A stretch of 64,000 nucleotides of DNA, taken from IMG/VR virus record IMGVR_UViG_3300026078_000022, positions 38,002 through 102,001 of that record; one strand, written 5' to 3'. Below are positions 1 through 64,000 of the stretch, piece by piece. Numbering within the stretch: the first letter of the stretch is position 1; every line of letters begins with the position of its first letter. The stretch is from a virus. The notes beneath the pieces are model-generated. The model saw nothing but the letters and a program-made list of their open reading frames with translations. It did no database searches and was not told the DNA's origin. The position numbers were made by a program, and so were the translations under genes.

Positions 1-341
1 TCGGCATCTTCGGCTCCTATTTTACTCAGGCTTCGGTTATAAACATCCATTAACTTTGAAATATCGTTAACGCCGCCGCCTGTCTGAGTAAGGGCCCTAA
101 TTCCGGCACCTAATCCCTTTCCTGCTTCGGATGTTAAATAATCTTTTGTAGCAGAAGGCATACCTTGTCCCGCTTCAGTTGCCATTATGTTGCGGTTCTC
201 GTAATATTCAGGCTGAATACCATACAATGCCGGATGTAGCCGCGACAATTCCCTACTAGCCTCTTTTTCTTTTTTGGCTCCTGAAATTAGTTGCCCAACT
301 CCCAAACCCGCTGTCGCTATGGCTCCTGCTGCTAAAGGCAT
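1..341 (-). CDS. Putative internal virion/ejection protein, N-terminal part (runs off window)
   Basis: Not in ORF track; ATG at 341 gives MPLAAGAIATAGLGVGQLISGAKKKKEASRELSRL..., open to position 1. Gly/Ala-rich N-terminus typical of podovirus ejected proteins; follows tail genes. Confidence 0.6.
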   Translation of the reverse strand, partial: MPLAAGAIATAGLGVGQLISGAKKEKEASRELSRLHPALYGIQPEYYENRNIMATEAGQGMPSATKDYLTSEAGKGLGAGIRALTQTGGGVNDISKLMDVYNRSLSKIGAEDA

Positions 342-342
342 G

Positions 343-798
343 TTAATTGCATTTTAAAATAAGAAATAGCTTTTTATCAAATTCCAACATCCTATCAAAT
401 TCAAATCCGGCTTTTATCAATGTTTTTAACGCTGGTTCATTCCTACAATATATTCCTGTTTTAAAAGGGCCATTAAACTTATGTCTCACTACTTGCCAGA
501 ACTCAGTCAAAAATGATCGGTTTCTAAATTCCTTTAAAACATGAAACCCTTCTAAAACCAATTCATCCATCAATGTTTTGTGATATACGAAATATGCCGC
601 TAATTCCCCTTCCACATTTATCACGTACATTACCGAAGTATCCGAAATACTATTTAATGTATCTTTTATGTTTTCTTCTACTGTTCCTGCGAACTTGTGT
701 ATTAATTTATGGAAGTTATCATCTTCACGTTCATAAAAATATTGAACAATAGCTCTTTTGTCGTCAACTTCAAAGCAGTATATCTTGCCTAAACTCAT
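343..798 (-). CDS. GNAT-fold acetyltransferase-like protein
   Basis: GFHVLKEFRNRS (motif A-like) and NEPALKTLIKAGF (motif B-like); position between muzzle and ejection genes is common in podoviruses. Confidence 0.6.
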   Translation of the reverse strand: MSLGKIYCFEVDDKRAIVQYFYEREDDNFHKLIHKFAGTVEENIKDTLNSISDTSVMYVINVEGELAAYFVYHKTLMDELVLEGFHVLKEFRNRSFLTEFWQVVRHKFNGPFKTGIYCRNEPALKTLIKAGFEFDRMLEFDKKLFLILKCN

Positions 799-1123
799 TG
801 GTACTCAAAAATATGTTAATTTCTTCATTTATTGCATTACTAAATGGCTGAAATGCAGGTCTTAAAACTTCCTGAAACTTCACTGCATTTTGTCCATTAT
901 TCGATAATAATATGGTAAAAAACCCAATAAGCACCCCAGTTGTAGCGGTAAAAATCTTGTATGGTATCACATTTTCGGTAACTTTTGCTACTTCTGCATC
1001 CGTGTAAGTCTTTATTACTGCTCCTATCTGATTTTTTATAGTAGGGATATTTGCCCGATTTTCGATGATCGTTGCCGGTATAGTTCGTTTATAATCAGGG
1101 TCATATTTTATGATATACAGCAT
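770..1123 (-). CDS. Hypothetical protein (possibly degenerate GNAT-like)
   Basis: Coupled to neighbours; GVLIGFF...VLRPAFQ resembles GNAT strands. Confidence 0.5.
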   Translation of the reverse strand: MLYIIKYDPDYKRTIPATIIENRANIPTIKNQIGAVIKTYTDAEVAKVTENVIPYKIFTATTGVLIGFFTILLSNNGQNAVKFQEVLRPAFQPFSNAINEEINIFLSTNEFRQDILL

Positions 1124-4100
1124 TATTTTTTCAGGTTTCCAGAGCTAGTAAATAAAAAGTAAGCCCCTTTAAATTCATTGTATTGATTTAGGTTATTCAA
1201 ATCCATTATAAACCGGCAAACAAAGTATAACCCGATATTTCTATTGCCGTCCAGCAACATACTTCTGAATAATTCATCCGGTGATATGGGAGGATAACTA
1301 TTTGCATTTCTTAAAACGGATGCAAAAAATAAGTTCTCTTTCTTCTTAAATTGATTCAGAGACAGCCACGAATAAGAGTTATAAAAATTTGAATAAATAA
1401 GGTCTAGCCAGAAACAATAAGGATTACTATCTATTGAAATGGATTGTAGGATTTTATTGGTATCGGGGGCCTTGTTGAGAACTCCAATAAAATTAGGAAT
1501 TACCTGCTGTCCATAATATTCGGCAAAACTTTCACTGCCTGAATTGTGATAATAAGGAGAGCCCCCCGCAAAAGAAACCAGTTGAACGCCTGATTTATCC
1601 CCTTTTAATACCGCGTACGATTCCGGGACAAAGCCGACTGATCTTACCCATCTACCCGTAGGAATATTATATACAATGGTTTCCTGATGTTTTAAATCCC
1701 AATTGAACCGATTGTTTATGTATGAAGTTAGATCATTTGAATTGTTTCGACGGGGCCGGAAAGAAACATATACATTATTCCTATCCATATCAATGCCTGT
1801 CATTACATCGAATCTCTTTTCTTTTTCTACGCTTTTATTCCACGACTTTATAAACTTAGTTTTTGATATAAAATATGATTTCACATACCCTTGCGCCCCA
1901 CTTTCTGCATTAAATTCTGTAATGTCAATAGCACTTCTGTAATCACAAAGTATAAATGCTTCGTTCATTCCATCGTACCAAAACGCATATTTATCGTAAA
2001 ACAAAACACTTCCTGTATCCTCAAAAGATACTCCATATTCGCTACCTAATTTTTGATGTGGCTCACTGAGTTTATCATCCAGATTAGCCACTTGTACCCC
2101 TTCAGCATTAGCGAATATGTATTGAAAATTAAAGTTCGTGGTGAACCAATTATTTTCACAAAGGAACATTACAATACTTCCTTGCGTTTTCATGGCTACT
2201 ATACCACCCCATGAGAAACTTTCTTTGAATTGCTTTCTGTTTTCTGACCGGAATATACCTAATCCATTTAAAGCACCATCCGATATGAAATTATCCCCCT
2301 TTATCACATCTAGTGGATACCATTGTTGCCGGGCATTATCATTTTTAACGTTTTGACGGCCACAACTACTACAGTTAGCGCCCCAATTGTCGCTTATGTT
2401 AGCGCTTTCAAAAGGATGATTAAAAAATTCTAATCCCACATTGGGAATAGGAATGTTTCTTGTCAGGAAGTAAGTATCCCAAAATTCCAGATCAATGGTA
2501 GCCGGGAAATTGTATAAGGGAACATTATTAACGTCATAGCCGGTAAATATGGCTATCCGGTTATTAATGATCGGCCAAAAACCTGCTACTTCACAATAAG
2601 GTATAGTTTCTGATTGTTGTGTAGGTGTGTATATTTCTATCCAAAAACCATTTTTATTGAATACTTTATTAAGTCGGAGATCATATCTGACAATAAGCGT
2701 AATTGATTTATTGTTGGCAATTGTTGCTTGTGAAGGATTCTCCACCGCCGTAGTGGGTAATATACCTGCATTAACGGCTGCCTGATTATAATTAGTACCT
2801 AAAATCTGAACATCAATCGGATCTCCATTAGTGGATACATCCAATAAATGACCATCTCCATCGTCCAAAATCCTTAACCTGTCTCCTGTTACAAATTGGT
2901 AATTTGATAAGGTTGTGAAGTTTCGAGCAATATTATAATTGTAAAGCGAATCAATGGCTATAGAGCAAAACACTGCCGTATTAGGATCATTTACCACATT
3001 TCCACTGCTATCAATAAAACTGATGCTATCGCCAACCCATTGTATATATTTTAAGACACTCAAATTTTTAGATACAGAAAAAGTAAACCATTTAATGTCT
3101 GGGTATGCTGAAAAATTCAGTGCATTAGAAATTACCGATTTAAAAAACGTAGCTTTAACATCATCCCTTTCAAGGAAAGACGGCACAGCAACATCTTTAA
3201 TCACATTAACGAACATTAATCGGCCAGCCAAATCAGCGCCATAGCATCCTACCGAATATTTTCCTCCTTCTTTTAATGAAGTTTGTGATGAAGTTTGAAT
3301 ATTTATTGATAAGTTAATTGGAATAGGATAATCCCTTATCTGACAATTAACGCATGGCGATAATGATTCATCAAATAAAAATAACGGGATGTTACCGCAG
3401 TTGGATATTGTTATAATATATGAACCACCTGCATTTATATAAATGTTGTTTACTCTATTACCTTGCTGTCCATTATGCACAATTAACGTGAATGTGCCAT
3501 CTTGCTTACTGCTTACTGTACCACCACCAACTATAGAAACGGATATACCTGAGTAATCAATTGTGCCATCCAAATTAGTTATCTTACCTGATACTACTAT
3601 CCGGTTACAATCTCCTACTACTCCATTATTGTAATCAGTCAGATATGCCGGTGAATTTTGACACCATCCTATTCCTGATCTGCTAGTTACAATGGTAAAG
3701 TCAATTGGATAGGCACAGTTTAATTTAGTCTGATTAAACTCAATATCTACAATATCTGCATTGGACGCTTTTGTATACGCAAAATAAAACCCATTTTTGT
3801 CCGTAACCATCCCTCCATTATCTAAATCACCATGATTCATTGTATATGCAAACGATTCTATAGGTATAGGATCATTTACTGATTCAAAAAAATAGCCCTC
3901 TATAAACCTAAATTTTTTATTTCCTTGTTGCGTTATATAAGGACAATAAACATAGAACAAATCACTTCCGTTCCCCCATACATCTACGTCTGCGCCTGTA
4001 CAATCAATCTCCATTTCTTTTGAATAGGTAACTACTCCTGTATTGGGTACGATAGATGTATTATTGCCTGATATTATCGTTGTTGACCTTGAATTAGCCA

Positions 4101-5817
4101 ACCCCAATATATACGTACTCTTGCTTCTATAATCACCCGTACTTGCTACATTATGTCTTCCCAATGTAGCAATATATCTTCCGGCAGGAACTATAAAATC
4201 AAACACGCATACAAAATAACTTCCACTATCATATATAGTTTGAATAGCGGTTTTACTTTCGTTTATTGTTAAATCGTATGGCGCTGCACTAACTTTACTC
4301 AATGTAAAATTTGGTGCAACCTGATACCACACACCATCTGAAAAATAAGGAGTACCTTTTAAATAACAACGAAGTGCTTTTTTATCTGCAAAATTCAGGT
4401 CAAATGTTGTAGTTTCAGTTTGATCGAATGCGATATTTCCACTTCCAAAATCTATACCTCCGAATCTTACTGTTGTGTCGCTACCTAGAAAATAAGATAT
4501 TTGTGAACAAAAATCAAAGCTATCCGCGCATCTACCGATATAAGCATATAATCTTATTTTTCTTACCGGTACATTACAGCCACTTGTTTCTTTTTCCTGA
4601 ACTACTATATCTATATTATTTGTTATTTCACATCCGAAATTTGGGTACCCATATCTATTATCCCCAAAAGCAATTGAATCTCCCAAATCTGTCATACCTA
4701 CGCTTAATTGCGGCAAATCATTTTGCAGTCTTAATGCGTTGGGCTGATCTATTATTTCTGATACTTTTGAGAAATCGAATATGTAATCAATAGTATTAAG
4801 CGTAGCATTATAATTATAATTTGACCACGGATTTACTCGTAACCAATAATCAGTCCCTAATATCTCATTGGGAGATAAACCACACGTAGAATACTTGTAA
4901 ATCGTATCATACAAAAACCAATCACCTCCGCATTGTCTTACATAAATCCTAATTTTCTCAGTCAATGGCGAACCCGCATCCATTGTTATTTTACCGTTCT
5001 TAGGTAATTGATCAGGATTATTAAGAAAATCCTCTGATTTTATTATCAGAGGTAATGAATAAGGAGACAAGGTAGTATATCTACCATCTGTATTTACTTT
5101 ATCATAGGCAAACTGAAAAGACTTATCAATAAGACGGTTAATTTTACCAGTGTCCTGATTTGTATTTGGGATAGGCACTACCACCGGTTTGTACATTGGG
5201 GGGCGTACTGCTAACTCCAAATATTCCCTACGGTCGAAATGAGGCGGTTGCAATTTCCAGTAATGGAATAAAGATGCATTAAAACCATTTGTTTTAATAG
5301 CTGCTACTACATTAATAAATCCATGCCAGTTTTTGCTATCAGTCCATGTGAGAAACTTTTCTACTACATTTCCATGCTTATCGCTTACTGTTCTTATTTT
5401 AACCCGGTGATCTGAAATAAAAGCATCCTGATCATCTCTAAAATTAAGTTCAGGATCTATTATTATTTTAGTCCATGTTAATTCATTTCCATCTACTGAA
5501 TAAATGCCATGATTACCATTTCCGTTGAAATTGAAACAGAATGTTTCTTGTGTTACTTCAGAAAAGTAGTTACCAACGTTTTTATTATACCCATCCGGTA
5601 GTATTACGTTCGGAATAACAATATTACTTCTACCGGGGCTTAATACCAGAAAGTTTTGTCCTTCACCTGTTCCGTTATCTGTGCCCAATCCTAATGCGGG
5701 ATTCCCATTCACGTCCCACGCCATATCCTTTATGAAAGGGCTCTCATTTGCCTTAATCTGTGTGTAATCAGCGTCGAGATTAAGAAATATAGGTTTTATT
5801 CCGTCTTGTGCCTGCAT
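1123..5817 (-). CDS. Tail stabilisation/muzzle protein (crAss-like, P22 gp10-like)
   Basis: 1564 aa, beta-rich; C-terminal FKKKENLFFASVLRN...G..NIGLYF pattern; lies downstream of ring proteins. Confidence 0.7.
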   Translation of the reverse strand: MQAQDGIKPIFLNLDADYTQIKANESPFIKDMAWDVNGNPALGLGTDNGTGEGQNFLVLSPGRSNIVIPNVILPDGYNKNVGNYFSEVTQETFCFNFNGNGNHGIYSVDGNELTWTKIIIDPELNFRDDQDAFISDHRVKIRTVSDKHGNVVEKFLTWTDSKNWHGFINVVAAIKTNGFNASLFHYWKLQPPHFDRREYLELAVRPPMYKPVVVPIPNTNQDTGKINRLIDKSFQFAYDKVNTDGRYTTLSPYSLPLIIKSEDFLNNPDQLPKNGKITMDAGSPLTEKIRIYVRQCGGDWFLYDTIYKYSTCGLSPNEILGTDYWLRVNPWSNYNYNATLNTIDYIFDFSKVSEIIDQPNALRLQNDLPQLSVGMTDLGDSIAFGDNRYGYPNFGCEITNNIDIVVQEKETSGCNVPVRKIRLYAYIGRCADSFDFCSQISYFLGSDTTVRFGGIDFGSGNIAFDQTETTTFDLNFADKKALRCYLKGTPYFSDGVWYQVAPNFTLSKVSAAPYDLTINESKTAIQTIYDSGSYFVCVFDFIVPAGRYIATLGRHNVASTGDYRSKSTYILGLANSRSTTIISGNNTSIVPNTGVVTYSKEMEIDCTGADVDVWGNGSDLFYVYCPYITQQGNKKFRFIEGYFFESVNDPIPIESFAYTMNHGDLDNGGMVTDKNGFYFAYTKASNADIVDIEFNQTKLNCAYPIDFTIVTSRSGIGWCQNSPAYLTDYNNGVVGDCNRIVVSGKITNLDGTIDYSGISVSIVGGGTVSSKQDGTFTLIVHNGQQGNRVNNIYINAGGSYIITISNCGNIPLFLFDESLSPCVNCQIRDYPIPINLSINIQTSSQTSLKEGGKYSVGCYGADLAGRLMFVNVIKDVAVPSFLERDDVKATFFKSVISNALNFSAYPDIKWFTFSVSKNLSVLKYIQWVGDSISFIDSSGNVVNDPNTAVFCSIAIDSLYNYNIARNFTTLSNYQFVTGDRLRILDDGDGHLLDVSTNGDPIDVQILGTNYNQAAVNAGILPTTAVENPSQATIANNKSITLIVRYDLRLNKVFNKNGFWIEIYTPTQQSETIPYCEVAGFWPIINNRIAIFTGYDVNNVPLYNFPATIDLEFWDTYFLTRNIPIPNVGLEFFNHPFESANISDNWGANCSSCGRQNVKNDNARQQWYPLDVIKGDNFISDGALNGLGIFRSENRKQFKESFSWGGIVAMKTQGSIVMFLCENNWFTTNFNFQYIFANAEGVQVANLDDKLSEPHQKLGSEYGVSFEDTGSVLFYDKYAFWYDGMNEAFILCDYRSAIDITEFNAESGAQGYVKSYFISKTKFIKSWNKSVEKEKRFDVMTGIDMDRNNVYVSFRPRRNNSNDLTSYINNRFNWDLKHQETIVYNIPTGRWVRSVGFVPESYAVLKGDKSGVQLVSFAGGSPYYHNSGSESFAEYYGQQVIPNFIGVLNKAPDTNKILQSISIDSNPYCFWLDLIYSNFYNSYSWLSLNQFKKKENLFFASVLRNANSYPPISPDELFRSMLLDGNRNIGLYFVCRFIMDLNNLNQYNEFKGAYFLFTSSGNLKK

Positions 5818-6959
5818 TATGAAAACCAGTCATTTTTGTGGTGATGTTGATAATAAGAGGGCATTTTAACCGGGGGTGTTGTTATCATTTTAAGTTCTGC
5901 AATCCGGTATTTATTTAGATCACCTAATAATCCCCATTTCTGCGCTGCATATTTTCGCTCATACACCATTGCTAATTGTTGTTTGTCGTCTTTATGCGAA
6001 CTCGCAAACCATTGCAACCCGGACATAAAGCATTCTTTAGCCATGTACGGGATCATTAGATTTTTCAACTGAATATCAGCAAAATATCTAACCATAACAT
6101 GATCGAATGGGAAATCATGTGGTAATACTAATCGGTTGCCAAGTTCATTTAAGTTATAAATATTACGGAAATCTATTCTACCATGCAAATGACTACCGCA
6201 CTGAATACCAAACCAATCTATTTTTGATGAACAAAAGTACCTCCATGTATCTACATTGCGATTGCCACAAAATGATTGTGCGTTACCACCAAACGGGATG
6301 CCATCTGTTTTAATTCCACAGGCATGACATAAGGCATCTACATTGGCATCCGTATCACAACAACAACCATTATTATCTACATCTACCTTACACAGTTTTG
6401 TATTTTCTGTTTTTAATATCGTGTTTGTCCATATTCCATTTGTGTAAACTCGTTCAGGGAATTGTGTTTCCTGATAAAAAAAACCCTGTGGATCAATATA
6501 CTTACGATCTACACAAGTAAATGAAATATCATTACCATTAGGTAATTTATCTGTTTTTACTGAAGTGATAGCCTCATATCCTTTTATAGTATTACAAAGT
6601 TTATAACCACACTTAAATTCGCAGGCGCAATCTTTGGCAGTTGAAATATCTACTATATCATCCGTAATTCTTTCGTTCCTCCATACCGGCAGAAATGCTC
6701 CTGTTCCATCAATTACATTTACGGAACATAATCTAAGTGCATCACATGGTAATTCAATTGAATTGGTTCTTTTATTAACTTTAAATTTTGATCGTACTGG
6801 AATTTTTACCCGATCGAATATCTTTAATGAATCTTCGTTTAAATCGTTATAAACGTCTTTACTACAGTTCAGATATAAACCCTTATTACGCTGTAACGTG
6901 TCTCCGCTTCTTAAACAAAGATCCTTCACAACCGAAGTTATATGTTCAAATTTTGGCAT
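5817..6959 (-). CDS. Tail ring/adaptor protein with Cys-rich insertion
   Basis: IELPCD...VNV and VRYFAD....LMIP motifs typical of ring/tubular proteins; about 19 Cys. Confidence 0.55.
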   Translation of the reverse strand: MPKFEHITSVVKDLCLRSGDTLQRNKGLYLNCSKDVYNDLNEDSLKIFDRVKIPVRSKFKVNKRTNSIELPCDALRLCSVNVIDGTGAFLPVWRNERITDDIVDISTAKDCACEFKCGYKLCNTIKGYEAITSVKTDKLPNGNDISFTCVDRKYIDPQGFFYQETQFPERVYTNGIWTNTILKTENTKLCKVDVDNNGCCCDTDANVDALCHACGIKTDGIPFGGNAQSFCGNRNVDTWRYFCSSKIDWFGIQCGSHLHGRIDFRNIYNLNELGNRLVLPHDFPFDHVMVRYFADIQLKNLMIPYMAKECFMSGLQWFASSHKDDKQQLAMVYERKYAAQKWGLLGDLNKYRIAELKMITTPPVKMPSYYQHHHKNDWFS

Positions 6960-7628
6960 TTATATCTGGCTTTGCTGTTCTTGTAATCTACGTTTCAATT
7001 CCAATACATTCTTATCGTAACTGTTATCTACCACTTTTACGGGGAATGGCTTAACTTTCAATGATACTCCTAACACCGTATTAGCTACGTCCATTGCCTG
7101 ATCTAAGCTAACATCAATATCCGGTGAATCATAAGTGGTTTCTATATCCAGAGCTGTTATGCATGGCGGCAAATGATATGCATTAATTCCTTTTCCTTTT
7201 ACCACATAGAATTTAAAAAAATCATAATCGCCGCTCAAATAAAAGTTTTCTTCTCCGGGACTTACTTGTGATAACTCAATACTATCATCACCTCCTGCGC
7301 ACCCATCTGCAACGGGATAAATGTTTGTGAAATGCATGTTTTTAGGAAGCCTGTATAAATCTACATCTCCCATATCAGCCCGCCTCATGCCTCTTTTATC
7401 GGTATCTGTTAATGCAAATCTTTTAATTGAAAGTATTTGAGAATAAAAATAATACTCCTCCCCATCCAATGACTTCTTACTTCTGAAGTATTGTTCACGC
7501 ATCATTGCAGATAAGGCGGCTTTTGCATACTGCATCATATCTGCTTCAGTCAACGTCTGATTAGTTGCCTTTGCAGAACCGACTTGGTAGAAGCGCCAAA
7601 TCACCTCAGAAACGGTCTTTAACGTCAT
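6960..7628 (-). CDS. Tail ring/tubular protein
   Basis: Size (222 aa), helical N-terminus, position in tail cluster. Confidence 0.5.
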   Translation of the reverse strand: MTLKTVSEVIWRFYQVGSAKATNQTLTEADMMQYAKAALSAMMREQYFRSKKSLDGEEYYFYSQILSIKRFALTDTDKRGMRRADMGDVDLYRLPKNMHFTNIYPVADGCAGGDDSIELSQVSPGEENFYLSGDYDFFKFYVVKGKGINAYHLPPCITALDIETTYDSPDIDVSLDQAMDVANTVLGVSLKVKPFPVKVVDNSYDKNVLELKRRLQEQQSQI

Positions 7629-8273
7629 TTATGACATATTGTTTTTATTGTAATAATATTCGCATGTTTGTGCGAACGATTTTCTTCTTAAATGATCCGT
7701 TATAGCTGTAGCATTCACATTAAACAACCTTGCCCAATCTTGTAATATCATTTTTTTACCATTGTATTCTAACCATTTATTATTTCTTCTATTACCTTGT
7801 TGTTGTTGTTCTGTTGCCCATCTAACATTATTTGGTTCGTAATCTCCATTTACATTAGGGTACCGATCTAAGCTATGTTTTGCAGTTGGTCTATCGCCTA
7901 CATCTTTATAAAAATTTTCAAAAGATTCAAGCCAACGATCACATACCTTTATACCTCTACCTCCATAATTATTATATGCAGGATTATTTTCATTATAGCA
8001 ACGACTTTTAATTGCTAACCAACAAGTATATTCAGGAGTTGTTTCTTTACCACTATTCCCATGAATCGTATTTACCTTAGCTGCTATTTCTTTATGTAAA
8101 CAACCACAACTTTTAGTCAACCCTCTTTTCAAAAAATTACCATATACAATAGTTTCATTACCGCATTCGCACATACAGAGCCATCTTGTACCTTGATTTT
8201 TCGCATGTGGGCTTTCTGATATAACTAGTAATCGGCCATACTTTTTACCTAATAAATCTGATTTTTTACTCAT
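7629..8273 (-). CDS. HNH-type homing endonuclease
   Basis: DLLGKKYGRLLV, WLCMCECG, KSCGC, YGGRGIKVCDRW, SLDR...NGDYEPNNVRWAT motifs. Confidence 0.9.
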   Translation of the reverse strand: MSKKSDLLGKKYGRLLVISESPHAKNQGTRWLCMCECGNETIVYGNFLKRGLTKSCGCLHKEIAAKVNTIHGNSGKETTPEYTCWLAIKSRCYNENNPAYNNYGGRGIKVCDRWLESFENFYKDVGDRPTAKHSLDRYPNVNGDYEPNNVRWATEQQQQGNRRNNKWLEYNGKKMILQDWARLFNVNATAITDHLRRKSFAQTCEYYYNKNNMS

Positions 8274-8276
8274 GAA

Positions 8277-8642
8277 TTATAATTTCTTATACATAAAATA
8301 ATTCAAATACACAAGTATAAACATATCAAATATAAAAACCAATATCTCTATTGGATAGAAACCAAATATGCACAATACAATAGGCCAGTAAGTTAATGCC
8401 CCTATAACAGAACTTTCGCATTTTACACATCCCCACAATGGCCGCGTCCATTCTTTACCTTTATGCTTCTCAAAGAATGAAGGAGATATACTATAAAATA
8501 TATTTCCCGAACATTTTTTGCCAGTATTAATATCATCCACACAACCGCCTTCAAAACAGGTATGCCAACCGTTTATCGCCATGCTTTGAAGCACCACAAA
8601 TATTAAAAATGAAATTATGTATAATATTAATTGCTCAATCAT
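8277..8642 (-). CDS. Membrane protein with CxxC motif (DUF1360-like; holin candidate)
   Basis: 2-3 hydrophobic segments, PLWGCVKC motif; start taken at MIEQL, overlapping the upstream stop. Confidence 0.5.
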   Translation of the reverse strand: MIEQLILYIISFLIFVVLQSMAINGWHTCFEGGCVDDINTGKKCSGNIFYSISPSFFEKHKGKEWTRPLWGCVKCESSVIGALTYWPIVLCIFGFYPIEILVFIFDMFILVYLNYFMYKKL

Positions 8643-9373
8643 AGAATACTTTTTTGTGAAAGCACAATACTCCATTCCTGCAATTCCCTATCCTTAGCAT
8701 ATGCCGAATACAAAGACATTAATCCATTAAATAACGGAGTATAACTAGCGTTAGTCCATTCAGATTCTGTTGAACCGTCCGGATTAAATAAAAATGTATC
8801 ATCAGGTTGAGTAAAATAGTTGTAAACTACAGGCGTTTCTTGTTTACAATATAATACATAAACAGTGCTTATATCATAAGGACATACTTGCAATTGTTTA
8901 TTACCAATAAATCTACAAATAGGATTTATTAAGGTAGGATAATTGTAAGTACTTGTTGTTTTATAATCAAATTCGGATTGTGGTGTAATAATTACGGGCC
9001 TCGTTTGGCACCCGCGTTTTAAATTTTGAGTTTTAAATTCTGCTTCTGTATCAATTATGATAGGTGAACTACAATCAGATCCATCTGGCTTTAATGAAAT
9101 AAAAGGATTACCTAATAAATTCCTGAAATCATCAGGAAGTTGTACAATCCCATTTTTTACAGGGATTTTAACAAATCTCATAAAAGGCTCTATCATTTCC
9201 TGAATGTCTTCCCTCGATGGATAATATTTGCACAACTCAGATAAGAGTAAACTTGTTACTGCATTATATTGATCGCTATAAATTTTAGGACTATAGAAAA
9301 AGTTCTGATCTTCCGATGCAACCGAAAGAATAGACTTCAACATTGGGTCAAGTTTCACCTTATCATTTGCCAT
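8639..9373 (-). CDS. Tail ring/adaptor protein
   Basis: VQLPDDFRNL and YVLYCKQ..P motifs of the ring protein family; position. Confidence 0.55.
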   Translation of the reverse strand: MANDKVKLDPMLKSILSVASEDQNFFYSPKIYSDQYNAVTSLLLSELCKYYPSREDIQEMIEPFMRFVKIPVKNGIVQLPDDFRNLLGNPFISLKPDGSDCSSPIIIDTEAEFKTQNLKRGCQTRPVIITPQSEFDYKTTSTYNYPTLINPICRFIGNKQLQVCPYDISTVYVLYCKQETPVVYNYFTQPDDTFLFNPDGSTESEWTNASYTPLFNGLMSLYSAYAKDRELQEWSIVLSQKSIL

Positions 9374-9376
9374 ATA

Positions 9377-11743
9377 TTAAACTGTAGATACACATATAAA
9401 TTTAAGTGCTAAATCCTGAACTCCGGTATTATTAGTAGTACTTATTGCAAAGAAAAATTGTGTTGCATCAAAGGCTCCTACTTCTAAAGTACAATCAAAG
9501 TTTGCATTAAATTCAGCCCATGTACTATTTCCGTTATTACCTAATATTGCTATCGGTAAATAATTATCGTCTACTAATGCACTAGGAAAAGTATACACGT
9601 AGGCTGATAATCCATTTGTACTACTAGCTAATAATGTACAATGCGGATCTGTAGGTGGTGTATTCATATCCCCTATTTCAATGTACCCTGTCTTTAATAT
9701 CTTATTAAGATTAGGCACGAATACATTTTGTATAGGAAACGAACCCGTTACTACGGCAATATTACCGACCCCGGTATTAGTGAGATTATATTGGGTAGAA
9801 GGGCAAGTAACTGCACAAAAAGCATCTTTAACCGAACTATCGGAACTTATAGAGTTAATTACACCTAATGCTATTTGTTTGTTGCTAAATCCTACACAAT
9901 TAGTCCCATCATTACCATATGCCCTTGCATTACCGGTAAAGTTAGAAGAGGGGCTATCCTGAAATATAGCTTTCAATTTGTCACAGGTAACGGTAGTTAC
10001 AGTACTTATTCTGGCTGCTAGATTACAAATTGACGTAGCAACCCCTGAATTAAAATCACTTTGTTTTTGATCTATCCCATAATTATTTGTTACAATATTC
10101 CCATTATAATCGAATGAACAAAGTGACAGGGCATTACCTAATGCCACTTGTAGTGCAGTTATATTACATAGATAATCAATTATAGCCTGCAATACTTCTA
10201 CTAATGTTTTATTTGTTGACTGAAATTGGATGGTCAACGTTGGTGTACCTACTGTCATTGTAGATACATGATTAGTATTGTTAGTTGTACTAACACTTAA
10301 TGTACCAGAATTGTATGATACCGACCATGCACCTAGTGATAAGCTATTTAACCATGTTTGTATTCCAGATGGATCGTTGGCGAATAGAGGGGGTGCGGAA
10401 TATATTGTTCCGTTTATTACTATATTGGTAATAGTCGTTGATCCTGTCAATCCCGCCTGAGTGAAAAAATAATGTGCAGCAGTTAGATCAATTACACATT
10501 GACCCAACAATCCGGTTATGAGTGAACCAGATGATACAATAAGTTGGTTAAATTGATTTAATAATGTTGGATCATTTTCAATGGCAGTTAAAATATAACC
10601 AGCCATTATGGTATAATTGAAAGTAATTTTATACTTAACCGTATTTGTTACTGAAGTATCTATGGCTATTGAAAACGCTAAATCCCCTGTATCTCCTTTT
10701 ACAACCTGATATGTTTTTGATGTAATGGTATACGTCTTTGTGCTACCGGTCGTTACGGCTGAAGTTGTTACATCTCCACCCCCGACAATAACTATATCAT
10801 AAACACTAGGATTAATTGGTGTAATCTCATTTTGACCTATGGATGTAACACCACAATTACAGGTAAGCGCCTTTTTGATAAACTCAGATTCTATGGATGA
10901 ATCCTGACCATTTATCTCTTTTAACAATCCAGTTAATAAATATGGGGATATTTCAGCTAACTGATGTTTTGCATGTTGTCCAATTGCATTATCACAATTC
11001 TTTCTGGCCGTATCCTGAACTTGTGCAATGCAACATATCAAATCTGACATTTTATCGGCACATACTACATCAAAAGTACTATTGGTGAGATACGTAACAT
11101 CCAAAAATACAGCATCCCCTAAATCATAGGCTGCTACCGTACTACAATTAATACGATATTGTCCGGTATAAACTACATTATTACTAAAAGGTGTGCCGGT
11201 AAATGTTACAGCACTTATTGTTCCTGTTGGATAATAAAGTGTTCCTGATTTTGTTACCGATGAAGGCTGTGAATTATTATACGTAAGTAGTGTTAATTCC
11301 TTAACAGTTAAGTTATTATTTACGCAATCTACCGACAATTGAAACATTCCGGGAACATACCCGCTATCCTGAAAGTTTACAGGCTGACAAATTGTTTTAT
11401 ATAAAGGTACTGTTTGATAAATTGATCCATTTTGATCTTTAATTGCCGATATGATCTGGTAGGTTTGAAATAAGAATGCGAAATTAACAGAACTTAAATC
11501 AAGAGTAAATATCTGTGTAACTGATGGGACAATATAGTTTGAAGGCGTCGAAAAGTCAATCGGGGTCAAAATAACTCCGTCCCCATCCACTAAAGAAAAT
11601 GATATCCCTTGAACAGCAGTAATACCACTTCCCTGATAGGTTGTAGCTGATGTATCAAAAATTACTGCGCGATTAAAAATATCAAAGGTTACTTTAACGT
11701 TTAAAGTTCCAATGTTCCCCTGATTTATTATAAGTTGAGGCAT
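9377..11743 (-). CDS. Virion structural protein, probable fibre/spike
   Basis: 788 aa, Thr/Ser/Cys-rich; C-terminal GYIEIGD...YTFPSAL.DDNY.P...QDL resembles Bacteroidota phage fibre-tip domains. Confidence 0.55.
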   Translation of the reverse strand: MPQLIINQGNIGTLNVKVTFDIFNRAVIFDTSATTYQGSGITAVQGISFSLVDGDGVILTPIDFSTPSNYIVPSVTQIFTLDLSSVNFAFLFQTYQIISAIKDQNGSIYQTVPLYKTICQPVNFQDSGYVPGMFQLSVDCVNNNLTVKELTLLTYNNSQPSSVTKSGTLYYPTGTISAVTFTGTPFSNNVVYTGQYRINCSTVAAYDLGDAVFLDVTYLTNSTFDVVCADKMSDLICCIAQVQDTARKNCDNAIGQHAKHQLAEISPYLLTGLLKEINGQDSSIESEFIKKALTCNCGVTSIGQNEITPINPSVYDIVIVGGGDVTTSAVTTGSTKTYTITSKTYQVVKGDTGDLAFSIAIDTSVTNTVKYKITFNYTIMAGYILTAIENDPTLLNQFNQLIVSSGSLITGLLGQCVIDLTAAHYFFTQAGLTGSTTITNIVINGTIYSAPPLFANDPSGIQTWLNSLSLGAWSVSYNSGTLSVSTTNNTNHVSTMTVGTPTLTIQFQSTNKTLVEVLQAIIDYLCNITALQVALGNALSLCSFDYNGNIVTNNYGIDQKQSDFNSGVATSICNLAARISTVTTVTCDKLKAIFQDSPSSNFTGNARAYGNDGTNCVGFSNKQIALGVINSISSDSSVKDAFCAVTCPSTQYNLTNTGVGNIAVVTGSFPIQNVFVPNLNKILKTGYIEIGDMNTPPTDPHCTLLASSTNGLSAYVYTFPSALVDDNYLPIAILGNNGNSTWAEFNANFDCTLEVGAFDATQFFFAISTTNNTGVQDLALKFICVSTV

Positions 11744-11832
11744 TATCTTCTGATTTAATTCTTTAAATCACTAACGTATTTGAAGGGATGATAAATTATA
11801 TGTGAAAATACCATTTTTTTAGGTTTTTACAT

Positions 11833-11944
11833 TATTTTTGATTATAAATATACCGACCGCAAGCGGTTTATAATAAACTATTTATGGCCTGAATTTTTTA
11901 GGACGTCTTGCGGCGTTTTAAGAAAGGAAGGCCAATCTTATTTT
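11833..11944 (+). promoter_or_regulatory. Bacteroidota-type promoter (TATTTTTG) and structured leader of the GIY-YIG gene
   Basis: TAnnTTTG at 11833-11840; long hairpin 11885-11934 whose loop CTTGCGG is complementary to upstream CCGCAAG. Confidence 0.5.
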
Positions 11945-12886
11945 ATGGCAATTTGTGGTGTTTATCTAATAATTAGTCCTATTGGAAGACGATACATTGG
12001 AAGTAGTATTGATATTGAGGCTAGATGGAAAAGATACAGGATAATGAATTGCAAAAGTCAAATTTTACTTTACAGATCGTTCAAAAAATATACACCAGAT
12101 AAACATAAATTTACAGTGTTATTAGAATGTCTTCCTGAAGAAAGGCTTATTTGGGAGCGCATTTTTGGTGATTTATACCGATCCCTTAATGATTTTGGAG
12201 GGTTAAATAATAGCCTTCCTAAAACAAACGATAAACCACAAATTTTTTCAAAGGCATTTAGGAATAAGGTAAGTAGTACGTTAAAAAAGATGTATAAAAA
12301 TAATCCAGACTTATTGAAACAAATGAGCGATAAGAAAAAAAAGTTTCTCAAAGACAATCCGGATTTTATTAAAAAAATAACAGAAAAGGGGAATATCACA
12401 AGACAAACTCCTGAATACAGGAAAAATAGGAGTGACATAGCAAAAAAATACGCTAATACACCAGAAAGAAGAAAATTTCAAAGCGAATTCATGAAAAATA
12501 GATTTAATAATCCAGAAGAAAGAAAAGCACAAAGTGAAAGAACCAAAAAATATGTAAGTAACCCAGAAGTTAGAAAGAGATTAAGTGAACAATCAAAAAA
12601 ACAATTTGAAAACATTGAAGTAAGGAAACAATTTTCTGATCGAACTAAAAAATATTTTATAGAAAATCCAGATGCAGCTAAAAGACATGGAGAATTAATG
12701 AAAAAAAGATTCAAAGAAAATCCAGACAAAGTAAACTGTGCTAAAAAAGTTATCAATACAGAAACTAGTGAAATATTTTATTCTATAAAAAAAGCTGCTG
12801 CTAGCATTGGGATAAGCAAATCTTCTTTAAGTATGAAATTAAACGGTATTACTAAAATAAATGATACTCCCTTTAAGTTTTTATAA
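11945..12886 (+). CDS. Free-standing GIY-YIG homing endonuclease with NUMOD3-like repeats and C-terminal NUMOD1-like HTH
   Basis: CGVYLI...YIGSS..I..RW.Y; ~18-aa repeats PE.RK..SE..KK; KKVIN...FYSIKKAA. Confidence 0.9.
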   Translation: MAICGVYLIISPIGRRYIGSSIDIEARWKRYRIMNCKSQILLYRSFKKYTPDKHKFTVLLECLPEERLIWERIFGDLYRSLNDFGGLNNSLPKTNDKPQIFSKAFRNKVSSTLKKMYKNNPDLLKQMSDKKKKFLKDNPDFIKKITEKGNITRQTPEYRKNRSDIAKKYANTPERRKFQSEFMKNRFNNPEERKAQSERTKKYVSNPEVRKRLSEQSKKQFENIEVRKQFSDRTKKYFIENPDAAKRHGELMKKRFKENPDKVNCAKKVINTETSEIFYSIKKAAASIGISKSSLSMKLNGITKINDTPFKFL

Positions 12887-12925
12887 AAAAAAGAGACTTG
12901 TTATATCTGGCAAGCCTCTTTTTTA
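12886..12925. terminator. Bidirectional intrinsic terminator
   Basis: A-tract, AGAGACTTG..CAAGCCTCT hairpin and T-tract between convergent genes. Confidence 0.75.
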
Positions 12926-12946
12926 TGAAATATATGTACTAACCCA

Positions 12947-13528
12947 TTAGCTGCTGCAACTACCGCTCAAAATGACATCCCCACCTACCGGTGTTAAAGT
13001 GGTATAGAACGATTGAACGGTATAGTGCGATAACCCTGTAATATGGGATTTAAGAATCGCTCCACCAACAATATTAGTCAAATAATCCAATGCAATATTA
13101 CCATGCGCTGTTGTTGTGCCATCATCCAGACGTAAAATACAGAAGCTATTTAACGTAAGCGGATTGAATGATGGGATACCTGTTGTATAGAATCGTGTTA
13201 CGACTGTCGGAACAGAATCGCAGCAGGCATTACAAGCATCTACTAGGCCAGAAGCAGATGCAATATCAATCATAGCATCCTTTCCGTCCTGTTCGATCCA
13301 CCAACCTTGAAGAGTATTTGCATCAAGAACTTGCGGCGAAGTAGGATAGAATGTCGGTGTGTAGATAATGGTAGTTCCGTCACCCGGTGCTAATTCACGA
13401 AGTAACCAAACCCTGCGAGGGCTGAAGGCATTCAACCGATCACAATTGATCGTTATGGTTTGGTTTTCATCACCTACATACCGGTGGGCTGTACCGTCAT
13501 AAATGACATATGCGTTTACTGTTGACAT
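12947..13528 (-). CDS. Probable auxiliary capsid/decoration protein
   Basis: Last gene of the capsid operon before the terminator; beta-rich; CNACC motif. Confidence 0.45.
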   Translation of the reverse strand: MSTVNAYVIYDGTAHRYVGDENQTITINCDRLNAFSPRRVWLLRELAPGDGTTIIYTPTFYPTSPQVLDANTLQGWWIEQDGKDAMIDIASASGLVDACNACCDSVPTVVTRFYTTGIPSFNPLTLNSFCILRLDDGTTTAHGNIALDYLTNIVGGAILKSHITGLSHYTVQSFYTTLTPVGGDVILSGSCSS

Positions 13529-13536
13529 TTAATAAG

Positions 13537-14508
13537 TTATTTTAATTTTTCGGCGATTTTTTCTATCTTTTGTATACCTTCAAATACTTCAGGTTCAAGG
13601 AAGTTTTCATACGCCCAGTTAATCATATCGCGTCCTTTTGCTGGAATATTTTCTAAGATGGGTTCTTTTTTGTTTTGACCTACTGCAATGAACCCATCTT
13701 TAGTTAAATCAATTGCATGATAGGATTCTAACTTTGAAAATACATCTGACACTTTCCGTTTGTAATCATGGACGCGAGAGGCAAACACATGAGGTTTTTG
13801 GTCAGCAAATAATTTCAGTGTGGTGAAAATTTCCTGAACATCATCCTTATTTACTTCTTTAGTTTCTATACCTTTTACAATATCGAATAGATTACGTATT
13901 GATTCCGGTTTTGAAGATGCTTTATTTACCAAAACAATGTTATCAAATTTACTGTCAATTTCTTTTGTTTCTTCCCGGTCTACTTCTTCCTGATGTATCT
14001 CTTTGAACATCCATCCTTCTGCTTCAGGGTTGTGATAGATAGAATGTTCGTTATGATGATGAACTTTTAGCATTTGTACTAATGAGCCTTGACTTTGTTC
14101 ATCAAATTCATTAGGCCCATGTGACAAAGTAATCAAAGCGGCATAAGCGCTGTCTTCCGGAATATCTACTTTTAAACGTAGATCCTGATAATCCCTGTCA
14201 ATCGTTTGGTATCCGGGAACATATCTGCATCTGATGGGAGTGGCAATATTTTTATGCGTCCCCCATTTAACAAATTCTATTTCTCCGGAATAATTTTCAT
14301 CTTCTACATTCACAATTCTATCGGGTCTTTTACTTTTTATCAGTCGTATACCCCATGCCTCAGTACCATTAGGAATACCATACGCACCTACTTGTATAGA
14401 TACTTCTTTAGGTTCTCCTTTTATGATGTCATTCCGACCGCTTACCAAATATCCTGATAAAGCGTTTGTTTCTCTTTTACGACCACAAAAAATATGATAT
14501 TTACCCAT
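13537..14508 (-). CDS. Capsid-operon protein downstream of MCP
   Basis: 323-aa ORF directly after the MCP, as in crAss-like gene order. Confidence 0.5.
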   Translation of the reverse strand: MGKYHIFCGRKRETNALSGYLVSGRNDIIKGEPKEVSIQVGAYGIPNGTEAWGIRLIKSKRPDRIVNVEDENYSGEIEFVKWGTHKNIATPIRCRYVPGYQTIDRDYQDLRLKVDIPEDSAYAALITLSHGPNEFDEQSQGSLVQMLKVHHHNEHSIYHNPEAEGWMFKEIHQEEVDREETKEIDSKFDNIVLVNKASSKPESIRNLFDIVKGIETKEVNKDDVQEIFTTLKLFADQKPHVFASRVHDYKRKVSDVFSKLESYHAIDLTKDGFIAVGQNKKEPILENIPAKGRDMINWAYENFLEPEVFEGIQKIEKIAEKLK

Positions 14509-14526
14509 AAATCTTTTTAGAAATTA

Positions 14527-15990
14527 TTAATTAGTTTGAGCATTTGAGGAACCTCTCCACACCATACCTAAACGGGTTGGTGCATGTATTTCGATACCGA
14601 ACGTATCTTTAATACCGATACGCAGGTTCCTTTCCAAGCGCTCTCTGGCATCATCTACCCACACTCTCATGTCGCGTCCGGGTTCTGCGCCTTCGATATT
14701 CACAAAGTTTACGATTGGTACGCGATTACCCATTGTATCTGTAAAGGCTTTCAAAGGCATGAGCATTGCGAAATTGCTCAGGATATGCCCATAACGATAG
14801 CTATCAAACATATCTACCTGATAAGCCCGGAAGTTGTAGTTACTCCACATGAAATCCTTGAATTGGAAGTATGTAAAGTCTCTTGCACCTTCACCACCTT
14901 CACCAAATAATTTGTAACGGTAGTTTTGATTATAGTTGCGAACTAAAGATGCCATTGCTTCGCCCCAATCAATTCCAAAGTTGAAATCATGGCATAGCAT
15001 ATAATCATTCGACCCATTGATTTTGCGAAGATTTTTAATCATTGCGAAAAGAAGGCTCTTGAATGATCCGCTCATGAATGTATCATAAGCGAAATTGAAC
15101 ATGCCGTATTTCTCAATGGTTGGAATTACCCCGTTGAAACCTTCATTAGCTGTGATGTCTCTTTGATCGAACAGAGTTTTCATGTTTCTGTTAGCGATCA
15201 ATTTGGCTTCAGCTTTCTGGCTCATGGATGGGATATACCAGTAATCAATTGCCTTTCCGAATGGATCAAGACCTTTGATGATAAAGAAAGTTTTGTCGTA
15301 AACGAAATTATCAATTTCACTTTCATCTACGGCCAAACCATCTTCATATTTTTGAACCCATGATTTGTAAAGAATTGGAGGATTACCTACTTCACCGTGT
15401 GTCGCGATAGGATTGGTGTTATTGATATTGTAAGGTACCATTGGTGCCATTACAAGAACGTAGGTATTCCGTTGTGTCAGGTTGATTACTTCTCCGTTGA
15501 TTGGAGCAATTGTAATGCTAATATTACCGGCTGAATTTTCAGTGACATTGGTGATGTTTACCTTCTGCCGGTTATGTTTGAAGTAAGCCTGAAAACCTGC
15601 AATTGGCTTACTATAAAGGCCATTTAAACTTTGGGAGAATCTGTTTACTGTGGTGGTAACAGCACCGCCGCCAATTGGTAAGGGGCCAGTAAGACCGTTA
15701 ATGGAAAATGCCTGTGTTTCGAAAATGTCATATTCGGCCCAATAAAATGTATTAGCCTTTACCATTTTCTTGTCGGCTCCTAAGAGGCTTTGCACTTGGC
15801 TCCATAACCCCCAAAAACCCGAATCCTGATAAGGTAATACAATAGCGGCCTGACCACTAATGTTTCCCCTGATTTCTGGTTTATAAACCATTTGGGCAAG
15901 AGGGTCATACATTTGGGTAGCTGTCTGACCTTTGATGGCTGCATTTATCGCCATCGTACCACCTTCAGAAAAAAATTGATTAGCGTCCAA
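14527..15990 (-). CDS. Major capsid protein
   Basis: 487 aa (TTG start) after the scaffold; FYWAE (E-loop-like), GFNGVIPTIEKYG and GIEIHAPTR patterns consistent with an HK97-fold crAss-like MCP. Confidence 0.8.
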   Translation of the reverse strand: MDANQFFSEGGTMAINAAIKGQTATQMYDPLAQMVYKPEIRGNISGQAAIVLPYQDSGFWGLWSQVQSLLGADKKMVKANTFYWAEYDIFETQAFSINGLTGPLPIGGGAVTTTVNRFSQSLNGLYSKPIAGFQAYFKHNRQKVNITNVTENSAGNISITIAPINGEVINLTQRNTYVLVMAPMVPYNINNTNPIATHGEVGNPPILYKSWVQKYEDGLAVDESEIDNFVYDKTFFIIKGLDPFGKAIDYWYIPSMSQKAEAKLIANRNMKTLFDQRDITANEGFNGVIPTIEKYGMFNFAYDTFMSGSFKSLLFAMIKNLRKINGSNDYMLCHDFNFGIDWGEAMASLVRNYNQNYRYKLFGEGGEGARDFTYFQFKDFMWSNYNFRAYQVDMFDSYRYGHILSNFAMLMPLKAFTDTMGNRVPIVNFVNIEGAEPGRDMRVWVDDARERLERNLRIGIKDTFGIEIHAPTRLGMVWRGSSNAQTN

Positions 15991-16012
15991 AGTTTGAAAT
16001 TTTTAATATTTT

Positions 16013-17008
16013 TTAATAGCCGTGTATTTTAGAGCGCACTTTAGCCTGACTTTCTGCAATCTCCTGATCGGCATTCTTAATGTTTTCTTGTGATTGTCCA
16101 CCACCTTTTATAATGGCGAATGGTTGGTTTGCACCAACATTGGAACCTTTTAAAACGCCCCTTCCATGTCCTGTTTCAAAACTTTTTGAAAGAGCAGTTT
16201 CAAAATATTTTTGTTTTAAAAATCCGTTTATTTTTTTTGCAAGTGCTGGCTTTATTTCATCCAATTTACCGTTACTATCTAGGTATGACCGGAATGTTTT
16301 TGGATTAATAAAGGTTTTGGCTAGTTCTTCCCGGTCTTCTTTTGATAATTCTACTTCTACAGATATTTCTTCATCGCCATCTTTGGTTTTAAAGAAAGAC
16401 AATTTATCGGGGGTATTTTCTTTTATGAGATCGTCAATAAATTTCTTGTAGGGAGCTACTTGTTTCTCGATAGCTCGATCTTCATCATATTGAGTTTTGG
16501 CACTCTTATAAGTAGATTCTAATGGATTTTTTATTTCGGCGGCTTCTTTCTGAAGTCTGGCTAAACCGCGTGCCCTTGTTTTTTCGTTTTCAGAATTAAG
16601 TTTATACTCAAATTCAAAGGCATCTTTTAGTTCGTCATCCGTTATTTCGGGGTTATCTTCTTTCTGCTCATTGGCAAATCTTTCAAACACTAAATCTCTT
16701 TCTGCTTTTTTACTGATAGTATCGAATCTTGAAAAATCATCATCCTTCATCAAGTCCTTTTCTACTGCATATTTCCGGAAGTTTACTTTTTCAAGTTCAG
16801 CTTCTTTTGCAACTTGTTCGGGTGTTTTTTCTGGTTCTTTTGAAACTATTGATTCTTTATAAGCCCTTAATTCGGCTAATTCCCTTTGAATATCTTCAGG
16901 GATTACAACTTCTGTAGATGTATTTTGAGTAGAAGATTCACCGCCTCCTGCGTTACTTCCGGTTTCTCCGGCATCACCATCATAAATAAAACGTGGGAAA
17001 AGAATCAT
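16013..17008 (-). CDS. Capsid scaffolding protein
   Basis: Acidic, helical, disordered N-terminus; directly upstream of the MCP. Confidence 0.65.
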   Translation of the reverse strand: MILFPRFIYDGDAGETGSNAGGGESSTQNTSTEVVIPEDIQRELAELRAYKESIVSKEPEKTPEQVAKEAELEKVNFRKYAVEKDLMKDDDFSRFDTISKKAERDLVFERFANEQKEDNPEITDDELKDAFEFEYKLNSENEKTRARGLARLQKEAAEIKNPLESTYKSAKTQYDEDRAIEKQVAPYKKFIDDLIKENTPDKLSFFKTKDGDEEISVEVELSKEDREELAKTFINPKTFRSYLDSNGKLDEIKPALAKKINGFLKQKYFETALSKSFETGHGRGVLKGSNVGANQPFAIIKGGGQSQENIKNADQEIAESQAKVRSKIHGY

Positions 17009-17084
17009 AAATCTTTGAAGTTCATGTAAAATAAAATCTATTTAATAATAATGCTTTATATTTACTGCGGTAAAAACCTGATTT

Positions 17085-17396
17085 ATGGCGAAAAAACCGA
17101 ACCCGGTTATCGAAGTTTATAAAGGTGTTAATATTAGGGCTATCAATGAAGTCCGGCTCTCTCTCAATCCCAGTTACTTTAAAAAAATAATAGACGAAGT
17201 TGATAAAACAGGTTTATCAATTCATAAAGTCATTGCTTATAGTGGTAAACCATGTGATAGATGCAAGAATACTGATGTTACCGTTTATGATAGTGACGGT
17301 AATCCAAAATATGTCAGACGGGGAATACTTCATATACCAGATTCTAACGGCGTGGATATAATAACTAAAGCAAAAAATAGATGCAACAAGCAGTGA
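17085..17396 (+). CDS. Hypothetical protein with CxxC
   Basis: Open frame after an AT-rich divergent intergenic region. Confidence 0.55.
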   Translation: MAKKPNPVIEVYKGVNIRAINEVRLSLNPSYFKKIIDEVDKTGLSIHKVIAYSGKPCDRCKNTDVTVYDSDGNPKYVRRGILHIPDSNGVDIITKAKNRCNKQ

Positions 17397-18028
17397 AATT
17401 AGCTCAACGAATGAGCAAGCAACTTGATAAGAATTGGTTACCTGAACTAGAAGAAATTAACCTTCATAAACTATTCCATCCGGTTTACACATTCCCGCAC
17501 AACATAATTACTCTAAATACAATTGTAGCCTATATAATTCTAGCATACGACAGTGATTCGGGTTGGATAAATCTAAAACAAAATAGGCTTGACAATAAAT
17601 TAGATATTTTAAAATCTCTTGACGCTAACCCTGAAGAAGAAGTATATCAATCAATCTTAAATCTTGACACTACAGATATACAAGATGTTATCCACGAATA
17701 CCTTCAAATACAAATTGATTGGAAGTTTAAAACTATTATTGCTTGTTTCGATTATCACAGTAAGCATATTCGATCCGCGACTGAACCGATCCCCGCTTCA
17801 GTTACAGATGAACTTGAAAAAAGTAAAATAAACAAGGCGAAGGGAGAACTTCTAAAGGAAAGCATCCGACAAAGGACTGTAGGCGAAGAACTGTTATTAG
17901 AACTAAAAAAAGAACACGTTAAATTAGACCATGTAACTCAAAGTGAATTTAATTTCATTGCTACGGATGTTGAGCATGTTGATGTCATGAGCTGGCGACA
18001 CTGGATTCGTTCTTTAAAACAGAAGTAA
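17381..18028 (+). CDS. Hypothetical helical protein (terminase small subunit candidate)
   Basis: 215 aa, C-terminal coiled coil; overlaps the previous ORF; function is a guess. Confidence 0.5.
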   Translation: MQQAVKLAQRMSKQLDKNWLPELEEINLHKLFHPVYTFPHNIITLNTIVAYIILAYDSDSGWINLKQNRLDNKLDILKSLDANPEEEVYQSILNLDTTDIQDVIHEYLQIQIDWKFKTIIACFDYHSKHIRSATEPIPASVTDELEKSKINKAKGELLKESIRQRTVGEELLLELKKEHVKLDHVTQSEFNFIATDVEHVDVMSWRHWIRSLKQK

Positions 18029-18212
18029 TATACTTGCGTATATCCCTTCTGTTTTTTAATTGCCAATAGGTCGTATCCTTGATATTATATTTTTCACATG
18101 CCTCTTTAGTTTTTAATCCGGAATTATAAATCTCTATCGCTAATTCGGTAGGCAAATACACTCTCTTATATTGCTTTCCTGTAACATGGTCAGAGGTAAT
18201 ATTTGTGGCTAT
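17985..18212 (-). pseudogene. Remnant C-terminal HTH of an HNH homing endonuclease
   Basis: Frame with no ATG: ATNITSDHVTGKQYKRVYLPTELAIEIYNSGLKTKEACEKYNIKDTTYWQLKNRR. Confidence 0.5.
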
Positions 18213-18234
18213 TTATTATGCAATAATAAATAAT

Positions 18235-19419
18235 TTATTCTAACAAACTTTCCTTTTTTAATCCTTCGGCCATTTTTATCCGTTTCATTACATTATCATA
18301 GGGGCCAGACCAACTTTCATCTGGTCTTTTTTCTAAAAACTTATCATTCTTTAGATACCCTTTTTGGTTATATGATTCCATCATTTTTTGAGCGTTTCCT
18401 TCTCCCGCATTATAGGAAACTAAGGTGAAAAAATCACGCGCTTTGGGAGATAATTTAATGTTTCTTTGTTTTGAAAAATCATCCACTTCATCCCGGCTTG
18501 ATCTCATCATAGCCGCTTTTGCTTGAAGCCCGGCTTCAGGTGTTTTAAAGTCTGCCGAATTTACCTTAGCATGCTTTTCATTTTCATGAGTACTTTTTAT
18601 AAACTGATCTTTAAATTCAGCCGGTAAATATCCCTTTTTTACTAATCCGGGGAAGGCATCATAAAAATTATCCACTCCCAAATTTTTGTATCCACTTACG
18701 GGGTAGTCTTTATTTTCACTCCAAGTATTTACCATGCCTTTTGAATCTGCGTACAAACCACTCATTCCTTCTTCCATTGCTGATGAATAAAGTAAAGCAG
18801 GATCTAGGTCTAATTTTTTAGCCGAATCAATTGCCATTTGTTTCGATGTAGTTCTCCCCCATGATGGAATTTCATTAACGCGTAATGGTGTATCTCCGCG
18901 TTTTTCTAATAATCCCGCCCCATGTTTATTAATAAATTCTTTCGCATATGACAACCTTGATTCGGGATTTTTAAAGTCAGGTAATGGTATTCTATCTCCG
19001 GCGTTTACTACGTTATCAGATTGAGCCGTTTGTTGTTGGGCGGCTTGTTGTTGTGGTTGAGGAACAACCGGCGCATTAGGGTTCTTTTTATATTGAAGTT
19101 TGCCTGATGCATCCTTAGTGACAGTATATCCTAATTTGGTATATTGATCTACTATTTTTTGTTCGGCAGGAGTAAAGTTACCGGCTGGTTTTTCTGGATC
19201 ACCCGTACCATTACTTAAAAATGATTGTAATTTATCTTTCCATGCACCGGAAGTACTACTATCGGAATTAAATGCCAATACGTTATCCATGAACTTATCA
19301 GAATTTTCTTTTCCCAATATGCCCTGTAATCTAGTTTTATCGTTAACTATATTTTGATCGGACATGCTATCGTATTTTGTTCCGATCACCTTTGATAGAA
19401 GATTCTTTAATTCTTCCAT
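18235..19419 (-). CDS. Lytic transglycosylase/lysozyme-like protein
   Basis: LLYSSAMEEG (candidate catalytic Glu) and LVSYNAGEGN (SLT motif III); Gln-rich linker. Confidence 0.65.
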   Translation of the reverse strand: MEELKNLLSKVIGTKYDSMSDQNIVNDKTRLQGILGKENSDKFMDNVLAFNSDSSTSGAWKDKLQSFLSNGTGDPEKPAGNFTPAEQKIVDQYTKLGYTVTKDASGKLQYKKNPNAPVVPQPQQQAAQQQTAQSDNVVNAGDRIPLPDFKNPESRLSYAKEFINKHGAGLLEKRGDTPLRVNEIPSWGRTTSKQMAIDSAKKLDLDPALLYSSAMEEGMSGLYADSKGMVNTWSENKDYPVSGYKNLGVDNFYDAFPGLVKKGYLPAEFKDQFIKSTHENEKHAKVNSADFKTPEAGLQAKAAMMRSSRDEVDDFSKQRNIKLSPKARDFFTLVSYNAGEGNAQKMMESYNQKGYLKNDKFLEKRPDESWSGPYDNVMKRIKMAEGLKKESLLE

Positions 19420-19420
19420 A

Positions 19421-21949
19421 TTATTCAGTTATTGGCGTTAATTCTTTACGTTGTTCCTTTGCGTCTTCCAATTCAGCCTTTTGTTTATTTTCTTCGAGAC
19501 GATTTTGCTTACGTTGATCACTTAGAATTGCCATTGATTGCGTTTTTTGCTTGGTTAGTTGATCTTGAAGGGCTGCATCAATTTGACCTTGTGTTTGTAT
19601 ATTCTGATCTTTGGCTTGTCCTTTCGCTTGATTTAACATCATGGCTGTTTGTAATTGCATTTGTTGCAATTCTTTGGCGCGTTCGTGTTGCACTGCTTCC
19701 ATATCCGCCTTTTCACGCGCACGTCTTTTAGCCGCCAATGATAATAATACAGCACCATACTTGTAATTCTCCTGAATGGTATCAATAATCATTTCTACAT
19801 CTTCAAAACTTATTTCTCCATCCCGTAACATTTGAGTAGTAAGTTCTGTATAATATTGCTTCTTAGCTTGTGTATCTTCGAGAGTTACGGTTAACCCTAT
19901 TTCTTCAGGTTGCAATTCTTCCACCGATTCCAATAACATGGCATTAGCTACTCCTACTACACTTTCAAACTCATTCCATCGTTGCTTATAATTAAGTTGT
20001 TTCCGTTCCTTTGTTATATTTATCAGGAATTGCACGCATCGCTCCCCAAACATAACTAGAAATTCACGCGCTGGCATTTCGATAAACCATAAGCCATCCC
20101 GTGTAGCTGCTATTGAAGCCTGAATGCCTGCTACGGCTGTACGCGGTTTAGGATCGGCTCCTTCCGTAATATCATTTTGAGCAAGCGATAAAGTCAAAAG
20201 GTTGTATTGTTCCAATATCAATTTCAAGAACCGTTCAGCTTTATCCAAATGCTTTGTATCAACCAGTACAAAGAATTTGCTAGGATCTTGAACTACCACA
20301 TTACCGTTCTTATCCCTGAATTTCATAAAAGCAATTCCACCTTGTCGCATTGCTTTCCATTGTTCCATGCCTGCATCAATGCCATTGCCCCCTGTTGGCT
20401 TATCTGGATTGCCGGGATCTACTTTATTTTTTTCATCCACCGCTTTTAAAAGACCGGATATGAAATCCCAATCTATTACCATGCTTGTGGTATCCTGAAC
20501 AATACAGTTTTGGAACTTATGCCAAAGCGTACGAATCTTAGGCATGTATGCTTCTTTTATGTCCGTGAAAGACATTCTTTCGTCTTTCCAGATAACCAAT
20601 GAACTTTTAGCATACCGCATATCAACGCCGTAACGATACATATCAATATCCTTTTTTATATTGAATATGTATCTGGATTGCCATGCCCAATCTATTGGTG
20701 CATTACGAGATAGTCTTTCTCCCGGTGGTGGTACATAATAACAACTATACCAGACATTGTAAATCTTTTGTCGCTGTTCTGTTTTATATTTATTGGGAGT
20801 ATTTTTATGGGGTAACCAGCTTAATGGCTTTCGTTCCCAAACGGGGATACGATTATTTACATAGCTTTCTGAAAACTTATCGGCATCCTGAGTAAGACAA
20901 GAAAGTTTACCTATTCTTATTTTGGCATTGCTTCCTTTAACGCTTTTTGCTCCTTTCCAATCCATGCCGTGCGCAGCGCCTTGCGTTTTGTTTATCTCAA
21001 AAACTTCTTTCAGTTCTTCGTCAGAAAGTTTAGTAGCAAATTGACGCACAAATTCAGCAAAGGTTATATCTTTTTCATAAAACCAGAATTGAATATCCTC
21101 CCCGTTTTTTTCGTTGAATGAACTGGTGAAAAGTTGGTCTGGTTCAAGATATTCTACTAGACCACGGCCTGTAGTTTCATCAATAGTCCATGTTCCGCAA
21201 GCTCTATTAAAGTGCTTCAGGTCATTATTAAAGCTCTGACATTTTACATGCCACTTGTTGAGGTTGATTAGATAATGACTGATACCTAGCTCGAATGCTC
21301 TTTCAATATCGCCCTTGTACACATAAGAATCGTATAAAGCTAAGTCCTGACTATCTTTTAATTGATTCCGGATGTAATCGACTATGTTACCTATCGTATC
21401 AACCATTTCGTCGCCTTTTTCTTGGCTTAATGATTGAACATAGGCATAAGGAGATTCACTTTCACTTATAGGAGGATAACCTATTTCGACTAGAATTTCA
21501 TTTAAAATTCCACGGAAAGCATTTTGGTAAAGGATTTTGTACTTTTCTTTTATGCGTTGCCCTTTGGCAAACTTGTCGATTTCGTTTACCTGAATCTGGT
21601 TTACTATCCCTATTTTATCGAGTTTGGCCCGGACAATATTATCAATATGTACATCTATGGGGCATGTTTTCCAATCGGCTGCGAAGTATTGTGCTTTACC
21701 GCCTCCACCCATTGGAGTAGGGGGATCAATCAAATTGATGTAATCTTGCTTGTCTATTTCTCCACGTTCTAACCTGCGATATTCTCGTTTTCGTTTAGTG
21801 TTTAGGAAACATACACCTGCCTGTTTTGCGTAAAACAAGAACTGACTCATCCAAAGCTGGCCTTTGTCTTCGGATGGCATAAACGTAATGTCACTATAAA
21901 AAGTTGTGTTATCGCGAACCGGTAGATTATTCCCTTTCTTTTCGGCCAT
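19421..21949 (-). CDS. Portal protein
   Basis: 842 aa with long C-terminal Gln-rich coiled coil (barrel); lies between terminase and scaffold/MCP. Confidence 0.8.
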   Translation of the reverse strand: MAEKKGNNLPVRDNTTFYSDITFMPSEDKGQLWMSQFLFYAKQAGVCFLNTKRKREYRRLERGEIDKQDYINLIDPPTPMGGGGKAQYFAADWKTCPIDVHIDNIVRAKLDKIGIVNQIQVNEIDKFAKGQRIKEKYKILYQNAFRGILNEILVEIGYPPISESESPYAYVQSLSQEKGDEMVDTIGNIVDYIRNQLKDSQDLALYDSYVYKGDIERAFELGISHYLINLNKWHVKCQSFNNDLKHFNRACGTWTIDETTGRGLVEYLEPDQLFTSSFNEKNGEDIQFWFYEKDITFAEFVRQFATKLSDEELKEVFEINKTQGAAHGMDWKGAKSVKGSNAKIRIGKLSCLTQDADKFSESYVNNRIPVWERKPLSWLPHKNTPNKYKTEQRQKIYNVWYSCYYVPPPGERLSRNAPIDWAWQSRYIFNIKKDIDMYRYGVDMRYAKSSLVIWKDERMSFTDIKEAYMPKIRTLWHKFQNCIVQDTTSMVIDWDFISGLLKAVDEKNKVDPGNPDKPTGGNGIDAGMEQWKAMRQGGIAFMKFRDKNGNVVVQDPSKFFVLVDTKHLDKAERFLKLILEQYNLLTLSLAQNDITEGADPKPRTAVAGIQASIAATRDGLWFIEMPAREFLVMFGERCVQFLINITKERKQLNYKQRWNEFESVVGVANAMLLESVEELQPEEIGLTVTLEDTQAKKQYYTELTTQMLRDGEISFEDVEMIIDTIQENYKYGAVLLSLAAKRRAREKADMEAVQHERAKELQQMQLQTAMMLNQAKGQAKDQNIQTQGQIDAALQDQLTKQKTQSMAILSDQRKQNRLEENKQKAELEDAKEQRKELTPITE

Positions 21950-21967
21950 TATATCAATAATTTATAC

Positions 21968-21975
21968 CAAATCTA
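21968..21975 (-). promoter_or_regulatory. Bacteroidota -7 promoter box upstream of portal
   Basis: TAGATTTG matches TAnnTTTG. Confidence 0.45.
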
Positions 21976-21997
21976 GTGATTTTTAAATATTATTTCA

Positions 21998-22591
21998 TTA
22001 TCCTTTATAATCACTATAGATACTCATATCAAATTCCCGTTTGTATCGTTCTTTATTTAATTCCCAATTTATGCCAGAACCGATTACCGTAAACCCAAAT
22101 CCTTTATGTCTCAGATCAAGGGGCCAGCCTAATCTAATGGGGTACAGTTTAATATTAGTTTCCCCACAACATCTGCAAAGCCCTATTTTATTGCTTTTTA
22201 ACTGTTTGGGAATGTATTTGTCCCCTTCTAACATACAATCATAACAAATATCAGGGGGCAGTAATTTTGGGTGTTTAGGCTCAGGCTGTTTATTTAAAAC
22301 CTGCCAATTGATACATTCAAATACTCCATCACGTATCCAAATTCTACGGGTAAAATGATGACGAAGTTTTCTTATTTCTCTTAACGTAAGGGGTTCAGTA
22401 GCTTCATAAATTTCTTTCTTTAAATCCGCGTCCACACGCACATGAGTATATTCTGTCTTTCTATATTGATCCCCAACTTTAACTATTTGTCCGTAATGAG
22501 AATGCCCATCTACCAAAAGGACTTCCGGCCATTTGAATAGAATACCGCCCCATTTAGCCTGTGTAAAAAGTTTTAATCTTCTAAACTTCAT
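21998..22591 (-). CDS. Hypothetical protein with Zn-finger-like CxxC motifs
   Basis: ICYDC...LCRCC. Confidence 0.55.
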   Translation of the reverse strand: MKFRRLKLFTQAKWGGILFKWPEVLLVDGHSHYGQIVKVGDQYRKTEYTHVRVDADLKKEIYEATEPLTLREIRKLRHHFTRRIWIRDGVFECINWQVLNKQPEPKHPKLLPPDICYDCMLEGDKYIPKQLKSNKIGLCRCCGETNIKLYPIRLGWPLDLRHKGFGFTVIGSGINWELNKERYKREFDMSIYSDYKG

Positions 22592-22601
22592 AACAACTTA
22601 T

Positions 22602-23753
22602 TTAATCAATTCGAGCCAAAACATCCACATCATTAATGCACGAAAATTTCTTCCCGTCAATCATTACCGAAAACACGTCGAAGTCATTAACTAATACCTT
22701 CATGCCGGGTACAATATCGTAATTTTCTGTACTTTCTTTTGCTACTGAAAGTACCTCTCGTTCAATAACCATTTCAGTTTCATAATATATTAATCCACTA
22801 CGAGTTACCTTTCCTACTACGTTACTTTTATGCTCCAATAATACAAAAGGTTCGCGGGGATGTATATTGCTATCTCTGACTACGGCTATTAGGGATGAAA
22901 GATTATCGTAGTCCCCTTTGAACCAAACAGCTTGTGTTCTGTTTCCTTTTCTGTTTTCATGCACAATATTATCATCTTCGTGGCGTGTGGTAATGGCATC
23001 CACTACCACTAATTTATCCGCCCCATCATACCCTACAATAATATCATCGTTATTATCTACAAGGTAATGGATTATGGCGGTATCGTCAGGTAAGACATTT
23101 TCAACATTGGCCCCTGCTTCAATAACTTGCCCCCCTGATACGAATATTTCGGCTTTCCTATCGTTCAGTGTATTTTCATCTACGGTTATAAATAGTAAAG
23201 CAGGTGTACCATCGTCACGAATTATTCGCTTTCTGAAAAGACTTTCTCTACTTTCTTTGGTTATTTTTATCAATACAAAATCAGGATTCGGAATAAGTTT
23301 ACTTCCCATTTCTTTAGCTAACACATTTTTTTCTGCCACTAACACATACTCTTTGCCATCTTTAGAATAAGATAGTATTTCAGATTGCCCACGGAAGTAA
23401 ATTAAGTCTCCCGGCTGATAATAATTCGCGTCACTACCTGATTCAACTACTCTCCCGTAATTTTTCAGATCCCGGTTTATGATATTCTTAACTTTTTCGT
23501 CGTATACCTTATTCTCTTTTTCTTCCTTAGCTATATCATGTATCCCGTGTTTCTTTTTACTATGCTCAATAAGTTTTGATGTAAGGTCATTCTTTTGAAA
23601 TGGCTTTTTAAAAACTATATCGGACATTGCTTCTTCAAACTCAGAAAAATTATCTAGGCTTTTACCATCCATAATGTATAAGCCAGATTCGGTCATTTCT
23701 TCTGAAACGTGTTCTAACCTTTCTATTAAAACTGTATTACGTAATGGTTTCAT
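22602..23753 (-). CDS. Co-chaperonin GroES-like protein with three tandem Cpn10 domains
   Basis: MKPLRNTVLIE..TESGLYI..GRVVESG..PGD..DGKEYVLVAEKNVLA; second PNPDFVLI..GQVIEAG; third PREPFVLL..TRSGLIY..PGMKVL..DGKKFSCINDVDVLA. Confidence 0.8.
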   Translation of the reverse strand: MKPLRNTVLIERLEHVSEEMTESGLYIMDGKSLDNFSEFEEAMSDIVFKKPFQKNDLTSKLIEHSKKKHGIHDIAKEEKENKVYDEKVKNIINRDLKNYGRVVESGSDANYYQPGDLIYFRGQSEILSYSKDGKEYVLVAEKNVLAKEMGSKLIPNPDFVLIKITKESRESLFRKRIIRDDGTPALLFITVDENTLNDRKAEIFVSGGQVIEAGANVENVLPDDTAIIHYLVDNNDDIIVGYDGADKLVVVDAITTRHEDDNIVHENRKGNRTQAVWFKGDYDNLSSLIAVVRDSNIHPREPFVLLEHKSNVVGKVTRSGLIYYETEMVIEREVLSVAKESTENYDIVPGMKVLVNDFDVFSVMIDGKKFSCINDVDVLARID

Positions 23754-24049
23754 ATATATTGATATGCAATGCTATTTTCCTTGTTAATTAATATTTTTTG
23801 CCCATTAAAATATAAGTAATATGTATCTATTATGTAATCCTCTTTGAAATATAAGCACGAAAAATTCAAGTATAACCAATTTGTCATTTCTTTGTATAAA
23901 TCTTTATTTACAACTATGCTTAGTATTTCTTCATAATGTTCATCTTTTAAAATATTGCATATCGTTTCTAATACGGTAATATCAAATTTCTCAAAGTCTA
24001 CCGTAAAAGCATTCCCTTTATCGGATAATTTAAAAGATATTGATTGCAT
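23750..24049 (-). CDS. Hypothetical protein
   Basis: Coupled ORF. Confidence 0.55.
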   Translation of the reverse strand: MQSISFKLSDKGNAFTVDFEKFDITVLETICNILKDEHYEEILSIVVNKDLYKEMTNWLYLNFSCLYFKEDYIIDTYYLYFNGQKILINKENSIAYQYI

Positions 24050-24056
24050 ATAATAT

Positions 24057-26081
24057 TTAATTTCTTACCGGATTCAGTTCCATTAATTTTTTCATCATAT
24101 CATCAATGTTACTATCAGTTGCATTAGTGTAAACTATTTGTTTTAATCCATCATGCAACATAATAGTAGCCATTGTAGCGTGTGATTTGGTAGTATTCTG
24201 CATGTCAAAGTTTTTGTAATCAATCAACGCTTCATCGAATGGGAATGTCGCAACCATGTCCTTATCGTTTTCATCTTTTGGTTCAGCGAAATGGGTTATC
24301 AAATTTTGTAAACCATTCTCTACCACTTTCCCTTTGCTATCCGTCCATATTCCCCATTTACCGTCTTTTGGATTTTTAAGCAGGAAGGGGAGCATATTAT
24401 GATCGTCAAACTCTTCTTCGGTTGTTTCGACCTGACGTTCAGCCATGCAAGGATAACCCCAATATTTGCAGGCTTTGATTACTTCTTTATGCGCATCTCG
24501 CGGGTTGTTTGGCCGGTACAACATGAATGCGCAATACTCATTATCTATCCCTGAATTAAAATAATCGAATTTCTTATAAACGATAGCACATGCCTGAGAT
24601 AAGTTATCACTTGTTGTATTGTCGGTTTTATACCGAATAGGGTCATAACCAATACACCCTTCAGGATTGGTAGCCGGAAAATGAACCTTCCCATAAAATC
24701 TATACCTATTTCTGGTATCAATTCCTTTATCTACCGAAAAATAAGGATGCACTGCTACCAACCATACGCCCTCCTGATCTTCCTCAAAGTATATTTTCCC
24801 TTTTTTATCTTCTAGTAAATTACCGCGAACATAAGGTTTTCCATCTCGCGGCATTTGCTTTAATTCCTGTATACGGCTTTCCATACGGATAATTGGGAAG
24901 TATACTTTATCCGTAGCGGCCATTAACCCATGCTTCTTTTCTATTGGCAACCGGCGAAGGGCAAATACGTATTGCTTTGAATTTTTGTCGTACTTATTTA
25001 CTTCACCCCAAATATAGGCTTCTGCTTTATCCCGGTTAATTTTTCCGAATCTTGTATAGGCCGGATCTCTATGCTCTTGTGGAATATCGGCAGAATGAAT
25101 AGCGCCTACAAACCATTCATAAAGGCCACTTGTCGTTCTACCGTTTTGGTCGCGTACTTTCGGGTTACTGTCAAGAATGATTTTGCATCCTTTCTTCACC
25201 GCGTTCAGGTAATCGTCCGAATCTCCCATAGTTGAAAGAACGTCTACCTTTCCTTTGATGCCGTATTCTACTACGCATTTTTTATTAATATCTAGGGTTT
25301 CTTCCGGATCGGCAGTAGTCCACTTAAAACTTTCATCCTGAATGATTAATCTTTTCTTTTCGCCATCCATTGCAGCGGGGGTAGTTGGATAAGGCGTTAC
25401 CTTTCCCCCTAATGGAATATCTTTTTCATCTGAATCATTCAGAATATCAACCCGATTGGATATTAATTCGAGGCTATTACGCGGTTTTTTCCCATTTGGG
25501 GAATAAAATTCCTCCCGCATCCATCTGGGCCGCGAAAGATAGGTATTTACCAGAGGATGCATTAAAGAATTTAAACATTTCTTATACTCATTGCTTTGCA
25601 GGCCGACATATGAATTTTCGTCTTCAAGCAGTGTATAAATGGCTTCCTCAATTTCTTCGGCCGTCATTCCACAACGACGACACTTTAAGATTGCTTTGCC
25701 GTAACTGTTCGTATCCTTTCTGACTAAATCCCTGAAATAGAAGTCAAATCGTTGTTGTTCAAGGTATTCAGCATAACCAAAATCAAATTTATTAATGACA
25801 AGAAAATCCCAGTGCATCCCCGTTATCCATACTGGCTCCCCATTAATAAACATCCAATGCCCATTTAACCACTTATCCCGCATCCCGGAAATGTATTCGA
25901 TACGCTCCCGTTCTGTCATCCTCCTTACATCCTTTATTTCTGGCCGCCTCCATATCTGGTCATGGCGCTTTAGATTATACCCTTCAATGAGTTTTTCATC
26001 TGAAGGCATTTTTGGCAACTGATATTCATATAAATCCCCATCTCCGATAATAATAATATTGTCCTTATTGCGTTTTGCCAT
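24057..26081 (-). CDS. terL: Terminase large subunit
   Basis: KCRRCGMT Walker A variant, IIQDES Walker B, LST motif, IGYDP nuclease motif. Confidence 0.9.
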   Translation of the reverse strand: MAKRNKDNIIIIGDGDLYEYQLPKMPSDEKLIEGYNLKRHDQIWRRPEIKDVRRMTERERIEYISGMRDKWLNGHWMFINGEPVWITGMHWDFLVINKFDFGYAEYLEQQRFDFYFRDLVRKDTNSYGKAILKCRRCGMTAEEIEEAIYTLLEDENSYVGLQSNEYKKCLNSLMHPLVNTYLSRPRWMREEFYSPNGKKPRNSLELISNRVDILNDSDEKDIPLGGKVTPYPTTPAAMDGEKKRLIIQDESFKWTTADPEETLDINKKCVVEYGIKGKVDVLSTMGDSDDYLNAVKKGCKIILDSNPKVRDQNGRTTSGLYEWFVGAIHSADIPQEHRDPAYTRFGKINRDKAEAYIWGEVNKYDKNSKQYVFALRRLPIEKKHGLMAATDKVYFPIIRMESRIQELKQMPRDGKPYVRGNLLEDKKGKIYFEEDQEGVWLVAVHPYFSVDKGIDTRNRYRFYGKVHFPATNPEGCIGYDPIRYKTDNTTSDNLSQACAIVYKKFDYFNSGIDNEYCAFMLYRPNNPRDAHKEVIKACKYWGYPCMAERQVETTEEEFDDHNMLPFLLKNPKDGKWGIWTDSKGKVVENGLQNLITHFAEPKDENDKDMVATFPFDEALIDYKNFDMQNTTKSHATMATIMLHDGLKQIVYTNATDSNIDDMMKKLMELNPVRN

Positions 26082-26145
26082 CCTTTTTTAGTAAATATTT
26101 GAGCTATAAAACTCGATTTTTTGTATATCAAAAGTGACTAAAAAA

Positions 26146-26985
26146 TCAATAATTTAGGGCATATTTGCCCAAAATTTTATTCACTACATCTATCCCCATC
26201 GGAGTTATTTTTATCTTTGCTCCTTTTTTAAATCCGATTTTATTTATATATCCTTTATTTTGTAATAACCCGAACGCCAGTTTTATTTGAGTAGAACTTG
26301 AATTATATGAGTATTTGTATGTATTCTTATATATTTGACTACTAACAACTTCTCTACCATCATAAATAGCAATTAACACTAACCATTCTGGTATTGTTAA
26401 CCCTATTGTCATCACAAAGTTCTTCTTATTTGCCTCATAATGACTGAGGAAATTGGCTATATGGATAGCCTGATTTTTCCATTCCCGTATTGGGAAAGTG
26501 GTACCCTCGTTTTTTAAAGTGGTACCATTCTTTTTATTTACTAAAAATTCGTTTTTTGTCTTAATTAAATAGTTATACGCACTCGATGTTGATAAGTGGT
26601 TAAGATAGGAAAATGCATTTGATAAATCCTTGTCTGCTAAGACAAAAGTACCTGAAGTTAATAGTGTATTAGCCGAATGGGATTCTGGCATTTCATCTTC
26701 CTGCTTCTCCTTTAGCCTTACAAATTCTTCTATTGACATGCCGTTTTCATAATCCTCCACAACGATGAACCAGCGCTTCTTTATGACGCGCCAAAGGACA
26801 TATAATTTGCTAATGAAGGATAACTTAGAGGTGCTTTTAGCCTTGTATTGACCTCCCCGGCGAAACATTTTAAACAGCAATTCGCGTGGGATTTCTTCTT
26901 TTTGCCGTTCTGATAAGTCTGAGGTATTGTTTTCGAAAAATAGGTCGAAATTTTCGCAAATCAGCTCAAACTTTAATTTTTGCAT
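26146..26985 (-). CDS. Protein with C-terminal MarR-like winged helix
   Basis: GLTIPEWLVLIAI...LLQNKGYI...KITPMG. Confidence 0.55.
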   Translation of the reverse strand: MQKLKFELICENFDLFFENNTSDLSERQKEEIPRELLFKMFRRGGQYKAKSTSKLSFISKLYVLWRVIKKRWFIVVEDYENGMSIEEFVRLKEKQEDEMPESHSANTLLTSGTFVLADKDLSNAFSYLNHLSTSSAYNYLIKTKNEFLVNKKNGTTLKNEGTTFPIREWKNQAIHIANFLSHYEANKKNFVMTIGLTIPEWLVLIAIYDGREVVSSQIYKNTYKYSYNSSSTQIKLAFGLLQNKGYINKIGFKKGAKIKITPMGIDVVNKILGKYALNY

Positions 26986-27008
26986 GGGGATTTATCAATT
27001 GCGGTAAT

Positions 27009-27218
27009 TTATTGAGGTATGTAGTTATCGTTTGCTTTGCTCTTTAATTCATATGTCGGAGTAACATTAGCCGGGCAATTGCACCGTTGCTTGTAAAATA
27101 CTAGCTTGCCACATTCACAAGTTTTTCCGTCTAGGTCTAGCATATCTGAAGTTGGTACTACTCCGTTTACTTTATGAACTTCACGGCATGGTATGTTCTG
27201 CTGCTGGTTTTGTTCCAT
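27009..27218 (-). CDS. Small Cys-containing hypothetical protein
   Basis: CECG..CNC; coupled ORF. Confidence 0.5.
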   Translation of the reverse strand: MEQNQQQNIPCREVHKVNGVVPTSDMLDLDGKTCECGKLVFYKQRCNCPANVTPTYELKSKANDNYIPQ

Positions 27219-28179
27219 AAGTTTTATTAATTAAGTTTTCAATTTCCTTAACTCTGCTTTTCCAATTATGATTTTTACGGACAAATTCATATCCCTCCAT
27301 TGATATATTTTGAATATATTCTACATTATTAAGATAGTGATTTATTTTCAATTTTAGCTCATTTATATCACTCCACCAATCCAAATGTTTCCCTCGTTCA
27401 AAAATATGTTCGATGCCGGGAAAGTATTTAGTAAGGCAAAAGCAGCCACAAGCCATTATCCTCCATATACGGTCTGAAGTATACCCCTCCCGATAAAAAT
27501 TATTATGGCATATCGCTATCTTACTAGCGTTGTAAATTTCTCGCTCTTTTGCAGGCGGGATATATTCACTATTAGCCCAATTCATACCTCTACATGAAAA
27601 TCTATCACCATATTCGTTTTTAAGTTCCATCATCACATCATATCTTTCTTGCGCTAATGGGAAATTAAGATTGGTATTTACATAATTTGATCCTATAAAA
27701 CTTATATCATACGAAAATCTTCTGTATATACCTTGATTAAATTCTTTAATTACAGGATAATACATATCCATATCGCAAGAGCTTTGTAACACATAAGATT
27801 TGCCTGCCGGGAATTGTTTCGTTGTTTCTCCATCTGCCACAAGTATCATATTCAGATAGGGTTCTAAATCTTTCATCCACGCAATGTCATCGCGCACATC
27901 AAATGAAAAAAGTATAGTAAACCCTATATCGGATAATTCTTTACAAGTCTCAGGGTCTATTATTTCCGGCGATTGAATATGTATAAATATCAAATCAGGT
28001 TCAATCTGTTTAGCCGCTTCGATGGCCCTAGCTTGAAATCCAAATACTCCTTCATCGAATTTTATCTGCTGCCAATTGATTCCATGATATTCATATCCTG
28101 CTTCAATAAATCCCCTACGCATAAATTCACTGCTGTATTGGGGAGCATCTAATCTGAAGTGTAATACTTTTTTACTCAT
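27181..28179 (-). CDS. GT-B glycosyltransferase (CgeB/Glyco_trans_1_2-like)
   Basis: DISFIGS, YNASKIAI, SDRIWRIMACG, HNWKSRV. Confidence 0.85.
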   Translation of the reverse strand: MSKKVLHFRLDAPQYSSEFMRRGFIEAGYEYHGINWQQIKFDEGVFGFQARAIEAAKQIEPDLIFIHIQSPEIIDPETCKELSDIGFTILFSFDVRDDIAWMKDLEPYLNMILVADGETTKQFPAGKSYVLQSSCDMDMYYPVIKEFNQGIYRRFSYDISFIGSNYVNTNLNFPLAQERYDVMMELKNEYGDRFSCRGMNWANSEYIPPAKEREIYNASKIAICHNNFYREGYTSDRIWRIMACGCFCLTKYFPGIEHIFERGKHLDWWSDINELKLKINHYLNNVEYIQNISMEGYEFVRKNHNWKSRVKEIENLINKTYGTKPAAEHTMP

Positions 28180-28750
28180 TGGGCCACATTTTTTCTACGT
28201 GATAATTTTTTTCGTGTCTCCAATATCCTTTATTATTAAACTCGAATATGTTTTCTGTATAAGCAGTTGCAACGAAACTAAGTACTGTATCATCTGCTAT
28301 TGAGTATCCATTCGCGTCTATAATCTCAAACACTTCGTTGTATTTTTCATAATGCAATACTTTATCAAATAGACCCCTGCTAAATATTAATAATTGACCA
28401 GAAAAGTGTAACGGATTATTTGCATCAATTATACCACCAAAATCAAACTCGTTTTCAAAAGGATCTTTATCTATGATAATATCGGCATCACTTAAAATAA
28501 CCTTGTCGTATCCTTCAGTATTTATTTTCTTTAATTGTTCCAAATACGTTATCACATTACTCTTACCTCCAAAGTTATCACAGAATGGCCGGTAAACTAT
28601 TTGTTCATCAGCTTTGGGTATCCATTTATAATCTGCTTCTTCAGCTAAGAATATCACATCACAATTAATATGGAATACGAATGATTTATAACATAAGTAT
28701 GAGATAAAATCATCTCGTTTGCAAGTGCGTATTATTACTAATGTTTTCAA
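28172..28750 (-). CDS. GT-A-like nucleotide-sugar transferase
   Basis: VILSDADII (DxD), FSGQLLIFS, DDTV. Confidence 0.6.
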   Translation of the reverse strand: MKTLVIIRTCKRDDFISYLCYKSFVFHINCDVIFLAEEADYKWIPKADEQIVYRPFCDNFGGKSNVITYLEQLKKINTEGYDKVILSDADIIIDKDPFENEFDFGGIIDANNPLHFSGQLLIFSRGLFDKVLHYEKYNEVFEIIDANGYSIADDTVLSFVATAYTENIFEFNNKGYWRHEKNYHVEKMWPNE

Positions 28751-29268
28751 GCAGTTACTTTATATTCTCCAAATATCTGGTCTACAAATATAGACAAATC
28801 AATTGTATTACTTACTGCACTTGCCCATGTATTGCCGCCTGTAAGGTTTATACGATATTTATAAAGAGGCCATATCTTATCTAAAAGATAGCCGGTAGCT
28901 GCTGGTTCGCTATCATGGACTACTATAATATCTGACCTGTCTTTCATTATAGCCATAATCTCATGCCTAGATTCTCCCGGTGAATTGTCAACTAAAATGA
29001 CCGAGCTTCTTTTATAAATATCTGCTGTACTCCAATCCGAGATTAAAATACTTCCCATTTGTTCTGCCCATTCAGCATTGTTATCATAGGATATAAATTC
29101 ACGGCTATTATCGAAACAATGCTGTCTTAAATAATTGGTGCTGCCATTACCTGATCCATATTCAACTACCGGATACGGGCTTCGTATAGTAGCTTCTAAT
29201 GCTAACCAAAGCAATGGTAAATGATTGTTCCAATTTGATACGTCCTTTAAAAAATTCTCTTGTGTCAT
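28747..29268 (-). CDS. Class I SAM-dependent methyltransferase
   Basis: VVEYGSGNGST, ILVD, IVVHDSE. Confidence 0.8.
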   Translation of the reverse strand: MTQENFLKDVSNWNNHLPLLWLALEATIRSPYPVVEYGSGNGSTNYLRQHCFDNSREFISYDNNAEWAEQMGSILISDWSTADIYKRSSVILVDNSPGESRHEIMAIMKDRSDIIVVHDSEPAATGYLLDKIWPLYKYRINLTGGNTWASAVSNTIDLSIFVDQIFGEYKVTA

Positions 29269-29810
29269 ATTACATCAAATACTGCTGTTTTCCAATCGGC
29301 GTGTCCTTCCTGCGAATATATTTTACAAGGATATGGTGAAAGCAATTCCCGTGTTTTATCATTGGGTACCCATACGCTAGGTTGATCCCAGTTGTCAATA
29401 ATTAACTTACTGTTAGATTTAAGACAAGATAAAACAGGTTGCACGCATTTATCTCTCCATTCTACTGGTTCGCAATCAATAATGGCAATGTCGAAAGCAC
29501 AATGAGGTAATACATGCTGCATACCTTCTACTATTTTTCCTTCTGCTGGTAGAAAGGACATACTCCTACTTAAATCCATCTTTTCGGTAACTGCAAAGTA
29601 CCAGTCTTTATTCATATCGAAAGCAGCGACCATTGCAGACTTTTTATCCCACCACAGAGTTGAGCTACCCATTCCGATTTCCAAAACGATCTTATCGGAT
29701 AAATCCCATGTTTTAAGTTCATCAAGAAATGATGATACTAACCACGGAAAAAGTAATCCGGTTTCAGGATCGTATCTCTGCCACTCATTTGGTTTTTGCA
29801 GGTCTATCAT
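29265..29810 (-). CDS. Class I SAM-dependent methyltransferase
   Basis: VLEIGMGSST, FDIAIID, LIIDN. Confidence 0.8.
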   Translation of the reverse strand: MIDLQKPNEWQRYDPETGLLFPWLVSSFLDELKTWDLSDKIVLEIGMGSSTLWWDKKSAMVAAFDMNKDWYFAVTEKMDLSRSMSFLPAEGKIVEGMQHVLPHCAFDIAIIDCEPVEWRDKCVQPVLSCLKSNSKLIIDNWDQPSVWVPNDKTRELLSPYPCKIYSQEGHADWKTAVFDVI

Positions 29811-29817
29811 TGAAGTA

Positions 29818-29961
29818 TTACCCTATTAAAAGTATGATTTCAAAAAGGATTATGGGTATGATGCAATACAATATAATCCACAGTTCAGATACATACCTAT
29901 ATCTTGGGTGCCTTATTTTTCTCAACCGATTATCTATTTCTTTATTTTTATCAGTAAGCAT
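29818..29961 (-). CDS. Small single-TM membrane protein (47 aa)
   Basis: Not in track; MLTDKNKEIDNRLRKIRHPRYRYVSELWIILYCIIPIILFEIILLIG fills the gap. Confidence 0.45.
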   Translation of the reverse strand: MLTDKNKEIDNRLRKIRHPRYRYVSELWIILYCIIPIILFEIILLIG

Positions 29962-29962
29962 A

Positions 29963-30772
29963 CTACATAATTTTTATATAATCATTTCGATACTGCTCTA
30001 ACCAGTTTATTTCTTCTTCAGTAGGATTAAGGTTCTCTTTTATTTCGTTTAATACCAAAGGCCAATTTTCATTTGAATAACCTTTCCGGGGCATGTGGCA
30101 ATCTATTCTTTCGGTTTCTTTGTGGCTTGCTACCCACGCTGAACGATCTATACGGCCTATTGGGTAGTCTGAATGAGGGGACTTGCCGCGATTAACATAC
30201 ACTATTTCATTATGATATAAGCCTAATGATGCGGTTAATATCTCTTGATCTATTACCCATTTATCAGTGCAAACTATTGTATAGTAATCTAAATCACAAT
30301 CTATATCCATCGTGACATTCCCCGTCAACGACATTATTTCGCGCCATTTTTCGGGTGAGGCTGCCGCGTAGCAGATCGGATAATGTTCATCAGACAAATC
30401 TTTACCATATACCGTTATTTTATCCCGCGCTGGATTCCAGTAATTTGATAAAGGAAGCATATCAACATCTCCTGTCATAATCACTTCATATTCTGGTACG
30501 GCTAAATTGCCTGCATATAACCTTGAGCACTGCGTATAAAGAACTTCATTTTCTTCTGAACAACTGAATGTAATGATAGTAAGTGCTGGGGCATAGGGCG
30601 CTTTATCAATTATGGATGATAAGACGAAATTCCTTTTTTTGTTTTCTTTCCCCGGCATCATACAAATAACATCCCATCCTATTTTTTGCCAAGCAAAATG
30701 AATCAATGGCAGGAAAAAAAAATAATTATCACTATAGTTTGTAGATACTACTACTGCTCTTTTATTTCTCAC
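29963..30772 (-). CDS. GT-A-like glycosyltransferase
   Basis: MTGDVDMLP (DxD), W..DQ, RIDR, DCH motifs. Confidence 0.65.
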   Translation of the reverse strand: MRNKRAVVVSTNYSDNYFFFLPLIHFAWQKIGWDVICMMPGKENKKRNFVLSSIIDKAPYAPALTIITFSCSEENEVLYTQCSRLYAGNLAVPEYEVIMTGDVDMLPLSNYWNPARDKITVYGKDLSDEHYPICYAAASPEKWREIMSLTGNVTMDIDCDLDYYTIVCTDKWVIDQEILTASLGLYHNEIVYVNRGKSPHSDYPIGRIDRSAWVASHKETERIDCHMPRKGYSNENWPLVLNEIKENLNPTEEEINWLEQYRNDYIKIM

Positions 30773-30984
30773 TTAAACTTTTTAAACTTAATTAATACTC
30801 CATTATCTTGATATGCATTGAATTGGTGACCTAAGAATGAATAATATTGATTCAAAATCTGTATTAGCTCTTTAGCAAACATGTCAAATTTGCCTTGATC
30901 GGTTTCGATGGATATCAGATTTGCGTCACGGCCATCCCCCAGAACTTTTATTTTGCTTATTTTTGTAATCTCATTCATTTGCAT
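30769..30984 (-). CDS. Hypothetical protein
   Basis: Coupled ORF. Confidence 0.5.
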   Translation of the reverse strand: MQMNEITKISKIKVLGDGRDANLISIETDQGKFDMFAKELIQILNQYYSFLGHQFNAYQDNGVLIKFKKFK

Positions 30985-31792
30985 ACCAATAAAACACTCT
31001 TGGATACCTTTTTGCTATTTCTTCGAAACCATTTTCTTTGTCGTGCCGAAAGAAAAACCTTCGTGTTTCAAGTTCCACTACTCCCGCTGATCCGATGTGT
31101 CGACAACAAAGATTTGATTCGTACAATTTAGGATTAACCCCATCCAGCACCACATTAGCTATTTCATTCTTTACTATGGCTTCCCCGTTTCCTTTTTCAC
31201 CATTCAGGTAATGACAGAACATTTGATTTTTATATTCTGGATAAAGAACGGCATTCATAAATTGTTGATCTGTTCCATGTCCGTTTATTGCTACCGGAGA
31301 TTTACTTAGCATGTTCTCCCATGTGCCGTATTTTTCACGGATAGGTTTTGCTCTAAAAGCTGTCATTCCTCCCATTAAACCTGTACCATGCATAGGATCA
31401 TCTGTAATAGCGTGTACTGTCATTCCTGAGTTAACGAACTCCTGTACACATTTTCGTTCCCGCATCGTCAAGATTGCGTCAGCGTCCCGTGAAACTACCG
31501 TGTCGGCATTGTCCCAAAAGATTGGAGAAAGCCTTAGCAACATCATTTTGCACAATGGCATCATTTCATAAATACTAAAGGCTATTCCATAGTGTTCTTT
31601 CAATCCGTAGAATATATTATCATAATCACTGAAAGTTCCACTATCTACAGAAACTGATACGAGATAATCCGGGTAAAGCAATTTCGCCATCCTTGTATTC
31701 CAATACAAACCCCTCATGTAATGAGCAAACAGCCAAAAATTCTCCTTAGTAGTCTGCCGTGAACCGAAAATGCTAAAAGACAATATTTTCAT
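30971..31792 (-). CDS. GT-A-like glycosyltransferase
   Basis: ILSFSIFG, SRDAD (DxD), LMGGM, DQQFM motifs. Confidence 0.65.
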   Translation of the reverse strand: MKILSFSIFGSRQTTKENFWLFAHYMRGLYWNTRMAKLLYPDYLVSVSVDSGTFSDYDNIFYGLKEHYGIAFSIYEMMPLCKMMLLRLSPIFWDNADTVVSRDADAILTMRERKCVQEFVNSGMTVHAITDDPMHGTGLMGGMTAFRAKPIREKYGTWENMLSKSPVAINGHGTDQQFMNAVLYPEYKNQMFCHYLNGEKGNGEAIVKNEIANVVLDGVNPKLYESNLCCRHIGSAGVVELETRRFFFRHDKENGFEEIAKRYPRVFYWYANE

Positions 31793-31800
31793 GGATACAA

Positions 31801-32037
31801 CTAGTTTTTATCTGAATTTGAATCTTTTATAATTGTTTTGGTAGGATGAATTAAGCCTGCATCCTTCATCATTTTAGCCATTTCTTGTTCCGTTTTCCCA
31901 TGAAAAATAACTACTTCGTAATCAAATAATCCCAACTCTTTTAGGTTGAATTTTATTGGTTGATCGTTGGTTAGCCTTTTTACATTTTCATCACTAAGAC
32001 CTAACATTATCATATTGCCTTTTAATGCTTTTATCAT
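31801..32037 (-). CDS. Hypothetical protein
   Basis: Coupled ORF; LGLSDENVKRL..QPI. Confidence 0.55.
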   Translation of the reverse strand: MIKALKGNMIMLGLSDENVKRLTNDQPIKFNLKELGLFDYEVVIFHGKTEQEMAKMMKDAGLIHPTKTIIKDSNSDKN

Positions 32038-32912
32038 ACTATATGTATTTTAAACTCTACGGGTAATTCTTTTAATTGAAACCCTGCCGCCTTTTTATGG
32101 CCGCCGCCGCCTTTAGACTTTGCTATGACTGAACAATCAATTTCATCCTTAGTGGTGTATAATGAAAACGTCCAGTGCTTGCCGGTAAAGACGAATGGAA
32201 TCATTAAGTCATGTAGTTCAGGATTATAAACAGAATCAAATACCTGAGAGTTTGCACCACCGTTATTTAAGCATATGGCCCGTAACCCTTCAAATTCAAT
32301 CTCAAAAGAAGATCGGCACGCTCTTTCGTTCTGTTGTTTTTGATATGTTAATATTGTCTTCCCGGAATTAACTACATTATAAATAGCATTATCCGTAATA
32401 ATGTCATGGTTATTAAATAACTCTTGCGGGAATGTTTCTGCCGAATTACATACCATTCTCATACCATATTGGAAAGGCATAATCATGTTATCCCATCGTT
32501 CCTTATCTTGATTTCTCCATGTATCATATTCACCTAATAACTTAACTGCGGTAGGCATTTCTTCATCGGGGAATAAGTATTTCCACCCACCCTCACATGC
32601 TGCTATGCCGTTTTCAAGAACCGGATTTATCCCACCCAATTCAATATTATTTTGACTTTTATAATCATTTATAGCTGAGATATGATGATCTATCCATGTA
32701 AGATTATGATTTGAATGGTTTGACAGTTGCGCCATTTTATCCATTGGAAGCGAAACATCAATCATTATAATTGGCTCACCGGCTGGTATTTGCTCCATTG
32801 GTAATTCTTGCCCATAATCATACCCGATTAACTTTGCTTCAGGATATTTTCGTTTGACAATAGCACCCGAACAATAACCATCTAAATCTTTTGAATGATA
32901 AATACAAATCAT
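32034..32912 (-). CDS. DHH/DHHA1 family phosphoesterase
   Basis: H..DLDG, ID, WIDHH, GGGGHKKAAG. Confidence 0.9.
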   Translation of the reverse strand: MICIYHSKDLDGYCSGAIVKRKYPEAKLIGYDYGQELPMEQIPAGEPIIMIDVSLPMDKMAQLSNHSNHNLTWIDHHISAINDYKSQNNIELGGINPVLENGIAACEGGWKYLFPDEEMPTAVKLLGEYDTWRNQDKERWDNMIMPFQYGMRMVCNSAETFPQELFNNHDIITDNAIYNVVNSGKTILTYQKQQNERACRSSFEIEFEGLRAICLNNGGANSQVFDSVYNPELHDLMIPFVFTGKHWTFSLYTTKDEIDCSVIAKSKGGGGHKKAAGFQLKELPVEFKIHIV

Positions 32913-32928
32913 ATTAATTTTTTAGTGT

Positions 32929-33519
32929 TTAAATACCATTTACTTTAGTCCTATCTAAGTAATAATAGAAAGGTTCTGTGATTTCATATTCGTTTTTCAA
33001 AACACCACTTGCGTGTAGCGCTTCGCTCCATTTTCCGTCTTCCCCCCATGATTGATCTGGGAATTTAATATCGTTAATCAATGATAATTTTATACACGAA
33101 ATATGGTTAGGATTCCTGTAATAACCCTTATCATCATCCCACCACCGGTCATATTTGATACTATGGTAAAATAGGTGTTTATTAGGATTTGTATAACCGT
33201 TAACTGAATAAACACCGACCAAACTATTACAATCGAAATCTCCGTACACTCCCGGCATGTTTAAATCTAGGTAATTTATGCTTACTAAGTCGTCATCATC
33301 ACAGAAACATCGGTGCGTGCATCCGGCATCAATAGCCATTTCAGTTAACTTGTTACGCTTCCAACCTGTTGTCATGTTTCGGTTATCTCCTAAAATAAAT
33401 AGCTTTACATCATCCTTGTAGTTTTCTATTTGGGGCATTAAAACATCGAGTAACCGTTGCAGAAATTTTTCACGCCCTACAAAGGTAGGTATCAGGATTG
33501 CCAAGCTATTTTTGCTCAT
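32929..33519 (-). CDS. Glycosyltransferase family 2
   Basis: AILIPT, GWKRN, FCDDDD, GED. Confidence 0.85.
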   Translation of the reverse strand: MSKNSLAILIPTFVGREKFLQRLLDVLMPQIENYKDDVKLFILGDNRNMTTGWKRNKLTEMAIDAGCTHRCFCDDDDLVSINYLDLNMPGVYGDFDCNSLVGVYSVNGYTNPNKHLFYHSIKYDRWWDDDKGYYRNPNHISCIKLSLINDIKFPDQSWGEDGKWSEALHASGVLKNEYEITEPFYYYLDRTKVNGI

Positions 33520-34243
33520 TTGATATTCTTTTATCCATGTAAAATTTTACTTCCTCCGGCATAAAGACGGGGTTTTCGACATAAAATCCATGCGACATTC
33601 TTTCAAAGTAAGTTTGTGTATCAATCTCTCCTAATGGGTTATTTTTTCGGTAGGTTTCGTCATTTGGCATTCCTGATATATTACCGGGATGGATGTGATT
33701 GTAATAAACAGTTGGAAAATATTTATATCGCCCTCTCATTTGTGCCGTGTACATGGCCTCTACGTCACATGAGACTGAATAATACGCCGGATTATAAGTG
33801 AACCCATCCCGCTTGAAATAATCGTAGCCACATACGTTTAACGTAGGAATTGCTTCGTTTACGAACCCGTCCGGGAAATGGGCAAAGAAGTCTGTACTAT
33901 CCCCCCATTCACATCTTATATCATTTAACATTTTTTCGTCCCATGAATTTACGATGAATTTTATGTCGTCCGACATCGTTACGCACCACGTCCACGGGGC
34001 AGCATGTTCAAAATCTCTATTTATAGCTGCAACCTTTGATATTGGTTCACCTATTTTTATTTTAACGTTGGGGAATTGGTACGCTTTTTCTAAAATTTCT
34101 GAAGCTAATGTAGCTGAATCATCTTTATCAAGCGACACTAAAATTTGATATTCTTTTGTAGCTATTGTTCTGGTTATGTTCTCCAAAGTCTGAAGAAATA
34201 ATTTCGGCCTGCCTCTTGATGCATATTTCAATAATAAATTCAT
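33506..34243 (-). CDS. Glycosyltransferase family 2-like
   Basis: KYASRGRP, SKVAAIN, SDD, YNP.Y.SV.CD.E, H.HP. Confidence 0.8.
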   Translation of the reverse strand: MNLLLKYASRGRPKLFLQTLENITRTIATKEYQILVSLDKDDSATLASEILEKAYQFPNVKIKIGEPISKVAAINRDFEHAAPWTWCVTMSDDIKFIVNSWDEKMLNDIRCEWGDSTDFFAHFPDGFVNEAIPTLNVCGYDYFKRDGFTYNPAYYSVSCDVEAMYTAQMRGRYKYFPTVYYNHIHPGNISGMPNDETYRKNNPLGEIDTQTYFERMSHGFYVENPVFMPEEVKFYMDKRISNEQK

Positions 34244-34257
34244 AGTTGCTACAAATA

Positions 34258-34379
34258 AAAAACTCCCTGAAAAGGTGCAGTGGATATCTAATAAATTTAG
34301 GTATATATCCTCCTTTCCAGAGAGTTTTTCTTTAATGTCTTTTACCTAAACTTATTTATATCACTGCGTTGCTAAAGTA
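34258..34379 (-). promoter_or_regulatory. Promoter and attenuator-like leader with interleaved stems
   Basis: TACTTTAG box at 34379-34372; 34343-34367 pairs with 34277-34303; 34312-34329 pairs with 34258-34275, then a U-tract. Confidence 0.6.
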
Positions 34380-34388
34380 GAGATATTT

Positions 34389-35063
34389 TCAATACAAACC
34401 AAAATTTTGATCCCGGCGCTGGATGTATAATTGGTTATCCGTTGCCTGCCAATTTAAATTCATATTTCGGAAATATAATTCATCTTTTGGGAGGGAATGA
34501 ATAAACGCCGGGTGTTCGTGGATAAAGATATTAACTGGCCTAAACCAATATTTATTAAGCATTCTAACGATTCTGGTAAATTCATCATCACAATACATCG
34601 AAAGGTAAATCGGGTTATAAATGTAACCGAAGTATTCATATAATTTTCTACCCATGATACTTAACACTATAGTATCACATCGTGAATACTTTTCTGGGTA
34701 ATGAAGCGCCCCGTCAAGATTAGGGAAATATTTCTCAAAGGATTTTATAATTTCTAGGTCAAATCCCTCCATAATAAATTTTTGATCATCTGATACATTT
34801 ATCAATATGTCAAAATCTACTATTTCATTTACATCAGCGTTTATGGCTTGGATCTTCGTTTTATTATCAGAGAAATTATATACTACTTTTGGGTAATCCT
34901 GTAGCTTAAGTTTAAAGTCTTTGTTATTATAGCAAATGTCATCGTTATCAAAAGAACACAGGATTATGAAATCATCATGTCGTGCTAATGAATGGATATT
35001 GTCAAGCACTTCAAAAAACTTACGGGGACGGCTTCGAGAAGCAAATTTGTATAGTAATTTCAT
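34389..35063 (-). CDS. Glycosyltransferase family 2-like (paralog of 33506-34243)
   Basis: KFASRSRP, TKIQAIN, SDD, YNP.Y.SMYCDDE, HEHP. Confidence 0.8.
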   Translation of the reverse strand: MKLLYKFASRSRPRKFFEVLDNIHSLARHDDFIILCSFDNDDICYNNKDFKLKLQDYPKVVYNFSDNKTKIQAINADVNEIVDFDILINVSDDQKFIMEGFDLEIIKSFEKYFPNLDGALHYPEKYSRCDTIVLSIMGRKLYEYFGYIYNPIYLSMYCDDEFTRIVRMLNKYWFRPVNIFIHEHPAFIHSLPKDELYFRNMNLNWQATDNQLYIQRRDQNFGLY

Positions 35064-35332
35064 ATTCCGGGTTTACTTTCCTTTATTAATCCGATTTTGA
35101 TGTAATCCGGTTCAAATAGGCCATATTGAAGCTCATGGCTTGTGGTTAGAACAATTTTTTCTTTGTGTATATATTCTAATGTTCTACCTGTGAGGCCGCC
35201 GTTTATTAATAAAGCTCCTATAATCTTTTTGCTAGCAAGTAACATTTCATTCGTATCTACCTCTTCGGCCTTTTGTTTTAGGTAGTGATATTCTTGTAAA
35301 TCTATGGTCACTTTTGGCTTATCGAATTGCAT
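35060..35332 (-). CDS. Hypothetical protein
   Basis: Coupled ORF. Confidence 0.55.
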   Translation of the reverse strand: MQFDKPKVTIDLQEYHYLKQKAEEVDTNEMLLASKKIIGALLINGGLTGRTLEYIHKEKIVLTTSHELQYGLFEPDYIKIGLIKESKPGI

Positions 35333-35485
35333 AACTAAGTTTTTAATTTCTGAAGAAACAACCTCAGGCTCATATCCGCATAAAAACCTGAGGTCATTTA
35401 AGCATACCTAATAAAAATATTGAGGGGGAGGTTTACAATACTTAATTATCCATTTAATTTGAGGCATAGTTTTTAATTGAAAGTA

Positions 35486-35860
35486 TCAGTATTTTTTACC
35501 ATGCATATGGGGTCGCGTTTCATTATACCTCATTTTTTGCTTAATGTGCCACTCAATGTCAACCCCTCTTGAATAGGCTAAATCCATAACTCTTATCATT
35601 ACGTCGGCTAATTCATCCTCAAACGTATTTTTAACTTCGTCTTTAAATACTTTATTAAATTCATCATTGGGAATATTATCCATGAATGGGGGTAGCCTAT
35701 CTGACCAATCAGAAAATCTATTTTCCCTATCGGATTCCATAGCTTCAGATACTTCACTGACTATCAACATCAGCATTTCACCCAAGTTCCTTTCCTTATC
35801 CCAAAAACCCTTAGCTTTTGCATTTTCATGTATTTGTTTGGATAGTTCTTGTATTGACAT
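35486..35860 (-). CDS. MazG-like nucleotide pyrophosphohydrolase
   Basis: SEVSEAME...EDELADVMIR...KMRYNETRP..HGK. Confidence 0.85.
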   Translation of the reverse strand: MSIQELSKQIHENAKAKGFWDKERNLGEMLMLIVSEVSEAMESDRENRFSDWSDRLPPFMDNIPNDEFNKVFKDEVKNTFEDELADVMIRVMDLAYSRGVDIEWHIKQKMRYNETRPHMHGKKY

Positions 35861-35872
35861 TTAAAATATTTT

Positions 35873-36079
35873 TTAATCTACGTACATAAAACTTTTAGTT
35901 CCATCATAGTTAGGTTTGTTATTGCTAACTAGGCTTAGGGGCATTGGGTATTTGCGTGAAAACTCTTCGCGCGTGTATTGTTTATCACCTTCTATGAAAT
36001 ATCCTTTACCTGTTGAATCTATTTTGAATGGGGTGTTTAGTAGGATATCTTTTCTTTCTAAGTAGGAATTAATTGTCAT
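35873..36079 (-). CDS. Hypothetical protein
   Basis: Coupled ORF. Confidence 0.5.
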   Translation of the reverse strand: MTINSYLERKDILLNTPFKIDSTGKGYFIEGDKQYTREEFSRKYPMPLSLVSNNKPNYDGTKSFMYVD

Positions 36080-36082
36080 GGT

Positions 36083-36388
36083 TTACTTACGGGGTTTAGT
36101 ACTATCTTTTTTCTGTTCTAATTGAAGTTGTGCATTTACCTGAGTACCGATAACGCTTTGTAGGGGAGTAAGTAAAGAGTCAGACATAAAGGCTACTTGT
36201 TTTGCTGGAAGATCAGTTTGCTTTAGTTGTCCTTTGATGTATTCAAGTTCGTTTGTTATTTGAACCCAGTTTTGAAGTGGTAACGTTACTGAATATTTTT
36301 TTTCTGGTGGTGGATATGTTACTTTAATAGCCCATGTCCATGCCGAAGCAGCTACAAGTATTCCGATAAATAAAAGTGTTCTGCGCAT
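36083..36388 (-). CDS. Secreted/membrane-anchored hypothetical protein
   Basis: N-terminal signal peptide MRRTLLFIGILVAASA. Confidence 0.55.
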   Translation of the reverse strand: MRRTLLFIGILVAASAWTWAIKVTYPPPEKKYSVTLPLQNWVQITNELEYIKGQLKQTDLPAKQVAFMSDSLLTPLQSVIGTQVNAQLQLEQKKDSTKPRK

Positions 36389-36401
36389 GTATTTATTTGT
36401 T

Positions 36402-36707
36402 TTATGAGTTTGCGATTTTTAATAAAATATCTCCATGACAATCAGCCCCTTCCTTACACCAACACGCTACATCTTTCCCTTTCAATTCTTCTTTTATTAT
36501 TTTCTTAAGTTTGACAGAACTATTCACGTAATACTTGAAAGATGTAATACAATCAAATACATCTTCGCATTTTCTTCCTAAAAATCGTGAATAAACTCCC
36601 TCCTTATATGGGTTACCCCATTTACCGGGCCTTGTTACTGAAACCGTGTTTTCAGGCATTCTCCATCCTTTTGTCCTTTTACGTTGTATACGCTTAGGCA
36701 TATTCAT
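36402..36707 (-). CDS. DUF4326 domain protein
   Basis: RIQRKRTKGWRMP, RPGKWGNPY, LKGKDVACWC...CHGD. Confidence 0.85.
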   Translation of the reverse strand: MNMPKRIQRKRTKGWRMPENTVSVTRPGKWGNPYKEGVYSRFLGRKCEDVFDCITSFKYYVNSSVKLKKIIKEELKGKDVACWCKEGADCHGDILLKIANS

Positions 36708-36912
36708 TTAATTTTAAAGATTCTATGAGTGTCTTTAAAGGTATAAATTCCTCCATTCCCATTAAACACAAAACTTCATCTACTTTACACTGATATCTTG
36801 CTACGATTCCTTGAAGCTCTGTACTTGGATCTATTAACAACTGTTTCTCAAAATAGCGAAGTTGAGAAGACGAGAATATTAGTTTAGCTACAAGATCAGG
36901 GGTTATTCTCAT
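36694..36912 (-). CDS. Hypothetical protein
   Basis: Coupled ORF. Confidence 0.5.
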   Translation of the reverse strand: MRITPDLVAKLIFSSSQLRYFEKQLLIDPSTELQGIVARYQCKVDEVLCLMGMEEFIPLKTLIESLKLNEYA

Positions 36913-36918
36913 TCGTTT

Positions 36919-37578
36919 TCATTTAAAAAAATCTAATTGCGCTGTTTGTTCCTTAAATCGTTTGTTTCCTGCTTCAAAATAATTTGTGTCAATTTCCCAA
37001 CCCCAATAATCAAAGCCCATTTGATAAGCTGCTATACGAGATGATTGGCTACCCATGTGTGTATCTAAAATTTTATCAGCGGCTTTGGCATATTTGCTCA
37101 ATAACCATTTATATAATCTTAGTGGTTTTTGGTTTGGGTGTATTAATATATCCTTTTCTTTCATGTTTTCTTGTAACATCCCCTGCCAAGTATGCTTAAC
37201 TTTCCTAACTGCTGTTTTAAAAGATGTCCATGCTAATTCACAGTCGGAAAAATCAGTATCCCCATTATTTTTATCCCATACGATCCAACATGGACTATCA
37301 AATGGCAATCTGCTTATAAAGTGATTTGCGCCCCATATAACTTGATTTTTACTTACTCGGAATAATTCGGAAAAATATTCAGCCGGCGGCGGCTGGTTAT
37401 CATACCTTTTATTTCCCCTATAGTCTTTTACTTTTGCCAATTTGCCCCGTGTGTGGTTATTTCTCCCATCTTCTCCAATACCATATGGGGGATCTATAAT
37501 TGCCAGATCAAAGTACTTTTCCGGGTATCGTGCCATACCGATCATATTATCTTCATTATATACTTCGCTTATTGGCAT
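36919..37578 (-). CDS. DNA N6-adenine/N4-cytosine methyltransferase (beta class)
   Basis: DPPY, HPNQKP, ILDTHMGSQS. Confidence 0.9.
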   Translation of the reverse strand: MPISEVYNEDNMIGMARYPEKYFDLAIIDPPYGIGEDGRNNHTRGKLAKVKDYRGNKRYDNQPPPAEYFSELFRVSKNQVIWGANHFISRLPFDSPCWIVWDKNNGDTDFSDCELAWTSFKTAVRKVKHTWQGMLQENMKEKDILIHPNQKPLRLYKWLLSKYAKAADKILDTHMGSQSSRIAAYQMGFDYWGWEIDTNYFEAGNKRFKEQTAQLDFFK

Positions 37579-37922
37579 TTATTTTCATTTAAAAAATATT
37601 CAATTACATAAAATGTTTTGGCTATTTCGATCATTCGTTTTTTATCGTTTGTCTTGTTTAGACATATTTCTTTTACAAAGGCCCACATTTGTTCTTTTAC
37701 TTCCCGTTCTAATTCTTCTATTGGTTTTAATTTTTTATGCCCTTTTAAAACTGAATAAATCCAACACATTATATGCCTTCTACAATTACCTACTATTACA
37801 TCTTCAGTATAGGCTACGTTATTGTTTTCAAATAAGGTAGTTTCCTTTCGGCCTATCCTTTCCATGCATTCTAGCCATATCCGATCTGCTAATTGATATT
37901 TATTTTCTTCTATCGGGGCCAC
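37569..37922 (-). CDS. Hypothetical protein
   Basis: ORF between ATPase and methyltransferase; start uncertain. Confidence 0.5.
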   Translation of the reverse strand: MAPIEENKYQLADRIWLECMERIGRKETTLFENNNVAYTEDVIVGNCRRHIMCWIYSVLKGHKKLKPIEELEREVKEQMWAFVKEICLNKTNDKKRMIEIAKTFYVIEYFLNENKCQ

Positions 37923-38745
37923 TTAGTTCAATGAAATTTACCTGTTCTCTTAGTCTACTTGTTACTCTGCCGCCATAAAATTGCTCAAACTGTTTTACTG
38001 TTAAATTGGTGGTGCCATGAAGCCATACACCCATTAATTTATTGACATACCTAGCTTCAATTATATCTCCTATAACATTCACCTTATTGCCGTAATTATT
38101 TTTTACGTCTTCAGCCCCAATATCCTCAATACATAGTCCGGAATGCTGTTGAAAAAATACAGCCGGATCATTAAAAGCGTTCTTGATTATAACTTTATGT
38201 CTTTCAATTGCTTCTTCGCCGCCATGCTGATATGAAATTGATATATCCTTTGCTTGTTCTACATGGAATACCTGCCGATTGTTTTTTCGAAAAAGGCTCA
38301 TCAGCCACGTCTTACCAACTCCGAAATTTCCGGCTAAAAATATTCCCTTATCTAAAGATGGGTTGTTTATTTTTAATTCTGGTGCTAAAGCTAAAAACTC
38401 TTTGCTTTTGCTGAAATAATGACACAATAAATTAAATACTAATTCATTATGGTCATCCAAAATAAACTTACCCTCAAATAATGTTTCTGCTCTATACAGC
38501 ATAAATGATCTAGTCTGCTCATACGTCCACCCCTTTTCAGTAAATATTTTCCTGTTTTGTTCTGCTATTCGATCGCGTTCCTTTTGCTCAAGGATTGCGG
38601 ATTTTTTTCTTTTAGCCCATATCATGGCTTCTCTTATTTCATCTTCCGTTAAATCAATATGGTTAAAACTGTCCAAAACCTCCTGAAGTGACATTTCCGG
38701 CAGGTCTAGGTTTTTCTTGATTAATTCTTGTATTTGTTGTGCCAT
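37900..38745 (-). CDS. P-loop ATPase, DnaC/IstB-like helicase loader
   Basis: GNFGVGKT, LCIEDIG, TTNL, YGGRVTSRLRE, GPDRR. Confidence 0.85.
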   Translation of the reverse strand: MAQQIQELIKKNLDLPEMSLQEVLDSFNHIDLTEDEIREAMIWAKRKKSAILEQKERDRIAEQNRKIFTEKGWTYEQTRSFMLYRAETLFEGKFILDDHNELVFNLLCHYFSKSKEFLALAPELKINNPSLDKGIFLAGNFGVGKTWLMSLFRKNNRQVFHVEQAKDISISYQHGGEEAIERHKVIIKNAFNDPAVFFQQHSGLCIEDIGAEDVKNNYGNKVNVIGDIIEARYVNKLMGVWLHGTTNLTVKQFEQFYGGRVTSRLREQVNFIELSGPDRRK

Positions 38746-39004
38746 TTGTTAATGGTTTAAGTTCAAACAATCCCTGCCACCCGTTTTCTAGTGACTGGTC
38801 AATAATCTTAATAGCGGTTTCCGGGTTATCAAGGCTTATCCTTTTTAGCTTGGTAAATGTAGCTTTTAAGCCCGTAGGCGCGTAGGCGGCTAACCTTCGC
38901 TCTTTTCTGTATTGAAGCCATTCTTGCCATTTTTCAATGAATCCATCGTGATTAAAAGGTATTTGTACTCCATTGTCTTTAAGGTTTGATTTAGGTATAG
39001 ACAT
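38663..39004 (-). CDS. Replisome organiser/initiator C-terminal domain (stand-alone)
   Basis: KWQEWLQYRKE...AIKIIDQSLENGWQGLFELK, directly upstream of the DnaC-like gene. Confidence 0.75.
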   Translation of the reverse strand: MSIPKSNLKDNGVQIPFNHDGFIEKWQEWLQYRKERRLAAYAPTGLKATFTKLKRISLDNPETAIKIIDQSLENGWQGLFELKPLTNGTTNTRINQEKPRPAGNVTSGGFGQF

Positions 39005-39008
39005 AATT

Positions 39009-39461
39009 TTAGGAATTTAAAACAGGATGATATATTAAATCATGTAGTATTTGCTCTTTAAGATTATGAGTTTTATTATATCGGATTAACTTAACGCCTA
39101 AACGTTTTAATAATTGCTCTTTACCAATATCATTATTAATTTCCTTTACACTTTCAAAATGTTGATGTCCGTCGTATTCAATAACTAAGTCAAGTAAAGG
39201 GATATAAAAATCAAATCTTTTCTTTAGATCAAAAGATACTTCACTGAAAAATCTTAAATTTTGTCCCTTTAAAATTGCCGCAATCTCTATTTCTTTTTGT
39301 GAACCTGAGAATTTACCTTTCCAAACAAAAAAAGATCTACGCATATATTCCACAGGCATCCATCGACCATAAGTTTTTTGAATATCCACATTTAATTGAT
39401 TACACTCTTTAGCCTTATCTCTATTCCTTCTTCTCTTTTCATAATTTTTACCATGTTTCAT
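39009..39461 (-). CDS. DUF559/Vsr-like endonuclease
   Basis: FDFYIP..LVIEYDGHQH...D..KE..L...GVKLIR. Confidence 0.8.
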   Translation of the reverse strand: MKHGKNYEKRRRNRDKAKECNQLNVDIQKTYGRWMPVEYMRRSFFVWKGKFSGSQKEIEIAAILKGQNLRFFSEVSFDLKKRFDFYIPLLDLVIEYDGHQHFESVKEINNDIGKEQLLKRLGVKLIRYNKTHNLKEQILHDLIYHPVLNS

Positions 39462-39477
39462 TCTTATTCTATTTTTT

Positions 39478-39775
39478 AATCAGGCAAATCCAAGAGGTTT
39501 TGTTCAGATGAGAACACTCTAAGCCCAAGCAAGGGGTTTAATCCTTGTTGGTGTTCTCAATCTTGAGATCAGGCAGTACCCTGTCGGCCCCGTCCCTAGA
39601 AGTCCTAAAGTATCACCAGTGACCTTTAGTATGAAAGCTGCTTTAAACTGTATCTGGTCAGTTGTAGGTAATCCGCGCTCTTTCTTAACACTCGCGGGAG
39701 ACGTTTATCCTACCGCCCGGCCTTCGTCTCTAATGAACAATTGCTCGGCCCGTTGATTTCCCGTAAAGCAAAAGT
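39478..39775 (-). ncRNA. Putative ~300-nt structured RNA (or ssDNA) element of unknown class
   Basis: GC-rich, ORF-free; stems 39509-17/39551-59, 39605-10/39624-29, 39664-68/39709-13, 39673-77/39693-97; crossing pair 39698-703/39725-30; strand inferred from flanking genes. Confidence 0.55.
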
Positions 39776-39788
39776 TTTATCTTATTCT

Positions 39789-40199
39789 TTACGGAGTTCC
39801 ACTTTTGTTTTTACTTAATAATTTACCAGAAAAATGAGGCTTAGATTGGATTGGTTTTCGCGTTCGTTTTTTTGGAGGATCAGAGGCATAGGAAATTGGA
39901 CGGGCGGGATCTTTGATTAGTGGTTTTTCATTTGTTATTTTTGGTTTTTTGGGGGCTGTAATCCGTTCGAAAACTCCCTTAATTACCCGATCTATTTCTT
40001 CTTGAAATGAGGCGGGATAATCTAAAACCATCCATGTACCGGTATCCTCAGTTTGTTGAATGCAGTCTAATTGTTCACGCGTACCGCCGTGTTCTTGCCA
40101 AACTTTTGATACTTCGATACCAATATATTTTCTGTGGTCAGGTTTAAATTTGAAACCTGTTGAATTTGTGAATGAGGTCAATCTTTGATAAACGGTCAT
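39789..40199 (-). CDS. Putative DNA-binding protein with Lys/Pro-rich tail
   Basis: Start taken at MTVYQ after the leader; winged-helix-like N-part, low-complexity basic C-part. Confidence 0.55.
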   Translation of the reverse strand: MTVYQRLTSFTNSTGFKFKPDHRKYIGIEVSKVWQEHGGTREQLDCIQQTEDTGTWMVLDYPASFQEEIDRVIKGVFERITAPKKPKITNEKPLIKDPARPISYASDPPKKRTRKPIQSKPHFSGKLLSKNKSGTP

Positions 40200-40211
40200 C
40201 GGGAGGAATAA

Positions 40212-40355
40212 AAAAACCCTCAATAGTAGTTGATACTGAAGGCTTTCAATTAAGGTTTTTATTCTAAACCCAAACATCAACTACAATGTTAAGGTCGCTA
40301 CTAATCAGGTCATTAAACTAGAGCAAATATAAAAAAGAAAGCGTTTCATTGCAAA
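40212..40355 (-). promoter_or_regulatory. Bacteroidota promoter and attenuator-like leader
   Basis: TTTG at 40355-40352 and TATATTTG at 40331-40324; interleaved stems 40276-84/40226-34 and 40249-60/40212-24, then a U-tract. Confidence 0.6.
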
Positions 40356-40402
40356 ATAAATACCAGCTAATATTTGTACACATTTGTTCTCAATTTGGGA
40401 AA

Positions 40403-40879
40403 TTATAATTCTGTAAGTTTCTTGTTACATTCATCTACGGTTATTTTACCTTCGTTGATCAGAAATATTAGCATGGCCGCCATAGCCTCTGCCTGAGTAG
40501 GAAATTGATGTAGATGGTTATCCTTTTGCTTTAAATAAGTATCCCCACTTGGTGTTTCCATTACGCCCCAATTCCAATAAGATACATTCCACCATGATTT
40601 TTCAAGTCTTTTCATTGATATATGATCGGTTTCACATTTACCTATTTCAAGATTGCCAATACTAGGTAAATAATCAGGCAACATTAATCCTAATTCTGCT
40701 ACTGTATATGCGGAATAAAAATCTGTTGCAATAGCAAGTAATGGCAATGTTTTTGAATGTGCTGAAACTAATTCGCCTTCTGAAATCCATGCAAAAAAAC
40801 TTATTTGATTTATTCCTAGTTCTTTTAATTTTTTGGATTGCTCTGAAGTGCAAACCTGCCAACTGATCAAATTATTCAT
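40403..40879 (-). CDS. Hypothetical phage protein
   Basis: QVCTSEQSKKLKELG..Q, AYTVAELG.MLP, AEAMAAMLIFL. Confidence 0.65.
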   Translation of the reverse strand: MNNLISWQVCTSEQSKKLKELGINQISFFAWISEGELVSAHSKTLPLLAIATDFYSAYTVAELGLMLPDYLPSIGNLEIGKCETDHISMKRLEKSWWNVSYWNWGVMETPSGDTYLKQKDNHLHQFPTQAEAMAAMLIFLINEGKITVDECNKKLTEL

Positions 40880-41033
40880 ATTAATATAAATTCATTAGTT
40901 ATTAAAATATAATTGTTTAAAAATGCCGCTATAGCACCCAATTGATCTTTATCGCTCATCTTATCCCAATTACTACCATATTCTGAAATCATGGCTTTAA
41001 TAATTAGCTTCATAACATTTAATTCATTTTAGG

Positions 41034-41603
41034 TTAAGTGATAGATAGGGCAGATTTGTAAGCCTCATTTATTTTATGAAATTCCTTTGCGTCGCCTCCT
41101 TTATCTGGATGATGAATTTTTGCTTTAGTCCGATATGCTTCTTTAATTTCTTGTTCTGTGGCATTTTTGGAAACCCCCAATATTGTAAACCACGTTTCTG
41201 TGACTTGTTCTGGTAATGTTTTAAATCCAGTAAAAGCCCTTTTTAGCATATCGCTTACGCCCCATTCCGGCATCATTCTAAAGGAATTAATGGTTTTGCA
41301 TATTGCCTGTAAATTATCTTCTACTTTATTCCATTTATCACAACAAAAAACCATCTGCTCTTTATCGTAGGTAAAATATACCGCTACCCCTGTATCTTGG
41401 ATAGCTTTGAAGTTTGCGTATGGCAACCCATCTTGACGTAGCGGAACATTGGTTGAAATAATAACATCTTTAGCGCCCATCAATCTTAATTCTTTAACTA
41501 TACGATCTCTCGCAGCAGCAAAAGAAGTATCAAATCTTGCAGATATAGGCCATGTTGTTCTTTTATATCCTACGGGCCAACATAATGGGTATCCTTCTAT
41601 CAT
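41034..41603 (-). CDS. J-domain (DnaJ-like) protein
   Basis: C-terminal ILGV...IKEAYR..AK.HHPDKGG; N-terminal YPL.WP.G, ISTN, GVAVYF. Confidence 0.85.
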   Translation of the reverse strand: MIEGYPLCWPVGYKRTTWPISARFDTSFAAARDRIVKELRLMGAKDVIISTNVPLRQDGLPYANFKAIQDTGVAVYFTYDKEQMVFCCDKWNKVEDNLQAICKTINSFRMMPEWGVSDMLKRAFTGFKTLPEQVTETWFTILGVSKNATEQEIKEAYRTKAKIHHPDKGGDAKEFHKINEAYKSALSIT

Positions 41604-41606
41604 AAT

Positions 41607-42044
41607 TTATTTTAGGTTAAGTGTGGATGTATCTATGGCTAATCCTGATTCAATTAGTCCAAATAAATCGAATCCTTTTTGAATTAAAAAATGGAATAAT
41701 AACGGAGAAATGTGCCTAAATGTAATGCACTTTTCCCTATACAGGTAGAGCCTGTCCTTAATATATTCACTTGAAGTTCCGGGGACAAATATTGGATCTA
41801 TTTTATGTAATTCCCAGCATTCACTTTCTGAAATGCCCCCAAGCAATCTTAATATTAGCTTTATTGAATCAGTCCTTGTAAATTCTTCTTCATTATCCAA
41901 GTGAAAACATTTGACTGACGACCTATTGTATCCCGTTAATATCCATTGCTTATCATATTCTTCATGCCCTTCAGGGAACCATGTGTTTAAACAACGGCAT
42001 CCAATATAATATCCTATGTAATCCTTTAGTTTCTTTTCACTCAT
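41607..42044 (-). CDS. Hypothetical protein
   Basis: Start at MSEKKL; KLILR.L, FDLFGLIESGLAID motif. Confidence 0.6.
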   Translation of the reverse strand: MSEKKLKDYIGYYIGCRCLNTWFPEGHEEYDKQWILTGYNRSSVKCFHLDNEEEFTRTDSIKLILRLLGGISESECWELHKIDPIFVPGTSSEYIKDRLYLYREKCITFRHISPLLFHFLIQKGFDLFGLIESGLAIDTSTLNLK

Positions 42045-42055
42045 ATAGTTTTTTA

Positions 42056-42259
42056 TTAAATTGGTAAAATTGGAGCAGTATCTTTTCCTTCTTCTTTTCG
42101 TTTTATATCTAAATCCCATACACATTCCTTACTACAGCATTGTAATATTTCTCCTTCATTTGAAATTCGTTCATACCAATTGAAAGGCTTAAACCAATTA
42201 AGACCATTATGGTATGAAGGTTCTTCTTTACCACATGAATCACATTTACTGTACATCAT
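42056..42259 (-). CDS. Small Zn-finger protein
   Basis: CDSC...CCSKEC. Confidence 0.55.
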   Translation of the reverse strand: MMYSKCDSCGKEEPSYHNGLNWFKPFNWYERISNEGEILQCCSKECVWDLDIKRKEEGKDTAPILPI

Positions 42260-42650
42260 ATAAATTAAGTTGTTTGATTGCTTCTTTATCTGAAATTAAT
42301 CTCCTTGAATAATCAACAATAGCGGCTCCTTTTAATGCTCTTTCCGCGGCTTTTGTGGTTGGCATGGATACTTGTCTTAATTGATAACAATAACCCATCC
42401 TTCCACTTTTAAGAGGCTTCTTTGTGCCGGGTTTATATACTAGCTCCATTCTTTCCAAATCAACCATTCTCTTCCAGATTTTTTGGTGATCCGTTTTAAG
42501 GAATGCCGCTATTTCTTGACTAGTACTTTCGCCTATCTGAGATATAGCATATAGTATTTGCCGGTATGTTTCTCTTAATTTGGATGGATCAAGGCTTGCA
42601 TGTGCATCTTTACTTGTCCGAGGTATGTTCTTTTTTGACATGGCTTTCAA
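42246..42650 (-). CDS. Winged-helix DNA-binding protein
   Basis: TS.DAH, TSQEIA, KRMVDLER..LV, SGR. Confidence 0.65.
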   Translation of the reverse strand: MKAMSKKNIPRTSKDAHASLDPSKLRETYRQILYAISQIGESTSQEIAAFLKTDHQKIWKRMVDLERMELVYKPGTKKPLKSGRMGYCYQLRQVSMPTTKAAERALKGAAIVDYSRRLISDKEAIKQLNLYDVQ

Positions 42651-42900
42651 TTTTTATAACCTTCAAATTACAGGATTTATTCTTTATTGATCCATCTAAT
42701 ACGGCACAACATTGTCGGGTAGAACTCCCATGTGCTAAATTAAACGCACAAGTATCCAAAACACGATACCGAATAGGAAGTCTTTTATTTTTTTCACTAT
42801 AATGAATAAAATAATCTCCAATAAATAAGTCTCGAAGAGTTACAAACGTATCAGGTATTTGTTTCTTTTTCATGCGGGATTCTTTTATTCCAGTTTTCAA
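42610..42900 (-). CDS. Hypothetical protein
   Basis: Coupled ORF; start uncertain. Confidence 0.45.
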   Translation of the reverse strand: MKTGIKESRMKKKQIPDTFVTLRDLFIGDYFIHYSEKNKRLPIRYRVLDTCAFNLAHGSSTRQCCAVLDGSIKNKSCNLKVIKIESHVKKEHTSDK

Positions 42901-43063
42901 TTAATTTCATTCTTAGCCACTCTAAAGAGTAACGTAGTACTTTTTGCGTCTTTTCTATATTGCATCCCGTACAGAATATTCTTAATCCATTCTTCCCTTT
43001 TTGTTCAATGTCTGGTTGGCATCCGCAAAAAGGACATGGGAGTAAATGACTTTCTAGAATCAT
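42851..43063 (-). CDS. Lar-family restriction alleviation-like Zn-finger protein
   Basis: LLPCPFCG...C..C...WNKR. Confidence 0.7.
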   Translation of the reverse strand: MILESHLLPCPFCGCQPDIEQKGKNGLRIFCTGCNIEKTQKVLRYSLEWLRMKLIENWNKRIPHEKETNT

Positions 43064-43074
43064 TTTGGATTTAT

Positions 43075-43296
43075 TTAAATGTTGAATGTTCTTTTAAGTT
43101 TACGAATAACAAAGTCATAGGCTTTTGCCTTTTCCTCGTGCATTCGTTTTAGTCCATGGTGCCACGGTAAATCAAGATTGAAGTTAAGCGCTTCTGCATT
43201 ATGCCCGTCCCTTACTTTTTCAATATCTGAAATGAACTTGTTTATCTTATGGAGATATTCTTCTTCATTCATTTTGACTGATTTTGTTTTAACCAT
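43075..43296 (-). CDS. Hypothetical protein
   Basis: Coupled ORF. Confidence 0.45.
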   Translation of the reverse strand: MVKTKSVKMNEEEYLHKINKFISDIEKVRDGHNAEALNFNLDLPWHHGLKRMHEEKAKAYDFVIRKLKRTFNI

Positions 43297-43565
43297 AGTT
43301 CTGCAACCTCTTGTGCAGCATCTTTATAAGTAATGGAATGCAATTTTTTGCGCTCAAAAACACTATCCACTAATTTACGTAATTCATCCTTTTGTAATGG
43401 TTCTTCATGTATTGATAAATCAATAAACCATTCACTGGCCCACTCTATATGAAAATCTCCAAATGCATTCATCCAATATTTCTCAGTGCCTTGTGTGCCA
43501 GCTCTATAAAATGATGCAGGAGTCCACACATCAGCTCTTAATTCATATAGCTTTTCTTCACTCAT
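43269..43565 (-). CDS. Hypothetical protein
   Basis: Coupled ORF. Confidence 0.55.
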   Translation of the reverse strand: MSEEKLYELRADVWTPASFYRAGTQGTEKYWMNAFGDFHIEWASEWFIDLSIHEEPLQKDELRKLVDSVFERKKLHSITYKDAAQEVAELWLKQNQSK

Positions 43566-43571
43566 GGTTTA

Positions 43572-43760
43572 TTATTTATGTTTGTTTTTACATCTCACCA
43601 ATGCTGTTATTATCCAATGCATCATTTCATCATCCAATTCTTTTTGATTTACTTTTAACCAGCCTATTACATCATCTATATTCACATAGAACCTTTCATT
43701 TATTCTTATTGTATCTAGCTCATAAGAGCCATCTATTTTGCTATTGGACATTTCTGGCAT
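43572..43760 (-). CDS. Hypothetical protein
   Basis: Coupled ORF. Confidence 0.5.
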   Translation of the reverse strand: MPEMSNSKIDGSYELDTIRINERFYVNIDDVIGWLKVNQKELDDEMMHWIITALVRCKNKHK

Positions 43761-43767
43761 AGTATCT

Positions 43768-44061
43768 TTATTTAGTTAAATCAATATTGTATTCATTATA
43801 CATGAAAGTTTCAAAATCTTCTGAAAATGATCCATTCGGGAATTTAATTCTTGATTCATTCCAACACCTTTTCATATCCTCAATACTAAAGGAAGGTTCT
43901 GATGTATCAAACCATTCCATTTGATCTTTTTTGTAAGTTTTACCGGCTAAATCGGCGATAACATGAGTAGCAAACATAGCCGGAAATTCTTTTTCAGTTC
44001 CTATTAATCTACTCAGTTTCCAATCTGACGGATATTTATCAGTGGCTTTTATCCAAGACAT
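43768..44061 (-). CDS. Hypothetical protein
   Basis: MSWIKATDKYP start typical of small phage proteins. Confidence 0.55.
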   Translation of the reverse strand: MSWIKATDKYPSDWKLSRLIGTEKEFPAMFATHVIADLAGKTYKKDQMEWFDTSEPSFSIEDMKRCWNESRIKFPNGSFSEDFETFMYNEYNIDLTK

Positions 44062-44071
44062 AACTTTACCT

Positions 44072-44367
44072 TTATTGAGTTAATTTACTTAAAGTAATAT
44101 ACATCCAATACCTACTATATAAATAGTTAATGATCCTTGATTTTTGTTCAGGAAGTAACGGCTCCATTCCTGTTACTATGGCATCAAGAAATTCTATTTC
44201 GTCTAGCTCTTTTTTAGGCTCAATTACTGGTTTAAGATTATCCAACGCTTCTTTAAAACTAGCTTCAGACTGTTTAAGCGAAGCATTACCTTTGTTATAC
44301 TTTCTTTTCGCTGGTTGCTTTGGCTTTCAGAACCGTATTTTTTACCTTTGAATATATATTCACGCAT
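44072..44367 (-). pseudogene. Frameshifted hypothetical gene
   Basis: MREYIFKGKKYGSE joins KPKQPAKRKYNKG...YITLSKLTQ if one A is added near 44326; span is 296 nt. Confidence 0.55.
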
Positions 44368-44379
44368 GTAGTTATTAAT

Positions 44380-44601
44380 TTATAGTGATTGAAGAAGTTC
44401 TTCCTTTTTTGAAAAACATTTATCTTCAGGATATATTTCGCGGCAATTTTTATGCATATCGAGAGTAGCCATTTTGTACTCTATAGTAACTTTTTCTCGA
44501 TTTGCCCATACATCGACGACAATAATTTGCCTACACATTATTTTGTTGTCATCGAGTACATATACAAAATCTCCACAATTGTATTTAGTTTCTATTGTCA
44601 T
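44380..44601 (-). CDS. Hypothetical protein
   Basis: MTIETKYNCGDFVY...FSKKEELLQSL; start downstream of promoter. Confidence 0.6.
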   Translation of the reverse strand: MTIETKYNCGDFVYVLDDNKIMCRQIIVVDVWANREKVTIEYKMATLDMHKNCREIYPEDKCFSKKEELLQSL

Positions 44602-44619
44602 AAAATTAGTTTGATAGAA

Positions 44620-44680
44620 CAAACTTAAAAAGAACATTTTTAATTTCCAATTAATTTAATTTACTTTACATCATAAATGT
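44620..44680. promoter_or_regulatory. Divergent promoter region
   Basis: Minus-strand TAAGTTTG at 44627-44620; gene orientation switches here. Confidence 0.55.
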
Positions 44681-44688
44681 GAAAGAAT

Positions 44689-44853
44689 ATGGCAGAAACT
44701 AAAATTATCCAAGCTACTGTATCTAATAACATAGTAAAAAGAATTAAGGCGCAACCTGAAAAAACATCTCTAAAGTTAAGTGATAGCAGAATAATATCTT
44801 TATTAATTGAGGAAGCATTAAATGCAAGAGAAGCTAAAAAGAATAAGAAATGA
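44689..44853 (+). CDS. Small ribbon-helix-helix-like regulator (54 aa)
   Basis: Not in track; MAETKIIQATVSNNIVKRIKAQPEKTSLKLSDSRIISLLIEEALNARE; coupled to ninG. Confidence 0.55.
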   Translation: MAETKIIQATVSNNIVKRIKAQPEKTSLKLSDSRIISLLIEEALNAREAKKNKK

Positions 44854-45392
44854 GAGCCCACAATTCTACTATTAAGAATAAGAAAAAAATATGCGCCCGA
44901 TGCGGCAATGAATGCTATTGGTTTAGCCGAAAAAGATGCAAACAGTGCGCCACAATAGAAGATAGTTTAGCCAGAATGGAGGAAGAAGTAAATAAGGATA
45001 TTAAAAAAGACGGCCTTTCTGAATTAATAAAAATAGCCGACGATATTTTCTCAAAGTGGTTAAGGCTAAGTAGCGCTGATAAAAACGGGGATGTATTTTG
45101 TTATACTTGCGATTCATCTTATAGATGGCAAGATGCTCAGTGTGGGCATTATATGAAGCGAGGAAACTTATTTTTAAGATTTGACCCTAGAAATTGCCGT
45201 GTTCAAGGGAAATGCTGTAATGAATATAAAGATGGAAATTACCCAGAATATACCAAAAGATTAGAAAGAGAATATCCCGGAATAACTTCTATTTTAATGG
45301 AAGAAGCTGCCTTAGTTTATAAACCTACAAGGGATGAAATACGGGGGATTATAAATGAGTATTCCCAAAAATTTAAACAATTAAATAAATGA
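44850..45392 (+). CDS. ninG: NinG/Rap-like recombination endonuclease
   Basis: ADDIFSKWLR, CYTC, CGHY..RG...RFD.RN, C.CN. Confidence 0.8.
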   Translation: MRAHNSTIKNKKKICARCGNECYWFSRKRCKQCATIEDSLARMEEEVNKDIKKDGLSELIKIADDIFSKWLRLSSADKNGDVFCYTCDSSYRWQDAQCGHYMKRGNLFLRFDPRNCRVQGKCCNEYKDGNYPEYTKRLEREYPGITSILMEEAALVYKPTRDEIRGIINEYSQKFKQLNK

Positions 45393-45811
45393 TATACGAA
45401 TTTATAACTCCAAGTGATCCAATTACATTTATTGCTAATGATAATAAGGTAGCTTGCGTTTGCTCTGTTTTATTAGGTAATGGGAAAGCCGGATGTACCC
45501 GCGAAGACGGCGAAAAAATCCCATCAATGTGGTTATTTCATCCTGATCCCGTTCCTGAGATCGAAAAGTATTTAGAATGTTCTTTAGATGATTTTATTAA
45601 AGCGAATAAAGCCGCTATCTCTGAATGCTTTAAATCTTTCTCATATGGTGATTTTAGTGATAGAAAGCAATATGATGCGGCCATTGAAGCAATTACTGAT
45701 CCTGATAAATTAGCTAAATTTAGAGCTACCCATGAGGATTCTAATAGAAGTAGCATGTCAAAGTGGGTGGCATATGCATGGCAAATGGGAGAAAAATTAT
45801 CTAAGAACTAA
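45389..45811 (+). CDS. Hypothetical protein
   Basis: Coupled ORF. Confidence 0.6.
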   Translation: MIYEFITPSDPITFIANDNKVACVCSVLLGNGKAGCTREDGEKIPSMWLFHPDPVPEIEKYLECSLDDFIKANKAAISECFKSFSYGDFSDRKQYDAAIEAITDPDKLAKFRATHEDSNRSSMSKWVAYAWQMGEKLSKN

Positions 45812-45834
45812 TCTATAAAACCAAACTTACAATA

Positions 45835-46257
45835 ATGAGCACAGAATTTCAATGGAATGATGAAACTGTATTAGAGTTTGTACAATTTACTTTAAAGAAC
45901 TCGCCTTTGTTACAAGGTAGACGTGCAGATATTAAACAATTTAAGGAAAATAAACAACCTAAAATAATGTTTACTACTAGTGATGGTGTTGATATTGCTA
46001 TAGGAGATAGATATTACTATGTAACTAGGGAGTTTAATAGTTACCTAGATACATGCGATAGCTTATCAGGTGGTAAATTTGTATCCGGTACGCGAGTGGG
46101 AGATGTTTACTTTTCTACAGAAGCAGCAGCCGAAGATTTCATATTGGAAAATAAGCCTTTATTAAGTCTTAAAGAAATACTATCAGTAGGCAACACAGGT
46201 GAGAATAACCCTTATTACAAAAAACTAGTTGATATTGCTAAATCAAAACTAAAATGA
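45835..46257 (+). CDS. Hypothetical protein
   Basis: FTTSDGVDI..GD, FSTEAAAE..ILENKP. Confidence 0.6.
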   Translation: MSTEFQWNDETVLEFVQFTLKNSPLLQGRRADIKQFKENKQPKIMFTTSDGVDIAIGDRYYYVTREFNSYLDTCDSLSGGKFVSGTRVGDVYFSTEAAAEDFILENKPLLSLKEILSVGNTGENNPYYKKLVDIAKSKLK

Positions 46258-46613
46258 GTGAAGTAACTATAGATCATATGAATGAGGCTATTGCCATGTT
46301 TATGGGCGGTATTCCTGATGGTAAAAAATATATGATTTTCCCAAATAATGAAATTTTCATATACCATTCAGACTATAATAGCCAATTGAAATACCATTCA
46401 TCATGGGATTGGTTAATGAATGTATGGCATAAATTCAGAGACTTAAAATTTAAAGACGATAAATTAATAATGCAGCATTCAGACTGGAAATCACCTATTG
46501 ATAATGCTATCTGTTATCAAAGTATTGATTCGGCGCACGTTCTTTTATATCGCGCAATTCAATGGTACAATTCCATAAAAGATAAACAAGAAGCAAATGA
46601 TCAGAATTATTGA
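46254..46613 (+). CDS. Hypothetical protein
   Basis: N..IA.FMG, YHSSWDWLM motif. Confidence 0.6.
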   Translation: MSEVTIDHMNEAIAMFMGGIPDGKKYMIFPNNEIFIYHSDYNSQLKYHSSWDWLMNVWHKFRDLKFKDDKLIMQHSDWKSPIDNAICYQSIDSAHVLLYRAIQWYNSIKDKQEANDQNY

Positions 46614-46681
46614 AGCAAGTTCACTGTTTTTTCTTGCATTCTGGATATGGTATATGATTAAACCAACTAAACTGCAATCAA

Positions 46682-47035
46682 ATGCTAAACAATAAGACAG
46701 AATTTAAACTAGGACAAACCGTATACCACAGAGACGTTTACAATCACAAAGAACCTCTTAAGATTGTTGGTATCCGGGAATGCGAATTAGAGCTTGAAGG
46801 TGATTATTCAGGTGGAACTAATAATATTATTGCGAAACAATGGATGCCGATTAAGGGCGTGTCAAGAGTATACAATCACAAATATAAAAGAGAGTGCAGG
46901 GATTTGGCAATAGCCACGGAAATATTGGCGTACCCGGTTAACCCAAACCACGACAATATGACAAAGGCAATGTTTGATTTGCTGCATATGGTGCTTGTAT
47001 TAACGAATGAGGTAGAATTAAATCCGGAATATTAA
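46682..47035 (+). CDS. Hypothetical protein
   Basis: Open frame in plus-strand cluster. Confidence 0.6.
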   Translation: MLNNKTEFKLGQTVYHRDVYNHKEPLKIVGIRECELELEGDYSGGTNNIIAKQWMPIKGVSRVYNHKYKRECRDLAIATEILAYPVNPNHDNMTKAMFDLLHMVLVLTNEVELNPEY

Positions 47036-47046
47036 ACAATAATCAA

Positions 47047-47679
47047 ATGAGCAATCTACCGAAGGAAACTATTGATAAAATTAAAAATGATGCTCACAAG
47101 TATCTTGATGCTTTAGGGCGTAATCTTATAAATCGCTCGGAGCAAGTGGATTTATACAATGCTTATATCGCAGGCGTTACCGAATGGGCAGGGAAGGCGC
47201 AAGGATTGGTTGAGGCGTTGGAAGCAATTGTTGCATGGGAAGGCCCAACTTTAATAAACTGGCCTATTATAGAACGGGCGCGTGCTGCCCTCGGATGGAA
47301 GACGCGGTTAAATGATTACGAATCCGGTGCCACCGAATACGCCATAAAGCTCCATCAGGCAGAACAGGAAATCAAATATTTGCGCGGCGACATTGAGGTA
47401 AGAGATTATGATATCAAGGAATATAACAAAGAGATCAAAGAACTGAAGCAATGGAAAAAGGAAGCTACTGAATTACTGCAACCAATATTGGATTACGGCC
47501 AGTCTAAAGAATCAGGCATATTAGTAGGTGGGCATATTACCAAGATAGTTCTTGAAAGGTGTAAGCAATATCAGGCCGCCCGCGCCCTTCTCGAAAAATT
47601 CATCTCCCGCCATGAAGGTGGATTACTACCGGACAGATTCTTATACAACGAAATAAAAACGTTTTTAGATGGAAAATAA
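47047..47679 (+). CDS. Hypothetical coiled-coil protein
   Basis: Open frame; internal partial duplication. Confidence 0.6.
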   Translation: MSNLPKETIDKIKNDAHKYLDALGRNLINRSEQVDLYNAYIAGVTEWAGKAQGLVEALEAIVAWEGPTLINWPIIERARAALGWKTRLNDYESGATEYAIKLHQAEQEIKYLRGDIEVRDYDIKEYNKEIKELKQWKKEATELLQPILDYGQSKESGILVGGHITKIVLERCKQYQAARALLEKFISRHEGGLLPDRFLYNEIKTFLDGK

Positions 47680-48079
47680 ATGGCAGTTGATAAAACATGA
47701 AACTGATAAGGATTTTGTATATGAAATTACCAATGGCCCGATTTCTTTATGCGTTAATGAAGATGATATGCCGGGAGAGGATTACGGCGAAGATATACCC
47801 CTTTTAAATCAGGTTGTAGATGCATTAAATAAATCCGGCATCCCATTTCATTCAGAAAATAAATTGGAGCTTGATCAGCATATAACGATAATGGAGCAAA
47901 GTTGCGAGATTGATGAACTTCAAGCCAAATGCGATAGATATGAAAAAGCGCTCAAATTGGCCGAATGTGAATTGACTTCTCTCTACCGAAAACTGGGGTA
48001 TAGTGGTAGCAATATTTTGAAAGAAGTAACAGAAGCCCTATCCGCAGGTGAAGGGGAGAAGGAGGCAGATAATGGCTGA
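47669..48079 (+). CDS. Hypothetical protein
   Basis: Coupled ORF. Confidence 0.55.
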   Translation: MENKWQLIKHETDKDFVYEITNGPISLCVNEDDMPGEDYGEDIPLLNQVVDALNKSGIPFHSENKLELDQHITIMEQSCEIDELQAKCDRYEKALKLAECELTSLYRKLGYSGSNILKEVTEALSAGEGEKEADNG

Positions 48080-48407
48080 AAAAGTACAGGTAATCAAATA
48101 TAAATGCGCGTGCGGTAAAAAATATTCAAACAAACGTCTTGCTGAACGTCACGAGGAATATTGTAAATGTTGGACTAACCCAAAGTATAAAACGTGTAAG
48201 ACTTGCAAGTTTGGAAAGCAGATTAATGATAGTAATGGAATGGAGCATGAGCCGCAATTCTTGCAAACATGGAGGCAATGGCAGTGTCAGAATCCCGATT
48301 TCAATTACGACATTCATTTCCAGCCAGCGCACAAAAACGCCCCTGATCTGTGTATTAACTGTCTCAAATGGAAATCCAAAAACCAAAAGAAGGAGGAGGC
48401 GAAATGA
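48072..48407 (+). CDS. Cys-rich Zn-finger protein
   Basis: YKCACGK...HEEYC..P..KTCKTC; start at MAEKV. Confidence 0.6.
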   Translation: MAEKVQVIKYKCACGKKYSNKRLAERHEEYCKCWTNPKYKTCKTCKFGKQINDSNGMEHEPQFLQTWRQWQCQNPDFNYDIHFQPAHKNAPDLCINCLKWKSKNQKKEEAK

Positions 48408-48637
48408 CGAGAGAATGGCAACCAATTGAAACAGCCCCAAAGGACGGAACTACTATTGAGGTAGCGCATGATGAGAAAGGGGAAGAAACTTCACTCGCAT
48501 TCTGGTCACAAAGACCGGTTTGTATGTTAGGGAACCGATGCGGAGGCTTCCCTCCAGGATGGGCAACAGCGCCCGAGCAAAATACCGATACAAATTTGCC
48601 ACTAAGCGAGGTCGTAATGTGGCGACCTGCCCCGTAA
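48404..48637 (+). CDS. DUF551-like protein
   Basis: WQPIETAPKDGT...WRPAP. Confidence 0.7.
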   Translation: MTREWQPIETAPKDGTTIEVAHDEKGEETSLAFWSQRPVCMLGNRCGGFPPGWATAPEQNTDTNLPLSEVVMWRPAP

Positions 48638-48647
48638 ACAATGGACA

Positions 48648-48956
48648 ATGAGTAAAGAGATAGATGAACTTAAAGACTTGCATTATAAGGTTATGGGGTT
48701 AATTAAAAGAAATGATTTGGTTAAGCTCAATAAATTGATGAAAGAAGTTAGGTATAGCCATGACCCCAATAAATCGAAAACTGTATTGATCGCGACACAA
48801 GGGCTAGTTGAGAATGCTAATGTCTTGGAAGAAAGGTATTCATTATATCAATCCTTCAATAAGGATATGGGATTAATCGTGCTTCCCGCGCAAACAACTA
48901 ATGACCCCAACGTACCAAATAAATATAAAATAACAACCCACTCAAACAATAAATAA
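48648..48956 (+). CDS. Hypothetical protein
   Basis: Coupled ORF. Confidence 0.55.
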   Translation: MSKEIDELKDLHYKVMGLIKRNDLVKLNKLMKEVRYSHDPNKSKTVLIATQGLVENANVLEERYSLYQSFNKDMGLIVLPAQTTNDPNVPNKYKITTHSNNK

Positions 48957-49159
48957 TGGAACAACAACTTAAAATTATACCGCCTACGATGCCGAACTTC
49001 TTTAGGTACGAGATGCCAGTAGGTCAACGTCAGGATGGCTTCAAAGAGAATTCCGGTACCCCCATTGAAGAACTCAGCGAAGAGGAAGCCAACGAATTTG
49101 CGGAAATGATGAAGCAGGAATTTCTAAAACATTGGAAAGAAAGAAAACAAAAACAATAA
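48956..49159 (+). CDS. Hypothetical protein
   Basis: P..PNF...RQDGF..PIEELSEE motif. Confidence 0.6.
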   Translation: MEQQLKIIPPTMPNFFRYEMPVGQRQDGFKENSGTPIEELSEEEANEFAEMMKQEFLKHWKERKQKQ

Positions 49160-49162
49160 ATA

Positions 49163-49396
49163 ATGACGCCAAATTTCGACATAGAGAAATTTCAGTTAAT
49201 TATAACTGTGCATGAAAATGCAACAACGTTTCAGGCAAAGTCTTTTAATGGCAAACCAATATCATTTCAGGAAATGATCGGTGCTCTGGAATCTGTGAAA
49301 TTGACATACGTATTTGACCAATCCGGGATCAATGCAGAAGAATACAGGAAATGGAAGGCTAATAAGGAAAAACGTGCAAACAAAAAAAGTAAATAA
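49163..49396 (+). CDS. Hypothetical protein
   Basis: Coupled ORF. Confidence 0.55.
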   Translation: MTPNFDIEKFQLIITVHENATTFQAKSFNGKPISFQEMIGALESVKLTYVFDQSGINAEEYRKWKANKEKRANKKSK

Positions 49397-49707
49397 TGTC
49401 TGACGTATTCCCAAAGTTCATAGTAGAAGGCGATAGCCTTATAATCGGTAAATGCACTTATCACAAGCAGCTCGCAACCAATATAGCCGATGTAAAAGGC
49501 GGCGGCTTCTGGGAATGGAACCGCGATAATAAAACGATTATGCTGTACGGAGATAGCCACGATTTTGGCAGAGTTACACATGAGCATGTAAGAGCCTGTA
49601 TTGATGCGGGTAACGTGTTTTGGAGCTACGAAAGCGGTAGGCGAATAGAAGGCCATACGATCTTCTTAAACACGGGTGTAGAAATTATTCAAATGCAACA
49701 ACAATAA
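49396..49707 (+). CDS. Hypothetical protein
   Basis: GGG.W...LYG.S.DFG motif. Confidence 0.6.
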   Translation: MSDVFPKFIVEGDSLIIGKCTYHKQLATNIADVKGGGFWEWNRDNKTIMLYGDSHDFGRVTHEHVRACIDAGNVFWSYESGRRIEGHTIFLNTGVEIIQMQQQ

Positions 49708-49712
49708 CCAAC

Positions 49713-50258
49713 ATGGAAAACAAATACCCGATAGGGATCGACCCACAGGAAATATGGGATGAATTTAGCGAATACGTAGATGATGACAGTGATAGCTTTT
49801 CGCGTTACGCCGGGAGGTCTGTTATGCTTTTTGATAGCTTTGTTCGCGCATTAGCAAAGATACAGCAACCACCAACCGGTGCAATATGGGTTAAGGCGTC
49901 AAGCGGACTACCAGATGATAATATTCAGCGCATCTGGAAATGGAATAAGTCCGGAAATCCTGAATGGAAAAGAATTGAGCTTGATACAACTGACGGTATA
50001 AAACGGTGGGTCAAACTAGACAAGGTTGACTTTGACGACATTGATCTTCAATACCTCGACGAATCATCCAGCCCATCAAAGGAAAGTGATACTATTGATC
50101 TGAAAGCAAAAAGCGACAAACTTGCACTTGCACTTCGGCGTCTTTCTAACTCAATGTCCGTTCATCCTTTATTTTTTACCGAAAGTGAATGGGGTGATTA
50201 CATAGCATTTGCTGAGGAAGCATTAAGCGAATGGGAACAAAAGGAGTTAAAGCCATGA
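49713..50258 (+). CDS. Hypothetical protein
   Basis: Open frame, end of plus-strand cluster. Confidence 0.55.
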   Translation: MENKYPIGIDPQEIWDEFSEYVDDDSDSFSRYAGRSVMLFDSFVRALAKIQQPPTGAIWVKASSGLPDDNIQRIWKWNKSGNPEWKRIELDTTDGIKRWVKLDKVDFDDIDLQYLDESSSPSKESDTIDLKAKSDKLALALRRLSNSMSVHPLFFTESEWGDYIAFAEEALSEWEQKELKP

Positions 50259-50318
50259 CTATCCAACCAAAAGTAGCAAGTCGCTTTTGATATTATGACA
50301 TGGTGCATATGGCAACAT

Positions 50319-50561
50319 CTAGCCTATTACAACGCCGTCTCTCAATATCAAAAATGCGTCATCTATTTCTTTGGTAACCGTCACCCATGAATTATAATAA
50401 CATCCACCTCCTGCATCTTCTCTTTCTTTGTATGTATATTCAAATTTCGGGACTTTTATAGCATAAGCTATAAATCTATTTTCTGGCTTTGATTTTTCGT
50501 GTCCAAAACTTACTGTCAAAGTTTCCCAATCGAAATATCCACGTTGTATTTGTGGCCCCAT
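50319..50561 (-). CDS. Hypothetical protein
   Basis: ORF in minus-strand cluster. Confidence 0.5.
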   Translation of the reverse strand: MGPQIQRGYFDWETLTVSFGHEKSKPENRFIAYAIKVPKFEYTYKEREDAGGGCYYNSWVTVTKEIDDAFLILRDGVVIG

Positions 50562-50581
50562 TGTAATAATATTTTTAAAGT

Positions 50582-50776
50582 TTAATGTAATTCCATCTCT
50601 AATTCTTCACCGGTAAGTTGAATACAATCACTACGTCTTAATTCTGAATTTATAGAAACAAGCAATTGATAATCTGACATACCCTTCATATCTGGCTGCC
50701 AACTACTTCCACGTTCGCGTAAAATGTTGGTTAATAACTTCTCGTAGCCTTTCCTTGTATGATATTTGCTAGTCAT
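50582..50776 (-). CDS. Hypothetical protein
   Basis: Coupled ORF. Confidence 0.5.
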   Translation of the reverse strand: MTSKYHTRKGYEKLLTNILRERGSSWQPDMKGMSDYQLLVSINSELRRSDCIQLTGEELEMELH

Positions 50777-50778
50777 TT

Positions 50779-51090
50779 TTAACTGGGGTTACCAAATGAT
50801 TCTAGTTCGGCCATAGCATTTATTATCCTAGTTCTTGAAACCACATCATAATCCGGAAGTGCATCTGATAAACGTTTTTTAAACTCTATCCATTTATCCA
50901 TTGGGAAGGCTTCTATTTCAAGAGTATGCCGCATTTCTGATAAGACTTCATGTTGTTTCCAGCCAAATGATTTCCCGATCATGGTTCCCAATTCAGCCTC
51001 ACCCCTTTCTTCCCAATAGGGTATTTTTTCAATATACTTTTGCTGTGATTCGCCGTCATACGTGGATTCAAATTCAGTTATAAATCTCAT
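50779..51090 (-). CDS. Hypothetical protein
   Basis: Coupled ORF. Confidence 0.55.
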   Translation of the reverse strand: MRFITEFESTYDGESQQKYIEKIPYWEERGEAELGTMIGKSFGWKQHEVLSEMRHTLEIEAFPMDKWIEFKKRLSDALPDYDVVSRTRIINAMAELESFGNPS

Positions 51091-51263
51091 TTTAATTGTT
51101 TTTCAAGTTTATATTCACTCATTAGTTCTTTAATAAGCCTTTCTTTTGTTTTAATATTCTTATGTTCTGGCCTTTTGTCAATAGTAGCCCACGTATGTTC
51201 ATCTCTATCCCATTTTCTAATTTTAGCTATTATTTCTTCCCAGAAGTGAAGTTCATCATTCAT
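51087..51263 (-). CDS. Hypothetical protein (58 aa)
   Basis: Not in track; MNDELHFWEEIIAKIRKWDR...; ATGA overlap with the next gene. Confidence 0.5.
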   Translation of the reverse strand: MNDELHFWEEIIAKIRKWDRDEHTWATIDKRPEHKNIKTKERLIKELMSEYKLEKQLK

Positions 51264-51280
51264 TTTAAATGTTTTTAAGG

Positions 51281-51835
51281 TTAAATACCATCTTCGGTCG
51301 CAGGTTCTTCATCTATGTATCCATAGTCATTGGGGATTTTTTCCAGTTTTAAGAGAAATACATCGGCGTCTTTATGAATTTCTTTTGGCGCATAAGGTTG
51401 TGTAATAAATTTAACTCCATCAAAATCAAAAATGTATGAAAATAAAGAAAAGTGTGGTTGCAAATATTGAGTAGCTACTAATGAAATATAAGGTAAAGTT
51501 TGACCAATTAAAACATAATCCCCTATCACATTTGCATAAAGATTGTATGTATATAGCCTTACTATTGACATATAAAGAAGAACCTGAGAGATTGCTTCTA
51601 TTCCGGCAAAGTCTTTTTTTAATTCAATAACCCTAAAGTAAAAAGTGTTTGTCGATTCATCTACTTCAAATGTAAATAGGTCAATTATTTTTTTATTAGG
51701 GAGTCTAAATTGTCGAATAGTATTTTTATAAAATTTAGGAAATCCCCTTTCGTGAACTTTGTCCCGGTTGAAGTAAATATAATCTTCAAGTTGTTCTTCA
51801 GTTAAGAATGTTACATTTTTCATTTTATATTCCAT
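51281..51835 (-). CDS. PD-(D/E)XK nuclease, NucS/EndoMS C-terminal-like
   Basis: EEQLEDYI, IIDL, VIELKK, AISQVLLY. Confidence 0.7.
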   Translation of the reverse strand: MEYKMKNVTFLTEEQLEDYIYFNRDKVHERGFPKFYKNTIRQFRLPNKKIIDLFTFEVDESTNTFYFRVIELKKDFAGIEAISQVLLYMSIVRLYTYNLYANVIGDYVLIGQTLPYISLVATQYLQPHFSLFSYIFDFDGVKFITQPYAPKEIHKDADVFLLKLEKIPNDYGYIDEEPATEDGI

Positions 51836-52163
51836 ATTTCTGCCTTTCTTTAGAAATCCAAGAACTTCTTTCAAGCCCCTCCAAATTGGTAGGGCATAGT
51901 TTTTTAAGCTCGTCTAAAGTTTTTGGCCGTGAATCGGGCGTTATATTATCTTTAGATTGTTCTTTTGGCTTTAAAGGTGGCTTTTTTACTTTTGTATGTA
52001 CTTTGGCAGGAATCGTATCCAGAAACTCATAAATGGCCGATCTTGTTTCATCTTTGCCCCCGAAACGAGAAACGTCGGTATAAATAGTTATAGGTTCTTT
52101 TTTAACTTCCGATGGTTTTCTTCCTGCGCCATCTCTTTTGCCCCCTTTTGATTTTTTTTTCAT
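51825..52163 (-). CDS. Basic DNA-binding protein with GGxRxGAGRK motif
   Basis: MKKKSKGGKRDGAGRKP. Confidence 0.6.
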   Translation of the reverse strand: MKKKSKGGKRDGAGRKPSEVKKEPITIYTDVSRFGGKDETRSAIYEFLDTIPAKVHTKVKKPPLKPKEQSKDNITPDSRPKTLDELKKLCPTNLEGLERSSWISKERQKYGI

Positions 52164-52168
52164 AGAAT

Positions 52169-52201
52169 CAAAGGTATTGAATTTAGTTTGATATTATCAA
52201 A
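52169..52201 (-). promoter_or_regulatory. Promoter (TTTG / TACCTTTG) with overlapping palindromic operator
   Basis: TACCTTTG at 52176-52169; perfect inverted repeat TTTGATA-T-TATCAAA at 52187-52201 covers the -33 box. Confidence 0.6.
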
Positions 52202-52203
52202 TA

Positions 52204-52431
52204 TTATTCAATTCTCCAACATCTCAATTGGCCGCTATCATCTTTACCGGTTTTAACTTTGATCGTTGTGGAGTTAATCTTGTTGTAATAGTTCACGCAA
52301 GAATAAACCGACATTTGTTCACTCTTATTTATTGTAAATGAATCTCCTATCTCTAGTTCTTTAAATGGGTATTTGTCTGGTCGGCCTTTTGTACTCCTTT
52401 TAGGGAAAGGTATATTTTTAGAAATTTCCAT
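52204..52431 (-). CDS. Small DNA-binding protein (paralog of 55330-55563)
   Basis: NIPFP...KYPF.ELEIGDSF...RCWRI. Confidence 0.65.
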   Translation of the reverse strand: MEISKNIPFPKRSTKGRPDKYPFKELEIGDSFTINKSEQMSVYSCVNYYNKINSTTIKVKTGKDDSGQLRCWRIE

Positions 52432-53039
52432 TATTTATTGTATTTTAATGAGTTACGACATATGCAGGTCTGCCTATTTTATACCGCTGTTAGCATCAGC
52501 CCTTTAGCACAGTTATTTAATCATCGAACCCATAACTAACACGTAACATAATGGAATTTATCACTTTACGAATAACAACAGTACGACCATTATCTAGTGT
52601 AAGTGTATCTCCGATATGATATTGTTGCGTTTGTTTCATAAGTCAAAGATAATCCCCTCCCCATAATATTCCAAATAAATTCCAACAAATATTTCAAATA
52701 TACCCAATACCCCTGATACATATACCATAACACATTGATCCACAATAAAACCAATGAACTAACCAGCAATACACCATTACACCACAACCCACACAATGCC
52801 CCTGTAGCGCAATAGGAAGCCAATAGCGCCCCAATCCCACACAGAAAGGCCCATTGCCCCATCAACGCAGACAATCGCAGCTAACAAACTCACACCCGGG
52901 CAAAAATCAAAAGCAATTGACAACGGTATATCACAACAATAATCAGCGCAGCAAACCATAACATAACTATATGATAATCAATTAATGGATTCCTTTTCCC
53001 GGAAATTTCAGGCTAGGCTATAGTTTTTCGATGCCCATG

Positions 53040-53276
53040 CCGCCGCGCCGGGCCTGCAAAAACCCGTAGGGTGTGCAAAGGCTACACGAACAGCAGGAAA
53101 GGAATATCCTGTGAGGACGCACGTAGGTTTAAGCGGTCGTCCTATGCATGCGAAATAGCATGCGCGATCTACGCTTGGGGGTAAATGAGAGTAAGGGTTC
53201 TGTTTTTGGGTTGATTGGCCCGGGTGGGGGTTCGGGTTGTTGGCTGGTCTGAGTTTTGGAATTGGGCGGCGCGGCG
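53040..53276. other. GC-rich multi-hairpin (cloverleaf) element inside a strand-asymmetric non-coding region
   Basis: 10-bp inverted repeat 53041-50/53267-76; CGTAG/CTACG closes four hairpins; AC-rich left arm, GT-rich right arm. Confidence 0.6.
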
Positions 53277-53428
53277 ATTTTGCTTTCTTTCTGTTTAAGG
53301 GATTCCCTTGTTGGGAAAATTACCCGGGTGAAAATATTTTTTTAATCCCCTTTGAGTTGCCGGATCTGGTGGAATAGGGGTAGGGTGTAAGAGGGTTATA
53401 GTTGGGGGTAATTGTGTAAATAGTGCAA

Positions 53429-53758
53429 TTATTTATTGGATCGAAGAAAGCGAAGATATTCCAACAATTGTTGCTCTTCTTTCTGGGTGAGTTTTGTTTT
53501 CGCATTTATTGTTTTTAAAATACCAATTTTTGCTTTTGGATCTTCGATTACAATACCAGCAGCAATAAGCAATGTCTCCATTTCTATTTTATATAAATGA
53601 GATAATTTATAAAGCACATCCGCTGATGGCTTTTTTATCTTATCGTTTTCGAGTTGACTTAAATAAGCGTTTGATATACCAACCGCTTCTTCAACCTGTC
53701 GTAATGTTAATGATATTAACTCCCTTGATTCTTTAAGTGTTTGCCCTAATGTTTTCAT
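53429..53758 (-). CDS. XRE-family HTH repressor
   Basis: LK..RE...LTLRQV...GISNAYLSQLENDKIKKPS..VLYKL. Confidence 0.9.
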   Translation of the reverse strand: MKTLGQTLKESRELISLTLRQVEEAVGISNAYLSQLENDKIKKPSADVLYKLSHLYKIEMETLLIAAGIVIEDPKAKIGILKTINAKTKLTQKEEQQLLEYLRFLRSNK

Positions 53759-53903
53759 GTTTTATGAATTTAATTTTGCTAAATTAATCAATTTGTATTT
53801 ATCTTTAGGGTTCATTAATTAACAATTAAAAACTTTTCAATGACTACATTAAAAATGAAGTTGGGGCTTTCTTTAAAACAATTATTAAAAAAACTTATCA
53901 ATT

Positions 53904-54128
53904 ATGGATTATGTATGCGTTCATGCGCGATTTTTATTTTTCGATTGGAAATCTCATTATACAGTAGAGTATAGTTATGGTATTGGCAAATGGTTTGTGT
54001 TTGAAGATGAAAAAACTACTGATGCCCTATATGTTAGTAAGGAAATAAAGCCATCAAAAAGTAAATCCCCTAATAGGGAGGAAGCTAAAGTTATATTAAA
54101 AGAATATTTTAGCAGTGTTATTGTTTAA
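53904..54128 (+). CDS. Hypothetical protein
   Basis: Preceded by the repeated 18-nt leader. Confidence 0.5.
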   Translation: MDYVCVHARFLFFDWKSHYTVEYSYGIGKWFVFEDEKTTDALYVSKEIKPSKSKSPNREEAKVILKEYFSSVIV

Positions 54129-54149
54129 AACATCAAAAACTTATCAATT

Positions 54150-54401
54150 ATGACAAACAAAGAATTGCAATTGTATTTAGCCAAATACCCGGATGATATG
54201 CCTCTGAGGTGGCGCTGCGAAACCACAACTGAAAGTGGGCATTATGAAATGGAAGATTTCGATGAAGACAAAATACTTCATACTTCAGAAACCGCATATG
54301 TTGATATAGATGCTCCTGAAGATGAATGGGACACCGAAGTTGGTAAAATCGAACTTGGCAGCGGCCAGCAATATTTATTATTTAATCCATTAATAGTTTG
54401 A
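54150..54401 (+). CDS. Hypothetical acidic protein
   Basis: MTNKELQLYLAKYPDDMP. Confidence 0.6.
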   Translation: MTNKELQLYLAKYPDDMPLRWRCETTTESGHYEMEDFDEDKILHTSETAYVDIDAPEDEWDTEVGKIELGSGQQYLLFNPLIV

Positions 54402-54407
54402 CAGTTT

Positions 54408-54476
54408 CCTGATAAGTTCTGTCGATAAGCCCTGATTAGAATTGCATCAGCAGTATCGGGGCTTTTTTATGTCAGG
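54408..54476 (+). terminator. Intrinsic terminator hairpin
   Basis: AAGCCCTGAT...ATCGGGGCTT followed by a T-tract, between convergent genes. Confidence 0.6.
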
Positions 54477-54551
54477 TAGTGTGATTTAAGTCATATCACA
54501 CAAGGTAGGGGGTTGTATTGTTTGCGTTTTCTTGATTTCAGGAAAACGTTC

Positions 54552-54755
54552 TTAATTCATATTTATATCCCATTCGACGGCAACCCAATCTTCGCCCTCT
54601 AAAATAAAGCCCATTTTACCTAATCGGTCATCTGGTATAGCTGCTTTCATTTTAGTTACGCGACCGTCAATAGGATCTACTTCCATAACAATGCACTCCA
54701 TATTTGCGAAGTCTCCGGTGCCTTCAAGTTTTATAATGTCACCCGGTTGTCTCAT
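54552..54755 (-). CDS. Hypothetical protein
   Basis: Protein-like 67-aa frame. Confidence 0.5.
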   Translation of the reverse strand: MRQPGDIIKLEGTGDFANMECIVMEVDPIDGRVTKMKAAIPDDRLGKMGFILEGEDWVAVEWDINMN

Positions 54756-55184
54756 AGACCAAATTTAGTATATTCGTATCTAATGCAAGGACTGGCAAAG
54801 CAGTCTATAAATATCATGTTTACATCATTCCTTTTTGAAAGGCTTACACATTACCGCCAATTTTATTCTACAGAGGCCGAATTTATCCAACACTTAATGA
54901 GCGGGGAAGTAAAGATATCAATTCCTGATCTTATTAAATTTCAAAGCGAGTATGAAAATAAGCGGCCATCTCTGCCATCCCGCTTTCAGGTAGGTGATAA
55001 GGTGATATTTGAAGATCGCCCTGATGATCATGATATACCTTACATCGGTTTGCCAGCCGAAATATTAGCTGTTCATTTTTATTCTGGCAAGGTCAAGTAT
55101 GATGTAGACCTTATATTTGCTGAAGGCAAAAGAACTAGGATTTATAATGTAGACTCTATCGTGATTGTAGATTTCGATAAATAA
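54747..55184 (+). CDS. Hypothetical protein with SH3-like C-terminus
   Basis: LPSRFQVGDKV...KVKYD...TRIYNVDS; true start probably later (54783 or 54816). Confidence 0.6.
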   Translation: MSHRPNLVYSYLMQGLAKQSINIMFTSFLFERLTHYRQFYSTEAEFIQHLMSGEVKISIPDLIKFQSEYENKRPSLPSRFQVGDKVIFEDRPDDHDIPYIGLPAEILAVHFYSGKVKYDVDLIFAEGKRTRIYNVDSIVIVDFDK

Positions 55185-55203
55185 GTCAGAGAAACAATTC
55201 GAT

Positions 55204-55250
55204 AAGCCGGGGCAGATACCTACTACTATCTGCTACCGGCTTTCTTGTTT
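55204..55250 (+). terminator. Intrinsic terminator
   Basis: AAGCCGG.GCAGATA...TATCTGC..CCGGCTT followed by a T-rich tail. Confidence 0.7.
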
Positions 55251-55329
55251 TATATCCGTGGGAGTGGGTATTTATTTAATTGTGTGAAAAATATATTTGT
55301 TTATATGAATTGTGTGTTTATATTTGCTT

Positions 55330-55563
55330 ATGAAGATAGCGAAGAAAATACCAATACCGGTTAACGTTGGTTCAGGACGGCCACGGAAAAAATATAGATT
55401 TGATTTATTAAATGAGGTTGGTGATAGTTTCTTCATAGAAGGCGTTGAAGCCAAAAATAGTGTGTACAGCAATCTTAATTCTTATAATAAGAAAAGTAAA
55501 CACCCAATAAAAATAACTATCCGTACTGAAGAAACCGGCATTCGAATTTGGCGAATTAAATAA
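55330..55563 (+). CDS. Small DNA-binding protein (paralog of 52204-52431), probably leaderless
   Basis: KIPIP...KYRF...EVGDSF...IRIWRI; TATATTTG box at 55319-55326 just before the ATG. Confidence 0.65.
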   Translation: MKIAKKIPIPVNVGSGRPRKKYRFDLLNEVGDSFFIEGVEAKNSVYSNLNSYNKKSKHPIKITIRTEETGIRIWRIK

Positions 55564-55667
55564 TACTCGTATGTTGCTATTAATAATAGTTGTTACATGT
55601 TTATTTATTGGATATGCAATTGGGGTTGTCGATGAAAAAGATAGGATACAAAATAAAACAAATAACA

Positions 55668-55889
55668 ATGCTTAGTTTAATTGATGTATTACGAAGTAAT
55701 GGTGGTGTTATTGAAAATGGCGCTGTTATGATTACATGTAAAGACATGGATGTAGCAGCGAGGTTATATGTACATAATTGTGTCGTTAAAGAATTAGAAT
55801 CATTACTTGAAATCAATTCAACACAAGCATACTGGCCTGCTATAATTAAACAAAGGATTAATCAATTAAAAGGTAATAACAATGGCTGA
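55668..55889 (+). CDS. Hypothetical protein
   Basis: Start taken at MLSLID after an A-rich leader. Confidence 0.5.
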   Translation: MLSLIDVLRSNGGVIENGAVMITCKDMDVAARLYVHNCVVKELESLLEINSTQAYWPAIIKQRINQLKGNNNG

Positions 55890-56157
55890 TAGAGATGCGA
55901 TATTAGAAAAAGGAACAAAAGATTACGCGCCAATTTTATATATTATTGAACAATATAAAAAAGGTAATTGTCCATTAAGTTCAGTAGAATCAGCCATTAA
56001 AAATGCATTGGACGAGTACATGCGCTTAACCTGTTTAGAACTCTTAGAATATATGGGTAATAATGAAGTTGAATGTATGAAAACCCGTGTAGGGTTAAGA
56101 TTTTATCATAACGGTCTTTATTTAACCGCAGAAGAACTATTTGAAAACTTTCTATAA
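55882..56157 (+). CDS. Hypothetical protein
   Basis: Coupled ORF. Confidence 0.55.
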   Translation: MADRDAILEKGTKDYAPILYIIEQYKKGNCPLSSVESAIKNALDEYMRLTCLELLEYMGNNEVECMKTRVGLRFYHNGLYLTAEELFENFL

Positions 56158-56165
56158 TAAATAAC

Positions 56166-56366
56166 ATGGTAAACGAATATTACTATTTGAATGAATTAGA
56201 AATCAAAATGGAAGAATTTTTAGAGACTGAAACATGTAGCGATAATGATTTAGGGTGGATTGCTCCAATGACAAAACGAAGAATGGCAGAAGCTGCTTTC
56301 GCTGTATTAAAGAATGCTCAAGAATTAAATATTTATCTTGAACGTGAAGGTGTATTAAATTTATAA
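56166..56366 (+). CDS. Hypothetical protein
   Basis: Coupled ORF. Confidence 0.55.
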   Translation: MVNEYYYLNELEIKMEEFLETETCSDNDLGWIAPMTKRRMAEAAFAVLKNAQELNIYLEREGVLNL

Positions 56367-56459
56367 GGTATTTATAAACTTTCTCACTCACAATCAGTAC
56401 GGGAATCTCAGTCGGGATTATTTTTAGTCCCGGCCTTATTTTAAACAAGTTCTTTTAAA

Positions 56460-56533
56460 TAGCTCGGGAGCGCATTTCCCCGACAAGGTGAGCGGTGAAG
56501 AAATTCATGCCACAGACCGAAAGGAAGATGCTA
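56460..56533 (+). ncRNA. Structured RNA unit A
   Basis: TAGC/GCTA closing stem; TCGGG/CCCGA hairpin; two GAAA-tetraloop hairpins (GTGAA-GAAA-TTCAT, CC-GAAA-GG). Confidence 0.45.
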
Positions 56534-56660
56534 AATGAACAGAAACATTTATGAGTGATCATATGATGCGGGTAGCCAGCCTGTTATTGGGACGCGAGTA
56601 GGATGTAATTTGGTAACTGGCCTACGAAATTACGACCGGCGATTCTCTTTTCTGTTCATT
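56534..56660 (+). ncRNA. Structured RNA unit B
   Basis: 12-bp closing stem AATGAACAGAAA/TTTCTGTTCATT; GTAATTT/AAATTAC hairpin with crossing GCCAG/CTGGC complementarity. Confidence 0.55.
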
Positions 56661-56668
56661 CATATATT

Positions 56669-56778
56669 TCACCTGCATTGTGAGGCGTAAGCCAATAATC
56701 ATAGGGATAACCGTGAAAGATAACTGATCACTATTATTGTAACGGAAGGTATAGGGTTCGAACCCCTTGCGGGTGGCA
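56669..56778 (+). ncRNA. tRNA-like RNA with enlarged anticodon arm (unit C)
   Basis: Acceptor CACCTGC/GCGGGTG; T-arm AGGG-TTCGAAC-CCCT; GGC-GTAA-GCC; long CAATAAT/ATTATTG arm; no assignable anticodon. Confidence 0.6.
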
Positions 56779-56797
56779 AACTAAGTTCTTTTAAATA

Positions 56798-56923
56798 TGT
56801 AAGGCATGAGCAGCAGGGACTAACCTGACAAGCTGGCCTACAAAAGCAGTAGACACAGAAGGAAGTAATCTAGTGTAAAGAGATGTGTTAAGTTACTTTA
56901 AGCACGCCATCTGCGGTCGCTGT
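56798..56923 (+). ncRNA. Structured RNA units D and E
   Basis: D: TGTAAGGC/GCCTACA and CAGC/GCTG stems; E: two hairpins with loops AAGTAA (56863-68) and TTACTT (56893-98). Confidence 0.45.
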
Positions 56924-56955
56924 ACAAACAAGTTCTTTATTTATATAGATGATAT

Positions 56956-57125
56956 TGTTGATGAATGTGGTGGAATAGACAGGATGTTATGTAAAGTAAC
57001 TCAATAGTAAACACGATGAGCGGTCAAATACGTTGAAAAGCGTTTCCGGTAGCTCATGCCTAAATGCCGGAAAGATGAAAAAGGCTTGCAGGGTGACGCA
57101 TGGAAATCCCTGCCATTCATCAACA
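56956..57125 (+). ncRNA. tRNA-Leu-like scaffold with insertions in all loops (unit F)
   Basis: Acceptor extended to 12 bp; TG-GTGGAAT...GTAAACACG D-arm; ATGAGC/GCTCAT; GCCT/AGGC variable arm; GCAGGG/CCCTGC T-stem. Confidence 0.65.
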
Positions 57126-57135
57126 TACTTTATTT

Positions 57136-57235
57136 ATTACTACGGGGGGAGCAACATAACGTCAAGTAATTGGGACTCTGTAGCTGCATGAGTCTTAGGT
57201 GGTAATGCAGATTAATCGCCTCTCCCCTTAGTAAT
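57136..57235 (+). ncRNA. Structured RNA unit G
   Basis: ATTACTA/TAGTAAT and GGGGAG/CTCCCC closing stems; two hairpins with loops CTGCAT (57184-89) and ATGCAG (57205-10). Confidence 0.55.
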
Positions 57236-57262
57236 TGTTCTCATGTTTTATTCTACTGGTTT

Positions 57263-57306
57263 AAAAGAAGGGAGTGATTTATGTCTATTTATTTCTCCCT
57301 CTTTTT
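57263..57306 (+). terminator. Terminator-like hairpin closing the ncRNA array
   Basis: AAAAGAAGGGAG...CTCCCTCTTTTT. Confidence 0.55.
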
Positions 57307-57353
57307 AACTTTCAAAATCATTTTCTTTAATCACTAATAAAACAATAAACAAA

Positions 57354-57569
57354 ATGAATTTCGATAACATCGGGTCAGCACTAATGTTGATATATGATGA
57401 ACTTAAAAATGATAAGGAATCAAAGGCATTAGTAAAAAAGATAGATAAGGCCGAAAGCGATAAGCAAATAAAAGATGGCATAGTTGCAGGTGTTAAGCGC
57501 TTACGTGAATTAGGTAAAAATGCATTAGCCGATGATATTGAAAAGAAAACAAAAGGATTTGCTTTTTAG
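57354..57569 (+). CDS. Hypothetical protein
   Basis: A-rich leader; helical 71 aa. Confidence 0.6.
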   Translation: MNFDNIGSALMLIYDELKNDKESKALVKKIDKAESDKQIKDGIVAGVKRLRELGKNALADDIEKKTKGFAF

Positions 57570-57639
57570 AATAACATAAGCATAGTAGATCAGCCTTGCA
57601 TAGTGAACCTGCAATTGGCTTTTATTTTTAAACTTTAAT

Positions 57640-57722
57640 GCCTGAAATGAAATCCGGGCGCTTCAAATGAGAATTAAACATATAGGTTTGAAGCGGTTCA
57701 CCCCTGATACTTTGTTTCAGGC
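57640..57722 (+). other. Long branched hairpin (ncRNA or terminator)
   Basis: GCCTGAAA/TTTCAGGC enclosing CGCTTCAAA/TTTGAAGCG, followed by a T-tract. Confidence 0.5.
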
Positions 57723-57732
57723 TTTTTAATTT

Positions 57733-58002
57733 ATGGAATTAACAGTTGGAATATTAAAGCAGATAATTAAAGACTTGCCAGATGATGTAATATTGGCAGA
57801 TTTAGGAATAGGGAATGATAAGTTTCATCCGTTTATTGGGGTTAAGAGATTGATGTTATTACAAGGCGACGGAAGTTGGAATGATCAGCAATTTTTAACT
57901 ATCAATAGCATGGGCAGTCATTATACAAAACAAGGCGAACAAAGCTCTTTATTCTATTTAGACAAGAATTGGGATTCTGAAACATTAAACAACGGAAAAT
58001 GA
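57733..58002 (+). CDS. Hypothetical protein
   Basis: LTVG.LK..IKDLPDD motif. Confidence 0.6.
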   Translation: MELTVGILKQIIKDLPDDVILADLGIGNDKFHPFIGVKRLMLLQGDGSWNDQQFLTINSMGSHYTKQGEQSSLFYLDKNWDSETLNNGK

Positions 58003-58403
58003 AAATAGACAGAACTAAGTATACGGCCCATTATGAAAATGGAGTAGTAGTTGCCCAATGGATAAGTGTAGAAATGGCACTTGATACTTCAAATGGCGAA
58101 AGCCCATTGGATGCGCTTGATAAATCTCAGGAATTAGTACAACAATGGTATAAATCAAAGAACCTACCATTTATGGAAGCCAACCCCCAGCCTCCCGGCC
58201 CACCACCCGTAATAAATGTAGATAGAACACCCGAAGATATAAGAGTAGCCCAACTAATAAAGGATATATATGCGTGCGTTGTACTTGATGGGGAGCATGG
58301 ATTGTATTCGTATCGTACATTAGCAGAAACCACAAGTAAAGAAACTAAATCAGCCTTTGATATAATTGAGAAACGACTTAAAAAATACCCTAAACCTATA
58401 TGA
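57999..58403 (+). CDS. Hypothetical protein
   Basis: Coupled ORF. Confidence 0.6.
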   Translation: MKIDRTKYTAHYENGVVVAQWISVEMALDTSNGESPLDALDKSQELVQQWYKSKNLPFMEANPQPPGPPPVINVDRTPEDIRVAQLIKDIYACVVLDGEHGLYSYRTLAETTSKETKSAFDIIEKRLKKYPKPI

Positions 58404-58612
58404 CCACTGAAGAAAAACAAAAGATGGATGCCGCTTTTACAGAACTTACTAAACACGAATTAGCTTTCCTAAAAGAAGAAGGAATAGAACCAAATGAACA
58501 CGGCGCTTATGTGTTTATCAGTCAGTATGGGAATTGTCGTATCGCGCTAGATTTATTTCTTAGTTCTTATAAGAATTACCTTATCGAACATAGGATAGTA
58601 AAAGAGCTATAA
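58400..58612 (+). CDS. Hypothetical protein
   Basis: Coupled ORF. Confidence 0.55.
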   Translation: MTTEEKQKMDAAFTELTKHELAFLKEEGIEPNEHGAYVFISQYGNCRIALDLFLSSYKNYLIEHRIVKEL

Positions 58613-58643
58613 TTGAATGTCACAAAAAACCTAACACACTAGC

Positions 58644-58934
58644 ATGAAGAAGTATGGTTTTGTAGAACTTCCTACTATCGCGTATGATCCTAAAAATCAA
58701 GAACTCTTTAATAAACGGCCTGATGAGTGCGATTTGATAGAAGTAATTAGAAAAGTGATGATAACGTGTATAGAAAGCTATCATGAGGGTATCCCTGTAA
58801 GCGACTTCAGAGAGGATAATAAAATATGGACAGACGTTTTCATGAAAAGTGGGGATAGTTTTATAGTCAATATGCCATTAGCTGAGTTCGAAAAATTACT
58901 TATGAATCATTTGGAAGAATACAAAAACGAATAA
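58644..58934 (+). CDS. Hypothetical protein
   Basis: ORF in plus-strand cluster. Confidence 0.55.
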   Translation: MKKYGFVELPTIAYDPKNQELFNKRPDECDLIEVIRKVMITCIESYHEGIPVSDFREDNKIWTDVFMKSGDSFIVNMPLAEFEKLLMNHLEEYKNE

Positions 58935-58937
58935 CCA

Positions 58938-59183
58938 ATGACCCCCGTTGAAAAATCAGAAGAGTTATATCTGAAATACAAAGAAGCTCTAAACATTCAA
59001 AATGATATGCGTCCCGGCAAAAACCCATTCGCAAAACAATGCGCCATTATATGTGTAGAGCAAATAATACCATGTACATGGAAGCAGTCAACCTATAAAA
59101 AAGAAGGTAAAATTTGGGTAGATGAAATTACAACCACCGAATATTGGGAAGAAGTATTAACTATTTTAAAAACTCAAAAATAA
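58938..59183 (+). CDS. Hypothetical protein
   Basis: MTP.EK.EL...AKQCA.I.V..I...YW.EV pattern. Confidence 0.6.
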   Translation: MTPVEKSEELYLKYKEALNIQNDMRPGKNPFAKQCAIICVEQIIPCTWKQSTYKKEGKIWVDEITTTEYWEEVLTILKTQK

Positions 59184-59191
59184 ACAGTAAC

Positions 59192-59545
59192 ATGGCTATA
59201 AAATATAATCCCTTTAATGATAAAGGATGGTAGTACGGAGAAAGATTACCCGGACACGATGAATGGCATAAATACTTAGGCCCATGTCCAAATTGCGGAA
59301 CTGTTTGCTGGGATTATGGAGGCGGCTGGCGTTGTATGGCAATGTATTGTAGTAATAACGCAAGTAATCCGGAACCTAATGTTGGCCCGCGTCCTGACTG
59401 GTGGAATACAAACATTCTTGTCAAAAAAGATGGTGATTGTTGGTGTGCGCATTATAATGATTTTATCAACTTACAAGAAAGCGTCGCCGCTTTTGGCAAC
59501 ACACCAAAAGAAGCAGTCAATAATTTACAACTCATTGTAGACTGA
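59192..59545 (+). pseudogene. Zn-ribbon protein gene interrupted by an in-frame TAG
   Basis: MAIKYNPFNDKGW*YGERLPGHDEWHKYLGPCPNCG...C...C continues in frame into the 59336-59545 ORF. Confidence 0.6.
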
Positions 59546-59546
59546 T

Positions 59547-59918
59547 ATGGACTACGGAGATTATATAATACCCTTCGGTAAGCACAGGAATAAACCGCTA
59601 AAAGAACTACCCAAAGAATATCTTGTAGAACTATACCGACATGAGGACTTAATAACTAAGTGGCCCGAACTAAAGATTTACATAGAAGCATCCTATTGGG
59701 CTTTATTGCCAAACCTCCCCCTAAAATTTAAATACGAACCACTTCCTTGCGAAAAGAACTCATACGTAGATGAAGAAGCCGCCAAAAAAGCATTGAAACT
59801 AATAAAACAAGATAAGCGAGATCATAAGAAACCAAACCGATCCTACCAATGCGAAATATGTGGCTTCTGGCATTTAACATCGAAACCTTTAGCTGAAAAT
59901 AATTCACAATCGAACTAA
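59547..59918 (+). CDS. PFGKH-domain protein with C-terminal Zn finger
   Basis: IIPFGKHRNKPLKELPKEYL; YQCEICGFWHLTS. Confidence 0.65.
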   Translation: MDYGDYIIPFGKHRNKPLKELPKEYLVELYRHEDLITKWPELKIYIEASYWALLPNLPLKFKYEPLPCEKNSYVDEEAAKKALKLIKQDKRDHKKPNRSYQCEICGFWHLTSKPLAENNSQSN

Positions 59919-59919
59919 A

Positions 59920-60363
59920 ATGAGTATGGCACAAGAAAAAAAAGAACACATAGTAGATGATATATCTAAAATAAGAGTCAACCCGGATAATCATTCACAA
60001 TGGGATTTAGACCCACAAAACCGGTTTTATTTCGATAAATGCCTAGATGTACATAACGACATAGGCTTGTATTTGAGTTATAAGATAGGTGTCAAGTGTG
60101 ATTTAGATGGTAAATATGCTTCATTCCTAAACGACATCGGTATAATTCACCAATCAGACAATGGATGGTGGAGTATAGAAGCCGTTAATCCCAAAAACAT
60201 AGAAGCGTTTATATCCTATTATACAGATGACCCAGATAAATCGCCGTTCATTAATCAATATGATTCGGCTATCCAATTATACGACAAACTTAAAAAAGCA
60301 GCCTTCAGACATAAACATAAACTCGTAACCGATGCTGTAGAAGCATTAAACTCAATAAACTAA
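59920..60363 (+). CDS. Hypothetical protein
   Basis: Coupled ORF. Confidence 0.55.
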   Translation: MSMAQEKKEHIVDDISKIRVNPDNHSQWDLDPQNRFYFDKCLDVHNDIGLYLSYKIGVKCDLDGKYASFLNDIGIIHQSDNGWWSIEAVNPKNIEAFISYYTDDPDKSPFINQYDSAIQLYDKLKKAAFRHKHKLVTDAVEALNSIN

Positions 60364-60366
60364 AAC

Positions 60367-60858
60367 ATGAACAAATTCACAATCTACAATGAGGGAGACG
60401 ATACTGAAGTATTTGAACGCCCGGATGGGACAAGAGATCGTAACGAATTTACTTTCAGTGGGTTCGGCAATTTTATACACCCGTATCATAAAAAGCAATT
60501 GCAATGGGCTGTAGAAATGCTTAAGTCGGCAAATATTCATTTACAACTGAGAGAGGTGCCAACTGTTGATAATATAGGAGATAATGCAGACAGTGGCTCT
60601 TTTGAAGTAAAAGATTTATATCCTTTTGCAAAAGATAAAACAGATTGTAAGCGCCATCTTGTATTTATACAGGATAGAGAAATGGGCCGTGGTTGGGGAG
60701 TTTTAATAGAGATAAAACCAGAAAATACAGTAGAGATATTAACCCAAGAACATAAAGATACCGTTAGAGATCAAACCCTACTTGATGAAAAATGGTTGAA
60801 AAAACAAGGCGTTATATTAAAACGCAAAACGGTAAAAGACCTTAATAAACTCAAATAA
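60367..60858 (+). CDS. Hypothetical protein
   Basis: Coupled ORF. Confidence 0.55.
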   Translation: MNKFTIYNEGDDTEVFERPDGTRDRNEFTFSGFGNFIHPYHKKQLQWAVEMLKSANIHLQLREVPTVDNIGDNADSGSFEVKDLYPFAKDKTDCKRHLVFIQDREMGRGWGVLIEIKPENTVEILTQEHKDTVRDQTLLDEKWLKKQGVILKRKTVKDLNKLK

Positions 60859-60869
60859 ACTAAAATATT

Positions 60870-61103
60870 ATGCCCAAAACAAAAGAGATAGAAATAAGAT
60901 GCGATGAAGCAAGGATAAAGTCAAATCGTTATGGTTTCGTGACCGTAATAGCTGAAGACCCTAAAGTAGACGAACTCATATCCGGCATCCACAAGGATGA
61001 TATACTTGAATGGGTTACCGGCGAAGGATTCGATCCTGAAGAAATATTCTCAACCGATCAACTACATGCATGGGCTACCAAAAACGGGTATTCAAAAGAA
61101 TGA
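60870..61103 (+). CDS. Hypothetical protein
   Basis: Coupled ORF. Confidence 0.55.
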   Translation: MPKTKEIEIRCDEARIKSNRYGFVTVIAEDPKVDELISGIHKDDILEWVTGEGFDPEEIFSTDQLHAWATKNGYSKE

Positions 61104-61106
61104 TAT

Positions 61107-61340
61107 ATGAAATACAATACTAAAGATGTTACAGAGCCTAAGTCCGGCTCGATAGTTAGGAGAGGCAGCTATTGGATATGTGAAGACGGGCAGGAACAAA
61201 AAGCGTTATTCTTTGGTGATTCCCCTCAATGTAATAAAGACGTACGAATAGCCGAATGGGTATTGAAACATTCGTGGAAGAACCAAGAAAATTTGAAAGT
61301 AGTATACATAGATATCGCATATATACCTAATATTCAATAA
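61107..61340 (+). CDS. Hypothetical protein
   Basis: SPQCN motif. Confidence 0.55.
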   Translation: MKYNTKDVTEPKSGSIVRRGSYWICEDGQEQKALFFGDSPQCNKDVRIAEWVLKHSWKNQENLKVVYIDIAYIPNIQ

Positions 61341-61408
61341 ACTAAATCAACATGACAGAAGAAACTAAAGAACAAGTAACAGAAAGCAAACACTTAAACT
61401 AAAAAATA

Positions 61409-62080
61409 ATGGATATTCAAATATTAGTTCAAGAACAACTAAATAAGATAATAACCGAAGGGAAGCTGGCCGAAATAGTAAAGACTAAAGTTGAGAAAAC
61501 ATTGGAAGATGTAATTCAGGACATGGTAAGAATCTATTCTGATTTTGGTAAAGGGCTGAAGGAGGAAATAAATAAGGCTTTCAAGATAGATTTTGAGAAA
61601 ATATCGGCGGTAGATTATAATCACATTGTAGTGTCTATTGTTAAGGATCAGCTTGACAAACATCTTCTATCCTCAGTAAAAGACCCAATATCAGCGGCTA
61701 TTACTGAGTATTTAGGGCCATTGGAAAAGAAAGAATGGAAGTTGTCGGAAATAATAGAAAAGTTCAAGCAGGAGGAAATAGAAGATAAAAGTGATGGCGG
61801 TGAAATTACACTGCATGTAGAAAGAAGCGATTACGGGTCAACTCATATTTCCTTTGATAAGGAGGATGGAAAGAAAAGGTATGAATGCGAATATGAAATG
61901 TCGATAGATAGTAAAACTGGTAAGCCTTATAGCTTCGGTGCTGGACAGTACTGTCATCATAGAGGTGACTTAAGAACCGAATCATTGCATGGATCATTCG
62001 ATAAATTTTTCTTTCGCTTATACGCTCAACAAGTAACCATAATTATTGATGAATGTGAGACAGAATACTACTATGATTAA
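61409..62080 (+). CDS. Hypothetical phage protein
   Basis: YSDFGK..K, YN, KLSEI. Confidence 0.65.
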   Translation: MDIQILVQEQLNKIITEGKLAEIVKTKVEKTLEDVIQDMVRIYSDFGKGLKEEINKAFKIDFEKISAVDYNHIVVSIVKDQLDKHLLSSVKDPISAAITEYLGPLEKKEWKLSEIIEKFKQEEIEDKSDGGEITLHVERSDYGSTHISFDKEDGKKRYECEYEMSIDSKTGKPYSFGAGQYCHHRGDLRTESLHGSFDKFFFRLYAQQVTIIIDECETEYYYD

Positions 62081-62126
62081 CTCATTGAAATCCAAATAAA
62101 TACCCCCCTATATAAGTACTAAACAC

Positions 62127-62405
62127 ATGACTATAAACTGCAAAATTCCATCAAGGAATATCCCTGCTTTCAAAAAGTCTGCAAGGGAATTAGGCATAGA
62201 TCTATTTGTCGGTCAATTGGATGGGGAATATACCTCAATAGACATCATAATAGCAGATGTTTCATTGCTATTGAGCTTGGGTTTTATCGCCGGGTTAGAT
62301 ACCGCGTATAATTCTATGAAAAATCCAATGGCAGAAATTAGTCAAATACTTGATAATAAAATAGATAAGTTTAAAAAAGGTAAAGATGGAAGTAAATTGG
62401 GGTAA
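62127..62405 (+). CDS. Hypothetical protein
   Basis: Coupled ORF. Confidence 0.55.
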   Translation: MTINCKIPSRNIPAFKKSARELGIDLFVGQLDGEYTSIDIIIADVSLLLSLGFIAGLDTAYNSMKNPMAEISQILDNKIDKFKKGKDGSKLG

Positions 62406-63261
62406 TTTTAAGGTCAGATGTAGCGCAATTCAAAAAGTTCTATCAAATAGCCAATCGAATCCGGTATTAACCGAGCTTCAAGCAGTAAGAATGGTAGAAT
62501 TGGAGGATAAATTGCAAAAAAAAGGCAGTTTAACACCAAAACAACAGGAAGAACTTGCCGAATTGAAGGTAAAACAGGAAAATGGAAAGAAAATAATCCT
62601 GTCTGACACTTGCATAGAGTACTTAATGGTGGAATATGCATGGATCACAAGAGGAATGATACCGGTGGGCAAAGAATCTTTGGATTTATTGGGCATGAGG
62701 AAGGGCAAAAAAGTAGAAAAGGAAAGCATAGAACTACTTAGCCTTGTAGACGGCGCAGAATACAAGATACACAAGGACAGAATCTACAACGAATACATTT
62801 CCGGCGAAATAGACACCTACTTAGGAGAACACGTTTATGCCGCTACCAACATTTCGGATATGAAGAACGCCACCGATTACCCAACATTCCTGAAAAAGAT
62901 ACATACAGGGCTATCAGGGGGCCAAAAAGAGCAGGTTCAGGGATATTGCGATATTACCACGGCCCCGGTAGGATACATCGTTAATTCGCTTGTCAACTGC
63001 CCGGAAGAAGATATCATAGAAATGCAATGGACGGTAGCTCGGAAGATAGGATGCGCTACTACTGAATCCCCTGAATTTATCGAAGAATGGCCTAAATGGG
63101 AGCGTAGTATGAGATTCAACCATATGCCACCCCGCCAGCGAATATCAAAGATCAAAATAGATCCTTTTACCGCATTCGAGCGTCAACGACTTTACGACAA
63201 AGTAAAAATATGCCGCGATTGGCTAAATAATTTTCACGAAGAATATGAAAGACTGGCATAA
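62386..63261 (+). CDS. YqaJ/lambda-exonuclease-like PD-(D/E)XK nuclease
   Basis: KGKKVE..SI, ISGEID, DMKN, QVQGY. Confidence 0.75.
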   Translation: MEVNWGNFKVRCSAIQKVLSNSQSNPVLTELQAVRMVELEDKLQKKGSLTPKQQEELAELKVKQENGKKIILSDTCIEYLMVEYAWITRGMIPVGKESLDLLGMRKGKKVEKESIELLSLVDGAEYKIHKDRIYNEYISGEIDTYLGEHVYAATNISDMKNATDYPTFLKKIHTGLSGGQKEQVQGYCDITTAPVGYIVNSLVNCPEEDIIEMQWTVARKIGCATTESPEFIEEWPKWERSMRFNHMPPRQRISKIKIDPFTAFERQRLYDKVKICRDWLNNFHEEYERLA

Positions 63262-63296
63262 AATCAGTATTTTTGTTGCTGCAATTGTAGCAATTT

Positions 63297-63482
63297 ATGC
63301 AAGAAATACAACAAAAGGATTTGGATAAGCGCGTTTGGCCGAAGTTGCCTAGCTCTGTATATGAGGATTTATGCGAATTTGCAAACGAAGAAAGAAGAAC
63401 AGCTTCGGAAATGGCCGCTATTTTTATAGAAAGCGCCATTAAAGAACGTAAAAGGAAACGTAAAAATGCAAAAGAAGTATAG
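63297..63482 (+). CDS. Ribbon-helix-helix (Arc-like) regulator
   Basis: VWPKLPSSVYEDL..FA.EERRT.SE....IE. Confidence 0.6.
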   Translation: MQEIQQKDLDKRVWPKLPSSVYEDLCEFANEERRTASEMAAIFIESAIKERKRKRKNAKEV

Positions 63483-63921
63483 ATTAGATATCACCCCGGT
63501 TAGCGCAATCAGAACTACTCAGGGTGATTCCATATTCTTTAGAATACCCAGGGATAAACTTCGCCCTGCCGGGTTGAAAAGGTTGATCAGGATAGAACGT
63601 TACAACAAGTACAAGGTATCCCTTCTGGCATTAGCAAAACAACAAAGATTTACCCCAGCAGAGCAAGGGATGCACATAATTTTCTATATGCCTGTTCCTA
63701 CTTCTTGGCGTAAACATAAGAAAGAAAGCATGCATTTAATGCTGCATAACTCACGGCCCGATTGGGACAACCTCGCGAAAGGATTTTTCGATGGCTTGCT
63801 GGCAGAAGATAATAAAATAGCCGATGTCCGGGTTACAAAAAAATGGGTTAACCAAGAAACAGGCTACATAGAAGTATTATTAAATACTCCTGATCTACAT
63901 AGTTCAGATAATTTACTGTAG
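63466..63921 (+). CDS. rusA: RusA-family Holliday junction resolvase
   Basis: FYMPVP.SW, RPDWDNLAKGFFDGL..ED..I. Confidence 0.85.
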   Translation: MQKKYRLDITPVSAIRTTQGDSIFFRIPRDKLRPAGLKRLIRIERYNKYKVSLLALAKQQRFTPAEQGMHIIFYMPVPTSWRKHKKESMHLMLHNSRPDWDNLAKGFFDGLLAEDNKIADVRVTKKWVNQETGYIEVLLNTPDLHSSDNLL

Positions 63922-64000
63922 TCAGTGCAAGGCAGTTTGCAGCATAGTTGCATAAAGAGAGTATTATATAGATAAAATATGCAACATTGTTGTATTTATT

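Follow-up and report, generated by a model that had tools for sequence, protein, structure and literature searches.

A probable mosaic replication operon in an uncultured soil phage, with a stand-alone initiator C-domain gene and an adjoining DUF559/Vsr-type nuclease gene

The window analyzed here, 64,000 nucleotides from the contig of an uncultured soil phage (IMG/VR record IMGVR_UViG_3300026078_000022; genome about 80% complete), carries on its minus strand a row of genes that we assume, with a probability of roughly 0.6, to open a mosaic replication operon of the phage, in which separate and complete genes follow each other and nothing is spliced, bypassed or rejoined. The order on this strand is a small ORF of 136 aa (ORF1), an ORF-free spacer of 327 nt, a nuclease of the DUF559/Vsr type, a 113-aa ORF that resembles the C-terminal domain of phage replication initiators, and a DnaC-like loader, all five of which were recovered where a sequence-only reading of the same DNA had placed them. 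A consensus scan predicts a promoter-like site at the operon start (40355-40326) and a terminator-like leader hairpin with a U-run (40247-40212), both on the minus strand ahead of ORF1. A scan for tRNA and tmRNA genes gave none in the window. Read in this way, the locus is a neat case of mosaicism among phage genes, with an initiator module as its own gene and a putative Vsr-type homing endonuclease parked against it.

ORF1 and the stand-alone C-domain protein

ORF1 (40199-39789, minus strand) starts with ATG, as do all of its homologs, and an upstream TTG is not used. The AlphaFold model (pLDDT 84) has the order helix-helix-beta hairpin-helix, and in the protein about 85 N-terminal residues form the folded domain, followed by a disordered but conserved tail rich in Lys and Pro. 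According to the sequence-only reading, ORF1 would be the other half of a split initiator, which is contradicted by its family. A search of 1.84 billion representatives gave 45 matches, of which 44 have a length of 89-183 aa, align over most of their own length and share the conserved tail and the end point, ending with FSGKKL, while the 45th, a protein of 3334 aa, covers only residues 92-127 of the ORF1 tail; a fusion to the initiator C-domain was found in none of the 45. Furthermore, when ORF1 was aligned profile to profile (hhalign) with fused initiators, in three sets, the probabilities were below 1%, and in the related locus L047 a gap of 25 nt separates an ORF1 homolog from the complete Lin1244_N initiator and DnaB behind it, which also argues against ORF1 as an initiator half. 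A weak match of the Lys/Pro tail to an initiator linker (E 0.008) was obtained with composition statistics switched off; it was unsupported by hhalign and was rejected.

The closest ORF1 homolog (P0001, 72% identity) and a fused initiator of the Lin1244_N-C-domain type (P0094) both trace back to a Logan contig that measures 66,754 nt, and they are probably located on one contig. Searches with ORF1 in Pfam and PHROG gave no match, close relatives were not found in IMG/VR, and the fold search of the PDB returned nothing significant (Foldseek E of at least 0.17; best VIA Z 5.6). Judged by its family, ORF1 is a complete, independent small protein and not a missing half of the initiator. It can be assumed to act as an autonomous small protein, which would come first in such operons whichever initiator comes next.

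The 113-aa ORF (39004-38663, minus strand), with an ENGWQGLF motif and a GGFGQF tail, matches phrog_678 (“replication initiation O-like”, E 5e-10) only at positions 208-298 of the 346 positions of this profile, and this confinement agrees with the earlier proposal that the ORF comprises an initiator C-terminal domain only. Further matches are phrog_18589 and phrog_6451 and, using tblastn, proteins of cultured phages annotated as “replication protein O” and “DNA replication domain protein.” At least 47 further clusters of such stand-alone C-domain proteins (about 110 aa, 53-76% identity) have the start MAKRNxKxNGVQLPF in common and also keep a C-terminal motif of their own. Relatives with a fused initiator, which the sequence-only reading had named as a check of its split, do exist for the C-domain (10 clusters, 40-67% identity), but ORF1 bears no relation to the N-domains of these; the fusions at 57-67% identity carry an N-domain of the Lin1244_N/DUF4373 type or another one, together with the same GGFGQF tail. 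The stand-alone C-domain is, in these cluster counts, the commoner form. Copies of it are also found in unrelated phages, those of L006 and L012 lie in dense coding surroundings with no comparable spacer, and in L002 and L200 the same gene, although preceded by other genes, has an ATG start of its own. In the window the ORF begins 11-13 residues ahead of the module, and these are native linker residues and no intein C-segment. Since the N-terminus is conserved in at least 47 clusters, the stand-alone C-domain long predates the insertion of the nuclease gene. A Lin1244_N domain was not found in the genome, as far as it is complete (about 80%), and the genome-wide search returned only profile positions 187-279.

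With its last 83 nt the C-domain ORF overlaps the gene of the loader (281 aa, 38745-37900, minus strand). The loader matches phrog_3277 (6.5e-12) and phrog_50 (9e-12) over residues of about 133-281 (AAA+), which is in line with its earlier designation as DnaC-like; the matches in Pfam are weak AAA matches, and IMG/VR contained no close relatives. Most likely, the 113-aa protein would be the module that phage initiators carry at the C-terminus, here encoded on its own but in some relatives fused to origin-binding domains of the Lin1244_N type or others, and the module may act as an adaptor that brings in the neighboring DnaC-like loader, probably via the conserved C-terminal tail. The motifs MAKRNxKxNGVQLPF, ENGWQGLF, and GGFGQF are useful for annotating abundant “hypothetical” proteins of about 110 aa in soil phages, and ORF1 likewise helps to annotate similar proteins of about 130 aa.

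The DUF559/Vsr-type nuclease

The nuclease gene (150 aa, 39461-39009, minus strand; PD-(D/E)xK type) ends 4 nt ahead of the C-domain gene and lies, relative to fused initiators, at the boundary of linker and C-domain. Its assignment as DUF559/Vsr-like, originally made from motifs, is corroborated by a Pfam DUF559 score just above the cut-off (20.7 vs. 20.6 bits) and by three PHROGs of homing endonucleases, phrog_559 (1e-14), phrog_9084 (6e-10), and phrog_7140 (4e-7). There are 46 related clusters (53-76% identity, 132-181 aa), and the D..ExD..H..K positions are invariant in an alignment of 16 sequences. Close relatives were found neither in IMG/VR nor in GTDB genomes, and the profile of the nuclease detected no relative of solved structure in the PDB. 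The gene is present as a single copy in the genome and has a GC content of 28% compared with a genome average of 36%.

Its distribution among related loci is patchy, as is known from homing endonucleases. The L002 record has no nuclease although its C-domain is 85% identical, and the slot is occupied by RNase H. L200 contains in the same slot a DUF559 gene of 28% identity, which overlaps the start of the C-domain gene by 8 nt; L002 weakly resembles the first codons of this gene (42% over 26 aa, tblastn E=0.13) and may thus retain a trace of where a DUF559 gene once began. In L047 and L048 the nuclease was not seen, and L048 has an HNH-like ORF nearby. In two pairs of nuclease and C-domain homologs both members come from contigs of the same size (4346 nt and 1960 nt, respectively). 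The locus was found with identical sequence in two DNA runs from rhizosphere, one of which may have yielded the contig itself, and in these runs neither a nuclease-free allele nor any joint was seen; no RNA run was among those listed as containing the sequence. In an aquatic sequencing run, reads match portions of the nuclease gene and none of the spacer, which speaks neither for nor against a nuclease-free allele. From family and context, the protein appears to be a typical free-standing homing endonuclease. A gene of the homing type would have become lodged 4 nt upstream of the conserved C-domain gene, and it may spread when the enzyme cuts nuclease-free alleles in co-infecting relatives and the gene is copied in during repair.

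The spacer and the alternative readings of the locus

The spacer (39788-39462, minus strand) is non-coding. Stop codons occur in all frames, and since TAA, TAG, and TGA are all present in the frame of ORF1, read-through is excluded under recoding of any single stop. Searches for a coding remnant gave only noise (hmmscan of the open stretches; tblastn with 1017 ORFs of related loci and with fused initiators). The GC content is 44% overall, 47% in the core (39478-39775) and 49% in the best 250-nt window, a value that ranks at the 99.6th percentile and fourth among the GC peaks of the whole 64,000-nt window, whose mean is 35.7%. In AT-rich genomes, GC peaks often mark structured RNAs. However, the description of the spacer as “highly paired” fails against dinucleotide shuffles, as the z-scores of the minimum free energy are -1.44 (339 nt) and -0.78 (251 nt), those of seven windows of 120 nt range from +1.07 to -1.93, and the opposite strand folds at -1.24. 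Perfectly complementary 6-, 7-, and 8-mers number 11, 5, and 2 (shuffle means 10.0, 2.4, and 0.7), and repeated 7- and 8-mers number 4 and 1 (means 3.0 and 0.8). Therefore, the crossing pair GAGACG/CGTCTC and the two TCAGGCA copies, which had been taken as signs of a pseudoknot and a repeat, are indeed present, but they are what chance yields in 300 nt of such composition.

The spacer contains no iterons or other repeats, and the consensus scan detected no promoter or terminator of its own. Rfam 15 (cmscan, E≤10) gave only chance matches, to unrelated families, on 4 kb and, with lax filters, on 901 nt around the region, and nothing at the gathering threshold for the whole window; the analogous stretches of L002 and L048 also gave only chance matches at the lax threshold. 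Homologs or paralogs of the spacer were found neither in the phage GenBank set nor in the own genome, the L002 record, or the fetched loci. Scans with exact patterns gave one match in a giant-virus contig and 64 in genomes; the nine of these 64 that were inspected are mostly from GC-rich genomes and coding-like, and none is akin to the spacer beyond 19-24 nt. The DNA homology to the closest relative, L002, is restricted to about 38735-38975, the core of the C-domain, with both flanks unrelated, as is typical of mosaicism by cassettes. The spacer is real, but nothing apart from its composition is unusual, and we take it to be a non-coding or regulatory sequence associated with the cassette rather than a ribozyme. 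It would be transcribed non-coding DNA at a mosaic joint between ORF1 and the cassette of nuclease, C-domain, and loader genes.

In L002, L200, and L048, too, the C-domain gene is preceded by 285-400 nt that contain no ORF. Between L002 and L200 this stretch is 77% identical and as conserved as the flanking genes, with one stem that is kept by five compensatory changes, and the analogous stretch of L048 folds at z = -3.2; no sequence is common to the spacers of the four loci. Due to the recurrence, the conservation and stem in L002 and L200, and the fold in L048, a functional non-coding element in the slot upstream of the C-domain gene is plausible.

Next to the mosaic operon, it is conceivable, and worth keeping as a tentative idea although it is unlikely, that ORF1 or another small DNA-binding protein binds an origin in the spacer, while the C-domain protein recruits the loader in trans and the spacer is opened by transcription or a nuclease nick instead of iterons. 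The layout of a basic-tailed small protein, 285-400 nt free of ORFs, a gene for a nuclease or RNase H that may be present or not, and a C-domain gene recurs in the window, in L048, where the small protein is an ORF1 homolog, and in L002 and L200, where it has a Fis-type HTH, which speaks in favor of this idea, as do the conservation of the L002/L200 spacer and the negative search of the genome for an N-domain that could bind an origin. The position would also fit, since the origin of a phage is, as a rule, located within its initiator gene or next to it, as in lambda O. However, besides being free of iterons the spacer has no adjoining AT-rich block for unwinding except the nuclease gene, the GC skew has no extreme at the locus and its cumulative minimum lies elsewhere, at about 44-45 kb, and the fold of ORF1 gives no clear match to DNA-binding proteins. 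Moreover, ORF1 of L047 stands without a spacer straight before a complete initiator, and the stand-alone C-domain genes of L006 and L012 do without such a spacer.

It is decidedly doubtful that spacer, DUF559 nuclease, and C-domain protein together are an unconventional device for replication start, in which the origin-binding half of a lambda-O-type initiator is replaced by a non-coding element, either a structured RNA or an origin that a site-specific nick or an R-loop opens, and the C-domain protein loads the helicase via the DnaC-like loader. If the spacer slot were an origin or an RNA cofactor, it would show how an origin is located by phages that carry no more of an initiator than the half that recruits the loader.

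Scarcely more than an outside chance is given to the spacer as a new structured non-coding RNA that regulates the nuclease or replication genes or is the RNA partner of the nuclease. The GC peak, the fold of the L048 stretch, and the compensatory changes in L002 and L200 would suit such an RNA, whereas folding and pairing of the window spacer stay at the level of shuffles on both strands, Rfam and the scan for promoter and terminator were negative, and with no homolog found and no sequence shared by the four spacers there is no evidence from covariation.

It is very improbable that the spacer is a decayed N-terminal origin-binding domain, left behind when an endonuclease broke a fused initiator and the upstream half degenerated as in a “fractured gene.” Such genes are documented together with Vsr-like endonucleases (PMC2677866), fused Lin1244_N-C-domain relatives with the same GGFGQF tail do exist at 57-67% identity, and the nuclease sits exactly at the boundary of linker and C-domain. 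However, tblastn with word size 2 and hmmscan of the open stretches revealed no trace of an N-domain, the 327 nt compare with about 570 nt for N-domain and linker, the GC content is above and not below that of the coding flanks, and the stand-alone clusters have their own conserved N-terminus.

Removal of 39788-39005 by a self-splicing intron or by translational bypass, which would fuse ORF1 to the 113-aa ORF and which the sequence-only reading had offered to rejoin the halves, could draw on the occurrence of Vsr-like endonucleases in phage group I introns (PMC3239194, PMC2677866) and on a 9-bp hairpin that spans the stop codon of ORF1, but is close to refuted by the lack of any match to group I, group II, or other intron models (E≤10, lax filters, 901 nt), by two ORFs that belong to complete, independent families with conserved ends, by the absence of a joined ORF1-C-domain protein among the 1.84 billion representatives, by C-domain genes of L002 and L200 that start at their own ATG behind other genes, and by a spacer with no excess structure. 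The caution of the same reading that the element was not an obvious intron was well placed, as the Infernal search found no group I/II intron and no other RNA family.

Comparison with known systems

Like the lambda O-type and replisome-organizer initiators (phrog_678, Lin1244_N/DUF4373 fusions), the proposed mosaic operon encodes a C-terminal module with an ENGWQGLF core, followed by a loader gene. Initiators of the lambda O type consist of an N-terminal origin-binding domain and a C-terminal domain that recruits the helicase loader. Only the latter, the module for recruitment of loader or helicase, is present here; unlike in these initiators, it is a separate protein of 113 aa, and an origin-binding domain was found neither in the same chain nor in the genome.

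Mobile endonuclease genes are also known from T4-type phages, where seg and mob genes are intergenic, and mobE splits nrdA of phage Aeh1. As in these cases, a mobile nuclease gene would be located between or within conserved genes with no intron or intein, and, as for the split nrdA of Aeh1, the flanking products would work as separate polypeptides. In contrast to the T4-type and Aeh1 enzymes, which are GIY-YIG or HNH endonucleases, the predicted nuclease here is of the DUF559/Vsr type.

The fractured nrdA of Aeh1 is cited in the work on fractured genes (Dassa et al., 2009, PMC2677866), and Vsr-like nucleases are known both from these genes and from phage homing elements (PMC2677866, PMC3239194), among them I-Bth0305I (Taylor et al., 2011, PMC3239194). 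Free-standing genes of Vsr-like endonucleases sit directly before the downstream gene half or overlap it, and in most, but not all, described fractured-gene loci the two halves of a split intein flank the break (Dassa et al., 2009, PMC2677866). The locus shares with them a small Vsr/DUF559-type nuclease gene in a replication module that abuts the downstream gene, with 4 nt here and an overlap of 8 nt in L200. As in fractured genes, a putative free-standing homing endonuclease ORF lies between two ORFs of a DNA-metabolism locus, and the downstream ORF matches the C-terminal portion of proteins otherwise made as a single chain. As with other Vsr-like homing endonucleases, the nuclease is present or absent among relatives. 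Unlike the short regulatory 5′ UTR hairpins of Vsr-like endonuclease genes, a non-coding stretch of 327 nt precedes the nuclease here. The flanking ORFs differ from those of fractured genes in that they are not the N- and C-terminal halves of one enzyme; the downstream ORF alone is a C-terminal module, the upstream ORF does not supply the matching N-terminal half, and split-intein halves were not found at the break, as Pfam gave no family for either of the two flanking ORFs at E≤1. The stand-alone C-domain here is an old and widespread form of the gene and not, as in fractured genes, a fresh break.

Genes of a probable replication operon

The window comes from a virus contig of 102 kb in IMG/VR, and one of two rhizosphere metagenome runs with identical sequence may be its source. 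On the minus strand, a promoter-like site with a leader hairpin (40355-40212) lies ahead of five features: ORF1 (136 aa, 40199-39789), a spacer of 327 nt without ORF (39788-39462), a nuclease gene (150 aa, 39461-39009), the C-domain ORF (113 aa, 39004-38663), which starts 4 nt after the nuclease gene, and a DnaC-like loader gene (281 aa, 38745-37900). The loader gene begins before the C-domain gene has ended, so that the two overlap by 83 nt (38663-38745). The nuclease matches DUF559 at the Pfam cut-off as well as the homing-endonuclease PHROGs 559, 9084, and 7140, the 113-aa ORF matches only positions 208-298 of the 346-position profile "replication initiation O-like", and the loader is DnaC-like; therefore, the gene calls of the sequence-only reading were right. 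Distant matches of the nuclease in Flavobacterium phages and in one Bacteroidota MAG suggest a Bacteroidota host. We consider it reasonably probable (about 0.6) that the locus is a mosaic replication operon whose genes are separate, with a nuclease of the free-standing homing type and a non-coding spacer among them. Further upstream, in the block of genes on this strand, a 134-aa ORF (42246-42650, minus strand) has a winged-helix look by eye; its sole match is phrog_1123 (unknown function), and it might provide the replication module with a separate DNA-binding protein.

The GC-rich spacer

The real peculiarity of the spacer is its composition: with 49% GC in 250 nt (99.6th percentile), it ranks fourth among the GC peaks of the 64-kb window. 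The 250-nt peaks above it lie at 53029-53278, 48388-48637, and 47138-47387, with 57, 51, and 50% GC, respectively. The sequence-only reading had described a highly paired, pseudoknotted element here, of which the ORF-free gap is real and the structure is not borne out. Compared with dinucleotide shuffles, the folding energy gives z-scores of -1.44 (339 nt) and -0.78 (251-nt core), values between +1.07 and -1.93 for seven windows of 120 nt, and -1.24 for the other strand. Since the numbers of perfect complementary 6-, 7-, and 8-mers (11, 5, and 2) and of repeated 7- and 8-mers (4 and 1) equal the shuffle expectation, the pair GAGACG/CGTCTC and the two copies of TCAGGCA are at chance level. No Rfam family matched at E<=10, including a run with lax filters on 901 nt alone, and neither a tRNA-like gene nor iterons nor protein similarity were found in the spacer, which has no homolog in any searchable collection. 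Stop codons occur in all of its frames, and as TAA, TAG, and TGA are each present in the frame of ORF1, read-through from ORF1 under recoding of any single stop is ruled out.

Stretches of 285-400 nt without ORF occupy the same slot in three related loci, L002 (the closest IMG/VR relative of the C-domain ORF, 85% at the protein level), L200 (C-domain 65-68% identical), and L048 (ORF1 33% identical), and to none of these has the spacer of the window any sequence similarity. The homologous spacers L200:1772-2056 and L002:4147-4450, which have a Fis-type HTH gene on one side and the DUF559/RNase H slot on the other, are 77% identical, with >85% in the first ~150 nt, and the flanking genes are conserved to about the same degree. 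They keep a 7-bp stem through five compensatory changes and share conserved GC hairpins, one of which carries the stop codon of the HTH gene in its loop. The 397-nt stretch L048:4835-5231, which separates an HNH-like ORF from a stand-alone C-domain gene, has no Rfam match and folds with z = -3.16, none of 100 shuffles being as stable. Because the L002/L200 spacer is conserved, its stem is compensatory, and the L048 stretch folds, a functional non-coding element in this slot is plausible and could be an origin, an RNA or a region bound by protein. In the spacer of the window itself, nothing beyond GC content was found to speak for such an element. The main rival explanation, which takes this spacer as the origin in an initiator system of two pieces, is regarded as rather unlikely.

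ORF1 and the stand-alone C-domain

ORF1 had also been proposed as the N-terminal half of an initiator that is rejoined with the 113-aa ORF across an intron-like element, which was not supported. When 1.84 billion representatives were scanned in full with HMMER, 45 matches to ORF1 were obtained and among them no fusion protein: 44 have 89-183 aa and align over most of their own length, and the remaining one (3334 aa) is similar to tail residues 92-127 only. The 25 closest homologs have the Lys/Pro-rich tail (EKP ... ISYxSDPPKKRxRKPIQ ... FSGKKL) in common, and their ends, with few exceptions, lie within a few residues of one position; therefore, ORF1 is not truncated. When the ORF1 profile was compared with those of three sets of fused initiators, the probabilities were <1%. 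The ORF1 model (pLDDT 84) comprises helix, helix, beta-hairpin, helix and a disordered tail, and has no significant structural neighbor. In locus L047, where ORF1 is 66% identical and has the same upstream neighbor as in the window, the next genes, beginning 25 nt after ORF1, encode a complete initiator of Lin1244_N type and a DnaB helicase. The closest ORF1 homolog (P0001, 72%) and P0094, an initiator in which Lin1244_N and the C-domain are fused, each come from a 66,754-nt contig, probably the same one. In the tail (39789-39950), the short motifs EKP, P.RPISYxSDPPKKRxRKPIQ, and P.FSGKKL are kept across the 25 aligned homologs; the tail resembles a peptide that docks onto a partner.

The 113-aa ORF is a module and not a fresh break. 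Fused relatives form 10 clusters (262-295 aa) with Lin1244_N-type or other N-domains, a Lys/Glu-rich linker and the C-domain, which is 57-67% identical in nine clusters and 40% in one; some also have the GGFGQF tail. The stand-alone form is the commoner one, with at least 47 further clusters (94-119 aa, 53-76% identity) that have their own common start (MAKRNxKxNGVQLPF) and tail, and stand-alone copies are also present in unrelated phages. No Lin1244_N domain was found in the virus' own genome. DNA homology with L002 is limited to about 38735-38975, whereas the two phages differ in the first ~10 C-domain codons, the tail and the flanks on both sides, which is the pattern of cassette mosaicism. 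The start codon of the downstream gene, an ATG within the conserved block, is shared by both phages, but in L002 a different 180-aa gene begins there (MAQQIQELI versus MEQRISQIL). Three types of C-domain tail were observed (GGFGQF, RIQAAKDF, and GKTIEFDRP), and the type may go with the downstream partner. Most aligned initiators of the Lin1244_N-C-domain fusion type (P0093-P0101) have a Met ~12-18 residues before the C-domain (e.g., NMSAKNG..IPLPF), at or near the start position of the stand-alone genes; this Met may be a start that was retained, or an internal one.

The nuclease and known homing systems

The nuclease, present as a single copy in this genome, has relatives in 46 clusters (132-181 aa, 53-76% identity) with an invariant D ... 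ExD ... H ... K core. Its gene has 28% GC and adjoins the GC-rich spacer. It is absent from L002, where the slot is taken by an RNase H; a weak similarity there to the first codons of the L200 DUF559 gene (42% over 26 aa, tblastn E=0.13) is possibly a remnant. L200 itself has in the same slot a DUF559 gene that is only 28% identical to the nuclease of the window and shares 8 nt with the start of the C-domain gene, and L048 has the HNH-like ORF between ORF1 and its C-domain gene. Two pairs of nuclease and C-domain homologs each come from equal-sized contigs (4346 and 1960 nt). Of the earlier interpretation, two parts found support: the mobile nuclease of Vsr type, and the initiator C-module that stands alone here and has fused relatives. 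From a "fractured gene" in the full definition the locus differs in that the upstream ORF1 is not the other half and intein pieces are absent. It resembles the free-standing Vsr-like homing endonucleases (Dassa et al., PMC2677866; Taylor et al., PMC3239194) in having a nuclease gene of patchy distribution and foreign composition that is pressed against a conserved replication gene.

Follow-up and report, generated by a model that had tools for sequence, protein, structure and literature searches.

The 64,000-nt stretch of DNA analysed here (the window) holds, at positions 56956-57125, a 170-nt sequence, unit 6, whose helices are laid out as in a tRNA and whose loops are all enlarged, raising the question of whether it is a tRNA gene, the remains of one or a gene for a different kind of RNA. 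An initial annotation had described it as a tRNA-Leu scaffold and had argued that the preservation of every stem, together with the remodelling of every loop, fits selection for a new function better than random decay. On sequence evidence, we find that argument reasonable but unproven.

Genomic setting and parts of unit 6

The window corresponds to bases 38002-102001 of a 102,001-bp IMG/VR virus record, the ends of which form a perfect 11,478-bp (~11.5-kb) inverted terminal repeat (ITR). Unit 6 is located within the right ITR copy (window 52523-64000), and an identical second copy is present in the left ITR. The ITR doubles the RNA island in which unit 6 is situated and may be either a true genome-end structure or a fold-back assembly artefact. 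The phage terminase displays merely 21-27 % identity to the terminases of Cellulophaga, Flavobacterium and Maribacter phages, and neither the terminase nor the 66-aa protein encoded upstream has close relatives in IMG/VR. Given these terminase relatives and the presence of DNA of the stretch in rhizosphere and soil metagenomes, the likely source is an uncultured soil phage of Bacteroidota.

The ITR genes around the island are small + strand ORFs that returned no Pfam or PHROG matches, while a 223-aa ITR protein matched two distant proviruses that carry neither tRNAs nor the unit 6 RNA. The genome contains no RtcB, CCA-adding enzyme, reverse transcriptase or TROVE gene, and ARAGORN called 0 tRNA genes both in the window and in the whole genome.

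The island comprises ~860 nt without an ORF of more than 52 aa, and none of six ORF translations taken from it was found in a 15-billion-protein collection. Its 5′ boundary is a terminator-like hairpin (56411-56434) and its 3′ boundary a hairpin with a T-run (~57259-57309), between which folding gives consecutive closed units. Three island segments are headed, on the + strand, by the element AAAC(T)AAGTTCTTT with an A/T-rich tail (56443-56462, 56779-56800 and 56926-56948), a form that does not occur elsewhere in the genome, and a fourth, related spacer element, CTTTATTTAT, is located at 57128-57137. The AAAC(T)AAGTTCTTT signal may act as a promoter, as a boxA-like element or as a site of processing.

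A neighbouring unit of the island, unit 3 (56669-56781), combines an acceptor-type helix of 7 bp (CACCTGC/GCGGGTG, one pair being G-T) with a T arm that carries TTCGAAC; it has no CCA, and its D and anticodon regions are non-canonical. Because no copy of its 21-mer GGTTCGAACCCCTTGCGGGTG was found among 185,579 species genomes, we rejected the possibility that unit 3 is a copied host tRNA end or attP core (an attP-type tRNA fragment). Near the inner end of the ITR, in a G/T-rich, ORF-poor stretch, the sequence GCCGGATcTGGTGGAATAGGGGTAGGGTG (53354-53390) looks like the acceptor 5′ strand and D arm of a tRNA-Leu.

Unit 6 and the spacers on either side of it can be resolved into the following parts:

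56935..56955, + strand: AT-rich spacer before unit 6, with CTTTATTTAT repeated at 57128-57137
56956..56960, + strand: 5′ arm of the terminal-helix extension, TGTTG, 5 bp with 57121-57125
56961..56967, + strand: acceptor-type 5′ strand, ATGAATG, 7 bp with 57114-57120, pair probabilities 0.95-1.0
56968..56976, + strand: TGGTGGAAT, equivalent to tRNA positions 8-16 (U8, G9, G10-G13, A14 A15 U16), an exact tRNA-Leu signature
56977..57010, + strand: enlarged D-loop with a bulged hairpin (56983-57002), loop GTAAA
57011..57015, + strand: ACACG, the D-stem 3′ strand (A22 C23 A24 C25) and G26, matching the tRNA-Leu consensus; D-stem pair probability 0.92
57016..57057, + strand: anticodon-type arm, 6-bp stem ATGAGC (57016-21) / GCTCAT (57052-57), 30-nt loop
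57043..57049, + strand: TTTCCGG, 5′ partner of a proposed loop-loop (kissing) helix
57058..57085, + strand: variable-arm-type hairpin, 4-bp stem GCCT (57058-61) / AGGC (57082-85), 20-nt purine-rich loop
57067..57073, + strand: CCGGAAA, 3′ partner of the proposed loop-loop helix
57088..57113, + strand: T-arm-type hairpin, 6-bp stem GCAGGG (57088-93) / CCCTGC (57108-13), 14-nt loop TGACGCATGGAAAT, pair probability 0.97
57114..57125, + strand: acceptor-type 3′ strand CATTCAT followed by CAACA; the discriminator position, C 57121, is paired, and there is no CCA
57126..57138, + strand: downstream spacer with the CTTTATTTAT repeat, end of the stretch common to a second contig (X5, described below)

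The 5′ spacer overlaps the third copy of the island signal, AAACAAGTTCTTT (56926-56938). The acceptor ATGAATG/CATTCAT with its extension TGTTG/CAACA and no CCA, as described in the initial annotation, is found at the two ends of unit 6, where the arms together constitute a perfect 12-bp inverted repeat (100 % complementary) with a pair probability near 1. The D-type stem, GTG(G) (56970-73) / (A)CAC (57011-14), encloses a 37-nt loop. Reading of the sequence also confirmed the anticodon stem with its 30-nt loop containing TCAAA, the variable arm and the T-stem with its 14-nt loop. All pairs in the five cloverleaf helices are Watson-Crick (31/31), while all four loops have been rebuilt and enlarged, in agreement with the earlier description of kept stems and remodelled loops. 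The only two G-U pairs of the model sit in insert hairpins and work on the + strand only.

Folded as + strand RNA, unit 6 has a z-score of -2.68, with 0/200 shuffles as stable; the reverse strand folds about equally (z = -2.76). The cloverleaf with its inner hairpins reaches -47.0 kcal/mol vs -47.7 for the unconstrained MFE (gap 0.7). To gauge the junction, we fixed the 7-bp acceptor and dinucleotide-shuffled the interior 20,000 times, and counted those shuffles in which a D stem from position 10 was followed, after 1 nt, by a second stem of 5 bp or more, then by a variable region and by a T stem, again of 5 bp or more, directly against the acceptor. Of the 20,000 shuffles, 1.6 % gave a cloverleaf of this kind, and 0.6 % gave one with at least 15 stem pairs, as observed. 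The stem spacing in unit 6 (2 nt / 1 nt / variable / 0 nt) is of the tRNA type.

Less can be said for the structures proposed within the loops. The hairpin that the initial annotation placed in the D insert is present, but its stability is no better than chance (z = -0.8), and the hairpin of the anticodon-type loop (ACGTT-GAAA-AGCGT, 57030-57043) is likewise no better than shuffles (z = -0.45). As for the suggested pseudoknot between the anticodon and variable loops, the complement exists, and the TTTCCGG/CCGGAAA duplex would contribute ~-8.7 kcal/mol. Nested folding assigns this helix 0.85 vs 0.15 for the anticodon-type stem and 0.09 for the variable-type stem, and the three can coexist solely as a loop-loop (kissing) arrangement. 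By loop shuffling, a 7-bp Watson-Crick complement has P = 0.008 for the anticodon/variable loop pair and P = 0.06 for any loop pair. We regard the predicted loop-loop helix as energetically plausible and, statistically, as no more than suggestive. A tRNA-like three-dimensional fold of the modelled RNA is not assured, because the T-loop and G18G19 elbow contacts that define the L-shape of a tRNA are absent.

Kinship with tRNA-Leu

The strongest letter-for-letter resemblance to a tRNA lies in the D arm, for which a tRNA-Leu-type frame had been claimed. We scanned the pattern TGGTGGAAT, 1-4 nt, GGTAGACAC in 185,579 species genomes (GTDB); among the 124 matches listed, an ARAGORN tRNA lies over 118, and every one of these (118/118) is a tRNA-Leu, with all isoacceptors represented. 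The specificity of the signature was gauged on 203 ARAGORN-called tRNAs at the loci of the matches listed. At these same loci, 7/8 Leu tRNAs outside the pattern differ from TGGTGGAAT at one position, and 77/77 non-Leu tRNAs differ from it at two to eight positions. These counts bear out the claim for TGGTGGAAT at tRNA positions 8-16. The 9-mer alone is insufficient, because three of its copies in the window (5 observed vs 0.67 expected) are Trp-Trp-Asn-type coding matches; its weight lies in where it stands, at position 8 of a cloverleaf that closes.

Unit 6 possesses the class II tRNA-Leu D-arm signature TGGYGGAAT...ACAC-G together with a long variable arm. When aligned with 45 tRNA-Leu genes, it has kept U8, G9, G10-G13, A14, A15, U16 and A22-C25-G26 (the G26 equivalent is at 57015), while TTCRAGT has been replaced by an unrelated 14-nt loop and the 7-nt anticodon loop by one of 30 nt. 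The 3′ end of the D-loop, which follows a 29-nt insert, reads AGTAA where tRNA-Leu has GGTAG, and G18G19 has therefore been lost. The tRNA junction core that is retained consists of the 7-bp acceptor-type helix, U8-G9, the D stem with G13-A22, A14, A15, G26, the long variable arm and a T-type stem that abuts the acceptor.

Set beside a bacterial class II tRNA-Leu, unit 6 is the same in positions 8-16 and 22-26, in the 3-bp D stem with G13-A22, in the junction spacing and in the long variable arm, and it holds a TCAAA remnant. In contrast to bacterial tRNA-Leu, it has no G18G19, T-loop, 7-nt anticodon loop, free discriminator or CCA, and its first pair is A1-U72 rather than G1-C72. On account of the D-arm signature, the junction spacing (0.6 % of shuffles), the long variable arm and the normal tRNA that neighbours the module in a second phage (see below), we consider it highly probable that unit 6 descends from a class II tRNA-Leu, and the scaffold recognised in the initial annotation is upheld.

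No match to the Rfam tRNA family (RF00005) was returned for unit 6 at E<=10. The same was true of a tRNA-Leu covariance model (R1) run with filters off, which recovers all the tRNAs of T4, T5 and L058, another phage contig. The T-type loop TGACGCATGGAAAT contains no TTCRANY; TCAAA (57024-28), in the anticodon-type loop, is out of register by 2 nt from the stem; and in place of a free discriminator and CCA 3′ end, position 73 (C) is paired in the 12-bp helix. No contiguous deletion restores a TTCRANY T-loop, a D-loop G18G19 or a 7-nt anticodon loop with U33 in register, so unit 6, to judge from its letters, cannot decode.

Other known RNA types fared no better, as Rfam families including GOLLD, ROOL, ribozymes and known tRNA mimics gave no match at E<=10. 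An antisense regulator of phage genes was rejected, the only matches being 12-13 nt long and at chance level, and a link to retrons, Y RNAs or RNA repair was ruled out by the absence of RT, TROVE, RtcB and CCA-adding enzyme.

Occurrence in other phages and metagenomes

A near-identical copy of unit 6 was found in Logan contig X5 (500 nt, depth 24, from a 2023 rhizosphere study), which equals 56936-57138 with one difference and diverges from the window on both flanks. The upstream flank of X5 (...TCGAATCCTATCTTCCCTACGA) has 20 letters identical to the T-loop, T-stem and acceptor 3′ strand of the tRNA called by ARAGORN at 12726-12802 of L058; X5 hence carries the 3′ half of a tRNA directly upstream of the unit 6 module. 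Downstream, 243 other letters replace the last island unit (~57136-57240; region 57139-57268), after which the terminator region (57269-57291) is again shared. Because the near-identical module in X5 stands behind a normal tRNA and is followed by a different sequence, unit 6 behaves as a discrete, portable cassette of a phage tRNA region, bounded by CTTTATTTAT spacers. The replacement of the last unit next to a shared terminator indicates, in turn, that neighbouring cassettes are swapped between related phages. The edges of the cassette common to X5 fall within the AAAC(T)AAGTTCTTT/CTTTATTTAT spacers, with the first common position (56936) inside the 5′ spacer.

A second contig, X4, from soil, is ~98 % identical over 56410-56713, the first units of the island, with seven differences. 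Two of these, 56466 G>A and 56481 C>T, turn a G-C of the hairpin TCGGG/CCCGA into A-T and are compensatory, as the two positions are the two sides of one pair. This is a small covariation for the first unit of the island, not for unit 6, and the RNAfold MFE omits the hairpin concerned.

The search for homologues, which the initial annotation had suggested as a check, thus gave a near-identical copy in X5; no diverged homologue of unit 6 was found in IMG/VR, one metagenome scan, the GTDB genomes or a cultured-phage collection. No match to the island was found by BLAST among 50,697 phage records. Pattern scans of IMG/VR gave no homologue with a T-arm 26-mer, 41 matches with an acceptor+D 16-mer, all of them coding ECGG-type chance matches, and chance matches only with an 18-mer for the spacer signal; the GTDB genome scans returned one chance match in a Runella coding region and two further chance matches. 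A covariance model of unit 6 (R2) gave no match in four related or retrieved virus records, and none in the tRNA regions of T5 and T4. The 71-aa protein encoded downstream has relatives in two further records, L003 and L014, neither of which has the island upstream. In L003 (IMGVR_UViG_3300024331_000037; 2637-3572), the place upstream of the 71-aa homologue is taken by two ORFs, of 107 and 226 aa, and by 255 nt free of ORFs, and ARAGORN called no tRNA in this region. None of the sequencing runs that contain the stretch is recorded as RNA.

Competing explanations and known tRNA-like RNAs

We lean towards the explanation that unit 6 encodes a small RNA, stable and non-decoding, that derives from a class II tRNA-Leu, and that it is carried as one cassette of a phage small-RNA island, the island being, by analogy, the counterpart of a phage tRNA region. 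That unit 6 is a real functional RNA seems more probable than not. The RNA would be made from the + strand together with the rest of the island and would be released at the AU-rich spacers, possibly aided by tRNA-processing enzymes. Its tRNA-like junction would serve as a nuclease-resistant folding frame, on which the new loops, tied to one another by TTTCCGG/CCGGAAA loop-loop pairing, would be presented to a partner from the host or the phage; the RNA would have no role in translation. We advance this mechanism (release at the spacers, the junction as a frame, the loops shown to a partner) tentatively, and it may well prove wrong.

A bolder version, which we consider rather unlikely, would make unit 6 one member of a widespread but uncatalogued group of phage RNAs for which the tRNA-Leu junction is a universal folding frame. 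In unit 6 itself, the D and T loops would also have become insertion sites, and a loop-loop helix would have taken the place of the lost elbow. The RNA would act early during infection on a host factor that recognises class II tRNAs, as a natural 'tRNA-scaffold' effector or anti-defence RNA.

Unit 6 could instead be a decoy or sponge, whose tRNA-Leu core and variable arm bind a class II-tRNA protein (LeuRS, a modification enzyme or a tRNA-targeting defence nuclease) and titrate or block it during infection. The part of unit 6 that is kept letter for letter is indeed the tRNA-Leu D-arm core, the ITR around the island is full of small early-type ORFs, and phage tRNA regions have been linked to the evasion of tRNA-targeting defences (PMC10264068, PMC13056530). 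However, the points by which anticodon nucleases and LeuRS usually recognise a tRNA (anticodon loop, T-loop, G18G19 and free A73-CCA) are all missing, and no candidate partner gene lies nearby; we find a decoy unlikely.

The tRNA ancestry of unit 6 also invites the view that it is a decaying tRNA-Leu pseudogene, the functionless relic of a once normal phage tRNA cluster. Consistent with this, canonical tRNAs are absent from the genome, whereas one stands next to the unit 6 module in a relative, the loops have no significant structure of their own, and conservation among diverged phages was not found in the collections scanned. Decay nevertheless appears improbable to us, since the four insertions (7-30 nt) are each confined to a loop and the 31 helix pairs contain zero mismatches, which is unlike neutral decay, and since the module is intact in a second phage while its neighbours have been replaced. 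Useless DNA is quickly lost from phage genomes, which is a further point against a pseudogene.

Unit 6 and the upstream segment have two nested stretches of 10 nt in perfect complement (56802-56811 / 57052-57061 and 56891-56900 / 56992-57001); the chance of even one is ~0.05. They raise the alternative that unit 6 forms, instead of an independent RNA, one domain of a structured transcript or leader ~860 nt long, in which alternative upstream pairings would control processing or read-through into the downstream genes. The position of the island between a terminator-like hairpin and a hairpin with a T-run would suit such a transcript. Yet the module in X5 stands without that upstream segment, unit 6 has its own 12-bp closing helix at near-certain pairing and the whole-island MFE does not use the long-range 10-nt pairs, leaving this explanation decidedly improbable. 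The first of the two complements consists of AGGC and ATGAGC fused, the letters of unit 6's own partners for GCTCAT and GCCT; the complements could represent an alternative fold, pairing in trans or the trace of a partial duplication.

That the inverted repeats came together by chance, or act only at the DNA level without any RNA role, is very improbable. Stems of 4-7 bp are common in 170 nt, and the reverse strand is about as stable as the + strand, but a 12-bp helix, exact tRNA spacing and a tRNA-Leu 9-mer are together very unlikely to arise by chance. The RNA-island context and the tRNA neighbour in X5 also speak against this reading, as do the extension of the shared module past the inverted repeat and the absence of a target-site duplication. 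Finally, we rejected as barely credible a functional tRNA-Leu(CAA) gene from whose transcript the four inserts are excised: it would account for TCAAA in the anticodon-type loop of a tRNA-Leu frame, but no contiguous deletion turns the loop remnants into canonical loops, RtcB, a CCA-adding enzyme and reverse transcriptase are all absent from the phage, and no bacterial system is known to cut out short inserts at several tRNA sites.

For the explanation that we favour, a non-decoding RNA on a tRNA-Leu frame, the closest comparisons are with the stable RNAs of phages T5 and T4, beyond whose annotations we found no literature on this RNA class. The T5 tRNA region (AY543070) encodes RNA1 and RNA2, annotated as 'tRNA-like stable RNA with unknown functions', RNA3 and four further stable RNAs. 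RNA1 (AY543070 30501-30644), inside the T5 tRNA cluster, resembles unit 6 in its tRNA-Leu-type D arm (TGCCGGAATTGGTAGACGG), 7-bp acceptor-type helix, enlarged anticodon arm and variable-arm hairpin and in being non-decoding, and the setting in a phage tRNA region or small-RNA island is common to both. It differs in retaining a canonical D-loop (GG; GGAATTGGTAGA) and the T-loop TTCAACT, neither of which is found in unit 6; its ends are not sealed in a 12-bp helix, whereas those of unit 6 are, and its inserts occupy two sites rather than four.

T4 rnaC and rnaD (species 1 and 2, AF158101 70908-71171) are, like unit 6, small stable RNAs beside phage tRNA genes; unlike unit 6, neither has a tRNA-Leu D arm, and the T arm and T-loop at the end of rnaC are canonical; no homology to unit 6 was detected. 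No sequence or profile similarity was detected between unit 6 and T5 RNA1/RNA2 or T4 rnaC (BLAST; model R2), and the T5/T4 stable RNAs score ~14 bits with the tRNA-Leu model, making them barely tRNA-like by profile.

YrlA and other bacterial Y RNAs are non-coding RNAs with a tRNA-like domain and occur in phages as well; YrlA has a Ro60-binding stem formed by its 5′ and 3′ ends, an acceptor-type stem that is closed as a hairpin, conserved D and T loops and a TROVE/Ro60 gene beside it (PMC4201824). A Y RNA identity for unit 6 was ruled out by topology, its ends forming the acceptor-type helix, by the missing TROVE gene and by the lack of an Rfam match. In engineered 'tRNA scaffold' RNAs, a recombinant RNA is embedded in a tRNA body for folding, processing and protection. 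These artificial constructs share the idea of a tRNA frame with unit 6, although their insert replaces the anticodon arm only and the D and T loops are kept.

The stable tRNA-like RNAs of the T4 and T5 tRNA clusters have been known for decades and still lack an assigned function. Unit 6 would take that design further, and in a very distant phage from soil whose host probably belongs to the Bacteroidota, in that only the tRNA-Leu junction core survives. As a single instance, it carries moderate weight. If functional, it would point to a general phage strategy in which new RNAs are built on a tRNA frame, and it may provide both natural designs for stable RNA scaffolds and a lead on the roles of the T5 and T4 RNAs.
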